Shown here: in pieces, positions 1 to 39,659 of the stretch
How positions within the stretch are numbered: the first letter of the stretch is position 1
Layout: each line of letters begins with the position of its first letter
Virus record (IMG/VR): IMGVR_UViG_3300011336_000170
Span: 1 to 39,659 of that record
Reading direction: 5' to 3' (one strand)
Source of the DNA: a virus
Taxonomy: Duplodnaviria > Caudoviricetes
DNA length: 39,659 nt
Made by a program: the position numbers and the translations under genes
The notes under the pieces: generated by a model
Database searches by the model: none
What the model was told of the DNA's origin: nothing
The model's input: only the letters and a program-made list of their open reading frames with translations

Positions 1-2
1 CT

Positions 3-92
3 AAACGCTTGGTCGTAGCGGTCCTGTTGCCTGCATTGGCAGCTGGTCCTAATGCAACTCGCGTTGGCGCTCTTGGCGTGACTCAGGCCTAA
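3..92 (+). CDS. 3' end of a truncated phage structural gene (…KRLVVAVLLPALAAGPNATRVGALGVTQA*)
   Basis: Open frame from the window edge to TAA at 90-92, followed by a hairpin and the RBS of the next gene; not in the ORF track. Confidence 0.6.
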   Translation, partial: KRLVVAVLLPALAAGPNATRVGALGVTQA

Positions 93-99
93 TTAACCA

Positions 100-121
100 G
101 GGGGCTTCGGCCCCCGTCTTT
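100..121 (+). terminator. GC hairpin with cUUCGg tetraloop, probable weak intrinsic terminator or mRNA stability hairpin
   Basis: GGGGGC-TTCG-GCCCCC (100-115) followed by GTCTTT, just after a stop codon. Confidence 0.6.
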
Positions 122-134
122 AGGAGACTGAATT

Positions 135-416
135 ATGGCTTCACTAACCAATGTATTTGCCGTCCATGAAGATGCGACTGGCACGATGTACGCTGGCGCA
201 ACAAACTTAGCAGGGTATCAACTTGCTTCGGGTGGGACTGCCGGAGAGATTGTTTTTCGCGACGGCGGTTCTGGTGGCACTGAGCGCCTGCGCTTAAACA
301 TTACAACCAACACAGCCGTCATTTCAACATTGCTGCCAGGAACAGGGATTAGGTTTAACACTAACATCCACGTGACCCTGCCAGCAGCCGCGGCGGTTAC
401 AATTTTCTGCGGGTAA
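135..416 (+). CDS. Small virion protein, hypothetical (93 aa)
   Basis: AGGAG RBS at 122-126; beta-rich sequence with 'PGTGIRF' and C-terminal 'VTIFCG' typical of small phage head-associated proteins. Confidence 0.7.
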   Translation: MASLTNVFAVHEDATGTMYAGATNLAGYQLASGGTAGEIVFRDGGSGGTERLRLNITTNTAVISTLLPGTGIRFNTNIHVTLPAAAAVTIFCG

Positions 417-419
417 GCC

Positions 420-980
420 ATGTCAAACATAAAGATCACGGATTTACCAGCAGGCACCACGCTTGTTGGCACCGAGCTTTTTGAGTCGGTCCAATCGTCC
501 ACCTCTGTTAAGCTCACTTCTGACCTGATCAAGGCTTTTGCCAACTCTGCGCCAACCTTGCTGGTTGAGACAGCCAACACTAACACTCCAGCTACTGCTG
601 CAACCTTGAGTCATCAGACTTCAGGCACGGCAGCTGCTGGTATTGGAACACGTCTTGCTTTTCAGTGCGAGACTTCAGCCAGTAACGTTGAGATTGGCGC
701 CTTACTTTCTGCTGTTTCCACAAATGTAGGCGCAGGCACCGAGGCCTTTAACTTGCAAGTCTTGTTGATGGCAGCGGGTTCATCAGCTGCGGCGGTTGCT
801 ACCTTCAACAGTAACGGCAACTTTGGCATCACTGGCAACACCATCAACATTCCAGTCTCAAGAACGCCAGCTTCAGCATCGGCCACTGGTACGGCTGGGG
901 ACATTTGCTGGGATGCAAGCTACATCTACGTGTGCGTAGCAACTAATACGTGGGAACGGGTGGCGATTGCAACATGGTAA
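420..980 (+). CDS. Fibre/decoration-like structural protein (186 aa)
   Basis: N-terminal 'IKITDLP' motif; C-terminal 'PASASATGTAGDICWDASYIYVCVATNTW' domain common in phage fibres. Confidence 0.7.
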   Translation: MSNIKITDLPAGTTLVGTELFESVQSSTSVKLTSDLIKAFANSAPTLLVETANTNTPATAATLSHQTSGTAAAGIGTRLAFQCETSASNVEIGALLSAVSTNVGAGTEAFNLQVLLMAAGSSAAAVATFNSNGNFGITGNTINIPVSRTPASASATGTAGDICWDASYIYVCVATNTWERVAIATW

Positions 981-1285
981 ACGATCACAAGTTTGGTAAA
1001 GGCGGAGGCACTTTGTTTGTAGCAAAGGGCGGAGCTGTCTGGGCTCGCAAAGAAGGACAAAATCCTAAAGGCGGACTTAACCAAAAAGGTCGTGATGCCT
1101 ATAACAGCAAGACCGGCGGCAATCTAAAGCCTCCAGTATCGTCTAAGCAGGCAGCAAAAAGCCCCAAGGCCGCAGGACGTCGCAACAGTTTTTGCGCGCG
1201 AATGTCCGGCATGCCTGGTCCAATGAAAGATGACAAGGGCCGACCAACTAGGAAAGCCCTTGCCCTTAACAAATGGGACTGTTGA
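974..1285 (+). CDS. Small basic phage protein, DUF6321-like (103 aa)
   Basis: ATG 974 overlaps the end of the upstream gene; 'WARKEGQNPKGGLN…SFCARM…KWDC' pattern. Family name recalled, not searched. Confidence 0.7.
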   Translation: MVNDHKFGKGGGTLFVAKGGAVWARKEGQNPKGGLNQKGRDAYNSKTGGNLKPPVSSKQAAKSPKAAGRRNSFCARMSGMPGPMKDDKGRPTRKALALNKWDC

Positions 1286-1286
1286 T

Positions 1287-1484
1287 ATGATGGGAAATAA
1301 AATGGCCTTCGCAAAAGGAGGCAAAGTAAAAGCACCTTGGGATAAGCCAAGGCCAAAGGATCTGCCAAAGCCTAAAAAACTAGCGCCTGCTGCAAAAGCT
1401 AGCGCCAAGGCCGCAGCCGCAGCCGCCGGACGCCCCTATCCCAACCTTGTAGATAACATGCGGGCAGCCGCAAAAAGGAAATAA
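1287..1484 (+). CDS. Small basic hypothetical protein (65 aa)
   Basis: ATG 1 nt after the upstream stop; Lys/Ala-rich with 'GRPYPNLVDNM'; has FAKGG near the N-terminus. Confidence 0.65.
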   Translation: MMGNKMAFAKGGKVKAPWDKPRPKDLPKPKKLAPAAKASAKAAAAAAGRPYPNLVDNMRAAAKRK

Positions 1485-1485
1485 T

Positions 1486-2145
1486 ATGGGAAAAAATATT
1501 CAATACGGGGAATTTACTTTCCCATCTTCATCTGCTCGTCCAACTGGTCGTTCGGTGTCTACGGCAAAGTCCACAAAAGGCATCCCTAAGGCCATGTACG
1601 ATGCCCCTCACGCCATGAAAGATGGCGGATACGCCAAGGGCGGTCCAAAAATGAAGGCAAAACGCGAACCAGAAGCCGTGGTCCGTAGGGAAGTGGCTCT
1701 TTTGCGTAAGTCGGGAGCCCCAAAAGCCATGATGAGTCACGAAGTGCGTGAAATGTCCGGCGAGATGGACACTCCGGCCACTAAAAGTGCCGAAGTGGGC
1801 ATGATGCGTAAGGCAAGAGCTCCTCTGACCATGATCAAGGAAGAGATGATGGAGCCAGCGGGCATGAAAAAGGGCGGAAAAGCAGGTTGCTATGCTGAAG
1901 GCGGTCAATTTGCGGCAAGCGCCCGCCCCAAGATGGCAGCCGAAGGCAAGGCTGTGAACAAAATGGCCAAGAAGTTTGGTACCGAGACCCAAAAGTACGC
2001 CAAAGGCGGGGCGGTTGAGGCAAAGCTTGAAAAGCATGCCAATATGCCTGCTGGAAAAGCTCATGGCCCAGGCGCCGGGAACAAACTTGCTAAAGGTGGC
2101 GTGCCAACTTTCTCAAAAGTTCCAAAATTCGGACAAATGAAGTAA
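1486..2145 (+). CDS. Basic Lys/Met-rich protein with six xxxGG motifs, probable internal head protein (219 aa)
   Basis: Tightly coupled ORF; MKDGG, YAKGG, MKKGG, YAEGG, YAKGG, LAKGG. Confidence 0.7.
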   Translation: MGKNIQYGEFTFPSSSARPTGRSVSTAKSTKGIPKAMYDAPHAMKDGGYAKGGPKMKAKREPEAVVRREVALLRKSGAPKAMMSHEVREMSGEMDTPATKSAEVGMMRKARAPLTMIKEEMMEPAGMKKGGKAGCYAEGGQFAASARPKMAAEGKAVNKMAKKFGTETQKYAKGGAVEAKLEKHANMPAGKAHGPGAGNKLAKGGVPTFSKVPKFGQMK

Positions 2146-2159
2146 AATAAGAGCAATCC

Positions 2160-2213
2160 CCGGGGTCTGCCACTGACGGCAAGCCGAAACTTAATGAATA
2201 GGAGCAGATCCGG
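2160..2213 (+). promoter_or_regulatory. Putative structured leader RNA occluding the translation start of the adaptor gene
   Basis: CC(G)GGGTCTGC (2160-2170) can pair with GCAGATCCGG (2204-2213), which runs from the AGGAG RBS (2200-2204) into the GTG start; inner TGCC/GGCA hairpin. Confidence 0.35.
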
Positions 2214-3205
2214 TGGCAGTTTCAGGCACAGTCAGCACGACGGTTTTTAATACGCGTAAGGTCGTTGACCATGCGTATCGTCGTTGCCGCATCCCTCCTG
2301 AAGGCATCTCATCCGAGCAAATCAGCTTTGCTTTGGATACTCTCTATCTCATCCTAAGCATGTTGGCCAATCGTGGTCTGCAGCTTTGGTGTATTCAGAG
2401 CTATTTGATGCCTCTCTATCAGGCGCAGGGCTTAATGACGTTGCCTAACGGCGTTGTTGACATCCTCAACACAAACTTGCGAACAGTTGAAGTTCTTAAC
2501 GCGACTACAACAAACACAATCACCTCGACAACCTATCAAACAATTTTCTCAGCAGCGACGCAAGTCACTACTGTCGGAATTGAATGGTCAGGAGCGTCGA
2601 CTAGTTATGCACTAGAAACATCTTCGGATGGCTCTGCCTGGACAACTCTTGAAACAGAGGCCAATCCAAATGCAGTGGCTGGTAATGTTACATGGGTTGA
2701 CATTCAGGGCTCCCTAGCGACCCTCTATTTCAGAGTGAGAGCTACAACAGGAACCTTAAATCAAACACAGGTGATACTAGCGAACACGCCAAACGAGATC
2801 CCTATGGCGCGCTTGAACCGTGACGATTACGTCAACTTGCCAAACAAAGCATTTCAAGGCCGCCCACTACAGTTCTGGGTTGATCGTTTGCTTAATGCCC
2901 CTGTGCTTTACTTGTGGCCTGTTCCATCAGCTCAATTTGTCACTGCCCAAGCGGTTGTGTGGGTCAAGCGCTACATCATGGATGTAGGTACTATGACTCA
3001 AGAGATTGAGATCCCCCAGCGCTGGTATGACGCCATTGTTTACGTGCTTGCTTCACGACTGGCGGAAGAGACTCCAACCGTGGATCCTCAGATGATCGCT
3101 ATCTTGGATCAGAAGGCGCAGCGAGCCCTGCTTGAAGCAGAGAACGAAGAGCGCGACGATTCGCCAATCTACTTGACTCCTAATATTGCGGTGTACACAA
3201 GATGA
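2213..3205 (+). CDS. Head-tail adaptor / tail tubular protein with inserted beta-sandwich domain (330 aa)
   Basis: GTG start with AGGAG; 'AYRRC…ANRGLQLW', 'LPNKAFQGRPLQFW', 'LYLWPVP', 'IPQRWYDAI…LA' match podovirus-type adaptor motifs. Confidence 0.7.
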   Translation: MAVSGTVSTTVFNTRKVVDHAYRRCRIPPEGISSEQISFALDTLYLILSMLANRGLQLWCIQSYLMPLYQAQGLMTLPNGVVDILNTNLRTVEVLNATTTNTITSTTYQTIFSAATQVTTVGIEWSGASTSYALETSSDGSAWTTLETEANPNAVAGNVTWVDIQGSLATLYFRVRATTGTLNQTQVILANTPNEIPMARLNRDDYVNLPNKAFQGRPLQFWVDRLLNAPVLYLWPVPSAQFVTAQAVVWVKRYIMDVGTMTQEIEIPQRWYDAIVYVLASRLAEETPTVDPQMIAILDQKAQRALLEAENEERDDSPIYLTPNIAVYTR

Positions 3206-3501
3206 GCATTTGGCTTGATACTCGCGGGCGAAGCACATTGGGCATTGGCCTGTGCGCCCGTTGCAGCCGCAAGATGAGCCTTGATGAGTTGTTCTCAGAC
3301 CCAAATTCACCCGGGCTAAGAGTTTGCCGTGAGGACCTGGACAACCTTGATCCTTATCGCTTGCCTCCTCGTCAACCCGACAATATCAACTTGCCTTTCG
3401 TAAGACCTGATGCTCCGCTCAACACTGATCCAGCTGGCCTGGTTACTGAGGATGACAACAGCTTCCTGATCGGCACCAATGACGAGTACCTGATACCATG
3501 A
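3202..3501 (+). CDS. Small putative Zn-binding virion protein (99 aa)
   Basis: ATGA overlap; CxxC (CARC), a third Cys in 'RVC', 'RPD' motif; a type of gene usually found after the adaptor. Confidence 0.7.
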   Translation: MSIWLDTRGRSTLGIGLCARCSRKMSLDELFSDPNSPGLRVCREDLDNLDPYRLPPRQPDNINLPFVRPDAPLNTDPAGLVTEDDNSFLIGTNDEYLIP

Positions 3502-5360
3502 CAGTACCATCAAACCTCGTACCAACGTCGATCTCCCAGCTGCCCGTTGCGCCAAACCCGACGTCGTCGGCAACCATGGTCTGCGTGATCAGCGGCATCA
3601 CATACCAGGTTCCATTTATAGACCTGCAATCGACTGTCTCGGTCCCGGCTTCTCGCTTAATCAACACGGGCGGCGGACTCCAGGGCGGCGGAGATCTTTC
3701 GCAAGACCGCACCCTGAGCATTGCAACCGGAGGCGTGACTAGCGACAAACTAGCTGTCAGCGGCGTGACCGCTGGTACGTATGGCTCTGGCGCGTTAGTT
3801 CCAGTAGTCACTGTAGACAGTAAGGGCTTGGTCACGAGTGTCTCTACGACCGCCCTAGTCATTTCTGGATATGTTCCTGATACCCGCCAGATCATTGCAG
3901 GCAGTGGTCTGACGGGTGGCGGTAACTTGCAGGCAGATCGGACACTTTCGGCCAATTTTGCGTCAGCCGCTCCTGAAGCCTTAGGAACTGCTTCAACCGG
4001 GTCGGATGACACCATCGCCCGCGGCGACCACGTTCACCCTGCGCTAGACTTTGCAAACCTGACCGAATACACGGGCCTGCTGCCATTGACGCAAGGTGGA
4101 ACAGGAACGCAGGTCAACAACCTGACTGCTGGAGCCATCTGGTACAACGACGGCAGCAACGGCTTCCTACAGAGCGTTCAAGGTACAAACGGCCAGGTCT
4201 TAGTCTCAGGGGGCGCTTCGGCTCCAGTATGGGGATCTGCCTTGATTGTGTCAGATCAACCGGCCAACTATGTCTACGCCGGCCCTGCTTCAGGACCCTC
4301 TGCGGCCACTGGCTTTCGCTTGCTTGTCAACGACGACGTTCCAAGCACGTTGACCGGCAAGTCAATGAGCGGCAGCACAAATACGTTCACAAACATCCCT
4401 AACGCAGCTCTGACCAATTCATCGGTCACTTTTAACGGCCAAACGGTCGCTCTAGGGGCTTCAGGTACGATTACGGCTACGGCAACCAACGCCCTGACAA
4501 TTGGAACCGGCTTGTCTGGAACCAGCTACAACGGCTCGACAGCCGTGACTGTTGCAATTGCAAATAGCGGAGTGGCTGCAGCTACTTACGGGTCGGCTTC
4601 TCAAGTTCCTGTGGCGGCAGTAAACGCCCAGGGCCAGATCACGTCAGTGACCAATACGGCCATCTCCATCGCTTCAAGTGCGATTACAGATAAGGGCCTT
4701 GCTAATGGTCTCGCCACCTTGGATTCGGGTGGTACAGTTCCTTTGTCCCAAATTCCTGCCTCAATTCAAGGTGGAGTAAGCTACCAAGGAACATGGAATG
4801 CCTCAACAAACACTCCTACCTTAACGTCGGGAGTTGGAACTAAGGGCTACTATTACGTTGTCTCAGTTGCTGGTTCTACAAACCTAGACGGCGTTACCAC
4901 TTGGAACGTTGGCGACTGGGCTATTTATAGCGGAACGGCCTGGCAGAAGGTAGACAACACCGACGCCGTAACTTCTGTCAACGGCTTTACCGGCACGGTC
5001 GTCCTTACAAACACAGACATTAGCGGGTTTGGCACAATGTCAACCCAAAATGCAAATGCCGTGGCAATTACGGGGGGCACAGTTTCTAGTATCACGCTAG
5101 CCACATCAGCTCTTGGCACCCCAACGTCAGGCATACTGACTAACGCGACTGGTTTGCCTTTGACAACCGGCGTGACTGGTACTCTACCAATCGCAAACGG
5201 AGGCACAAATGGAACAACTGTGCCAACTTCTGGAGCCGTACCTTACGGCACCGGAACAGCTTATGGCTTCAGCACGGCTGGAACATCTGGCGACTTTTTA
5301 ATCTCAGGGGGTACCGGTTCGCCTACCTGGACTAGCACAATCTCTGGAGGAACTTACTAA
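3498..5360 (+). CDS. Tail fibre protein (620 aa)
   Basis: Gly/Thr/Ser-rich fibre repeats (AGSGLTGGG, AGTYGS…VDSKG, YQGTWNASTNTPTL, NGGT); ends in GGTY. Confidence 0.8.
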   Translation: MTVPSNLVPTSISQLPVAPNPTSSATMVCVISGITYQVPFIDLQSTVSVPASRLINTGGGLQGGGDLSQDRTLSIATGGVTSDKLAVSGVTAGTYGSGALVPVVTVDSKGLVTSVSTTALVISGYVPDTRQIIAGSGLTGGGNLQADRTLSANFASAAPEALGTASTGSDDTIARGDHVHPALDFANLTEYTGLLPLTQGGTGTQVNNLTAGAIWYNDGSNGFLQSVQGTNGQVLVSGGASAPVWGSALIVSDQPANYVYAGPASGPSAATGFRLLVNDDVPSTLTGKSMSGSTNTFTNIPNAALTNSSVTFNGQTVALGASGTITATATNALTIGTGLSGTSYNGSTAVTVAIANSGVAAATYGSASQVPVAAVNAQGQITSVTNTAISIASSAITDKGLANGLATLDSGGTVPLSQIPASIQGGVSYQGTWNASTNTPTLTSGVGTKGYYYVVSVAGSTNLDGVTTWNVGDWAIYSGTAWQKVDNTDAVTSVNGFTGTVVLTNTDISGFGTMSTQNANAVAITGGTVSSITLATSALGTPTSGILTNATGLPLTTGVTGTLPIANGGTNGTTVPTSGAVPYGTGTAYGFSTAGTSGDFLISGGTGSPTWTSTISGGTY

Positions 5361-6577
5361 TGACCACGATCCTGATTAAGAAAAAGGACACCGCCGGGGC
5401 ACCTACAGCAGGCGACCTGACTAATGCAGCTGGTGGCACTGAGATTGCCGTCAACACTGCTACCAAGCGCATCTACACTAAGGACAGTGGCGGCAACGTT
5501 GTTGAGCTTGGCACAAACGCTGGTTCGTCTACTATCGACGCGCTGACGGTGGTCACATCTGAAACTTTGTCATTTGGCACGGCTTCTACTGCTTTGGCTT
5601 TAGATGCGAGCAAGAACATCGTGAGCGTGACTAATACGGGCACCGGCAATAACGTACTGGCGACTAGTCCTACGCTTGTGACTCCTATTTTGGGCACCCC
5701 AACGTCAGGCACCCTGACAAACGCGACTGGTCTTCCTTTGTCGACCGGTGTGACAGGCACCCTGGTAACAACTAACGGCGGTACAGGCCTGACGTCTTTC
5801 ACTGCGGGCGACCTTACCTACTACGCAGCAGGCACGTTGTTGTCCAAGCTTGGAATTGGCACCGCAGGGCAAATCCTAACCGTCAACTCAGGAGCCACAG
5901 CACCTCAATGGTCTTCTTTATCTGGTGTGGCGGTTACGACTATTTCAGGGGGCACAACAGGTCTTACTCCGGCAACAGCAACTTCAGGTGCAGTCACTTT
6001 GGCTGGCACTTTAATTGTGGGCAACGGCGGTACAGGCGCAACCACCCTGACCGGCGTTCTTAAAGGTAACGGAACCTCAGCGTTTACTGCGGCAACCGCA
6101 GGAACTGACTACGTTGCCCCCGGCACTGCAACCACCTTTACTGCACTCCAGACCTTTGCGGGTACTTCGTCAAACGCTGACTTGAAGACCTCCAACATTC
6201 TTGAAACTGCGACTATCTCTGCAACTGCAGCGACTGGAACAATCAATTTTGATACAACAACCCAATCGGTTCTGTACTACACCACCAATGCAAGCGGCAA
6301 CTTCACCGTGAACTTCAGAGGTTCTAGCGGCACAACACAGAACACCATCATGGCTACGGGCGAGTCTTTGTCTGCTACCTTCTTGGTGACAAACGGTGCT
6401 ACGGCCTACTACAACAGCGCAGTGACCATTGACGGTTCTTCTGTCACACCTAAGTGGCAGGGTGGCACAGCCCCAACAAGCGGGAACGCAAGCGCCATTG
6501 ATAGCTACACCTACGTCATTATCAAAACGGGAAGTGCCGCATTTACCGTGCTGGCTTCCGTAACCAAGTTCGCTTGA
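5360..6577 (+). CDS. Tail fibre protein (405 aa)
   Basis: TAATG coupling; N-terminal 'ILIKK…AP…EIAVN…IY.KD' domain, NGGTG repeats, C-terminal 'WQGGTAPT…IDSY' domain. Confidence 0.8.
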   Translation: MTTILIKKKDTAGAPTAGDLTNAAGGTEIAVNTATKRIYTKDSGGNVVELGTNAGSSTIDALTVVTSETLSFGTASTALALDASKNIVSVTNTGTGNNVLATSPTLVTPILGTPTSGTLTNATGLPLSTGVTGTLVTTNGGTGLTSFTAGDLTYYAAGTLLSKLGIGTAGQILTVNSGATAPQWSSLSGVAVTTISGGTTGLTPATATSGAVTLAGTLIVGNGGTGATTLTGVLKGNGTSAFTAATAGTDYVAPGTATTFTALQTFAGTSSNADLKTSNILETATISATAATGTINFDTTTQSVLYYTTNASGNFTVNFRGSSGTTQNTIMATGESLSATFLVTNGATAYYNSAVTIDGSSVTPKWQGGTAPTSGNASAIDSYTYVIIKTGSAAFTVLASVTKFA

Positions 6578-6585
6578 GGTTATAA

Positions 6586-9500
6586 ATGCCCCGTCTATCA
6601 AAAATTGGTGCAGCCGCTTTAGCAGCCTTTGGGTGGACTTCGGGTACATCCGCTGTCAGTGCTAGTTACCTAGTCGTTGCTGGCGGTGCTGGCGGGGGTA
6701 AGCGTATTGGTGCAGGTGGGGGTGCGGGTGGTTATAGAACTGGTACGGCATCACTTAATCCAACGCTTTCATACACAGTTACTGTCGGTGCTGGCGGTGC
6801 TGGTTCAGGCGTTTATTCTTCTATTGGTTCAAGTGGCTCTGATTCCGTTTTTAACGCAATAACTTCCACAGGTGGTGGCGGCGGTGATTCGAGCAACCCA
6901 TCTAAGGGTGGCGGTTCGGGTGGTTCAGGCGGGGGTTCTGCTGACGGCGGTACAGTTGGTTCAGGAAATACCCCATCTACATCCCCAAGCCAAGGAAATA
7001 ACGGCGGCGTGGGGAGTGGAAATTCTCCCAATTACGGTTCAGGCGGCGGCGGTGGTGCATCTGCTGTTGGTGGCAATGGTTCAGCAACTGTTGCAGGTAA
7101 CGGCGGTGCTGGTACAGCCTCATCTATCTCAGGTTCTAGCGTTACATACGCTGGTGGTGGTGGTGGTGGCTCTTATGGTGGAACTGCTGGTAGCGGCGGC
7201 GCTGGTGGCGGTGGAGCAGGTACAACATCTGATTCAACTGCAACCGCAGGTACAGCCAATTTAGGTGGTGGCGGTGGTGGATGTGGTGGAATCAGTAATT
7301 CCTCAGGAACGACCTTTGGTGGTCAAGGCGGCAGCGGCGTTGTAATTATCTCCTATGCTGGCGCACAACAATTCAGCGGTGGTGTAGTTACCTCATCAGG
7401 CGGCAACACCATCCACACATTCACTACATCGGGAACTCTTGGCCCTGTTACCCCATTGTCTGCAAACTACCTTGTGGTTGCTGGTGGTGGTTCGGGTGGT
7501 GGCGGTTACTTTGCGGGTGGTGGTGGGGCTGGTGGTTTACTGTCAGGCTCATCCTTAACCATTGACCCTTACTCTACATATCTTGTTACTGTTGGGGCTG
7601 GTGCTGCTGCGGTAAGCGGTAATTCAACCAATGGCTTGCAAGGTTCAAATTCTGCATTTAGCATGGTTGCAACTGCTGCTGTTGGCGGCGGTTACGGTGC
7701 TGGATACGGCGGTAGTGGCGTTGTTGGTGGTGTTGGCGGTTCAGGCGGCGGCACTGCTGCAAACGCATTGGCTACCGTAGCGGCTGGCACATCAGGCCAA
7801 GGTAACGCTGGCGGTCAATCTAGCAACAATGGCGGTGGTGGTGGCGGTGGCGCAGGTTCTGTCGGCGGCAATGCGGGTGCAAGTTTTGGCATAGGCGGCA
7901 CAGGTTCTGCATCAAGCATTTCAGGTGCGTCCGTTACTTATGCGGCTGGGGCTGCTGGTGGAATTACTGGTGTTGGCAATGGTGCAAGCGGAACCGCAAA
8001 CACTGGCAACGGCGGCGCAGCATCTAGCGCATCAGGCGGCACATCGGGCGCTGGCGGTTCAGGCGTTGTAATCATCTCTTACGCTGGCTCTACGCAACTC
8101 ATGGCTGGTGGTGTTGTCACCATTGCTGGCGGTAATGTCATTCACACATTCAACTCAAGCGGCTACCTGACACCCTTGACGCTGCTTACCCGCAGCCTAC
8201 GGTTTCGGTCTAGTGCATCTGCTTATTTGAATCGTACCCCTGCTGGTGCGGGTAATCGTAGGACTTGGACGTATAGCACTTGGGTTAAATTAGGTTCTTT
8301 ATCAACCGCCTTAAACCTACTATATGCATATTCGGCTGATACTGACAGTGGTTTGTGCCAATTAAGTTATCAATCTAACCAATTAAGAATTCAAGGAATT
8401 TCAGCATCTTTTATAATGGTATCAACTGCTGTTTACCGTGACCCTTCTGCTTGGTATCATGTTGTGTATAGCGTTGACACTACACAGACGACTGCTGCTA
8501 ACCGTGTTCGTGTGTATGTCAATGGCGTAGAAATTACGGCGTGGTCTACAAACACACCTCCACCACAAAACACCGACACAGCAATTAACAACAATGTTGC
8601 CCACAACATTGGTAGAAACACAAGAAACTCAAACGACTATTTTGATGGGTACATGACCGAAATCAACCTGATTGACGGACAAGCCCTAGCCCCAACAGCG
8701 TTTGGAACATTCAACAGTTACGGTGTATGGCAACCCATCACCTACGGCGGCTCATACGGAACAAACGGCTTCTATTTGCCTTTTAGCCCAACTGCGCCTG
8801 CGGGAACCCCAGCGGTATCGGCTAGTTATTTAGTCGTTGCTGGCGGTGCTGGCGGTGGTCAAGGCGGTGGCGGTGCTGGTGGATTGCTTTCAGGCACGAC
8901 TTCTTTGCCTACAACATCGTCATACGCTGTCACCGTTGGCGCTGGCGGTGCGGCGACTACTTATGTAAGTGGAGCAGGTGTTAACGGTATTAACGGTTCA
9001 AATTCCGTTTTTAATGCACTAACATCTATCGGTGGTGGCGGTGGTGGCGCTGGTCAGGCTGGTTCATACAATGGCTCAAGTGGCGGTTCTGGTGGTGGTG
9101 CAGGTTCAACTTATTCAACCGCAAATTCAGGCGGTGCTGGAACTTCAGGACAAGGTAACGCTGGCGGAAATGCAACTGCTGGAGCCGTAGATTATGTTAC
9201 TGGCGGTGGCGGCGGTGCTGGTGCAGTTGGTGGGTCACGTTCAGGAAATACATCTGGTTCAGGTGGAGCAGGAACTGCTTCTTCTATTAGTGGGTCTTCC
9301 GTAACTTATGCTGGTGGCGGTGGTGGTGGCTCTCGTACTCCACAAGGTACAAGTCCAGGCTCTGGCGGCTCTGGCGGCGGTGGGGCAGGTTCTGGCACTG
9401 GTACTGGTACAAGCGGAACTGCCAATACTGGCGGTGGTGGCGGTGGTGCTTGTCAGAGCGGTGGCGGTAATCCAGCCAATTGCACTAGCGGAGCAGGTGG

Positions 9501-10263
9501 CTCTGGTGTGGTCATTATTTCCTACGCTGGCGCACAAAAGTTCACTGGCGGCACAGTTACCACTTCTGGTAGCAACACAATCCACACATTCACGACTTCT
9601 GGCGTGTTGACTTACAACCTTGGGACTGACTTCAGCCCACAGGGTAACAACTGGACAACCAACAACATCAGCACAACATCGGGTTCAACCTACGACAGCA
9701 TGACCGATGTGCCTACGTTGACCAGTGCTACGGCTGCGAACTATTGTGTTTTCAATCCTTTGGATGCAGACACATCTGCGCTTAGTGTTGCGTTGACAAA
9801 TGGAAATTTAACAGCCTCTGGCACAACCTATGCCGTTTCTCTTTACTCTTGCACATTCCAAGTGCCTACATCTGGCAAATGGTATTACGAGTTTGTTTAT
9901 TCCTCGCTAACATCAGTGGCGGTTGTAGGCATCCGTAGTTATGCAACTGGTTCAACTGACGTCCAGTATTTGTCAAATGGCAATAAAATTGTTGCTGGGG
10001 CTACTACAGCCTACGGTTCAACTTGGACAACTGGAGACACTATGGGTGTAGCGGTTAACCGTGACGCTGGAACCATCACTTTTTACAAAAACAACACCTC
10101 GCAAGGGGTAATCACTATTCCAACAAACACTGCTGCTTTTGACATGGCTTGGAACAGTTTGGCTCCTTACGGAACGGCGTCTGTCAGCGTGAACTTTGGT
10201 CAACAGCCTTGGACATATACCCCACCATCAGGCTTTGTTGCCATCAACACATTCAATATGTAA
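6586..10263 (+). CDS. Large glycine-rich / LamG (ConA-like) / SPRY receptor-binding or fibre protein (1225 aa)
   Basis: Three 'YLVVAGG…GGSGVVIISY…IHTF' Gly-rich modules; LamG motifs 'TWTYSTWVK', 'RDPSAWYHVV', 'IDGQAL'; SPRY motifs 'SGKWYYE', 'GDTMGVAV', 'VNFGQ'. Confidence 0.8.
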   Translation: MPRLSKIGAAALAAFGWTSGTSAVSASYLVVAGGAGGGKRIGAGGGAGGYRTGTASLNPTLSYTVTVGAGGAGSGVYSSIGSSGSDSVFNAITSTGGGGGDSSNPSKGGGSGGSGGGSADGGTVGSGNTPSTSPSQGNNGGVGSGNSPNYGSGGGGGASAVGGNGSATVAGNGGAGTASSISGSSVTYAGGGGGGSYGGTAGSGGAGGGGAGTTSDSTATAGTANLGGGGGGCGGISNSSGTTFGGQGGSGVVIISYAGAQQFSGGVVTSSGGNTIHTFTTSGTLGPVTPLSANYLVVAGGGSGGGGYFAGGGGAGGLLSGSSLTIDPYSTYLVTVGAGAAAVSGNSTNGLQGSNSAFSMVATAAVGGGYGAGYGGSGVVGGVGGSGGGTAANALATVAAGTSGQGNAGGQSSNNGGGGGGGAGSVGGNAGASFGIGGTGSASSISGASVTYAAGAAGGITGVGNGASGTANTGNGGAASSASGGTSGAGGSGVVIISYAGSTQLMAGGVVTIAGGNVIHTFNSSGYLTPLTLLTRSLRFRSSASAYLNRTPAGAGNRRTWTYSTWVKLGSLSTALNLLYAYSADTDSGLCQLSYQSNQLRIQGISASFIMVSTAVYRDPSAWYHVVYSVDTTQTTAANRVRVYVNGVEITAWSTNTPPPQNTDTAINNNVAHNIGRNTRNSNDYFDGYMTEINLIDGQALAPTAFGTFNSYGVWQPITYGGSYGTNGFYLPFSPTAPAGTPAVSASYLVVAGGAGGGQGGGGAGGLLSGTTSLPTTSSYAVTVGAGGAATTYVSGAGVNGINGSNSVFNALTSIGGGGGGAGQAGSYNGSSGGSGGGAGSTYSTANSGGAGTSGQGNAGGNATAGAVDYVTGGGGGAGAVGGSRSGNTSGSGGAGTASSISGSSVTYAGGGGGGSRTPQGTSPGSGGSGGGGAGSGTGTGTSGTANTGGGGGGACQSGGGNPANCTSGAGGSGVVIISYAGAQKFTGGTVTTSGSNTIHTFTTSGVLTYNLGTDFSPQGNNWTTNNISTTSGSTYDSMTDVPTLTSATAANYCVFNPLDADTSALSVALTNGNLTASGTTYAVSLYSCTFQVPTSGKWYYEFVYSSLTSVAVVGIRSYATGSTDVQYLSNGNKIVAGATTAYGSTWTTGDTMGVAVNRDAGTITFYKNNTSQGVITIPTNTAAFDMAWNSLAPYGTASVSVNFGQQPWTYTPPSGFVAINTFNM
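6655..9610 (+). repeat. Three imperfect ~0.7-0.8 kb intragenic copies of a Gly-rich domain (~6655-7440, ~7456-8170, ~8815-9610)
   Basis: 6661-6695 and 8821-8855 are identical at 33 of 35 nt; all three copies end with a GGxVTxxGxNxIHTF-type segment. Confidence 0.75.
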
Positions 10264-10272
10264 GGAAAAGAC

Positions 10273-11337
10273 ATGGCAACTACTTACGCAATTCCTGACG
10301 GTCGAGTGGCAATGGCGGCTACGACTTATACAGGCAATGGTGGGACACAGGCTGTGTCAAACGCAGCCAATGGTGTGTCAATGCAGCCCGACTTTGTTTG
10401 GGTTAAGTCACGCAGCAATGCATATAACCATCTTCTTTATGATTCAATCCGTGGAGCAGGAAAAGCGTTGATTTCCAACTCAACAAGCGCAGAGGGTGGA
10501 AATTCTGCAGATTTGCTCGGCTCATTTAACTCAAATGGTTTTTCTGTAAACAATACATTTGGCGGTGGCTCAGACCCTAGCACCAACGGCAACGCCTCAA
10601 CTTTTGTAGGCTGGCAATGGAAAGCAGGAGGCACTGCTGTCTCCAACACAGCAGGAAGCATCACATCATCTGTAAGTGCTAACACCACGGCAGGGTTTAG
10701 TGTGGTGACTTATACAGGGACAGGGGCTAACGCTACGGTGGGTCATGGTTTGGGTGTTGCGCCTAGCATGATTATTGTTAAAAATCGCAGTAGTGCAGCA
10801 ACTGCATGGCTTATAGGATTTACTTTTTCTGGTTTCAATTGGGGAACTGATTATTTTCAATTTGATACTAGCGCAAAACGAACAGACGGTGCGGGAACTG
10901 TTTTTACTACAACGCCGTCTTCAACAGTTTTTTCAATTGGCTCAAATGGAAGTATAAATGGCTCAACTGCAAACACGGTAGCCTACTGCTTCGCACCAGT
11001 AGCAGGGTATTCAGCCTTTGGCAGTTACACAGGCAATGGAAGTGCTAATGGGCCTTTTGTGTACCTTGGGTTTAGACCTAGATTCTTGATGATAAAAAGA
11101 AGCGATAGCACAGGTGATTGGCTCGTCTACGACACATCAAGAGACACCTACAATGTGATGCCATTTATTCTTTTGGCTAATAGTTCTGCCGCTGAAAGTA
11201 GTGGTAATTCCGTAGTTGATGCCCTGTCAAATGGATTTAAATTAAGAAATACTTTTCCTGACCATAACGCCTCTGGCGGCACATACATCTACATGGCCTT
11301 TGCCGAAAACCCTTTTAAATACGCTAACGCTCGCTAA
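10273..11337 (+). CDS. Virion fibre-associated protein, the domain usually found C-terminal to LamG/SPRY (354 aa)
   Basis: AAGGA RBS; 'QPDFVWVKSR', 'GFSVVTYTG', 'GHGLGVAP', 'GSYTGNG…GFRP', 'YIYMAFAENPF'. Confidence 0.8.
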   Translation: MATTYAIPDGRVAMAATTYTGNGGTQAVSNAANGVSMQPDFVWVKSRSNAYNHLLYDSIRGAGKALISNSTSAEGGNSADLLGSFNSNGFSVNNTFGGGSDPSTNGNASTFVGWQWKAGGTAVSNTAGSITSSVSANTTAGFSVVTYTGTGANATVGHGLGVAPSMIIVKNRSSAATAWLIGFTFSGFNWGTDYFQFDTSAKRTDGAGTVFTTTPSSTVFSIGSNGSINGSTANTVAYCFAPVAGYSAFGSYTGNGSANGPFVYLGFRPRFLMIKRSDSTGDWLVYDTSRDTYNVMPFILLANSSAAESSGNSVVDALSNGFKLRNTFPDHNASGGTYIYMAFAENPFKYANAR

Positions 11338-11346
11338 GGAGAAATC

Positions 11347-11871
11347 ATGAGTCATTTTGCAAAAGTAGAAAACGGTCTAGTAACCCAAGTGGTTGTAGCC
11401 GAGCAGGAATTCATCGACACAGGTGCGCTTGGTCACGGATGGGTTCAAACCTCGTACAACACCATTGGCGGCGTACACACCCAAGGCGGCACTCCACTGC
11501 GGGGCAACTACGCTGGTGTAGGCTTTACCTATGACGCTACCAATGACGTGTTCTACGCACCCCAACCCTTTGACAACTGGGTAATGAATTCATCGTGGCT
11601 ATGGGTTCCCCCAGTTGCTATGCCTGTTGACGAATACTTCTACACATGGAACCAAGAGACAGCCGCATGGGTGCAAGGCGACCTACGCCCAATCCCTGAG
11701 CCAATCCCTGAGCCAATCCCTGAGCCAATCCCTGAGCCAATCCCTGAGCCAATCCCTGAACCTGTGGTTGAGCCAGTGGTAGAACCCGTGGTTGAAGCGG
11801 TAGTTGAGCCTGTGGTAGAACCCGTTGTGGAGCCTGAAGTAGTGGTTGAGACTCCAAAGGTAGAGGAATAA
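11347..11871 (+). CDS. Phage fibre-associated/chaperone-like protein with Pro/Glu repeat tail (174 aa)
   Basis: AAGGAG RBS; 'MSHFAKV…WVQTSYN…RGNYAGVG..YD…W.PP..P' domain followed by (PIPE)6(PVVE)~6. Confidence 0.8.
   Translation: MSHFAKVENGLVTQVVVAEQEFIDTGALGHGWVQTSYNTIGGVHTQGGTPLRGNYAGVGFTYDATNDVFYAPQPFDNWVMNSSWLWVPPVAMPVDEYFYTWNQETAAWVQGDLRPIPEPIPEPIPEPIPEPIPEPIPEPVVEPVVEPVVEAVVEPVVEPVVEPEVVVETPKVEE
11689..11832 (+). repeat. 12-bp coding tandem repeat
   Basis: CCAATCCCTGAG x5 plus CCAATCCCTGAA (11689-11760), then six degenerate 12-mers coding P/A-V-V-E (11761-11832). Confidence 0.95.
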
Positions 11872-12092
11872 TGGAATATCAGATATTTTTTAATGCTGCC
11901 GTAGGCTTGGCGGCTTTCTTTGGCGGCTGGGTGCTTAACAACATCACAAAGGCCATTGAGCGCCTCGATACCGATGTTCGTAATATGCCGCATGACTACG
12001 TCAGCAAAGACGACTATCGAACCGACATCAAAGAAATTAAAGATATGCTCGGTAAGATTTTTGACAAGCTCGACACAAAAGTGGACAAGTGA
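11871..12092 (+). CDS. Small membrane-anchored coiled-coil protein, lysis-region (73 aa)
   Basis: GAGG RBS, TAATG coupling; one N-terminal hydrophobic helix then a charged coiled coil. Confidence 0.75.
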   Translation: MEYQIFFNAAVGLAAFFGGWVLNNITKAIERLDTDVRNMPHDYVSKDDYRTDIKEIKDMLGKIFDKLDTKVDK

Positions 12093-12262
12093 TTGATGCG
12101 ATTGCTTCCGTTCAGCAGCCGTGGCCCAACACCGAGACAAGAATTGTGTTGGTGTGCCGTGTCGTCTTGCCGAGCGAAAAGTATGGCTCAAATGAGTTTT
12201 TAGACAAAGACGGGAGGGTTTGCCGTTGGGTTCTGGAGGTCAAGAATGATCGACCCAATTAG
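12089..12262 (+). CDS. Small hypothetical protein (57 aa, two Cys), missing from the ORF track
   Basis: GTG overlapping the upstream TGA (GTGA); MIDAIASVQQPWPNTETRIVLVCRVVLPSEKYGSNEFLDKDGRVCRWVLEVKNDRPN*; fills the gap between its neighbours. Confidence 0.6.
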   Translation: MIDAIASVQQPWPNTETRIVLVCRVVLPSEKYGSNEFLDKDGRVCRWVLEVKNDRPN

Positions 12263-12719
12263 TGCGTTTGCAATAGCCCAAGGAGCCATTAAAGGTATCC
12301 AGGCTGCAATCAAGATGGGCAAGGATGTCCAAGGCATCACAAGCGATGTGATGAAGTTCTTTGATGCAAAGGACGTTGTTGCAAAAGAGGCGATTAAGGA
12401 CCCAAAGAAAAAGTACAGTTCCGCCGCCAGTCAGGCAATGAGTACGGTCATGCAGTTGCATGAACTCAATAAAGCCGAGGAAGAACTGAAGTGGCACTTT
12501 ATCAACCAAGGGCAGTCGGCGCTTTGGGGACAGATTGTACAGGAGCGCAACAGCATAGTGCAGCGCAGGAAGACGCAAGAGATACTAGACGCCAAGGCGG
12601 CAAAGAACCGCAAGGCCGAGATAGACGAAGTGATAACGATGGCTTTATGTGTTTTGGTAGCCGCGGCTATATTCATGCTGGTAGCGTGGGGCGTAATTGA
12701 AATGAAAGGGAAATTTTAA
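12246..12719 (+). CDS. Membrane protein with C-terminal TM helix, lysis-region (157 aa)
   Basis: GGAGG RBS; 'MIDPISAFAIA' N-terminus, coiled coil, hydrophobic C-terminal helix. Confidence 0.75.
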   Translation: MIDPISAFAIAQGAIKGIQAAIKMGKDVQGITSDVMKFFDAKDVVAKEAIKDPKKKYSSAASQAMSTVMQLHELNKAEEELKWHFINQGQSALWGQIVQERNSIVQRRKTQEILDAKAAKNRKAEIDEVITMALCVLVAAAIFMLVAWGVIEMKGKF

Positions 12720-13129
12720 TGTTTGACATCACCGGACTACTAGCAGTCGGCGGCAAGTTAATCGACAAGCTGATCCCTGACCCCGAAGCCAAGGCCAAAG
12801 CACAATTGGAACTTGCCACGCTTGCCCAAAATGGTGAACTGGCTAAGATGGCAAACGAAACCGAAATCTACAAGACGGAACAAAACAATGTCACGGAGCG
12901 TTGGGCGGCAGACGCAAATACTGATAGCTGGCTTGCTAAAAATATCCGTCCTCTTAGTCTTGTTGCTATCTTTGTTGGGTATTTTCTGTTTGCGCTTATG
13001 TCAGCTTTTGGTTACGACGCAAAAGAATCGTATGTCCAATTGCTCGGACAATGGGGGATGCTCATCATGTCCGCGTATTTTGGCGGCAAAACGCTTGAGA
13101 ACATCATGGAGATGAGGACTAAGAAATGA
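12719..13129 (+). CDS. Holin (3TM / GTA-holin-like, 136 aa)
   Basis: 'GGKLIDKLIPDP..KAKAQL', 'DSWLAKNIRP', TM helices, 'YFGGKTLE'; adjacent to the endolysin. Confidence 0.75.
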   Translation: MFDITGLLAVGGKLIDKLIPDPEAKAKAQLELATLAQNGELAKMANETEIYKTEQNNVTERWAADANTDSWLAKNIRPLSLVAIFVGYFLFALMSAFGYDAKESYVQLLGQWGMLIMSAYFGGKTLENIMEMRTKK

Positions 13130-13560
13130 ACCTCTCACCCCACTTCACCCTTGCCGAGTTAACCGTCACCGACCACCGTGAGTTTGACAACAGCCCAACC
13201 CAAGAGGAAATCAGCAACCTGCAACGCTTGGCGCAACTGCTGGAACAGGTCAAAGAAGCCATCGGCGGTAAGCCAGTGATGATTAACTCGGCCTTCCGCT
13301 GCAAGCAGGTCAATGATGCCGTGGGGAGCAAAGACTCTAGCCAGCACCGTCGAGGCTGCGCGGCTGACTTTCGCGTGCCAGCAATGACCCCTGACGAGGT
13401 AGTCCGCGCGGTCATTGCCGCAGGTCTACCCTTCGACCAGATCATCCGCGAGTACGACCGCTGGACGCATATCAGCATCCCCAACACAGAAAGTGCAGAA
13501 CCCCGAGGCCATGCGCTTATAATCGACAAGGAAACCCCTCGAGGTAGGCCTTTTGCATAA
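13126..13560 (+). CDS. Endolysin, peptidase M15A family (144 aa)
   Basis: 'LSPHFTLAEL', 'INSAFRC…N..VG', Zn ligands in 'SQHRRGCAAD' and 'WTHIS'. Confidence 0.9.
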   Translation: MNLSPHFTLAELTVTDHREFDNSPTQEEISNLQRLAQLLEQVKEAIGGKPVMINSAFRCKQVNDAVGSKDSSQHRRGCAADFRVPAMTPDEVVRAVIAAGLPFDQIIREYDRWTHISIPNTESAEPRGHALIIDKETPRGRPFA

Positions 13561-13569
13561 GGAAGAATA

Positions 13570-14223
13570 ATGCCACAAGCAATGACCTTTACGTCGCTGC
13601 AAAACGACGTCCGCAGCTACCTGGAACGTGGGGCCTCTGTCGTCACGGACCCATTGGTCTATGCTCAGATCCCAAGTCTGATCAACTTTGCAGAACGGCG
13701 CATCAGCCGCGACCTGAAAATTCAGGGCTTTCAGGTGGCCGTCGTGACAAACCTGCAAGCCGGAGTTGCCGTCCTTGCCAAGCCAGACCGCTGGCGCGAG
13801 ACTATCTCTATGAACATTGGAACCAGTACCGGCAATAATACGCGCGTCCAGCTGTTCTCAAGGGCTTATGAGTATATTAGAAGCTACTGGCCCAACGATA
13901 CTTTGACAGAAGAGCCGGTGTTCTACGCTGACTACAACTACACCAATTGGATCATTGCCCCAACGCCTGATTCTGCCTATCCAATTGAGATCTTGTACTA
14001 CGAGTTGCCGGTTTTGTTAGACGACAACACGCAGACCAACTGGCTGACACAATACGCCCCCAACTTGCTGTTGTATGCAACCCTGTTGGAAGCCACTCCA
14101 TTCTTGAAAAACGACGAACGAATCCCAGTCTGGCAAGCCATGTACCAATCAGCCGCGCAAGCATTGCAAGGCGAAGACATGAGCAAGATCTTAGACCGCG
14201 GTGCCGTGAGAAACGAGGCCTAA
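13570..14223 (+). CDS. Adaptor / tail tubular protein A-like (217 aa)
   Basis: 'IPSLINFAERRISR', 'APTPDSAY..EILYY', 'NWL…APNLLLYATL' typical of podovirus adaptors. Confidence 0.75.
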   Translation: MPQAMTFTSLQNDVRSYLERGASVVTDPLVYAQIPSLINFAERRISRDLKIQGFQVAVVTNLQAGVAVLAKPDRWRETISMNIGTSTGNNTRVQLFSRAYEYIRSYWPNDTLTEEPVFYADYNYTNWIIAPTPDSAYPIEILYYELPVLLDDNTQTNWLTQYAPNLLLYATLLEATPFLKNDERIPVWQAMYQSAAQALQGEDMSKILDRGAVRNEA

Positions 14224-14224
14224 T

Positions 14225-15415
14225 ATGACCACCTACACCAACATCTTTGGCGGCAGCAACATCTCTCCTGCAGAGATTAGCTACGCCACCGTCAGCCTGA
14301 CGGCCAATACAACTTTTGACTGGGCTCTTGAAACAGCCCCTTCGACAAACTTGATTGCTGGCATCATGGATGTCACGGCCACTGCGGGTCCTTGGAGCCT
14401 GACCTTGCCCAGTGCCCTGGAGGCATCAACTGGGCAAGCCATCCTGTTTAACAACGTTGGGGCCAATTCCTTTATCATTCGGAATGCGGCCGGGACGCAA
14501 GTAGCCGCACCTGCCGCCGGCCAAGTATGGCAGATCTACCTGACTGACAACACGACAGCAGGCGGTACCTGGCTTGCATTCCAGTTTGGCGCGTCCATCT
14601 CGGCAGCAAATGCGGCTTCCTTGGCCGGGACTGGCTTAGTCGCCATTGGTTCTCTCTTGTCCCTGGCCATGCCAGTCACGTTTTTTGGAACCAGCTACAC
14701 GGCCGGTATCGACGACCGGGCTAAGACATTTATATGGAATGGAGGAGCTGGTACTCTTACTAGCGCGGCCGCCGGAACCCTTGGAAACAACTGGTTTATC
14801 CAGCTTCGCAACGAAGGCACTGGAGCGCTTTTGGTAGACCCTCCGGGTTCTCAGACCATTAACGGGTCGTCTACCCTAAGCTTTCAGCCTGGTGATTCTG
14901 CCATTATCTTTACGGATGGCAGCAACTTTTATACCTTAGGGTATGGCCAATCGCCTGTCTTTGCGTTTGACTATACCTCTATTAGCGTGGCTGGAACAGG
15001 CAATTACGTCTTGTCAGGCAGTGAATTAAACCGCATTGCCTACAACTTTACAGGGGCCTTGACGGGCAACCGCGCGGTCATTGTGCCTCAAACTGTCCAG
15101 CAATACTGGGTGACCAACAGCACGACAGGTCCATATACGCTAACCATCAAGACCTCTATTGCTGCAGGTACGGCCATCAATCAAGGCTCTCGGGCTATCT
15201 TGTATTCCGATGGCAGCAATGTAGTGGCCGCAGATACTGGCGGCGTGGCCGTGCCTATCAACATCTCTGACGGTGGTACTGGAGCGACCACAGCAGGAAA
15301 TGCCTTGATTAACTTAGGCGGTACGGCAACGGGCATAGCTCTTTTTACAGCGGTATCTCAGGCCACTGCTCAGGTGGCCATCGGACTTGATCCAATTCAA
15401 GGCGGAACCTACTGA
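14225..15415 (+). CDS. Tail/fibre structural protein (396 aa)
   Basis: Three repeated beta modules ('TLPSA…N', 'DGSNF', 'DGSNV'), 'GGTGATTA…INLG'; ends in GGTY. Confidence 0.75.
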   Translation: MTTYTNIFGGSNISPAEISYATVSLTANTTFDWALETAPSTNLIAGIMDVTATAGPWSLTLPSALEASTGQAILFNNVGANSFIIRNAAGTQVAAPAAGQVWQIYLTDNTTAGGTWLAFQFGASISAANAASLAGTGLVAIGSLLSLAMPVTFFGTSYTAGIDDRAKTFIWNGGAGTLTSAAAGTLGNNWFIQLRNEGTGALLVDPPGSQTINGSSTLSFQPGDSAIIFTDGSNFYTLGYGQSPVFAFDYTSISVAGTGNYVLSGSELNRIAYNFTGALTGNRAVIVPQTVQQYWVTNSTTGPYTLTIKTSIAAGTAINQGSRAILYSDGSNVVAADTGGVAVPINISDGGTGATTAGNALINLGGTATGIALFTAVSQATAQVAIGLDPIQGGTY

Positions 15416-17061
15416 TGGCAACAACTCCAATCGTCCTTAAGTCGCTGCCTGGCATCAAGCGCGACGGCACCAGGTACGAGGGTGACTACTACGTTGACGG
15501 GCAGTGGGTCCGTTGGCAACGTGGCCTTCCTCGTAAGGTTGGAGGATATACAGTCATTAACCGCTACCTGACTGAAGTCAGTCGCGGAGTTAAGACGTTC
15601 ACAGAGAACGGATTGACCTACTTTCATTCTGGCAGTGCCAGCTTTGTTGAGCGTTTTACCATTGACGGCAGCGGCAACACGAGCCTGATTGCAGATCGTA
15701 CGCCAATAACGTATATGGTCGACGGCGATAATCTTTGGCAGTTTGACGTCATCTATGACGGTCAATCTATCCCTGCTGCCAACATGATCGTGGCACAAGT
15801 GGCCCCAAATGCGGGCTGTCTTTGCAATACTGACGGAGGCCAGATCTTTATTGGTTCGATGACGGGCACCGATCGCCTGACTGAAGTTACGACGTTTCCG
15901 GCTGGAGTAAGCGCTACTGGCGGAGTGGTTTCCTTGCATCCCTACCTGATGTACTTTGGAAACGACGGTGTAATCGGATGGTCAGTAGCAGGTGCTCCTA
16001 CAGACTTGACAGGTGCAGGTTCAGGGAATGCTCGCGTAGCGGGTCAAAAGATTGTCCGCGGCCTTGCTCTTAGGGGCGGTCCAGGCAATGCTCCCTCAGG
16101 CCTCTTTTGGAGCGCAGATGCGGTGATTCGCGGTTCGTTTGTCGGAGGCACCGAAGTCTTTCAGTTTGACACGATCAGCCCGTATTCCAGCATCTTGTCT
16201 GCGGCTTGTGTCATTGAGTATGACGGCCAATACTTCTGGTTGGGAACCGACCGCATGCTGATGTTTAACGGTGTGGTTCGTGAGATCCCCAACAACCTAA
16301 ACATCAACTACTTCTATGATGGCCTAAACAGGGCGGCTGCTCAACGGGTATGGGCCTTCAAGGTCCCTCGCTACGGTGAGATCTGGTGGTGTTATCCGCG
16401 TGGAGACGCAACTGAATGCACACACGCCATCATCTACAACGTCCGTGAGAACACCTGGTATGACACTGAGCTACCTAATGGTGGACGGACCGCTGGGGAG
16501 TGGTCTCCTTTGTACGCTGCACCATTTCTATGCGGCCTACAACCGTCTACTTTCGTGTCAAATAACCGAATTACAGAAGCCGGAGACCTTCGGATCACGC
16601 AAGACGATAATCAACGTGTTGTGGTCCCTGAGGAAGGCTACAAGGTCTGGCAGCACGAGCACGACGTCAACGAGATTGACGGCCAGTTTATCACGGCGGT
16701 TCCTTCATTCTTTGAGACAGCGGACATGAGCATGCTTGTCCCCCAAGGCGGATCTAAAAATAAGTGGATTCGGGTTGAAGCCATTGAGCCTGACTTTATA
16801 CAGTCTGAAAACATGACTGTCCAGCTGACAGGGCGAGCCAATGCCAAGGCTCTTGAGGTCCAGGGCCCAGAACGTGTAATCTACGCCACTCCAACAGACC
16901 CTTACGAGCAGATTGTTTGGTTCAAAGAAGAACGCCGCGAACTGCGGTTTAAGTTTACCTCCAACACTATCAATGGCGACTATCAAATGGGCCAGATCAT
17001 CGCGCATGTGGGCGAGGCCGATGGTTCTATGCTCGGTGGTGTTGCAGGGGGTTCCACGTGA
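15415..17061 (+). CDS. Tail tubular protein B / DNA stabilisation (P22 gp10-like nozzle) protein (548 aa)
   Basis: 'PGIKRDGT…WVRWQRGLPRKVGG', 'EIWWCYP…C…IYNVRENTW'; beta-propeller-like; position after the adaptor. Confidence 0.75.
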   Translation: MATTPIVLKSLPGIKRDGTRYEGDYYVDGQWVRWQRGLPRKVGGYTVINRYLTEVSRGVKTFTENGLTYFHSGSASFVERFTIDGSGNTSLIADRTPITYMVDGDNLWQFDVIYDGQSIPAANMIVAQVAPNAGCLCNTDGGQIFIGSMTGTDRLTEVTTFPAGVSATGGVVSLHPYLMYFGNDGVIGWSVAGAPTDLTGAGSGNARVAGQKIVRGLALRGGPGNAPSGLFWSADAVIRGSFVGGTEVFQFDTISPYSSILSAACVIEYDGQYFWLGTDRMLMFNGVVREIPNNLNINYFYDGLNRAAAQRVWAFKVPRYGEIWWCYPRGDATECTHAIIYNVRENTWYDTELPNGGRTAGEWSPLYAAPFLCGLQPSTFVSNNRITEAGDLRITQDDNQRVVVPEEGYKVWQHEHDVNEIDGQFITAVPSFFETADMSMLVPQGGSKNKWIRVEAIEPDFIQSENMTVQLTGRANAKALEVQGPERVIYATPTDPYEQIVWFKEERRELRFKFTSNTINGDYQMGQIIAHVGEADGSMLGGVAGGST

Positions 17062-17285
17062 TCACGCAACCTGTTATAATCGGATTGCGCGACTGGGCCG
17101 ATCAGATCGTTATGGATCTGTCAACCTACGGCGCACTCATGAGGCTGGACGATGAGGACAAGTGGCAAGAATGGGCACTACAGTTCTGCGTTATCTCAGG
17201 ACTAAGCCAAAAAAACGTTCCTGATCCATTTGGTTTCACTGACTGGCGTAGTTGGGCGCAACGATTTGTACAGATGGTGGACTAA
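17058..17285 (+). CDS. Trp-rich hypothetical protein (75 aa)
   Basis: GTGA overlap upstream and TAATG overlap downstream; W-x-x-W-A repeats. Confidence 0.7.
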   Translation: MITQPVIIGLRDWADQIVMDLSTYGALMRLDDEDKWQEWALQFCVISGLSQKNVPDPFGFTDWRSWAQRFVQMVD

Positions 17286-17575
17286 TGACCGATCAAGAAT
17301 TTATCGTGCTGCTGAATGAGGTAGCCAAGAAAGCCAGGCCATTTAACAGCGAGCTTCGAAGCATTGACTCCATGGAGATGATCCTTAAAGAGACTGGCTT
17401 AGACAGTCTTGACATGCTCATGTGCGTAGTCTATCTTTGCGAAATCTACGATGTAGAGGACGAAAAAAGCAAAGAAATGCTTGGCGAGACCCCGCAAGAT
17501 CTTTTCAACTTCCTGAAGGAATGGGGACGCAGACAACCTGCAGACCTAGACCAAGCCCGGGAGTGGTTCGTATGA
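17285..17575 (+). CDS. Acyl carrier protein (96 aa)
   Basis: Small acidic helical protein with GLDSLD phosphopantetheinylation motif (Ser codon 17405-17407); ATG 17285 overlaps the upstream TAA; directly upstream of a ketosynthase. Confidence 0.85.
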   Translation: MTDQEFIVLLNEVAKKARPFNSELRSIDSMEMILKETGLDSLDMLMCVVYLCEIYDVEDEKSKEMLGETPQDLFNFLKEWGRRQPADLDQAREWFV

Positions 17576-18693
17576 GAATCTTCCTCACAGAAAGCCGCAC
17601 TGCGAGCACTGAGGACACGACTCTTTTTGAAAACCATACTTTCCCCCAAAAGGTCCACCTGTTTCCTGAGACCTACAACAGGATCAAGACCGGCTTGGTC
17701 AATCCAGCCCATCAGGTAGCTGAAAAGGTCTTGGACCAAGAGCTTCTAAAGCTCCTCCGAGATACACAACCTGGCAAGACAGCCTTTATCTTGGCTGCTG
17801 GCAACAGCAATTTTGCTGGCGAAGGCTCTAAACTTAATAGAGAAAATGAGTGGACCTACAACTACAAGATCCTCCCGCTGTCCCTGACCCAGATCTACGC
17901 GGGTCGTGTGGCTGCGCAGTGCGGAGAGATTGACCACACGGCAACGGACGCCACGGCCTGTACCTCTAGCCTCAAGGCACTAATGGACGTTCAGACCCTG
18001 ATCAGGTTTTATGGCTTTGACCGTGTCATTGTACTGGCCATAGAGGACCAGGTCAACAATATGACTCTCCAATTCTTTGGAGAAGCTAAGGCAACCTTGA
18101 CCGAAAGCATGGCCGAGACTCACCAGGTGGTCCCCAGTGCCTTCGATTCAAAGAACTTTGGATTCTATATAGGTCAGGGAGCTGCGTTTGCCGTATTTGA
18201 GTCAGAAGAAGCCCTAAAGCGATCAAAACTGCGGGCAAGAGCCGAACTTTTGTCAGCTTGGACGGCAACAGAGGTTGCCAAAAATGCTATTGGACAACGA
18301 GAAGATGGACAGGGTTTTAGACGAGCTATCGAGGGCGCTCTTAAACTTTGTCAAATCTCCTCAGAACAAATTAAAATCGTTAAAACTCATGGTACCGGAA
18401 CCAGATCTAACAACGAGGCTGAAAAAGCTGCGCTGGAAGGGTTTTTGAGTGATTTTGTAGCAACATCGTACAAGCAGCGAATCGGCCATACGATGGGAGC
18501 GAGTGGATTGTTAGAAACCCTCTTGCTGTTCAATGATTTAGAAAAGGGAACTGTCCCGGGGATCTTGAATCGCAGCGAGGAGGATCATGTGTTCCTCTCT
18601 GAGGCGGTTGAAGCACCCGAAGGGGCAGTGCTAAGCTTGAGTGCTGGCATGGGCAACGTGTTCAGTGCTGCGCTTTTCAACATGAGGATCTAA
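17572..18693 (+). CDS. Beta-ketoacyl-ACP synthase (FabB/FabF-like, divergent; 373 aa)
   Basis: Catalytic Cys in 'TACTSS' (17959), His in 'KTHGTGT' (18388), Lys/His in 'KQRIGHTMGASG' (18487); 'GQGAA' motif; ATGA overlap with the ACP gene. Confidence 0.9.
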   Translation: MRIFLTESRTASTEDTTLFENHTFPQKVHLFPETYNRIKTGLVNPAHQVAEKVLDQELLKLLRDTQPGKTAFILAAGNSNFAGEGSKLNRENEWTYNYKILPLSLTQIYAGRVAAQCGEIDHTATDATACTSSLKALMDVQTLIRFYGFDRVIVLAIEDQVNNMTLQFFGEAKATLTESMAETHQVVPSAFDSKNFGFYIGQGAAFAVFESEEALKRSKLRARAELLSAWTATEVAKNAIGQREDGQGFRRAIEGALKLCQISSEQIKIVKTHGTGTRSNNEAEKAALEGFLSDFVATSYKQRIGHTMGASGLLETLLLFNDLEKGTVPGILNRSEEDHVFLSEAVEAPEGAVLSLSAGMGNVFSAALFNMRI

Positions 18694-18695
18694 TT

Positions 18696-19154
18696 ATGCC
18701 ACTCGTAGACAGCAGACAACAAATGCTAGATCTTGGCGAACTACTTAAGGTAGCAGCTGAGAACACAAAATCACAGTATCCTATGGAATTTGTGTACGCC
18801 TCCTTTGTGAAGGAGATTCAGATGCCTGATAGCAAGTTTTATCGCTATGGCAACACGGTCTACGTAGTGCATGCTTCGCCAAAAGATCCTCGCAAGGGTA
18901 TGTTTAGAGCGCTGAACGCAGATACCGCTCCTAATTTTATAGCTTCTGGTTTTGCTTTTGTAGTTGATTCTTACAAAGCAGGTCTTGACACGCTGGTCAC
19001 CCAGTTCAGCGACCAGAGCCTCATAAACATTTTCCGCAATGTTGCAAAAAATCCTCCTAATCCTGGCATGGGCTATAACGTGACCATGCTGAAGGACGGA
19101 CAATACCAAGTTGCTTTGCAACTCGGACAAAAACGTGAAGGAGCACAGCAATGA
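18696..19154 (+). CDS. Hypothetical protein, candidate GNAT-fold acyltransferase (152 aa)
   Basis: Coupled ORF. GNAT is inferred only from size, alpha/beta pattern and position just before the ejection proteins; no clear CoA-binding motif seen. Confidence 0.5.
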   Translation: MPLVDSRQQMLDLGELLKVAAENTKSQYPMEFVYASFVKEIQMPDSKFYRYGNTVYVVHASPKDPRKGMFRALNADTAPNFIASGFAFVVDSYKAGLDTLVTQFSDQSLINIFRNVAKNPPNPGMGYNVTMLKDGQYQVALQLGQKREGAQQ

Positions 19155-21175
19155 GTGCCGTAGTAGAGTTTGTTGAAGACGTTGTTGGCGGCGTAGTTGA
19201 AGCAGTTGGTGATGTTGTTGAAAGCATCGGCAATGTAATCAGCGACGTTGGAGTTGCCATTGACAAGTACGTCATTCAGCCCATCCTAGACGACCCCCTG
19301 TCAGCGATTGCTACGGTAGCAGCAGCAACGTTTTTAGGACCCGCCGCGGCAGCTTTTTTTGGAACGTCAGCTACGGTTGGTGTCGGCGTCGCGGCAGGCC
19401 TTGCTAATACAGCGGCAGGTCTGGTTCAAGGTGAAGACTTTGAAACTGCAATTAAAGGAGGCCTTGCTGCAGGAGTGGGTTCTTACGCCGGAGCAGAGCT
19501 TTTTGGTGGAGGCGGCAGTGAAATGTCTTCTCCAACACCAGACCCCCTTGATCAGTTGCTAGCGAATAACAACAATTTTGTTGACGTGCCGATGGACTCG
19601 CTTGCGTCTGCTCCTTCTGCCGTAACAAGCCCAGTTAGCTCGCCGAATATCACGACTACTGACTTGCCTCCAGCGGGCACTCCAACTAGCCTAGATGTAT
19701 CTGCCCCAACAACTACAGTACAGGCTTCGCCTCTTGAGTCAGTTGCTTCTCCGGCAAACGCGACAGCGGCTGCTTCAACTACTCCAAGCCCACTTCAATC
19801 GTTAAACACAACCGTCCCGCAGGTTACGGTACCTGAGTTTACGTTATCAGGTTTGGACACCCCGTTTACGTCGGACTACAGTCTGACAGGCGGCATGCAG
19901 TCAAGTGGTCCTGGTTTCAATATCTCTAACTTTACGCCTGCCGATTCGTTTGACATCTACGGCCAGCCTAACTATGACTTGACAGCTCCAGGAACTTCCG
20001 GCGGTCCTGGCATGCAGTTTTCAAGCAGTCCTAACGTTGCCCGCATGGGCGGAGGCCAAGGCTTGACGGCGGATGTAAGTGGGCTGCCGCAGTACATGGA
20101 GAACGGAACTGCTACCACTTTCCAAGGAGCAAATGGTCGGACCTACGGCAACGCAACTCCTGACATGACAATTGGCGCAAGAAGCATGACTCCAACGCCT
20201 GATACCATTACCTACGGGGCCACGGAGAATATGGGCACCCCGGGTGTCTGGGATCAAATCACCGATGGAAACTTTACTGATGCAGCTAAAAACATTGGCA
20301 ATAAAGCCATTGACAAGGCCGTTGGTTGGTATGACAAGGCGAGCCCTTGGGAAATTGCAGGAGCTGGTCTTGGGGCAGCTACTTTGCTCGGTGGATCTGG
20401 AGCCCCTCCTGCTGGACAACCTCCAAAAGGTTCAACGCAAGACAAAAACTTTAACAAGTCACTTGACCTATACACATATATGCGCGACAAGGCAAACTAT
20501 CAAGGCGATCTCACTAAGTACGGTCAAGTCGGTGAACCAAATGCTAGCGAGCACCAATACTTCCAAAATACTAGATTCGTACCAGTCCCAATTGGAGCCA
20601 AGATGGGCGGCCTTATCCAGATGAAACATTTTGCGCAAGGCGGTCAAGCTCAAGGCATGCAAGATCCACGTAGAGCCCAGATGATGCAGGCCATGGCGCA
20701 GCAGCGTCCTGCTGGTCAAGGTGGTCCTATGGGCATGGCTCAGGGACGCCCTCCAATGATGCAAGGTATGCCTCAAGGACGTCCTCAGATGCCCCAGCAA
20801 GGTGGACCGCAAGGTATGCCTCAAGGACGTCCTCAGATGCCCCAACGTCCTCGCGACCCAAAGACAGCCTACTACCAATATGGCAACCCTCCTGCAAAAG
20901 CCATGGCAATGGGAGGTCTTAACCAAGTGCACAGCATGAGAATTGGCGGTGGCGCAGACGGTCGGTCAGATGACGTGAATGCCGTCTTGTCTGATGGCGA
21001 GTACGTATTTGACTCAGAATCGGTGGCAATGCTTGGCAACGGATCCTCTAAGGCAGGGGCCGCCAAACTTGATGAAATGCGCTCTAAACTGCGTCAACAC
21101 AAAGGACAAGCCTTGGCCAGCGGCAAAATCAGCCCTGATGCCAAAAGTCCACTAGCTTATTTGAAGGGAGCTTAA
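19151..21175 (+). CDS. Internal virion / ejection protein with hydrophobic Gly-zipper N-terminus and C-terminal 'SDGEYV' domain (674 aa)
   Basis: Amphipathic N-terminus, hydrophobic stretch at ~aa 50-120, S/T/P-rich linker, Q/M/P-rich repeats, 'DGRSDDVNAVLSDGEYVF'. Confidence 0.7.
   Translation: MSAVVEFVEDVVGGVVEAVGDVVESIGNVISDVGVAIDKYVIQPILDDPLSAIATVAAATFLGPAAAAFFGTSATVGVGVAAGLANTAAGLVQGEDFETAIKGGLAAGVGSYAGAELFGGGGSEMSSPTPDPLDQLLANNNNFVDVPMDSLASAPSAVTSPVSSPNITTTDLPPAGTPTSLDVSAPTTTVQASPLESVASPANATAAASTTPSPLQSLNTTVPQVTVPEFTLSGLDTPFTSDYSLTGGMQSSGPGFNISNFTPADSFDIYGQPNYDLTAPGTSGGPGMQFSSSPNVARMGGGQGLTADVSGLPQYMENGTATTFQGANGRTYGNATPDMTIGARSMTPTPDTITYGATENMGTPGVWDQITDGNFTDAAKNIGNKAIDKAVGWYDKASPWEIAGAGLGAATLLGGSGAPPAGQPPKGSTQDKNFNKSLDLYTYMRDKANYQGDLTKYGQVGEPNASEHQYFQNTRFVPVPIGAKMGGLIQMKHFAQGGQAQGMQDPRRAQMMQAMAQQRPAGQGGPMGMAQGRPPMMQGMPQGRPQMPQQGGPQGMPQGRPQMPQRPRDPKTAYYQYGNPPAKAMAMGGLNQVHSMRIGGGADGRSDDVNAVLSDGEYVFDSESVAMLGNGSSKAGAAKLDEMRSKLRQHKGQALASGKISPDAKSPLAYLKGA
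20761..20844 (+). repeat. 36-bp perfect direct repeat, period 48
   Basis: GCAAGGTATGCCTCAAGGACGTCCTCAGATGCCCCA at 20761-20796 and 20809-20844 (QGMPQGRPQMPQ twice). Confidence 0.9.
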
Positions 21176-21176
21176 T

Positions 21177-22598
21177 ATGGGAGTTCTAGACTTTCTGTTC
21201 CAAGGGGCTCCACCTGCATCGGTCACGACGTATGGTGAGACAACCTCTAACGTTCCTGCTTGGTATTCTGACTATACGCAGGGCTTGATCAGTCGAGCCA
21301 ACTCGATTGCCGCAGAGCCCTATCAGCCATACAGCCAGGCCAGGATTGCTGGCTTTGATCCACTTCAGACGGAGGCGTACAATAAGACTGCCGGATTATC
21401 TGGCCAGTACCAGCCCATGCTTGACATGTCGCAAAATGCGATCTACAACGCAGGGGCGGGTAGCTCTGTTGACGCGGCATCTCCGTACATCCAGCAAGCT
21501 CTCCAATATAATCCAGCAAGTGCAGCTTCTGGAGCTATTGGTCAAGCTGGAAACTTAATAGGCCAAAGCTACGGCGACGCTAGCGCCCTTGCCCAACCGT
21601 ACTTCAATCAGGCCAGTCAATACACCCAGCAAGGAGCAGGCGGCACGGCTCAATTGGCCACGCCTTACATGCAGCAGGCTTCTCAACTTGCAAATCAAGG
21701 TGCCCAGACTGGCTTAGGTGGCATACAAGACTACATGAACCCATACACTGACCAGGTGGTCAATCGTATCGGAGAGTTGGCTGGTCGCAATCTAAAAGAA
21801 AACTTGCTTCCTAACATTCAGGACAAGGCTATCCAAGCCGGTACCTTTGGCGGAAGCCGTAGCGGTGAAGCTATCGGACGGGCTTTGCGTGACAGCCAGG
21901 AATCGGCTTTGGCCCAACAGTCTTCAGCCCTTCAACAAGGTTATGGGCAAGCCGGTCAACAACTTCAAGCTGATCGCGCTCGCCAGTTGCAAGCCGCTCA
22001 GCAACAATCGGCCTTTGGTCAGCAGACGGCGGGTTTGTCGGCAGCAGACCAGCAACGTCTCATGGCAGCAGGTCAACAGCAGGCGGCCATTGGCCAATCG
22101 ACTGCTGGCTTGGAAGGCGCCGACCTTGCCAGATACGGTCAAGCCGGCTCTCAGATGGGGGCTCTTGGCCAGATGCAGGGAACTTTGGCAGGAGCCGCTG
22201 GTACTCAAAACTTGCAAGCTGCTCAGCAGATGGGAACGCTGTCTGGTCAAGACTTTGCCCGCCAGTTGCAGTCAGGACAGGCTATGGGAGCCCTTGGTCA
22301 ACAGACGCAACAGATGGGTATGCAGAATATCAGCGCCTTGGAAGCAGCCGGAGCAACTCAACAGCAACAGCAGCAACGCTCGTTGGATACGGCTTACCAA
22401 GACTTCCTCAACCAACGCGAGTACGACCGCAACAACATTGCCTTCTTGAACGCCTCTGTTCGAGGCCTGCAAGTGCCCACTTCCACAACCACCGAGTCAA
22501 CAGGACCCGCAAGCGTCTATCAACCTTCACCATTGTCGCAGCTTGGCTCAACATTGGCTTCTGGTTATGGCCTCAGCAAACTGTTTAGCGGAAAATAA
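21177..22598 (+). CDS. Gln/Ala/Gly-rich DNA ejection (pilot-like) protein (473 aa)
   Basis: GGGAG RBS; 'YMNPYTDQV', 'GTFGGSR', long Q-rich helices typical of ejected proteins; starts MGVLDFLF. Confidence 0.75.
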   Translation: MGVLDFLFQGAPPASVTTYGETTSNVPAWYSDYTQGLISRANSIAAEPYQPYSQARIAGFDPLQTEAYNKTAGLSGQYQPMLDMSQNAIYNAGAGSSVDAASPYIQQALQYNPASAASGAIGQAGNLIGQSYGDASALAQPYFNQASQYTQQGAGGTAQLATPYMQQASQLANQGAQTGLGGIQDYMNPYTDQVVNRIGELAGRNLKENLLPNIQDKAIQAGTFGGSRSGEAIGRALRDSQESALAQQSSALQQGYGQAGQQLQADRARQLQAAQQQSAFGQQTAGLSAADQQRLMAAGQQQAAIGQSTAGLEGADLARYGQAGSQMGALGQMQGTLAGAAGTQNLQAAQQMGTLSGQDFARQLQSGQAMGALGQQTQQMGMQNISALEAAGATQQQQQQRSLDTAYQDFLNQREYDRNNIAFLNASVRGLQVPTSTTTESTGPASVYQPSPLSQLGSTLASGYGLSKLFSGK

Positions 22599-22607
22599 GG
22601 ATAAAAC

Positions 22608-25600
22608 ATGCCATTGCTTGAAGATGACGAAGAAACTACCTCCATTGACGGTGGCTCGCAAGACCAACTCGATGGCGCGCAAACGTCTGGCTTCTCCTCG
22701 TCAAGAGGGGCTGCCAATCCTTACACCGGGCAGCTTCAAACCCTGCTCACTAAGTACCTCCAAAACAGTGAAAAAACAGCGACCGATAAGCAGGCCTTGC
22801 TGGATAAGGCGCGTGAGCGGATCATGGCTAGGTCCGCTGGTCCGGATCAGGCAGAGATTGCGTTTCGTCTGGCAGCTGCTTTCGGCAAGCCTACTCGGAC
22901 TGGCAGCTTTGGTGAAACGCTCGGTAATGTTGCAGAGACGACTAGTGAGGCTCTTTCGCAACGTCGTAAGGGCGCGCAAGAACTAGAAGACTTAAACCTT
23001 AAATATCAGTTGGCATCAGCTGATACCAAAGGCGAAGGACAAAAGGCTCAGATTGGAGCCCTTTCTGCTTTGGCTCGCTCAGCTCCTAGAGATCGCCTGA
23101 CAGAGATTGAGAAGCTGCAAGAAGTCATTGAGGATCCCAAATCGACTAAGGGAGCCAAGGATAATGCTCAAGCGCGTATCACCTATTTGACCACTCGTCC
23201 TTCGGCTGTCAAGACCAATGAGATTGACCAGCTTCTTGAGAAGATCAATGATCCGGCAGTGTCACCTTCCAACAAGGCTGTCTATAAGCAGCGCTTAAAC
23301 AAGCTCAACTATATTCCGGCAGAGGCCAAGGCAGATCGCGATAGCGACAAGCCCCAATCAACACCTGGCAAGATTGCCAAGGATGAAGGTTTGACTCCAG
23401 GCACCCCTGAATATCAGGCTCGTGTCAAAGCTTTGACCGGTGAAGGCAAGGGCGTGAACCTGAGCGCCACCGAGCAAAAAGAATTGTTTGAAGCTGAAGA
23501 CATTGTTAATGCCAGCCAGGCGGTTATCCTAAACTTGAACAAGGCCATAGAGATTAACCCAAAGGCCTATTCCGGCTTTGCGGCTGGCGCCCGCCGGTCT
23601 ATCGCTCGTAACATCCCTGGAGTCGGCGACTCAGAAGGCGTGACTGCCACCACTGACCTTGAATCTCTGGTCGGTCAAAACTCTCTTGACCAGATGAAGG
23701 TCATCTTTGGTGGAAACCCAACGGAAGGTGAACGCAAGATCTTGCTTGATCTTGCCGGATCAATAAACCTTGGTGAAAATGAACGAGCAGCAATATGGAA
23801 GAGGGCGGCTACGGCGGCGGCGCGACGTCTTAAGCTCAACCAGACCAAGATGGAAAACATCCGCAAAGGCGCCTACGGCAAGATCACCCCTGAAGAAAAG
23901 GCAGATGGAGGTCCTGTCGGTAGCTACGCAGATGGTGGCGTAGTCCGCATGGAAGAAGGTGGCGAATACTCGGTGGCAAACTTTGGTCGGGCTGTTGGTC
24001 AGGGCCTAGGCCTTGGCTTTGGCGACGAGGCAGTCGCTCGCGTCCGTGCCAAGATGGAAAATCGTCCCTATGAAGATGTTGTCAAGGAAGAGCGCGAGGC
24101 GTATCAGAAATTCCAAGAGAAGCATCCGTTTGCGGCTCTAGGTACCGAGTTAGCTTCTGGCCTGGTCCCAACCATCGGCATGGCCATGATCCCAGGGGCC
24201 GGAACACCTGGTGCCGTCATGGGAGCAAGTCGTATGGGGATGGCGGCAAAGTCATTGGCCCAATATATGCCTAAGTTTATGACGGGCACAATGGGCAAGG
24301 CTGCAGCTACAGGAGCTACTACCGGAGCTATCGCCGGAGCCGGTTCCGAGACCGAAGGAAATCGTACAAGCGGAGCCGTCAAAGGTGGCACAACCGGGGC
24401 TGTCCTTGGTCCGACTGTTGCTAAGGGCATTCAGCTGGGTGGTCAAGGCGTCACGGCGGTCAAGAACGCGATACGACCATCTCCTGGAGCCGTAGAGCAG
24501 CGCGCAACCAATAAGGTATTGGAAGCTATGGGCAGAGACGAGATGGACACCCAGGCCCTTAGAGAGAAAATGCGAGCAGATCGGGCTCTTGGAGTTCAGT
24601 CTACCATCATGGACGCTACCCCAGCCATGTCTACCCTTGGCGAAGCCGTCGTGACTCGGCCAGGTCCTGGTCGCAAGATCCTTGGCACTGGTTTGAACGA
24701 ACGCCTTGAAGGCGGACGTGAGGCAGCAGCTTCTCGGGCCCTTAAAGACGTAGGCAAGGGTGTTGATTACACTGCCCAAGAAGACAAGTTGGTCGGCACT
24801 TTACGCGCAAATGCCAATAACCTCTACGACACGGCTTACGCACACGGCTCGGTTGATGATACCCGCATCCTGAAGGTCTTGGAGGATGACACCTTTAAGA
24901 AGGCGTTCAAGGAAGCTCAAGCCATCTCCAGCAAAGAAGCACGGGCAGCAGAACTGCGCGGCGAAGATCCAACCCGCTTCAAGCTGAATGACATCTACAG
25001 CCAAGACAAAGACGGCAACTTGATCAGCGTTGGCAAGATCCCTGACGTCCGTACCCTTGACTACATCAAGCGCGGCATCGATGCTCTCATTGACAAAGGT
25101 TACAGAGGCGAAGGTATGGGCAAGGCAGAAGCCAATGCTCTCAAGGATCTTAAGAAGGCCTACGTTAAAGTCATTGACGATAACGTCCCAGAGTACGCCG
25201 CGGCGCGCGCAAAGTATGCAGGCGATATAGAGGTATTAGATGCGCTCCGTATGGGCCGTACTGACTACCTTAGCCCCAAGATGTTACCTGCCGAAGCCAA
25301 GAAGCTGGTCGATGCCATGTCAGACGGCGAGCGCGATGCCCTGCGCGCTGGTGTGGCCCAGTCGCTTCTGACCAAGGTTATGGACGCGCCGCAGCAAATC
25401 AATGCGGCCCAAAGGATTATAGGGGCACCTGCAACCCGTAAGCGTCTGGAAGCCTTGTTCCAAGATCCTAACGAATACAAGGTATTTGAGGCAGCCCTCC
25501 AGCGTGAGTCGGAATTGTTCCGTAATGCCCAGGACATTGTCCGCGGAAGCCGAACAGCCAACAAGACAGAAGCCTTGAAAGACTTGAAGGCCGGCAACGG

Positions 25601-25973
25601 CATCTTCGACATTGCCGGAGAAGCGGTAGACATTGCAGCTGGTTCCCCTGGCTCCGTGGTCGGGCGCGTCTTGAAATACTTGCAGGCTCGTACGTCTCTT
25701 GATGAGAAGACCGCCGCCGACGTGGCCCAGATGCTGAAGTCAGGAACCCAACAAGAGGTCGATGACGTGCTGGGCCGACTAGAATCTAGCAGTGCCAAGT
25801 TTGTAAAAGATCAGGCAACATCTGCTCGTCGTCTAAAAACAACTTCCGGCACAGTGGGAGCTGCCGCCCCAACGACTCGAAGGGCTCCTCCTGAACAGGA
25901 ACCAGAGCCCGAGGGTGAAGATGACGACGCAAAGCTCAAAAGGCTCTTGGAAAAATATAGCACAGAGGAATAA
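22608..25973 (+). CDS. Large internal virion / ejection protein (1121 aa)
   Basis: AAGGA RBS; helical N-half, xxxGG linker at ~aa 431-452, then 'GQGLGLGFGDE', Gly/Ala hydrophobic region, 'LDYIKRGID', 'GSRT'. Confidence 0.75.
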   Translation: MPLLEDDEETTSIDGGSQDQLDGAQTSGFSSSRGAANPYTGQLQTLLTKYLQNSEKTATDKQALLDKARERIMARSAGPDQAEIAFRLAAAFGKPTRTGSFGETLGNVAETTSEALSQRRKGAQELEDLNLKYQLASADTKGEGQKAQIGALSALARSAPRDRLTEIEKLQEVIEDPKSTKGAKDNAQARITYLTTRPSAVKTNEIDQLLEKINDPAVSPSNKAVYKQRLNKLNYIPAEAKADRDSDKPQSTPGKIAKDEGLTPGTPEYQARVKALTGEGKGVNLSATEQKELFEAEDIVNASQAVILNLNKAIEINPKAYSGFAAGARRSIARNIPGVGDSEGVTATTDLESLVGQNSLDQMKVIFGGNPTEGERKILLDLAGSINLGENERAAIWKRAATAAARRLKLNQTKMENIRKGAYGKITPEEKADGGPVGSYADGGVVRMEEGGEYSVANFGRAVGQGLGLGFGDEAVARVRAKMENRPYEDVVKEEREAYQKFQEKHPFAALGTELASGLVPTIGMAMIPGAGTPGAVMGASRMGMAAKSLAQYMPKFMTGTMGKAAATGATTGAIAGAGSETEGNRTSGAVKGGTTGAVLGPTVAKGIQLGGQGVTAVKNAIRPSPGAVEQRATNKVLEAMGRDEMDTQALREKMRADRALGVQSTIMDATPAMSTLGEAVVTRPGPGRKILGTGLNERLEGGREAAASRALKDVGKGVDYTAQEDKLVGTLRANANNLYDTAYAHGSVDDTRILKVLEDDTFKKAFKEAQAISSKEARAAELRGEDPTRFKLNDIYSQDKDGNLISVGKIPDVRTLDYIKRGIDALIDKGYRGEGMGKAEANALKDLKKAYVKVIDDNVPEYAAARAKYAGDIEVLDALRMGRTDYLSPKMLPAEAKKLVDAMSDGERDALRAGVAQSLLTKVMDAPQQINAAQRIIGAPATRKRLEALFQDPNEYKVFEAALQRESELFRNAQDIVRGSRTANKTEALKDLKAGNGIFDIAGEAVDIAAGSPGSVVGRVLKYLQARTSLDEKTAADVAQMLKSGTQQEVDDVLGRLESSSAKFVKDQATSARRLKTTSGTVGAAAPTTRRAPPEQEPEPEGEDDDAKLKRLLEKYSTEE

Positions 25974-25976
25974 GCC

Positions 25977-28900
25977 ATGCCCTATGACGAACAAGGTAAC
26001 TTCTACGGATCTAATGAAGATCTTGGCGACCTAGAGGCGAAGTACGTAAGGCCGGATTACTCCTCACAAATCCCAGGCCAGGTTTCTACCTCTAAGTCTG
26101 AGGCCCCTAAAAGCCTGCGTGAGAAAGCTGTTTCTGCCCTTGTCCAAGCAAATCCTTTAATGGTGGGAAGATCACTCGTAGACACGACTAAGTCCTTTAT
26201 TGGCTCATCGGTTCTTCCTGTTGTGGCGCCTATCAGTGCTGGCGTCCAGGCCTTAAACGCAGCTCCTGGAAACATTTACCGCCGCAGTCGCGGGGAAGAA
26301 GAAGTTAAGACGCCAACGGCAGAAGAGCTGATGCAAAAATACGGCGAGGCCGTGGCTCCTCAAACAGAAATGGGCAAGGGTTTTATTGGTGGCGTTGGCA
26401 AGCTTATGGATACCCTTAAGGTACCCGCTGCTTTTCCGGTAGTTCCTAATGCTCCTAGACGTCCCATGCTGACTCCAACAGACGTGCGCGTAGGAGCTGG
26501 TCAAGTCAAGCAACTGGCCAAGGAACTTCGCGAGACTCCTGCTGACTTCCAAGCTGCGCAATCTGGCCTAAAGCGCCAGAACTTGTATGGTGAAGACACC
26601 ATTGGCGTGAAGGCACAAGCGGCGGCCGATGCTCTTGGCGATACCCTCGAGCGCCGGACTACCTCAGGACGGTCAGCAGTTCCTGGTCTTCCAGGGGCCT
26701 TGACTCCTGAGACCAAGCTTTACGCCGTCCGTCCAAAGGGTTCTCGCATTGTTCAGGCGCAGATACCAGCTACGGCCAAGGGCTTTAGGACTGACAACGA
26801 AACGATCAACACGCTAGTTGAAGACATCTACGGTGACGTTCCTGCTGCTGACATGCCTCCTGCAATGGTCTTTGAAGAATACAATCGCCGGTTTATTCAA
26901 AATAATCCACCTTTGCGAGAGGCCCTCATTGCTGCGGAGCGTCGAAAAGCTAACGAGATGTTTCCAGACGCGCCAACTGAACCCTCTGCTCAGCGGGCCT
27001 ACTCTGTTCTGTATTCCGATCAGCCTAAACGGCATGAGGCATTTTTAGGTCTGCTTGAGGATCTCTTGAATAGTCCTGAGGGGGAGGCTTTTCGCGAACA
27101 AGGGGTTATTGGTCCAAAAGAGTTTATGTCCCGTATGACAGAGGCTGAACGAGTTCTTAAAGGACCTTTTTCAAACTATATCAACAAGACTGTGGGGGCG
27201 GAAGGAAGTCCTACAGTCAAGCTTGCTCGTCAGGGTATTACCTACGAGCGCCCTGAAGACATTAGCCAGTTGGCCGAGTTTGCAAATCCCACTGAGTTGG
27301 CGGATCGACGCCTAGCCTCTGGCTTTCCGGCTATGGGCAGCTTTTACGAGGAGCGTTTGGCCAAGACGGGAGAACTTGATCGCTTAAATGAAGAGATCAA
27401 AGTCCTTGAAGATGCTCGCGCGCCCTTGTTTAATCGTGCTCATGAAGAAGGCATTGACCCGGCTTCAATTCCTGAATATGCCGAGGCAACAAACCCTTTA
27501 CGTCAAAAGCTGCGTCAGCGCGAACAAGTGCTAGGTGAGCTTGAAAACATCAAGCTTGGCACCGCTATGGAAAACGTGGAAGACTCTATCGTCAGGCCAA
27601 TGACCAAGAAGAGCATGCTGAAGAGCCTGCCCTACGAGCAACAACAATTCTTTCCAAGTGTAACTAAGGCCACCGAGGATGAAAAACTATTTCGTATAGA
27701 TAGAGACAGTTTGCTTAAAGACGTGGGCTATAAAAAACTTGGAGCCGCTTTACTGGAAGACATTCTTACAGGCAAGGCCGGTGACACCTCTAAGCTGACC
27801 ATTGAGAATTACATGCGGGAAAAAGGCCTGTCTCGGATAGAAGCTGAAAAAGCAGCCAAGGTCCAAGAACAAAAGTACCGTCAGACCCTTCAAACCACTT
27901 TGCTTGATCGCTTGCGTAACGACCAGAGTGTGAAGACTTTTGGCAATGCCTCTATCATTACTCTTGACCAAAATACGCCGAGAGACGTAGCCATACGAGA
28001 CATGAGTGCAGATACAGCGGTCTTAGACCACTGCGTTGGCCAATGCGGAACTGCCCCCCAAGGACGTAAGAACATCTTGACGGGCAAGCAACAGTACTAC
28101 GAGCCCCTTGTTGATCCCATCACTGGTGAACGTTCAGGCAGGGGCAACAATGAAACCTCTTACGTAAGAGACTTGGAGCGAGGTCATGAGCTAATCAGCG
28201 TTCGCGACTCTAGTACTGGTTTGCCAGCTGCCACAATTCAATTGATCCCTACCAGCGGAGGCAGCGAACTAAGAGACGGCACATTTGACATTGGCTACGC
28301 CTCAGGGGCCAAGAACGAAGCCGTTGATCCAGCCTACACAAATGCAATTCGCGACTACCTGAATCAGAGATCCGGCTCAATTAGAAGCGCCGGGGATAGA
28401 TTAGCTGACCACACTGGCGTGTTTGATGCAAGCAACCCTGGTGACTGGCGGCGAGTGACAAAGGAAGCTGGTCTTACAAAGGATCAAGCAGCGGCTTTTG
28501 ATTTTGAAGCTGGGGAAGGCCTTCCACGGTTTGTGACTGTTGATGATGTCAAGGCTGCCACCAAAGATGTCAGAGAAGCACATCGGGCCCTTGCTGCGCA
28601 AGATCAAGGCCCGGTTGCAACTCTTACTGCCACGGATCATGCCAGGGTGCTGGATGACTTTAACGCTGCTTGGAATAACGCCATTGAAGGGGCTCTTGAA
28701 AACTCAAACCTAGAAAATCCAACTAGAGTCGAAGGAGCTATGAACAGGGCCGTCCTTACCATCTTCCAGCAGCATCTGGAGGATCCGGTTGCCTTTACTC
28801 AAGAGGGCGTCACCAGACTTCGCCGGGCCGAGCGGGATATGCAGAACGTGATTGAAAGCTCATACGCCCAAAATCGCGAAGTAGACACAGAGCTTGCCAA

Positions 28901-30206
28901 TGGGCTTTCAGACCTTTTGACTGATGTTCGTGGTATCCGTTCAAGCATTGAGCGTAGGCTGTCGGCTGCTGAAAATAACCGCGTACAGCCTGAAGAAAAT
29001 TTGCCCGTAGGTGATTGGGAACCTGACGCTGGGCATGCCGCCAATAACCCTGGCCTGCTCCAGGCCGCTGATCGTCTTAGTTTAGCGTTAAGGTACGAAA
29101 TCCCTCCTGTCACAGCAGAAGAGATTTTGACTTATCGATATATGCCGATAGAAAGTCTGGCAGAATTTCGCGACCAGGCTCGTCAAGGGATTGAAGGCAC
29201 AATCTTTGAGACTCTGCCAGATGAAGGCCGGTTAGGGGCATATCGCATGCTCACTGACATAATTGATGAGCGAACCGTTGGAGAAAACTACAATCGCTTG
29301 CGCAACTCTATGCTCACCGATGTGCAGCTTGGCCTGTTAGACCCGGAGCTTATTGATCTGAATATGGTTGTTGAATCCATTCGAGGTCAACAACCACGAA
29401 ATTCACCCCTAATCGATGTGGGTAACGCTGAGCGGCAAATGCTAGCAGACTACATTCAACAGCACGGTTGGGAACCTGAATTTAATCCTCCCGGAGGCCT
29501 ATTGGGAAGACAGCCCGCCCGGCAGTTGCCTGCCCCTGTCGCACCTGCTCAACAAGCCCCGTTTTTGAACGCCCAGTTGGCCCAGCGAGTTGCAGTTCCT
29601 CGTGAAATTCAAGACATGTCCAGGCAAGACTTGATAACCAACATGGAGCCACGCGGAATTCGTCAAGCTGAGGAATTGGCGACGAGGTACTTTGATGAAA
29701 ATATCATCGACGACAATAATACGACCATCAGTGCTTTAACCAACATGATCAGAAATTACAATGTTGGTCCGCACGCCATGACTAACTTTGACGTGCGCGA
29801 ATTGACCGCTCGCAAGCTTGAGGAGATGAACGGGACTGTGGTGCATGATGCGACACAGATTGCTGAGACTCTGCGCGACACGTTTTACGACGATGCAGAC
29901 TCCCAAGAAGACGCAATGCGGCTAATTTCCCGAGACATTGCCGATCTCGAACAACGCGGGGACCTTATATGGGAAGACTTGATTGGCCCAATGGCAGAAG
30001 ACATTCCTTGGAGCCGAAACATTCAGTCCAGGTTGCTTGATAATCTTCGAATCATAGCTGATCAGATCCGCGAGCAAGATAATTTTGCAAAAGGTGGTCT
30101 GGTCAAGAAGAAACGCAAGGCCAACAAGGCCAGAACGTCCTCGGTTGTCACCAGAAGGCACCCAGAGCTTGCCGAAATGCAATATCAGTATGGTGGCATG
30201 GTCTGA
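25977..30206 (+). CDS. Very large internal/polyvalent protein with PcfJ-like domain (1409 aa)
   Basis: GAGG RBS; last gene of the virion module; 'DHCVG…ISVRD…AATIQ…GAKN' at ~27940-28360; basic C-terminal tail with FAKGG and YQYGG. Confidence 0.7.
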   Translation: MPYDEQGNFYGSNEDLGDLEAKYVRPDYSSQIPGQVSTSKSEAPKSLREKAVSALVQANPLMVGRSLVDTTKSFIGSSVLPVVAPISAGVQALNAAPGNIYRRSRGEEEVKTPTAEELMQKYGEAVAPQTEMGKGFIGGVGKLMDTLKVPAAFPVVPNAPRRPMLTPTDVRVGAGQVKQLAKELRETPADFQAAQSGLKRQNLYGEDTIGVKAQAAADALGDTLERRTTSGRSAVPGLPGALTPETKLYAVRPKGSRIVQAQIPATAKGFRTDNETINTLVEDIYGDVPAADMPPAMVFEEYNRRFIQNNPPLREALIAAERRKANEMFPDAPTEPSAQRAYSVLYSDQPKRHEAFLGLLEDLLNSPEGEAFREQGVIGPKEFMSRMTEAERVLKGPFSNYINKTVGAEGSPTVKLARQGITYERPEDISQLAEFANPTELADRRLASGFPAMGSFYEERLAKTGELDRLNEEIKVLEDARAPLFNRAHEEGIDPASIPEYAEATNPLRQKLRQREQVLGELENIKLGTAMENVEDSIVRPMTKKSMLKSLPYEQQQFFPSVTKATEDEKLFRIDRDSLLKDVGYKKLGAALLEDILTGKAGDTSKLTIENYMREKGLSRIEAEKAAKVQEQKYRQTLQTTLLDRLRNDQSVKTFGNASIITLDQNTPRDVAIRDMSADTAVLDHCVGQCGTAPQGRKNILTGKQQYYEPLVDPITGERSGRGNNETSYVRDLERGHELISVRDSSTGLPAATIQLIPTSGGSELRDGTFDIGYASGAKNEAVDPAYTNAIRDYLNQRSGSIRSAGDRLADHTGVFDASNPGDWRRVTKEAGLTKDQAAAFDFEAGEGLPRFVTVDDVKAATKDVREAHRALAAQDQGPVATLTATDHARVLDDFNAAWNNAIEGALENSNLENPTRVEGAMNRAVLTIFQQHLEDPVAFTQEGVTRLRRAERDMQNVIESSYAQNREVDTELANGLSDLLTDVRGIRSSIERRLSAAENNRVQPEENLPVGDWEPDAGHAANNPGLLQAADRLSLALRYEIPPVTAEEILTYRYMPIESLAEFRDQARQGIEGTIFETLPDEGRLGAYRMLTDIIDERTVGENYNRLRNSMLTDVQLGLLDPELIDLNMVVESIRGQQPRNSPLIDVGNAERQMLADYIQQHGWEPEFNPPGGLLGRQPARQLPAPVAPAQQAPFLNAQLAQRVAVPREIQDMSRQDLITNMEPRGIRQAEELATRYFDENIIDDNNTTISALTNMIRNYNVGPHAMTNFDVRELTARKLEEMNGTVVHDATQIAETLRDTFYDDADSQEDAMRLISRDIADLEQRGDLIWEDLIGPMAEDIPWSRNIQSRLLDNLRIIADQIREQDNFAKGGLVKKKRKANKARTSSVVTRRHPELAEMQYQYGGMV

Positions 30207-30223
30207 GGCTCCTTGTTCCCCTA

Positions 30224-30391
30224 TCAAAAACGCTATAGAGGATATTTTTAGACTAAACAAAGAGGATCAATACACTCTGTTTTGGTCTTGCGCAATCTAG
30301 AGAGAAAGACGAACGAACGAGTTAAGAATAGTTAGTTATATGAATTGATTCACTCTGTTATGGCTCTAGAATCACTCTATAGCGTTTTTGA
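30224..30391. repeat. Perfect 17-bp inverted repeat flanking a 134-nt AT-rich spacer
   Basis: TCAAAAACGCTATAGAG (30224-30240) and CTCTATAGCGTTTTTGA (30375-30391). Confidence 0.9.
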
Positions 30392-30418
30392 AATCATGGC
30401 TAGTAAAAGTCCCAGCTG

Positions 30419-30466
30419 AAAATAAATTAAAAAAACTGCGTAGCACGTGGTTTTACGCGCTAGAAT
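30419..30466 (+). promoter_or_regulatory. Putative sigma70-type early promoter with UP-like element
   Basis: A-tract at 30419-30435, weak -35 (CTGCGT, 30436-30441), -10 TAGAAT (30461-30466), upstream of the early module; the 19-nt spacing is suboptimal. Confidence 0.4.
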
Positions 30467-30523
30467 CAATCCCATGCACAGCAATCTCGCTTGCATAAAC
30501 AGAAAGAAGAAAGAGAGAATATC

Positions 30524-31510
30524 ATGGCTCACGAAGTTGAAACGATGGCTTACGCCAATGAGACCCCTTGGCATGGCCTTGGCACCCCCGTCGCAGACAA
30601 CCTGACCCCCGCCCAGATGCTTGACGTAGCTGGCCTTGACTGGAAAGTTCAGAAGAAGGCCTTGGTCGTCGACGAACTTGACCACGTGCTAAACAGCCAC
30701 TACGCTTTGGTGCGCGATACAGACAGCAAGATCCTCGGCATCTGCGGCAACGAATATCAGCCTACGCAAAACAGCGACGTCTTTGAGTTCTTTGACAAGT
30801 TCTGTAAGGCCGGCGACATGAAGATGGAGACTGCCGGCTCCCTTTGCGGTGGCAAGCGCGTTTGGGGTCTTGCCAAGATCAATGGCGGCTTTATGTTGGG
30901 CGGCAAAGACGAAGTCCAAGGCTACATCTTGCTTGACAATCCACACATCTGGGGACGCAGCCTGCAGATCTTGTTCACGCCAATCCGCGTAGTTTGCAAC
31001 AATACGTTGACCGCGGCTCTTCAGAACAATACAAACAAAGACAACACCTTCCGCATGTCTCACGATCGCGCGTTTGACGACGAGATCAAGCAGACAGCGG
31101 CTGAAAAAGTTGGCTTGGCTATGAAATCGCTCGACATGTTCAAGCAGCAAGCCGAGTTCTTGTCTACGAAACGCGCCAAAGACCAGCAGGTTATGGAGTT
31201 TTTCTCTAAGCTCATCAATCCGGACCAGTATCAAGCAGCCTTGGTTGCTTCAGAAGATGGTTCCGTCAGCCGTTCAGATCTTGGCCGTACGGTCAACCGT
31301 CTGATCGACATCGTGCAAACCCAACCAGGTGCTGATCTGAAGACGTCAGCAGGTACTTGGTGGGGAGCATTCAACGCCGTGACGTACTACTACGACCACG
31401 TCGCTGGAACTGACCAAGACAAGCGCCTGACAAGCGCGTGGTTTGGTTCAGCCGCAACCCGCAAGCGCCACGCACTTGACTTAGCTGTCGAGTTTGCCGA
31501 AGCAGCCTAA
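30524..31510 (+). CDS. DUF932 family phage/plasmid protein (328 aa)
   Basis: 'MAHEVETMAY…PWHGLG', 'AGLDW.V', 'METAGSL.GGKRVW', 'TPIRVVCNNT', 'GTWWGAFNAVT.Y.DH'. Confidence 0.9.
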   Translation: MAHEVETMAYANETPWHGLGTPVADNLTPAQMLDVAGLDWKVQKKALVVDELDHVLNSHYALVRDTDSKILGICGNEYQPTQNSDVFEFFDKFCKAGDMKMETAGSLCGGKRVWGLAKINGGFMLGGKDEVQGYILLDNPHIWGRSLQILFTPIRVVCNNTLTAALQNNTNKDNTFRMSHDRAFDDEIKQTAAEKVGLAMKSLDMFKQQAEFLSTKRAKDQQVMEFFSKLINPDQYQAALVASEDGSVSRSDLGRTVNRLIDIVQTQPGADLKTSAGTWWGAFNAVTYYYDHVAGTDQDKRLTSAWFGSAATRKRHALDLAVEFAEAA

Positions 31511-31514
31511 AACC

Positions 31515-31532
31515 TAGGGGCTTCGGCCCCTA
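31515..31532 (+). terminator. cUUCGg hairpin after DUF932 (no U-tract; terminator or stability element)
   Basis: TAGGGGC-TTCG-GCCCCTA; shares the 14-mer GGGGCTTCGGCCCC with 101-114. Confidence 0.5.
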
Positions 31533-31555
31533 CCTTCCCACTCTAGGAGAAAATT

Positions 31556-32410
31556 ATGGCAAACGCCAGAGGAAAGTCCATCGACAATACCCACCTGAGC
31601 ATTGATCAGGCGGAAGAGCGCGGTTTCATTCATCGCGACTACATCGCCCACTGCCTACGTTGGACCCACGTGGCCAAGTGGATGGGTAACCCCAAGCATC
31701 GCAAAGACTGCAAGTTGCTTGACATTGGCTGCGGCAAGGACGTACCATTGGCCAAGATGCTCATGACGAGCCGCATGGCGTCTGACGGTCTTGACTACAT
31801 CGGCATTGACTACAACAAGCTGGAAATGCCTAAGGCCTTTGAGAATACCAAGTTCAAGCCAACTCTGATTGGCAACGTTGCCTTCCCAGACTGCACGCTG
31901 CCTCATGACAAGTTTGACGTGATCACAAGCTTTGAGGTCCTTGAACACGTTGAACCACTGCATGCCTATAAGATGCTTGAAGGTATCCGCGATCGCTTGG
32001 CCCCTGAAGGTATTGCCTTCTTGTCCACGCCAGTCTACGACGCAAAGGTTGGGGCGGCAGATAACCACGTCAACGAGATGACTTACGAAGTGATGCAATT
32101 GATGCTGCACAAGGCAGGCTTGGAAGTTGACGCGCACTTTGGTACTTTTGCCTCCATCAAAGACTACAAGGAAATGATTGAAAAAGATGACCTCGATGCA
32201 GTGTTCAGCCGCCTGCGTGATTACTACGACAGCAACTACTTGGCAACTATCTTTGCTCCGCTCTATCCCCACCGATCACGTAATGTGCTTTGGCGAGTCA
32301 AACTGCCGAAAAGCCAAGAGATGTTCAGCCCCGGCAAGTTTGCAGACCTTACTAAGCCACTCTCCAGCAGCGAAGCTTGGCAGCCCCTCTTTGACTACCT
32401 TGGAGAGTGA
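31556..32410 (+). CDS. Class I SAM-dependent methyltransferase (284 aa)
   Basis: AGGAG RBS; motif I 'LLDIGCG', 'YIGID', 'FDVITSFEVLEHV', 'LAPEGIAFLSTP'; small-molecule type, no DPPY/NPPY motif. Confidence 0.9.
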   Translation: MANARGKSIDNTHLSIDQAEERGFIHRDYIAHCLRWTHVAKWMGNPKHRKDCKLLDIGCGKDVPLAKMLMTSRMASDGLDYIGIDYNKLEMPKAFENTKFKPTLIGNVAFPDCTLPHDKFDVITSFEVLEHVEPLHAYKMLEGIRDRLAPEGIAFLSTPVYDAKVGAADNHVNEMTYEVMQLMLHKAGLEVDAHFGTFASIKDYKEMIEKDDLDAVFSRLRDYYDSNYLATIFAPLYPHRSRNVLWRVKLPKSQEMFSPGKFADLTKPLSSSEAWQPLFDYLGE

Positions 32411-32802
32411 TCATGGACATGTTTGACATGGTTGCCGATTTTCATAAAAAGTTTGGACTGGAGCCTACTGCTCAGCCTAACTTTCCAGTTGAAGAGATCT
32501 GGAAACTCAAGAATATGCACATGAGAGAGGAGCTAGACGAGCTTAGGGCGGCTGCGTACGTTGGTAACCTTGAGGAGTACTTTGACGGCCTGATTGACCT
32601 TGTCTACGTAGCTCTTGGGGCGGCCTACTTAGCAGGCCTTCCATTCAACGAAGGCTTTAAGCGGGTGCACGAAGCGAACATGAAAAAAGTGCGCGCTTTA
32701 AGGCAAGAAGATAGCAAACGCGGGTCTACCTATGATATAGTGAAACCTGCAGGATTCGTGGCCCCAACGCTTACGGACCTCATCAGAAAGGAGAAAGAAT
32801 GA
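32407..32802 (+). CDS. MazG-like / PRA-PH all-alpha NTP pyrophosphohydrolase (start could be ATG 32413)
   Basis: 'V.DFHKKFG', 'EELDEL', 'DGLIDLVYVALG', 'VHEANMKK', 'KP.GF'. Confidence 0.85.
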   Translation: MIMDMFDMVADFHKKFGLEPTAQPNFPVEEIWKLKNMHMREELDELRAAAYVGNLEEYFDGLIDLVYVALGAAYLAGLPFNEGFKRVHEANMKKVRALRQEDSKRGSTYDIVKPAGFVAPTLTDLIRKEKE

Positions 32803-33791
32803 AAGGCATTATTGTCATTGATGGTTGCGATGGAACAGGTAAGACTACTCTTGCTAAAGCTATTTGCGACAAGCATGATGGCGTCTACATTCACAACACG
32901 TACCGCTGGCCTTCAAAGATGCCGCTGTATCACACAGCTGCTTTGCATCGCGCATTGAAGATTGCTCGTACACGTCTTGTAGTGATTGATCGCTTGTGGA
33001 TGAGTGAAGCCATCTATGCCGAAGTCTATCGCGACGGCAGCCCTTGGCCTAACATGGGGCGCATGATTGATCGCATTATCCGTAAGGTCGGAGGTATGTA
33101 CATCTTGGCGCAATCTCCACAAGGCCACAAAGAAAAGTTTGAGCAGCTGAAGACAGAGCGCAAAGAGATGTACGACAACGTTGATCGTGTACGTGAACGC
33201 TTTGATCAGTTGTTTGAAGGTGGCTTTGCAGGTCATGATAGCGATTACGCCCAACAGCTGTCTGTGTTTGGTATGCTCAAGCGCGACGACGTCCTTCCAT
33301 ATCGTTATGACATTGAAGGTACAAACCTTGATGTCTATATCGATATGGTGATGTCAGTCCTTGATTCTCGCATGGCTAAGCAATATGCTCCAGCCTTGGA
33401 CCTGCGTACAGAAAACTTTGCAGGCCACGTGCATGAGGCCAACTTCATCTTTGTAGGAGACAAGGCCAATAGCAAATTTAGAGCTGTCAGCTGGCCCTTC
33501 TATGATTTTGGCAATTCAAGCGAGTTTTTTGCTAGTGCTCTTCATGAGTTGACATTTGACGAGACTAGAGCTATTTACATAAACGCTCATGATGAGGATG
33601 GTCTCACGCACATTGATCGATGCCTTTCAGCAAAGCCGTATCTGCACTTGATATGTCTTGGCAATGACGCGCATGCCTCAGTGCACTCACTCACTCGCCG
33701 CATCTCTAACATCTATCATCCGTCATACGCAAAGCGGTTTAACAAAGCCGATGAATTTTTGCTTCAACTTGAGGAGGCTCTCAATGGTTAA
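32799..33791 (+). CDS. P-loop dNMP kinase (thymidylate-kinase-like) fused to a C-terminal uracil-DNA-glycosylase-like domain (330 aa)
   Basis: Walker A 'GCDGTGKTT', 'IDR..MSE.IY'; C-terminal 'FIFVGDKAN…WPF…SS.F…YINA…ICLGNDA…YHPSY' follows UDG-fold motif order. Confidence 0.75.
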   Translation: MKGIIVIDGCDGTGKTTLAKAICDKHDGVYIHNTYRWPSKMPLYHTAALHRALKIARTRLVVIDRLWMSEAIYAEVYRDGSPWPNMGRMIDRIIRKVGGMYILAQSPQGHKEKFEQLKTERKEMYDNVDRVRERFDQLFEGGFAGHDSDYAQQLSVFGMLKRDDVLPYRYDIEGTNLDVYIDMVMSVLDSRMAKQYAPALDLRTENFAGHVHEANFIFVGDKANSKFRAVSWPFYDFGNSSEFFASALHELTFDETRAIYINAHDEDGLTHIDRCLSAKPYLHLICLGNDAHASVHSLTRRISNIYHPSYAKRFNKADEFLLQLEEALNG

Positions 33792-34578
33792 CACGACAAA
33801 CATGAATTGGCAAGGCTTGCTTGATATTGTCATGCACAACGGCAGCGAGACCAGCCCCCGTGGCAAAAAGACAAAAGAGCTCTTGGGCTTTAAGTCGATG
33901 ATTGACATGAATCAGCCGGTCATCACCATCAAGGAACGCGGTCTTGGCTACAAGTTTATGGCAGCAGAAGCAGCTTGGATTATGTCAGGCGACAACCGCG
34001 TTAGCACCATTGCACGTTTTAGTAAGCAGATCAGCAACTTTTCTGATGACGGCATCTTTTTCTACGGGGCATACGGTCCAAGAATACGCGACCAACTGGC
34101 ACACGTTGTCCAGTCGCTATTGGCTGATCCTGACACACGTCAGGCTGTCATCACGATATGGCGTCCAAACCCTCGTGCTTCAAGAGACATCCCTTGCACG
34201 ATCAGCTGCCAGTTTGTAATTCGATCAGGCATGCTCCATTGCTTCATGAACATGCGCTCCTCTGATGCTTGGCTTGGCGTGCCTTACGACTGGTTCAACT
34301 TCAGCATGTTGTCAGCAGGTATTGCCTTGCTTCTTCGTCAGAAAGGTTTAACTGTCCAGCTTGGCTCCCTGCATTTTTATGCTGCAAGCCAGCACCTGTA
34401 CGAAGACAACTGGTTCAAGGTAGATGCTTGCTTAAACGGAGAGATCCTTGGAGACTACGCTCCGATCGACCTTGAATACTTTGAAGACTACGACCACCTA
34501 GTTAATCACTTGTGGACACTGGCAGGTGGCCATGTTCACAACGGTTTTCTCAAGGAATTATCAACATGGAAAGGATAG
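33784..34578 (+). CDS. Thymidylate-synthase superfamily enzyme, probably dCMP-directed (hydroxy)methyltransferase (264 aa)
   Basis: GAGGAGG RBS; 'YGAYGPR', 'TRQAVITIW', catalytic 'DIPC', 'MRSSDAWLGVPYD', 'SQHLYE'; Asp at the specificity position. Confidence 0.85.
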   Translation: MVNTTNMNWQGLLDIVMHNGSETSPRGKKTKELLGFKSMIDMNQPVITIKERGLGYKFMAAEAAWIMSGDNRVSTIARFSKQISNFSDDGIFFYGAYGPRIRDQLAHVVQSLLADPDTRQAVITIWRPNPRASRDIPCTISCQFVIRSGMLHCFMNMRSSDAWLGVPYDWFNFSMLSAGIALLLRQKGLTVQLGSLHFYAASQHLYEDNWFKVDACLNGEILGDYAPIDLEYFEDYDHLVNHLWTLAGGHVHNGFLKELSTWKG

Positions 34579-35072
34579 GCAAAGATGAATACTTTTCGCA
34601 ATTGACTTTACTCGTTGCTCGACGGAGTACTTGTGCTAGGAGGAGTGTGGGCTGCGTTCTCGTATCTCATCGTGGGCATATTCTCGGTACTGGTTATAAC
34701 GGGGTGCCTCGTGGTCATACTCATTGCACTGACGTTCGCTGTCCCGGTGCTTCTCTTCCTTCGGGCACTGGCCTGGACGTATGTGAAGCTATTCATGCGG
34801 AACAAAACGCTCTCCTCCAATGTAAGGACGTTGAACAAATAGACACTGCCTACGTCACTGCTATGCCTTGCATGACTTGTACAAAGCTTTTGCTGAACAC
34901 AAGCTGCAGGCGCATAGTCTACGTTGAGCCATACCCTCACGACACTGCAAAACAACTCTGGATTAAAAATGGACGTATCATCCTATCAACCGCCGAAGCA
35001 CTTTCCCAACCTGTTAGTAGCAAAGAGGATCGCAATCGACTGCGAGACGCGCGACCCGAACTTAATGACTAA
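34566..35072 (+). CDS. dCMP deaminase family protein (168 aa)
   Basis: AAGGA RBS; 'RSTCARRSVG', 'TGYNG', Zn motifs 'HAEQNAL' and 'PCMTC'. Confidence 0.92.
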   Translation: MERIGKDEYFSQLTLLVARRSTCARRSVGCVLVSHRGHILGTGYNGVPRGHTHCTDVRCPGASLPSGTGLDVCEAIHAEQNALLQCKDVEQIDTAYVTAMPCMTCTKLLLNTSCRRIVYVEPYPHDTAKQLWIKNGRIILSTAEALSQPVSSKEDRNRLRDARPELND

Positions 35073-36831
35073 AGGACCTGGAGGAGTACGCAAAGATGGT
35101 TACATCGTGGGATTTTCTGTCGCAACTGATGATGGATTTGCTGAGTACTATCCTGTCCGTCATGCAGCAGGCGGGAACCTTAACCCTGACAACGCGTTTG
35201 CTTGGCTTCGTGATATGCTGAAGACAGACATTCCTAAGATTGGAGCCAACCTGCCCTACGACCTTGAATGGTTGTTGACAGAAGGCGTCAAGGTGGGAGG
35301 TCCTAAGTACGACGTGCAGATCGCGGAGCCTTTGCTTGATGAAGACCGCATCACCTACAAGCTTGATGCCCTGGCCCAGTCCTACCTTGGTGAGACAAAG
35401 GACGAGACAGAACTGATTGCTGCGGCTGTTCGCCGTGGTATCCACCCAAGCAAGGTCAAAGAAAACCTCTGGCAATTTCATGCTGCTGAGGTGGCACCAT
35501 ACGGGCGTAAGGATGCAGACCTGCCTATCCGCATCTTTGCCCAACAAGAAGTCTTGCTGCACGATGAGAAGCTGTGGGAAGTCTTTGAGATGGAGACGCA
35601 GTTAGTCGATGTGATTGTGGCCATGCGCCAGCGTGGGGTCCCAGTCGATCTTGACCGGGCCCACAAGGTCAAGGCACAACTACTTGATGAGCAAGGCAAG
35701 CTGACGGAGCAGCTCAAGAAGGTTGCAGAGCGGGATGTAGACATCTGGTCTGGTGACGATATACAGGCAGCCAGTGACGCATTGAAGCTGGATTACCCAA
35801 AGACTGAGAAGGGGAATGCTAGTTTTCCCAGTGAGTTTCTTGAAGCTAGTGAACATGAATTTTTCTCCTTAATATCCAGGATCCGGAAGCTTGACCGGGC
35901 TGGTGGAGTATTTATCGATAGCAAAATCATTCAGATGGAAAAAGATGGCAAAATTTACCCAACATTCAGACAGGTTCGTGACGATCGGGGTGGCACAAAG
36001 TCCGGGCGTTTTGCGTCGTCTAATCCGAACATGCAGCAAGTACCAGCTAGAGATCCAGTGCTGGCTCCTCTTATCAGAAGCATCTTTGTGCCTGAAGATG
36101 GGTGTCAGTGGGGGGTCTTCGATTACTCGCAGCAAGAGCCTCGTGTCACGGTTCATTACAGCTATCTGCGTAATTTTCCTGGTGCTGAGATTGCTCGCAA
36201 TAGGTATCTTGACGACCCTAACACTGACTATCATCAGCTCGTTGCTGATATGGCTGGAATCACTCGTAAAAACGCGAAGACGCTAAATCTAGGACTTGCC
36301 TACGGTATGGGAGCTGCTAAAGCGGCTACTCAACTAGGCCTGCCTCCAGCAGAAGCCAAGCGAGTCTACGAGCAATACCATGCCAACGTACCGTTCATTA
36401 AGGCGCTTGGCGAGGAATGCACGCGGGTTGCTACTAACAGGGGCTACGTTAAGACGTTCTTAGGTAGACGCAGACGGTTCCAGTTGTTTGGACCACCCAA
36501 ATACACACCAGGTCTGATCCCATTGAAGAAGGACTTGGCTGAGGAAAAGTACGGTCTGCCTTTGAAGCGTTACTTTGTCCACAAGGCCATGAACGCCGTC
36601 ATTCAAGGTTCGTCGGCAGACATGATCAAGATGGCCATGATCAACTTGTTCAAAAAAGGTGAAGTGCCTCATCTGACTATTCACGATGAATTGGACTTTA
36701 GCGTACGGGACTTGGATCACGCCAGATTGATCCGTCAGGAGATGTTGTCATGTGTAGACTTGGTCGTGCCATTAAAAGTAGATTGCGAGCTTGGACCCAA
36801 TTGGGGAGAAGCGGTGGAGGTGAAGCTATGA
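34969..36831 (+). CDS. polA: Family A DNA polymerase with 3'-5' exonuclease (620 aa)
   Basis: ExoI 'IDCET', ExoII 'N..YD', ExoIII 'YGRKD'; 'SGRFASSNPNMQQ', motif A 'DYSQQEPR', motif B 'RKNAKTLNLGLAYG', motif C 'IHDEL'. Exact start uncertain. Confidence 0.95.
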   Translation: MDVSSYQPPKHFPNLLVAKRIAIDCETRDPNLMTKGPGGVRKDGYIVGFSVATDDGFAEYYPVRHAAGGNLNPDNAFAWLRDMLKTDIPKIGANLPYDLEWLLTEGVKVGGPKYDVQIAEPLLDEDRITYKLDALAQSYLGETKDETELIAAAVRRGIHPSKVKENLWQFHAAEVAPYGRKDADLPIRIFAQQEVLLHDEKLWEVFEMETQLVDVIVAMRQRGVPVDLDRAHKVKAQLLDEQGKLTEQLKKVAERDVDIWSGDDIQAASDALKLDYPKTEKGNASFPSEFLEASEHEFFSLISRIRKLDRAGGVFIDSKIIQMEKDGKIYPTFRQVRDDRGGTKSGRFASSNPNMQQVPARDPVLAPLIRSIFVPEDGCQWGVFDYSQQEPRVTVHYSYLRNFPGAEIARNRYLDDPNTDYHQLVADMAGITRKNAKTLNLGLAYGMGAAKAATQLGLPPAEAKRVYEQYHANVPFIKALGEECTRVATNRGYVKTFLGRRRRFQLFGPPKYTPGLIPLKKDLAEEKYGLPLKRYFVHKAMNAVIQGSSADMIKMAMINLFKKGEVPHLTIHDELDFSVRDLDHARLIRQEMLSCVDLVVPLKVDCELGPNWGEAVEVKL

Positions 36832-37235
36832 AGGAAAGCCAGTTTTGGGCTCTGGTCAAGGGCAAGCTGCCTGGCCATGTTGAACGTGTTGAGAACGCCT
36901 TGACTAGAGGAACTCCAGACGTGAACATGTGCCACGACGGCAATGAGCTTTGGCTAGAGTTAAAAGTATTGGATGCCAAGAACAAATGTGAGTTACGCCC
37001 AGAACAGGTCCTATGGCACCGTAAGCGCCAAGAAAGCGGAGGACGTGTGTTTGTATTAGCTCGCAACGAAAGTGTCCTAAAAGTGCTCCAGATTCAGCGA
37101 GAGATGGACCTCTATGAGATCTGGGCGTGTAGCAAGCCATTTGATTGGGAATATATGAATAGCCTGCTTTTTAACGTGCCACCTTTTTGCACTGAGTATG
37201 TTGTGCGTCATGCACAAGTTGGAGGAAAACAATGA
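36828..37235 (+). CDS. PD-(D/E)xK nuclease, VRR-NUC / Holliday junction resolvase-like (135 aa)
   Basis: GGAGG RBS, ATGA overlap; 'MKES.FW', 'RVEN…GTPDV…WLELK…LRPEQ..W'. Confidence 0.85.
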   Translation: MKESQFWALVKGKLPGHVERVENALTRGTPDVNMCHDGNELWLELKVLDAKNKCELRPEQVLWHRKRQESGGRVFVLARNESVLKVLQIQREMDLYEIWACSKPFDWEYMNSLLFNVPPFCTEYVVRHAQVGGKQ

Positions 37236-37549
37236 CAGTCTATGTCGTACAAGAATCGCCGAAGTTTAACCTGCTGCCTGCCGCGGAGTATGGGGAACTT
37301 CAGACGTTGCTACCACCAGGGCAAGTGATGATGGCCACCGCGCCAACCATCCGTGTCCTGCGTGAGAAGCTTAGGAGTTTTTCGGACAGCGATTTTCTGC
37401 TGGCTATTGGTGACCCCATTGCCATTGGTATGTCCGTTGCAATTGCTGCTGGCTTTAACAGCGGCAAGATCAAGATGCTGAAATGGGATCGCCAGGAGCA
37501 TCGTTACTACGCCCTTGAGGCGGACCTTACAGGAGTCAGAAATGCTTGA
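37232..37549 (+). CDS. Conserved-type phage hypothetical protein (105 aa)
   Basis: GGAGG RBS, ATGA overlap; 'VYVVQE…A..YG', 'DFLLAIGDP', 'LKWDR'. Confidence 0.75.
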   Translation: MTVYVVQESPKFNLLPAAEYGELQTLLPPGQVMMATAPTIRVLREKLRSFSDSDFLLAIGDPIAIGMSVAIAAGFNSGKIKMLKWDRQEHRYYALEADLTGVRNA

Positions 37550-38090
37550 AGAAGAAATGATGGCTGACAGTCAGATGCCAACTGACCAAGGCTTAGGCAA
37601 GATCAGTACGCTTGCAGAAGAGTACACAGAACTTGATGATGAGATTAAGGATGTGGAAACGCATCTGAAACTTTTGAAAGAACGAGCAAAGAACATTGCT
37701 GAGAAGCAATTGCCTGATGCCATGGCAGAAATAGGTGTGGCAAAGTTTACGCTTACAGACGGTAGTGAAGTGACCGTCAAACCGTACTACAGCGCCAAGA
37801 TCAGTGACGAGAAACGTGACGAGTGCTTTGGCTGGTTGGAAGACCACGGCCACGAGGCGCTGATTAAAGACGAGGTAGTCCTGACATTCAATCGCGGTGA
37901 GCACGAGAAAGCCGAAGAGTTCAAAGCCCAGCTGCAAGAGCAAGGCATGGATTATTCCGGCAAGATGGGTGTTCATCCTCAGACTTTGACAGCATTTGTC
38001 AGAGAGCAAGTGGAAAGCGGAGCCGAATTCCCACTTGAACTTTTTAACGTGTACATCGGCCAAATTGCTAAAGTTAAAAGGAGCAAATGA
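37542..38090 (+). CDS. Phage replication-region hypothetical protein (182 aa)
   Basis: AGGAG RBS; coiled coil, 'LP.AM', 'WLEDHGH..LIK', 'VHPQTL.AFV.E'. Confidence 0.8.
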   Translation: MLEEEMMADSQMPTDQGLGKISTLAEEYTELDDEIKDVETHLKLLKERAKNIAEKQLPDAMAEIGVAKFTLTDGSEVTVKPYYSAKISDEKRDECFGWLEDHGHEALIKDEVVLTFNRGEHEKAEEFKAQLQEQGMDYSGKMGVHPQTLTAFVREQVESGAEFPLELFNVYIGQIAKVKRSK

Positions 38091-38857
38091 TGGTTAAGAA
38101 AACTGAAGTGGCTGTTAAGCAGCCAACCGCCCTTGTGGCATTTACTGACGACATGATGGCTGATGCCGGTCTCGGTTTTGAGAACGTGTCTGCTAACGAT
38201 GTCGCTATTCCGTACCTCAAGGTGCTGCAGGCTTTGTCACCTGAACTTCGCGGAGTCACCAAAGTTGCTGGGGCTGAAGAGGGTTTGATCATCAATACCG
38301 TTACAGGTGTCTTGATGAAAGAAATCCGCGTCATTCCTTGCGCATTCAAGAAGAGCTACGTTGAGTGGACTCCTCGTGAAGCTGGCGGCGGTTTGGTCAA
38401 AGAGTGGACTGATGAGAAGATCCTCGAGAAGACTAAGAAGAACGAACGCAATCAAGACGTCCTGTCTAATGGCAACTTGATTGTCACAACAGCTTATCAC
38501 TACGTGCTGATCTTATCAGAAGGTGGTTTTGAGCGCGCCTTGATCGCTATGTCTTCGACACAGTTGAAGAAGTCGCGTCGCTGGCTCGGTCAGATGATGG
38601 CCTTACAAGTTAAGGTTGGCGACAAGTCATTTACACCTCCCCCATTCAGCCACAGCTATCACTTGGGCACTGGCATGGAGACTAAGGATGCCAACAGCTG
38701 GTATGGTTGGTTGATCAACGATCCAAGCATGGTTCAAGACCGTGGCATCTACGACGCAGCCAAGAAGTTTGGCCAAGACGTGACCGCCGGCATTGTCAAA
38801 GTTGCGGCCCCGCCTGAAGATGGCGTGGCTACCGATGAAGACGACGTGCCGTATTGA
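38087..38857 (+). CDS. Putative single-stranded DNA-binding / annealing protein (256 aa)
   Basis: AGGAG RBS; 'IPYLKVLQALSP', 'YVEW', 'MSSTQLKKSRRW'; acidic aromatic-ending tail 'DEDDVPY' typical of SSBs. Confidence 0.65.
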   Translation: MMVKKTEVAVKQPTALVAFTDDMMADAGLGFENVSANDVAIPYLKVLQALSPELRGVTKVAGAEEGLIINTVTGVLMKEIRVIPCAFKKSYVEWTPREAGGGLVKEWTDEKILEKTKKNERNQDVLSNGNLIVTTAYHYVLILSEGGFERALIAMSSTQLKKSRRWLGQMMALQVKVGDKSFTPPPFSHSYHLGTGMETKDANSWYGWLINDPSMVQDRGIYDAAKKFGQDVTAGIVKVAAPPEDGVATDEDDVPY

Positions 38858-38868
38858 TCGGACAAGTC

Positions 38869-39054
38869 ATGAGTAACAAGAATCCATCGGCTACTAAAAA
38901 AGGCCCTGGTCGTTACCACAAGCAGGGGGTTACAAAGGGCAAGGCGTCAAAGTCTAGCTACCGGCCCTCTGCGGCAAAGACTAAGGTTAAGGTTGCAGCG
39001 CAGACAGACCACGTGACTAACAGTCCGTTGAAAGCTGCGACGCGAGGCGGTTAA
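38869..39054 (+). CDS. Small basic hypothetical protein (61 aa)
   Basis: Fills the gap between the SSB-like gene and a hairpin; Lys-rich; start uncertain (TTG 38854 or ATG 38869). Confidence 0.5.
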   Translation: MSNKNPSATKKGPGRYHKQGVTKGKASKSSYRPSAAKTKVKVAAQTDHVTNSPLKAATRGG

Positions 39055-39058
39055 GTCA

Positions 39059-39080
39059 GGGGCGGCCTAGGCCGCTCCCC
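39059..39080 (+). other. GC-rich palindrome/hairpin upstream of the primase gene
   Basis: GCGGCCTAGGCCGC perfect palindrome (39062-39075) flanked by G and C runs; no U-tract on the + strand. Confidence 0.5.
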
Positions 39081-39105
39081 CAATCAACAACAACGAGAAA
39101 GAAAT

Positions 39106-39659
39106 ATGCTTGCACAAAGATTCATGGCGCTATTTTCCGGGCATACGGGTGCTTACGGGACCTATGACATCGATGGCAAGAATACTGGTCTAAAGGTTCA
39201 AGGGACAGCTATCACAAAGAGGGCGCCGGTAACGGAGCAACTATGGGATGGCCACCTAGCCGGAACAAAAGGGATCGGTATTGTGCCAATCAGGGAGGAC
39301 AACACATGCCTCTTTGGTGCGATTGACATTGACGAATACAAGAATTTTGACCTTAAGGATGCAGTTGACGCTTGCGCAAAGGCAAAGGCTCCAGTAGTCG
39401 TATGCCGTAGCAAGTCTGGCGGGGCCCACATCTACATGTTCTTCAGCGAGCCAATCCCGGCAGCTGATGTAAAACGAAAGCTCGGTGAGTTGGCTAGCGT
39501 GATCGGCCATCCAAGTTGCGAGATCTTTCCAAAACAAGATCAAGTGTTGTCTGAACGTGGCGACGTCGGCAACTGGATCAATATGCCTTACTTCGAAGGC
39601 GATCAAACATCCAGATATGGGGTTGCTGAAAACGGCGGCCCGGTACAGATCAACGACTT
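39106..39659 (+). CDS. Archaeo-eukaryotic primase domain protein (TOTE-type AEP), truncated by the window end
   Basis: Translated by hand from ATG 39106: 'W.GHL.G..GIG', 'GAIDID.Y', 'RSKSGGAH.Y.F', 'EIFPKQ', 'GNWINMPY'; no stop before the edge, so absent from the ORF track. Confidence 0.85.
   Translation, partial: MLAQRFMALFSGHTGAYGTYDIDGKNTGLKVQGTAITKRAPVTEQLWDGHLAGTKGIGIVPIREDNTCLFGAIDIDEYKNFDLKDAVDACAKAKAPVVVCRSKSGGAHIYMFFSEPIPAADVKRKLGELASVIGHPSCEIFPKQDQVLSERGDVGNWINMPYFEGDQTSRYGVAENGGPVQIND

Follow-up and report, generated by a model that had tools for sequence, protein, structure and literature searches.

Podoviruses generally carry a GNAT in the slot of internal virion protein A (IVP-A; PMC4819975, PMC6775973); the available sections of these papers report neither a substrate nor a donor for it, and the available part of PMC4819975, which covers this slot in T7-type phages, describes no phage acyl carrier protein (ACP). 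Phage acpP and fabF genes are described as auxiliary metabolic genes (AMGs) in excerpts of PMC8224337. In the portion of PMC5279801 available to us, the dedicated carrier IacP, which binds FabB, is responsible for acylation of the translocon protein SipB; that of PMC9703596 places the CoA pyrophosphate loop of GNATs at the beta4-alpha3 junction and describes ACP-using HlyC as lacking such a loop. In the literature searched we found no report of phage acyl modification of an ejection or virion entry protein. Here we describe a large group of uncultured short-tailed phages that encode their own ACP, condensing enzyme and acyltransferase-fold protein before the likely ejection genes. From sequence comparison, we propose that such a phage likely carries out an acylation, whose probable site is the N-terminal end of the first ejection protein: the phage has its own carrier, condensing enzyme and acyltransferase-fold gene, and carrier and transferase are exchanged together.

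The window, the whole 39,659-nt stretch of viral DNA analysed, comes from a virus record with an estimated completeness of 71%. Every gene and overlap of the cassette was found in it:

15415..17061, plus strand: tail nozzle (tubular tail B-like), upstream context; matches phrog_3287, virion structural protein (E 2.7e-29), and is called nozzle by position
17058..17285, plus strand: orf75, 75 aa, conserved gene between nozzle and ACP
17285..17575, plus strand: ACP, 96 aa, GLDSLD motif with Ser41; its family profile matches solved ACPs
17572..18693, plus strand: ketosynthase (KS), 373 aa from its ATG, KAS I/II fold; PF00109/PF02801
18696..19154, plus strand: ORF152, GNAT-fold protein in the IVP-A (T7 gp13) slot, by predicted fold and position
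19151..21175, plus strand: ej1, 674 aa, putative first ejection protein (IVP-B slot), by position
21177..22598, plus strand: ej2, 473 aa, DNA ejection protein; matches phrog_4287, 'DNA ejection protein' (E 2.3e-11)

The nozzle homologue in MW202545 is annotated 'phage stabilization protein'; orf75 had no match in Pfam and PHROG profile searches, and ej1 no informative match in PHROG. The junctions are tight: TAATG at 17285 (orf75/ACP), ATGA at 17572 (ACP/KS), a 2-nt gap between KS and ORF152 (18694-18695) and ATGA at 19151 (ORF152/ej1). The original prediction was right about the genes, the overlaps and their place in the virion block, but set the nozzle directly before the ACP; orf75, which had been missed, intervenes, and the TAATG overlap belongs to the orf75/ACP pair. 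Its statement that the window holds no KR, DH, ER, malonyl transferase or phosphopantetheinyl transferase (PPTase) was borne out across the 39 ORFs scanned. The arrangement is more than chance, since ORF152 lies directly 3' of the KS in 44 of 52 KS loci and all eight exceptions stop inside the KS. We found no cultured phage of the group, and a single uncultured record exceeded 30% identity.

The ACP family profile matches solved ACPs with a best E of 2.5e-5; PF00550 was matched by 19 of 82 family members, the window's copy not among them. Asp40-Ser41 of the DSL motif, in which the serine that takes the pantetheine opens helix II, is present in all 288 distinct homologues. The KS has a thiolase-type (KAS I/II) fold (TM 0.75-0.81) with a Cys130-His273-His306 triad and Lys301, all four invariant in 29 of 29 aligned homologues and nearly so in the wider family (C 96/98, H 98/98, K 98/98, H 97/98), which comprises about 35 full-length clusters at 50% identity. 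It shares 25-30% identity with FabF, and in the tree a long branch divides the family from four FabF-like outgroup rows; a score gap also sets the family apart. By sequence, then, the KS is an intact family separate from FabF/FabB; it is no near-copy of host fab genes, an outcome that had been named beforehand as refuting, and the low identity and long separating branch rule it out as a host-derived FabF/FabB orthologue. A complete type II fatty-acid or polyketide synthase cluster was likewise ruled out: fabG (PF13561) and fabD/malonyl transferase (PF00698) were each found in 0/28 near-complete records, and the PPTase (PF01648) in 0/30 records searched.

ORF152 gave an AF2 model with pLDDT 87, and among its listed Foldseek matches (E 3.6e-5 to 1e-3) nearly all are acyltransferases. 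VIA aligns with it at Z 11.6 (rmsd 3.0, 128 residues) and the N-alpha-acetyltransferase RimI at Z 11.3, supporting the GNAT fold that had been predicted; because most of the top structural matches are acetyl-CoA enzymes, the donor cannot be told from the fold. Gly52, Asn53, Asn74 and Asp76 are invariant. In the model the beta4-alpha3 junction is a three-residue turn whose length is fixed in 230/230 homologues, with residues 72-82 glycine-free in 214 of them, indicating that ORF152, as modelled, is a GNAT without the glycine-rich CoA phosphate-binding loop. Its position between the nozzle and the first ejection gene is that of T7 gp13/IVP-A, and it matches a viral 'internal virion protein A' model (E 6.7e-5, TM 0.49); PF11090 (IVP-A) gave no match in 82 ORF152 members at E up to 1, and none in G428. 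ESM Atlas returned only unnamed clusters, at 0.85-0.87, and prediction of an ORF152-ACP complex scored 0.00 in two runs with 82-row alignments and no folded controls, a score that we weigh neither for nor against an interaction. Two relationships were rejected: homology to HlyC (hhalign probability below 1%, no PF02794 match, no Ser-x-x-His motif) and a LuxI synthase (no LuxI-family Pfam match in 82 members, the likeness to TofI being fold-level only at TM 0.41-0.47).

Loss of the KS in some relatives shows how the remaining genes are tied together. Nine related phages (9/80 ORF152 loci) have deleted the KS and kept the ACP; a search for a KS elsewhere in five of these records, 40-77% complete, found only a remnant. 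Among seven KS-less phages the ACP has a dN/dS of 0.08 (versus 0.06 with KS), so by sequence it outlives the KS under purifying selection. Helix-II residue 50 of the ACP tracks the presence of the KS, being Tyr or Phe in 273/280 ACPs with a KS and 0/8 without. In trees of 23 phages the seven KS-less phages form one clade for both ACP and ORF152, a clade rejected by the fibre (AU p 3e-5), nozzle (1e-6), orf75 (2e-47) and ej2 (8e-48), and by ej1 too, both over codons 1-45 (p 0.005) and at p 3e-7. The swapped block runs from the start of the ACP through ORF152; orf75 is inherited with the nozzle, apart from the cassette. ACP and ORF152 thus recombine as one block that, to judge from these trees, is swapped between phages as a unit, which supports their coupling; part of the pattern could come from physical linkage by itself. 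More than two of five KS-less-type residues occur in 0/209 KS-adjacent ORF152 proteins; since a single deletion gave rise to eight of the nine KS-less phages, the residues that they share count as one event. L101 has a long ORF152 branch, possibly inflated by a C-terminal extension.

The start of ej1 is a conserved candidate acceptor. Position 2 of M-SAVVEFV (19151), one of two N-termini nominated originally, is S/G/A/T in 81/81 non-redundant loci (Gly in 25), compared with 21/81 for the ACP, 7/78 for the KS and 20/78 for ORF152; a small residue is also frequent there in the next two genes (48/60 and 28/40). Positions 3-4 are far more conserved in ej1 than in later genes. An acidic amphipathic helix opens the protein and gives way to a hydrophobic stretch at about residues 50-70, and the first 40 residues are Cys-free in 115/115 proteins, with no conserved early Lys. 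From sequence, the candidate acceptor in ej1 is the alpha-amine exposed on Ser2 once Met has been cleaved off. The other nominee, M-GVLDFLF (21177) of ej2, fared poorly: relatives begin MSVLDF, MAFTDF, MSDLFQ or MADLFQ, Gly2 is found in 11/60, and because this Met-Gly start is not conserved ej2 is a weak acceptor candidate. With Gly2 in 25/81 ej1 and 11/60 ej2 proteins, the proposed analogy with glycine myristoylation, which calls for a strict Gly2, did not hold.

We put the probability that ORF152 N-acylates ej1 from the phage acyl-ACP, a predicted chemistry, at about 0.5. As the phages carry neither enzyme, a host PPTase would arm Ser41 of the ACP and host FabD would provide malonyl. The KS, judging from its intact catalytic residues, would take up an acyl chain of the host pool on Cys130 and condense it with malonyl on the phage ACP, giving a chain two carbons longer on a private carrier, possibly left as the 3-oxo or 3-hydroxy form; in KS-less relatives a host KS would take over the condensing job. 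ORF152, which has lost the CoA loop and is co-inherited with the ACP, would bind acyl-ACP rather than CoA and, after Met removal, acylate ej1 at Ser2, a position that relatives fill with Gly, Ala or Thr. The acylated amphipathic N-terminus may then aid core assembly or insertion into the outer membrane at ejection. Against this reading stand the mobility of the ACP-KS pair, the chromosomal copies with no neighbouring acyltransferase, an ej1 start that is inherited apart from the ACP-ORF152 block, the small residues at position 2 in the next two genes, and T7-type phages, whose IVP-A slot operates with no phage ACP described in the available part of PMC4819975. Taken as a whole, the original prediction is partly supported.

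One unlikely alternative keeps the acyl-ACP as donor for ORF152 and places the acceptor elsewhere, on some other residue (an internal lysine, for instance) of a tail or ejection protein, on a small molecule or on a host envelope lipid. Co-inheritance of ACP and ORF152 leaves out the start of ej1, whose codons 1-45 do not travel with the block, and tail fibres adjoin the deep-branch ACP-KS pairs. HlyC-type enzymes acylate internal lysines, as described in part of PMC8339906. Against such an acceptor, ORF152 lies directly before ej1 even where the ACP-KS pair has been relocated, and the ej1 N-terminus is constrained, with neither Cys nor conserved Lys near its start. Also on the side of a different acceptor, the Foldseek matches of ORF152 include Rv1347c, TofI and the NcdE domain, small-molecule GNATs with a preference for acyl-carrier donors.

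We also give little weight to the possibility that ACP and KS are a mobile auxiliary metabolic pair plugging into host fatty-acid synthesis from within the late operon, beside an ordinary, unconnected IVP-A morphogenesis factor, as the AMG descriptions of phage acpP/fabF (excerpts of PMC8224337) and the generality of a GNAT in the podovirus IVP-A slot (parts of PMC4819975 and PMC6775973) would allow. The pair is indeed close-knit and mobile: the ACP adjoins the KS in 294/296 cases, and the two have moved together both to the replication block and to bacterial chromosomes. Desaturase-like genes neighbour the deep-branch pairs, and FabZ adjoins one relocated copy, the single FabZ seen (L374). 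The expectation that ACP, KS and ORF152 always sit beside ejection genes fell in part, with 75 of 304 distinct KSs lacking an adjacent ORF152, and stood in part, as ORF152 is retained in the virion block before ej1 in four phage records whose ACP-KS pair has moved. ORF152 was unmatched in 6/10 relocated-type records, all incomplete, the inspected stretches of G406, G409 and G410 excluding the nozzle region; five records with a lone ORF152, only 21-41% complete, yielded no KS. Several results weigh against a purely metabolic pair, however: on the KS tree, location in the virion block is older and the relocations nest within it; ORF152 is present in 14/15 near-complete records picked via the KS; and the KS-less ACP, under purifying selection, travels with ORF152 and not with its other neighbour orf75. 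The KS is also distant from FabF, and protein acyltransferases accompany its sister group.

In that sister group, seen in two MAGs (L131, L132), the gene order is HlyC-like, ACP, KS, HlyC and then an RTX-repeat gene; since profile comparison reveals no likeness between ORF152 and the HlyC-like proteins, for the transferase step the cluster is only an analogy. A search of 400 genomes of the class of G001 returned one cluster, G001 itself (one more genome was unscored), and plasmids held none. Chromosomal ACP-KS copies L127, L128, L138, L139 and L142 have no acyltransferase next door. Genes of 144-197 aa beside the deep-branch pairs matched no Pfam or PHROG family and neither the ORF152 nor the HlyC profile; a 190-aa gene there had no usable ESM Atlas match. 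Scored with the ej1 N-terminal matrix, the RTX N-terminus of L132 ranks 1 and that of L131 ranks 72 among 806 starts, and the ej1 HMM matches neither gene; by sequence, this N-terminal likeness is only a hint.

It is quite improbable that the same line transfers just a short group, the KS decarboxylating malonyl-ACP to acetyl-ACP or making C4 and ORF152 acting as an ACP-dependent N-terminal acetyl/short-acyl transferase: RimI, RimL, Ard1 and NAA80 are high among the structural matches and the S/G/A/T spectrum at position 2 is, by the usual specificity rules, more typical of N-alpha-acetylation than of glycine myristoylation, but Cys130, dispensable for pure decarboxylation, is kept in 96/98 family members, the desaturase-like and FabZ partners of relatives imply longer chains, and acetate would hardly call for a private carrier.

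If ORF152 does N-acylate ej1, the phage would be encoding a lipid modification for one of its virion entry proteins, a bacteriophage counterpart of acylated penetration proteins, and the viral stretches carrying the phage-type KS (an estimated ~700) would leave the 'fatty-acid AMG' bin. A direct test would follow for IVP-A/gp13, known as a non-structural, acetyltransferase-like morphogenesis factor; it could be run in T7 too, and the naturally occurring KS-plus and KS-less cassettes could be compared directly to learn which chain the KS produces. A wider proposal, which we advance tentatively and at somewhat less than even odds, is that these phages lipidate their own first ejection protein through a full donor-and-transferase line derived from a bacterial ACP-KS module serving protein acyltransferases, and that podovirus IVP-A is generally an N-acyltransferase that depends on an ACP, takes the outer-membrane ejection protein as its target and draws on the host's carrier in phages that lack their own.

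The nearest described systems compare with the cassette as follows. IVP-A/T7 gp13 (PF11090; parts of PMC4819975 and PMC6775973) is likewise a small GNAT-fold gene between nozzle and first ejection gene, whereas ORF152 is coupled to a phage ACP and KS and has no PF11090 sequence match. FabF/FabB (KAS II/I) with AcpP, including the phage acpP-fabF AMGs, share the thiolase-type fold, the Cys-His-His triad with Lys and the neighbouring ACP; FabF has a GFGG loop where AGMGN stands in the 373-aa phage KS. HlyC and other TAATs (PF02794) have a GNAT-like fold without CoA-binding elements and an acyl-ACP donor, as set out in parts of PMC8339906 and PMC9703596, but use the housekeeping ACP, internal lysines and a Ser-x-x-His motif. 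Mycobactin MbtL/MbtK (Rv1347c) and LuxI-type synthases share the GNAT fold, use an acyl carrier as donor and, unlike ORF152 with its proposed protein target, act on small molecules. The Salmonella SPI-1 pair IacP/SipB, as covered in part of PMC5279801, also places a dedicated ACP in the operon of an injection machine, needs the host PPTase and fatty-acid synthesis, with FabB proposed as loader of the carrier, and has a membrane-penetrating protein as its target; SipB, however, accepts the chain on an internal Cys, and the Salmonella system relies on a host KS; the phage instead encodes both a KS and a GNAT-fold protein, and an N-terminal amine is its candidate acceptor site.

The 39.7-kb virus record is estimated to be 71% complete, and the plus strand carries all the main genes of the window, which run from head and tail genes through lysis, adaptor, fibre and nozzle to four large putative ejection genes, followed by nucleotide and replication genes. 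The region between nozzle and second ejection gene holds an ACP-KS-ORF152 cassette.

Genes from the nozzle to the second ejection gene
15415-17061, plus strand: nozzle
17058-17285, plus strand: orf75, a conserved 75-residue gene rich in Trp, following the nozzle and matching no family
17285-17575, plus strand: ACP, acyl carrier protein
17572-18693, plus strand: KS, ketosynthase
18696-19154, plus strand: ORF152, 152-residue candidate acyltransferase
19151-21175, plus strand: ej1, putative ejection gene without an informative family match
21177-22598, plus strand: ej2, matching a PHROG named DNA ejection protein

The gene overlaps described in the original prediction are all in the sequence, but the first of them joins ACP to orf75, which had been missed; orf75 is inherited with the nozzle. 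The putative ejection role of ej1 comes from its position and its N-terminus, which begins amphipathic and continues into a hydrophobic segment. Several head and ejection proteins share short motifs with a Gly-Gly end, such as AKGG, AQGG and ADGG (1486-2145, 20600-20930 and the ends of the ejection genes ej3 and ej4), and Gln/Met/Pro-rich repeats occur in ej1 near 20690-20860; our guess is that these are possibly packaging or cleavage signals. Further along, at 31556-35072, a SAM methyltransferase, a MazG/PRA-PH-like pyrophosphatase, a thymidylate-kinase-like gene, thymidylate synthase and dCMP deaminase lie consecutively ahead of DNA polymerase A, a cluster that could serve base modification rather than plain dTTP supply.

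The ACP family profile finds ACPs of solved structure, and all 288 distinct homologues have Asp40-Ser41. The KS has a KAS I/II fold whose Cys130, His273, Lys301 and His306 are invariant in 29/29 close rows and are retained across the family in 96, 98, 98 and 97 of 98 rows, respectively. Near-identity to host fab genes, which would have spoken against a dedicated system, was not what we found: the KS shares 25-30% identity with FabF, and its family is a separate one, comprising about 35 full-length clusters at 50% identity and set off by a score gap from PKS and FabF domains. An estimated 700 or so IMG/VR stretches match the KS. No PPTase was found in 30 related records searched, and no malonyl transferase or FabG-type reductase in 28, so host enzymes must serve the cassette. 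Of the phage records that carry this KS, just one is annotated (L053, MW202545); its Siphoviridae label and the name 'coronavirus S2 glycoprotein' given to an ejection gene both look wrongly assigned.

ORF152 matches no Pfam or PHROG family, and it does match a viral model that bears the name internal virion protein A. Its AF2 model (pLDDT 87) bears out the GNAT fold suspected at the outset, both by Foldseek (35 matches, E up to 0.001, with acyltransferases making up all but one of the matches listed) and by VIA (Z 11.6, rmsd 3.0, 128 aligned; RimI Z 11.3). Gly52, Asn53, Asn74 and Asp76 are invariant across 82 rows, down to 23% identity, which suggests an active site. At the GNAT strand 4-helix 3 junction sits the CoA pyrophosphate loop, which is described as missing from the ACP-using HlyC (PMC9703596) and likewise from ApxIC (PMC8339906). 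In the ORF152 model strand 4 extends to residue 74 and helix 3 begins at 78; this segment has a single length in 230/230 homologues and is glycine-free in 214, so CoA binding in the usual mode is unlikely, and we infer that ORF152 uses ACP as donor. One ORF152 match (G441:34515-34964) has an internal stop.

A first scan placed ORF152 directly 3' of KS in 44 of 52 loci, the remaining eight stopping inside KS. Among all loci fetched, a sample biased by the queries used, ACP adjoins KS in 294/296, and ORF152 adjoins KS for 229 of 304 distinct KS with enough flank. The expected synteny holds with exceptions, most of them in a phage clade in which ACP-KS has been relocated to the replication block, where it follows a helicase; the KS tree nests these copies within those of the virion block. 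ORF152 was found far from KS in four of ten relocated-type records searched, the other six being incomplete, and in those four it is followed by an ej1 whose N-terminus begins in similar fashion. Near-complete KS-bearing records contain ORF152 in 27 of 28 cases, or 14/15 on a fair count, as 13 of the 28 were chosen through ORF152. The sole exception, the T7-like phage G454, has a KS from a deep branch, and in it a weak PF11090 (gp13-like) gene precedes an ejection gene starting Met-Cys (L520:1252-2389), a possible further acylation site.

In unrelated phages, deep-branch ACP-KS pairs lie directly behind tail-fibre genes, accompanied by a ferritin-like gene of the AurF/acyl-ACP desaturase type (L306:4278-7339, L323:4981-7712, L336:4339-7309) and by unknown 144-190-residue genes, and a FabZ-type dehydratase (PF07977, E 5.8e-30) follows one relocated pair (L374:5519-7372). 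These neighbours argue that the KS builds real acyl chains, and show that the ACP-KS module can serve other ends. Another phage type has ACP, a DUF2269 membrane protein and KS just before the portal gene (L316:4402-7002, L338:86-2701).

KS is missing from 9 of the 80 loci of the ORF152 scan; eight retain a short, diverged KS remnant, and L101, from another clade, has none. All nine keep an ACP with DSLD. ACP dN/dS is 0.08 among seven KS-less loci (18/21 pairs usable) versus 0.06 in ten KS-bearing relatives (39/45 pairs usable), which indicates that ACP keeps a function even without the phage KS. ACP residue 50 is Tyr or Phe in 273/280 KS-linked copies and His or Gln in 8/8 distinct KS-less copies, the independent loss included, making Tyr50 a likely KS contact.

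The nozzle tree scatters the eight remnant-type loci over five places, with two of the loci next to the phage of the window, whereas the ACP and ORF152 trees unite them in one clade. In AU tests on seven KS-less and 16 KS-bearing loci (the short L072 and L101 being left out), the KS-less clade was rejected for fibre, nozzle, orf75, ej1 codons 1-45, ej1 codons 46-140 and ej2; the maximum-likelihood trees of ACP and of ORF152 contain it. Sliding windows put the left edge of the swapped block at the ACP start and its right edge at the ORF152 end or just after. Five ORF152 residues, defined on the eight KS-less loci themselves, mark those loci, and more than two of the five occur in 0/209 KS-adjacent ORF152. 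We saw no crossover between KS remnant and ORF152, an exchange that would keep ORF152 together with its own ejection genes. This joint inheritance, traced in a clade that represents one deletion event and for two genes that are physically close, with the ej1 start outside the block, is our strongest argument for ORF152 acting together with ACP, which we consider quite probable.

The candidate acceptor of ORF152 is the product of the gene that follows it. Position 2 in 115 distinct N-termini is Ser (70), Gly (36), Ala (6) or Thr (3), followed by Ala (92) and then Val (106); Cys is absent from the first 40 residues in all 115, and the first Lys is not conserved. (L047, one of the 115, is likely a chimeric contig, its ej1-like start after ORF152 turning into unrelated head and tail genes over 1161-3097, and was dropped from later profiles.) In non-redundant loci, Ser, Gly, Ala or Thr occupies position 2 of ej1 in 81/81, against 21/81 for ACP, 7/78 for KS and 20/78 for ORF152; the two genes after ej1 give 48/60 and 28/40. 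Entropy at ej1 positions 3 and 4 is 1.07 and 0.6 bits, versus 3.13 and 2.26 bits for the gene after it. These position 2 residues permit Met removal, leaving a free alpha-amine. Any modification of ej1 is not eukaryotic-type myristoylation, because glycine is not required at position 2. The ej2 start at 21177, also proposed originally as an acceptor, varies among relatives. We put the probability that the ej1 N-terminus is the acceptor, and that the chain is of lipid length, at about 0.5; the chemistry of each cassette step, like the chain, the acceptor and the purpose, we infer. N-acylation is known for picornavirus VP4 and reovirus mu1.

We scanned 185,579 species genomes and obtained ten loci, among them three phage-like contigs in MAGs, two distant FabF-like genes and a short contig carrying only ACP-KS (L133). 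Two more of the ten, L127 and L128, are apparently chromosomal ACP-KS pairs that lack a neighbouring acyltransferase and are nested in the phage KS clade, which suggests that phages passed them to bacteria in Betaproteobacteria and hints at that group as host; L138, L139 and L142 are further apparently chromosomal pairs. The remaining two, from Burkholderiales MAGs (L131:3775-7548, L132:7283-14364), have the order HlyC-like, ACP, KS, HlyC, with TolC and RTX-repeat genes nearby (the RTX region of L132 is split over two ORFs), and the KSs encoded there form the sister group to the phage KS clade (FastTree gives the joint clade a support of 1.0). Gene content points to an ACP-KS pair dedicated to an RTX system, a type of cluster of which our literature search found no description. 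Since HlyC-family genes flank ACP-KS there, the recognisable cellular partners of this KS family, on the basis of these two MAGs, are protein acyltransferases. ORF152 itself was rejected as a HlyC homologue for lack of profile similarity, and we therefore propose that the phage may have paired the ACP-KS donor module with a GNAT of its own from the IVP-A slot, the T7 gp13 position between nozzle and first ejection gene.

A GNAT gene in that slot is described as general among podoviruses (PMC4819975), and likewise for cobaviruses (PMC6775973), and T7 gp14 as the first protein to be ejected, inserting in the outer membrane (PMC8954989). A prophage acpP-fabF-fabG set has been interpreted as auxiliary metabolic genes (PMC8224337), and supplementary gene tables could list the cassette genes as fabF/acpP in the same way; our search, of main texts and largely outside subscription articles, found no paper on this cassette or on acylation of phage ejection proteins. 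Protein acylation by a dedicated ACP, which we found described for no phage in the literature searched, is already known elsewhere: IacP is reported to be a dedicated ACP that acylates SipB, promotes membrane insertion and binds FabB (PMC5279801).

Follow-up and report, generated by a model that had tools for sequence, protein, structure and literature searches.

Five co-directional genes occupy positions 31556-35072, on the + strand, of the window, the whole stretch of 39,659 nt that was analysed. The window comes from a freshwater phage. The first gene (31556-32410) encodes a class I SAM methyltransferase of 284 residues with a HEN1/UbiG-like core (Methyltransf_23, E 3e-15) and is followed by genes for a MazG-like pyrophosphatase (32413-32802; 129 residues; PRA-PH, E 5e-13); a P-loop dNMP kinase that carries a UDG-fold domain at its C terminus (32799-33791; 330 residues); a ThyA-fold enzyme, predicted to be a dCMP hydroxymethylase (33784-34578; 264 residues; PF00303, E 9e-22); and a Zn-dependent dCMP deaminase (34566-35072; 168 residues; PF00383, E 4e-21). 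A gene for a family A DNA polymerase (34969-36831), also on the + strand, comes next. The sequence-only reading had called the five genes overlapping and had placed them directly upstream of the polymerase gene. The last four do overlap, by 4, 8, and 13 nt, but the methyltransferase and MazG genes are separated by a gap of 2 nt, which becomes a 4-nt overlap if MazG starts at the GTG at 32407. The cluster does adjoin the polymerase gene, but the deaminase gene overlaps it by 104 nt.

None of the five cluster genes is spurious or disrupted, and all are conserved. The region from 30400 to 37000 is covered gaplessly, with 154 substitutions, by a single contig of an independent freshwater run, and because this contig is unbroken, an artefact of assembly is ruled out. 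Thus, the five-gene nucleotide-modification cluster that had been claimed is confirmed. Conservation of the gene neighbourhood, which had been proposed as a check, was also found: a search with the ThyA homologue gave 66 IMG/VR loci, and once the 8 with less than 3.7 kb of upstream sequence were left out, the methyltransferase was present in 52 of 58. The loci are redundant, with near-identical strains and some contigs present twice, so such counts are not counts of independent events. A promoter/terminator scan gave 9 sites where 3.9 were expected, nothing decisive. A single RNA run contained 7% of the sequence words.

The residues of the ThyA-fold enzyme indicate which base is altered. Its D135, C138, T139, D161, and D169 correspond to E. 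coli positions 143, 146, 147, 169, and 177. D143, C146, D169, and D177 are present in 70/70 related loci, with T or S at position 147. According to published residue rules, N177D specifies a dCMP substrate, L143D/E a non-methyl product, and D169N a 5-hydroxy product (PMC13326640, in the text available). The window enzyme has the Asp at 177, the acidic residue at 143, and the Cys146 of dCMP/CMP hydroxymethylases; T4 gp42 carries the same D143/C146/T147/D169/D177 signature, and in the PDB the window enzyme matches the CMP hydroxymethylase MilA best (E 1e-23). Because Asp is found at 143, 169, and 177 in 70/70 loci, the enzyme is read, with high confidence, as a dCMP hydroxymethylase of the T4 gp42/MilA type that would replace C with 5hmC. 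The earlier proposal of base substitution through a modified dNMP is therefore supported by the active site. Its analogy to T4 (hmC) and SPO1 (hmU) stands for cytosine and T4-type hmC, but not for thymine and SPO1-type hmU.

Other activities were considered and rejected. A canonical ThyA or an SPO1-type dUMP hydroxymethylase needs Asn177, and Asp is found in 70/70 loci. A 5-hydroxy-dCMP synthase of the RB69 gp48 type needs D169N, and Asp169 is likewise present in all 70. In an Xp12-type dCMP methylase, residue 143 should not be acidic and a DHFR gene should be linked; the Xp12 (5mC) synthase has N143/P147 and an adjoining DHFR gene, whereas the window enzyme has D143 and DHFR is absent from 5/5 near-complete relatives. 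ThyX is also absent from these 5/5 relatives.

The remaining enzymes of nucleotide metabolism can be assigned with differing precision. From its sequence, the MazG-like enzyme is predicted to be a dNTP pyrophosphohydrolase, a dCTPase and/or dUTPase; among solved structures, DR2231 (E 3.5e-6), presumably a dUTPase, is closest to it. An AlphaFold model of the kinase-UDG fusion (pLDDT 90.5) resembles thymidylate kinases over residues 1-190 (Z 13.3) and, over residues 193-330, UdgX (Z 12.3, rmsd 2.8, 135 aligned) and T. maritima UDG (Z 12.0). A PDB sequence search with the UDG-fold domain gave no match, and the domain is placed by fold search alone. H307-P308 is invariant and supplies the motif-B His of the UDG superfamily; a motif A-like sequence and motif B are both present in 50/59 loci. 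UDG family 4/5 enzymes require an Fe-S cluster, and since the alignment of the fusion contains no invariant Cys, the domain is not of this kind. The deaminase retains its HAE and PCxxC motifs and probably provides the dUMP from which the host makes dTMP. Among the matches listed, no cultured phage shares more than 44% identity with the family A polymerase, too little to point to a host. Its assignment as DpoZ (aminoadenine) was rejected at 314 bits against the 500-bit cut-off of NCBIfam NF038380.

The methyltransferase belongs to a family of 2,482 homologous proteins (E<=0.001) that is almost virus-only, its Atlas clusters being 95-100% viral. The motifs E127-x-x-E130-H131, S157-T-P159, and N170-H171 are invariant, and the E-x-x-E-H motif IV and TP motif VI occur in 93/93 alignment rows. 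A profile of the catalytic core places HEN1 first (E 2.5e-4) and UbiG second, with E-x-x-E-H and STP aligned to their HEN1 (3htx) counterparts. In HEN1, the target hydroxyl is bound by a metal that E796/E799/H800/H860 hold in place (PMC10781085), and the first Glu of E-x-x-E-H is described as rare among other small-molecule methyltransferases (PMC1397878). The invariant H171 lies 12 residues past the STP motif and may be the counterpart of H860, the fourth metal ligand, although the HMMER alignment to HEN1 stopped before it and left the two unaligned. HEN1 is not singled out by the whole-fold search: at Z 16.2, it and UbiG rank below CmoM (Z 19.0) and ChlM (Z 18.9), which are presumably carboxyl methyltransferases, and numerous N- and C-methyltransferases have tied scores. 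The full-length profile finds a protein lysine methyltransferase first in the PDB (E 2e-7). No DNA methyltransferase is among the matches listed in the fold searches, in which many class I enzymes tie. The substrates of HEN1 and UbiG are vicinal diols or catechols, compared with the isolated primary alcohol of 5hmC. A DNA N4C/N6A amino-methyltransferase was rejected: the motif IV of base amino-methyltransferases, (D/N/S)PP(Y/F/W/H) (PMC1397878), is missing, its place being taken by E-x-x-E-H. The enzyme likely works like the HEN1/Hen1 2'-O-methyltransferases, without being classed as a member of that group.

Across loci, the methyltransferase tracks the function of the synthase rather than its lineage. 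A ThyA homologue is in view in 74 of 93 methyltransferase loci, and 73/74 of these synthases carry D143/C146/[TS]147/D169/D177, the remaining one being truncated. In a quick tree, which gave long-branch warnings, they fall in several deep lineages, one with T4 gp42 (support 100). Some methyltransferase loci seem to have no ThyA homologue; in L111 it lies across the circular join, in L161 it is on the same contig 58 kb off, and L096 and L116 are at contig ends. The pelagiphage HTVC200P has the same synthase clade and a kinase without the methyltransferase, which is therefore optional.

A known 5hmC-capping enzyme can occupy the same slot. The 5hmC O-carbamoyltransferase is reported to act on 5hmdC, not on 5mdC or 5hmdU (PMC8670742). 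Its family heads the MazG-kinase-ThyA-deaminase row in 10/37 loci and in phage Xp15, and the synthases of carbamoyltransferase loci have Asp143/Asp177 in 31/32 (by pattern match). Within about 8 kb, the methyltransferase occurs in 0/37 carbamoyltransferase loci and the carbamoyltransferase in 0/151 methyltransferase loci; for 5 near-complete relatives the whole genome was covered, and the carbamoyltransferase is absent from all 5. No Pfam glycosyltransferase occurs in 84 representative neighbour proteins, although a sugar transferase could be concealed among the many neighbours that have no Pfam assignment. None was found in 23 window ORFs (PHROGs), or in an 18-kb stretch of a relative covering the part missing from the window.

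Two cultured phages, Stenotrophomonas phage AXL3 (gp31-gp27) and Pseudoxanthomonas phage PW916, share the five window genes and their order. Identity between the AXL3 and window proteins is 24-53%; the two phages differ in being siphoviruses with ThyX. Because AXL3 encodes ThyX, its ThyA homologue is dispensable for dTMP. In the available text of the AXL3 paper (PMC7504290) and of the PW916 paper, the genes are read as dTTP synthesis or auxiliary metabolism. AXL3 DNA was cut by 2/37 enzymes, both with A/T-only sites, and 35 G/C-site enzymes failed (PMC7504290). It is uncut by KpnI (13 sites) and Eam1105I/AhdI (14 sites), which cut the 5mC DNA of Xp12, and by PdmI/XmnI (21 sites), an enzyme that cleaves hmC T4gt DNA in part but leaves glucosylated T4 DNA intact. 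Each of these name pairs is taken to denote isoschizomers. Among the digests, only PdmI/XmnI and the single XbaI site tell hmC from further-modified hmC, and both enzymes cut T4gt partly. G/C-containing 4-mer palindromes are mildly under-used in the window (O/E 0.88), a test that does not discriminate, since a 17-kb T4 stretch gives 0.84. Full protection of the DNA would not require palindrome under-use.

Together, these data slightly favour a pathway in which C is replaced by 5hmC and then O-methylated to 5-methoxymethylcytosine. Hydrolysis of dCTP (and dUTP) by the MazG enzyme would leave the monophosphate and clear canonical C from the pool, and the ThyA-fold enzyme very probably converts dCMP to 5-hydroxymethyl-dCMP with methylene-tetrahydrofolate. 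By analogy with T4, the phage kinase and then a host kinase would yield the triphosphate, and the phage polymerase would build this modified dCTP into DNA. In the methyltransferase, E127/E130/H131/H171 would coordinate Mg/Mn in the manner of HEN1, and, given the hydroxymethylase step, it is reasonably probable that this enzyme transfers the SAM methyl to the oxygen of 5-CH2OH, either at the nucleotide level or in DNA. O-methylation of the hydroxymethyl, suggested at the outset, is the best-supported role for this enzyme, and is favoured because of the HEN1/UbiG-like core, the linkage to Asp143/Asp177 synthases, and the slot swap with the carbamoyltransferase. Most tentatively, the deaminase might turn part of the dCMP into dUMP, from which the host would make dTMP, and the UDG-fold domain might excise uracil or modified C that has been deaminated. 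Such a pathway likely serves to protect the DNA from restriction enzymes and to mask the free hydroxyl.

Other uses of the methyltransferase have to be weighed against this pathway. The DNA might contain plain 5hmC while the methyltransferase acts elsewhere, on an end of RNA or DNA in the manner of Hen1, on protein, or on a small metabolite. The closest characterised core is that of an RNA 3'-end ribose methylase, the top full-length match is the protein lysine enzyme, HTVC200P has the synthase but no methyltransferase, and most AXL3 digests are compatible with plain hmC; however, the enzyme adjoins Asp143/Asp177 synthases of unrelated lineages (73/74), and its mutual exclusion with the hmC O-carbamoyltransferase in one slot makes this unlikely. 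A target on another atom of the modified cytosine, such as N4, giving N4-methyl-5-hydroxymethylcytosine, would fit the co-occurrence equally, and several heterocycle N-methyltransferases tie in the fold search. Nevertheless, motif IV is E-x-x-E-H rather than (D/N/S)PP(Y/F/W/H), and exclusivity with an O-transferase is more easily explained by competition for one oxygen, so that an N4 target is improbable.

Some explanations instead change the base. The deaminase could use 5hm-dCMP/5hm-dCTP, with hmU or its methyl ether partly replacing T and the methyltransferase serving that branch. This agrees with the lack of ThyX in 5/5 close relatives, with cutting of hmU DNA by MluCI and MseI, with which the AXL3 digests are compatible, and with a report that some ThyA-homologue-linked deaminases deaminate 5hmdC (bioRxiv 2024.12.05.627091). 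Yet in the text available of the same work, only 7/90 tested deaminases were active so, all linked to predicted 5mdCMP synthases; several methyltransferase loci (L097, L158, L163, L164) have no deaminase nearby, and AXL3 has ThyX, which leaves this branch quite improbable. A 5-hydroxy-dCMP synthase, with methylation to 5-methoxycytosine, would call for enol-type O-methylation nearer the chemistry of UbiG, which the methyltransferase core resembles, and the RB69/DLP3 hydroxylases are also acidic at 143 with D177 (PMC13326640); this is very improbable given that the diagnostic D169N is missing in all 70 loci. Equally remote is the idea that the genes merely raise dTTP supply, the view of the AXL3 paper, in which deaminase, ThyA, and kinase are annotated to the dTTP pathway (PMC7504290), or that they make Xp12-type 5mC. 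The nearness of the MazG enzyme to DR2231 would suit it, but Asp177 and Asp143 occur in all 70 loci, AXL3 DNA resists every tested G/C-site enzyme, two of which cut 5mC DNA, and DHFR was not found in 5/5 relatives.

The O-methylation pathway would resemble several known systems in part. With the 5hmC pathway of T4 (gp42, the gp56 dCTPase/dUTPase, the gp1 dNMP kinase, and deaminase) the window shares the synthase signature, pyrophosphatase, kinase, and deaminase. It differs in having a MazG/PRA-PH pyrophosphatase, a thymidylate-kinase-type kinase fused to a UDG fold, a family A polymerase, and a HEN1-like SAM methyltransferase where T4 has glucosyltransferases, with no glycosyltransferase found. 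The 5-carbamoyloxymethylcytosine pathway (PMC8670742, as far as described there; the Xp15 row) has the same order, X-MazG-kinase-ThyA-deaminase, and Asp143/Asp177 synthases, X being the carbamoyltransferase in Xp15 and the methyltransferase in the window, never found together. HEN1/Hen1 and UbiG share the class I fold, the E-x-x-E-H motif IV, and the STP motif with the window methyltransferase, which is at most 19% identical to them in structural alignments, lacks RNA-binding domains, and lies in a phage nucleotide operon. The Xp12 5mC pathway, with its reported 5mC-selective deaminase (bioRxiv 2024.12.05.627091), has an Asp177 ThyA homologue beside a deaminase, as in the window. However, Xp12 combines N143/P147 with DHFR, whereas the window has D143/T147 and its relatives no DHFR.

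The caps known on phage hmC are sugars and the carbamoyl group. A literature search, with little coverage of subscription journals, found no published description of the methyltransferase product or of 5-methoxymethylcytosine as a DNA base, although the surveys of Iyer (2013) and of Weigele and Raleigh (2016) may have noted the gene linkage. In the text available of one study, O-methyltransferases are only listed as dioxygenase neighbours (PMC13229309). Whether a widespread aquatic phage family, together with AXL3 and PW916, carries genome-wide 5-methoxymethylcytosine for C, made by a HEN1-derived metal-dependent O-methyltransferase in an interchangeable hmC-capping slot that elsewhere holds a carbamoyltransferase or a PLP-enzyme set, is evenly balanced. 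If true, 5-methoxymethylcytosine would be a new natural DNA base, made by a small 5hmC-selective methylating enzyme that might be useful, with SAM analogues, for labelling mammalian 5hmC, and the methyl ether would explain the so far unexplained restriction resistance of AXL3.

At 39.7 kb, the window is a fragment of a tailed-phage genome; close relatives of this phage are 55-58 kb long, and DNA near-identical to the window is present in riverine and freshwater sequencing runs. Its five-gene cluster, flanked by a DUF932 gene and a family A polymerase gene, is intact and tightly packed, encoding a SAM methyltransferase (31556-32410), a MazG-like pyrophosphatase (32413-32802), a kinase-UDG fusion (32799-33791), a ThyA homologue (33784-34578), and a dCMP deaminase (34566-35072); one independent contig covers the region gap-free. 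The domains that a sequence-only reading had assigned to all five products are borne out, including the UDG-like domain, which is visible only by fold search (UdgX, Z 12.3, rmsd 2.8, 135 aligned). The gap that separates the DUF932 gene from the methyltransferase start contains a perfectly paired 7-bp hairpin (31515-31532; TTCG loop, no T run), a possible processing or regulatory signal. The C-terminal tail of the deaminase is encoded, in another frame, by the opening 104 nt of the polymerase gene (34969-35072). Downstream of a DNA-ejection protein gene are two very large ORFs of 1121 and 1409 aa (22608-30206), the latter having no PHROG family match; in a close relative, genome G005, a Cpn10 chaperonin gene sits amid the head genes (L170, 3610-4026).

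In ThyA-fold enzymes, Asp177 specifies a dCMP substrate, an acidic residue at 143 a product other than methyl, and Asn169 hydroxylation, according to PMC13326640 and PMC8670742. The window synthase carries D143, C146, T147, D169, and D177 (E. coli ThyA numbering), a signature identical to that of T4 gp42, and its best solved-structure match is the CMP hydroxymethylase MilA. All of these residues except 147 are kept in 70 of 70 loci (66 from IMG/VR and 4 from GenBank); position 147 is T (66 loci) or S (4 loci). The 5mC-making synthase of Xp12, unlike the window enzyme, has N143 and P147 and is accompanied by a DHFR gene; no DHFR, ThyX, or carbamoyltransferase gene was found in five near-complete relatives. 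Since RB69-type hydroxylases share D/E143 and D177 with the window synthase, D169 is the residue that argues against 5-hydroxy-dCMP as the product. We predict that the enzyme very probably makes 5-hydroxymethyl-dCMP.

Homologues of the methyltransferase number 2,482 at a cut-off of E<=0.001; its Atlas clusters are 95-100% viral, and the GTDB collection holds it at only 13 loci. Among 93 methyltransferase loci (13 genomic, together with the 80 best among 391 viral matches), a partly redundant set whose counts overstate independent events, 74 have a ThyA homologue in view, and 73 of these synthases show D143/C146/[TS]147/D169/D177, the remaining one being truncated. In a quick tree with long-branch warnings, these synthases fall into more than one lineage: one group clusters with T4 gp42 (support 100), and further groups split off deep in the tree. 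Because several lineages are involved, the linkage tracks hydroxymethylase function. At L098, L118, L122, and L123, genes for UDP-sugar dehydrogenase and epimerase come after a T4 gp42-like synthase and the methyltransferase, with no glycosyltransferase recognised nearby.

The methyltransferase model (pLDDT 90.5) has a class I small-molecule-type fold, and residues invariant in 93 of 93 rows include E127, E130, H131, S157-T-P159, N170, and H171. A profile of the catalytic core matches HEN1 first and UbiG next. In HEN1, the target hydroxyl is bound by a metal whose ligands are E796, E799, H800, and H860 (PMC10781085); PMC1397878 describes the first Glu of the motif as rare among other small-molecule methyltransferases and assigns base amino-methyltransferases a different motif. 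Against a HEN1-like reading, however, whole-fold scores place CmoM and ChlM above HEN1 (with many ties), the top full-length profile match is a lysine methyltransferase, and H171 is not aligned to HEN1 H860. Overall, we lean towards O-methylation of hmC to 5-methoxymethylcytosine, a base for which no report was found in a literature search that covered subscription journals thinly.

The first position of the row is exchangeable. Eight of 66 synthase loci had too little upstream sequence and were set aside; in the remaining 58, this position holds the methyltransferase in 52, a carbamoyltransferase in 2, a PLP-enzyme set in 3, and none in 1. According to PMC8670742, the carbamoyltransferase family, with which the copies at these loci are equated at family level, modifies 5hmdC at its hydroxyl but acts on neither 5mdC nor 5hmdU. 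The row carbamoyltransferase-MazG-kinase-ThyA-deaminase occurs in 10 of 37 loci fetched with the carbamoyltransferase and also in phage Xp15; none of the 37 has the methyltransferase, and a carbamoyltransferase is likewise absent from all 151 loci that carry the methyltransferase (a count with duplicates). Among 84 proteins of 120-900 aa chosen to represent 130 neighbour clusters, many of them without a family, no Pfam glycosyltransferase was found.

The cultured phages AXL3 (Stenotrophomonas) and PW916 (Pseudoxanthomonas) each carry five genes identical in kind and order to the window cassette, and AXL3 also encodes ThyX. We take Eam1105I/AhdI and PdmI/XmnI to be isoschizomer pairs. Only 2 of the 37 enzymes tried on AXL3 DNA are reported to cut it, each recognising an A/T-only site, and the phage's describers read the cassette genes as dTTP supply (PMC7504290). 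That enzyme list was set against the digest tables of PMC7653180, with sites counted in the AXL3 genome. KpnI (13 AXL3 sites) and Eam1105I/AhdI (14 sites) cut 5mC DNA in those tables yet are listed as leaving AXL3 DNA uncut in the AXL3 study, which argues against 5mC in AXL3, and hmU DNA is cut by most of the compared enzymes, so hmU alone cannot account for AXL3 resistance. With PdmI/XmnI (21 sites), hmC DNA is partly digested and glucosylated T4 DNA stays intact (PMC7653180), as does AXL3 DNA in its own study, a weak hint of capped hmC in AXL3.

The nearest solved relative of the MazG protein is DR2231; by analogy with T4, the window's MazG protein is assumed to act as a dCTPase. Both deaminase motifs, HAE and PCxxC, are intact in 64 of 67 loci. 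As reported in bioRxiv 2024.12.05.627091, 7 of 90 such deaminases act on 5hmdC, and since each of the seven is associated with a predicted 5mC synthase, the window's enzyme more probably converts dCMP to dUMP. The UDG-fold domain keeps the motif-B His and is optional, being absent from L003, L031, L037, L056, and L063. In T-modified phages, UDGs fused to the polymerase remove uracil (PMC13697223), so the domain may plausibly serve in repair.

Related loci carry variants of the row. At L111 (8001-13430) and L171 (12895-17269; G001, 57 kb), the cassette is more elaborate: genes for a C5 DNA methylase and a TylF-type O-methyltransferase come directly after the methyltransferase and precede those for MazG, kinase-UDG, synthase, deaminase, polymerase, and HMUDK_hel. 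At L163 (8004-10619), a gene whose product has the N-terminal domain of S-adenosylmethionine synthetase stands, along with a dUTPase, two genes beyond the methyltransferase, an arrangement that hints at high SAM demand. Some loci (L049, 2865-5986; L057, 2939-6033; L064, 1797-5659; L210-L213) combine an Asp143/Asp177 synthase of the window's clade and a kinase-UDG fusion with three other genes in the first position, one PLP-enzyme-like (a PALP match under the curated cut-off) and two uncharacterised (phrog_13881 and one without a family), possibly for amino-acid-type hypermodification of hmC. A marine T7-like phage (L214, 4420-6441), with a MazG-kinase-ThyA-deaminase row, a Val143/Asp177 synthase, and neither methyltransferase nor carbamoyltransferase, is a predicted 5mC maker. 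The cultured SAR11 pelagiphage HTVC200P has, at this locus, only a kinase and a D143/D177 synthase (L002, 7508-8786; similar matches in HTVC119P), and its DNA is predicted to contain plain 5hmC. Cultured Xanthomonas phage Xp15, whose row begins with the carbamoyltransferase and includes a D143/D177 ThyA (L215, 2574-6510), is a candidate natural carrier of 5-carbamoyloxymethylcytosine.
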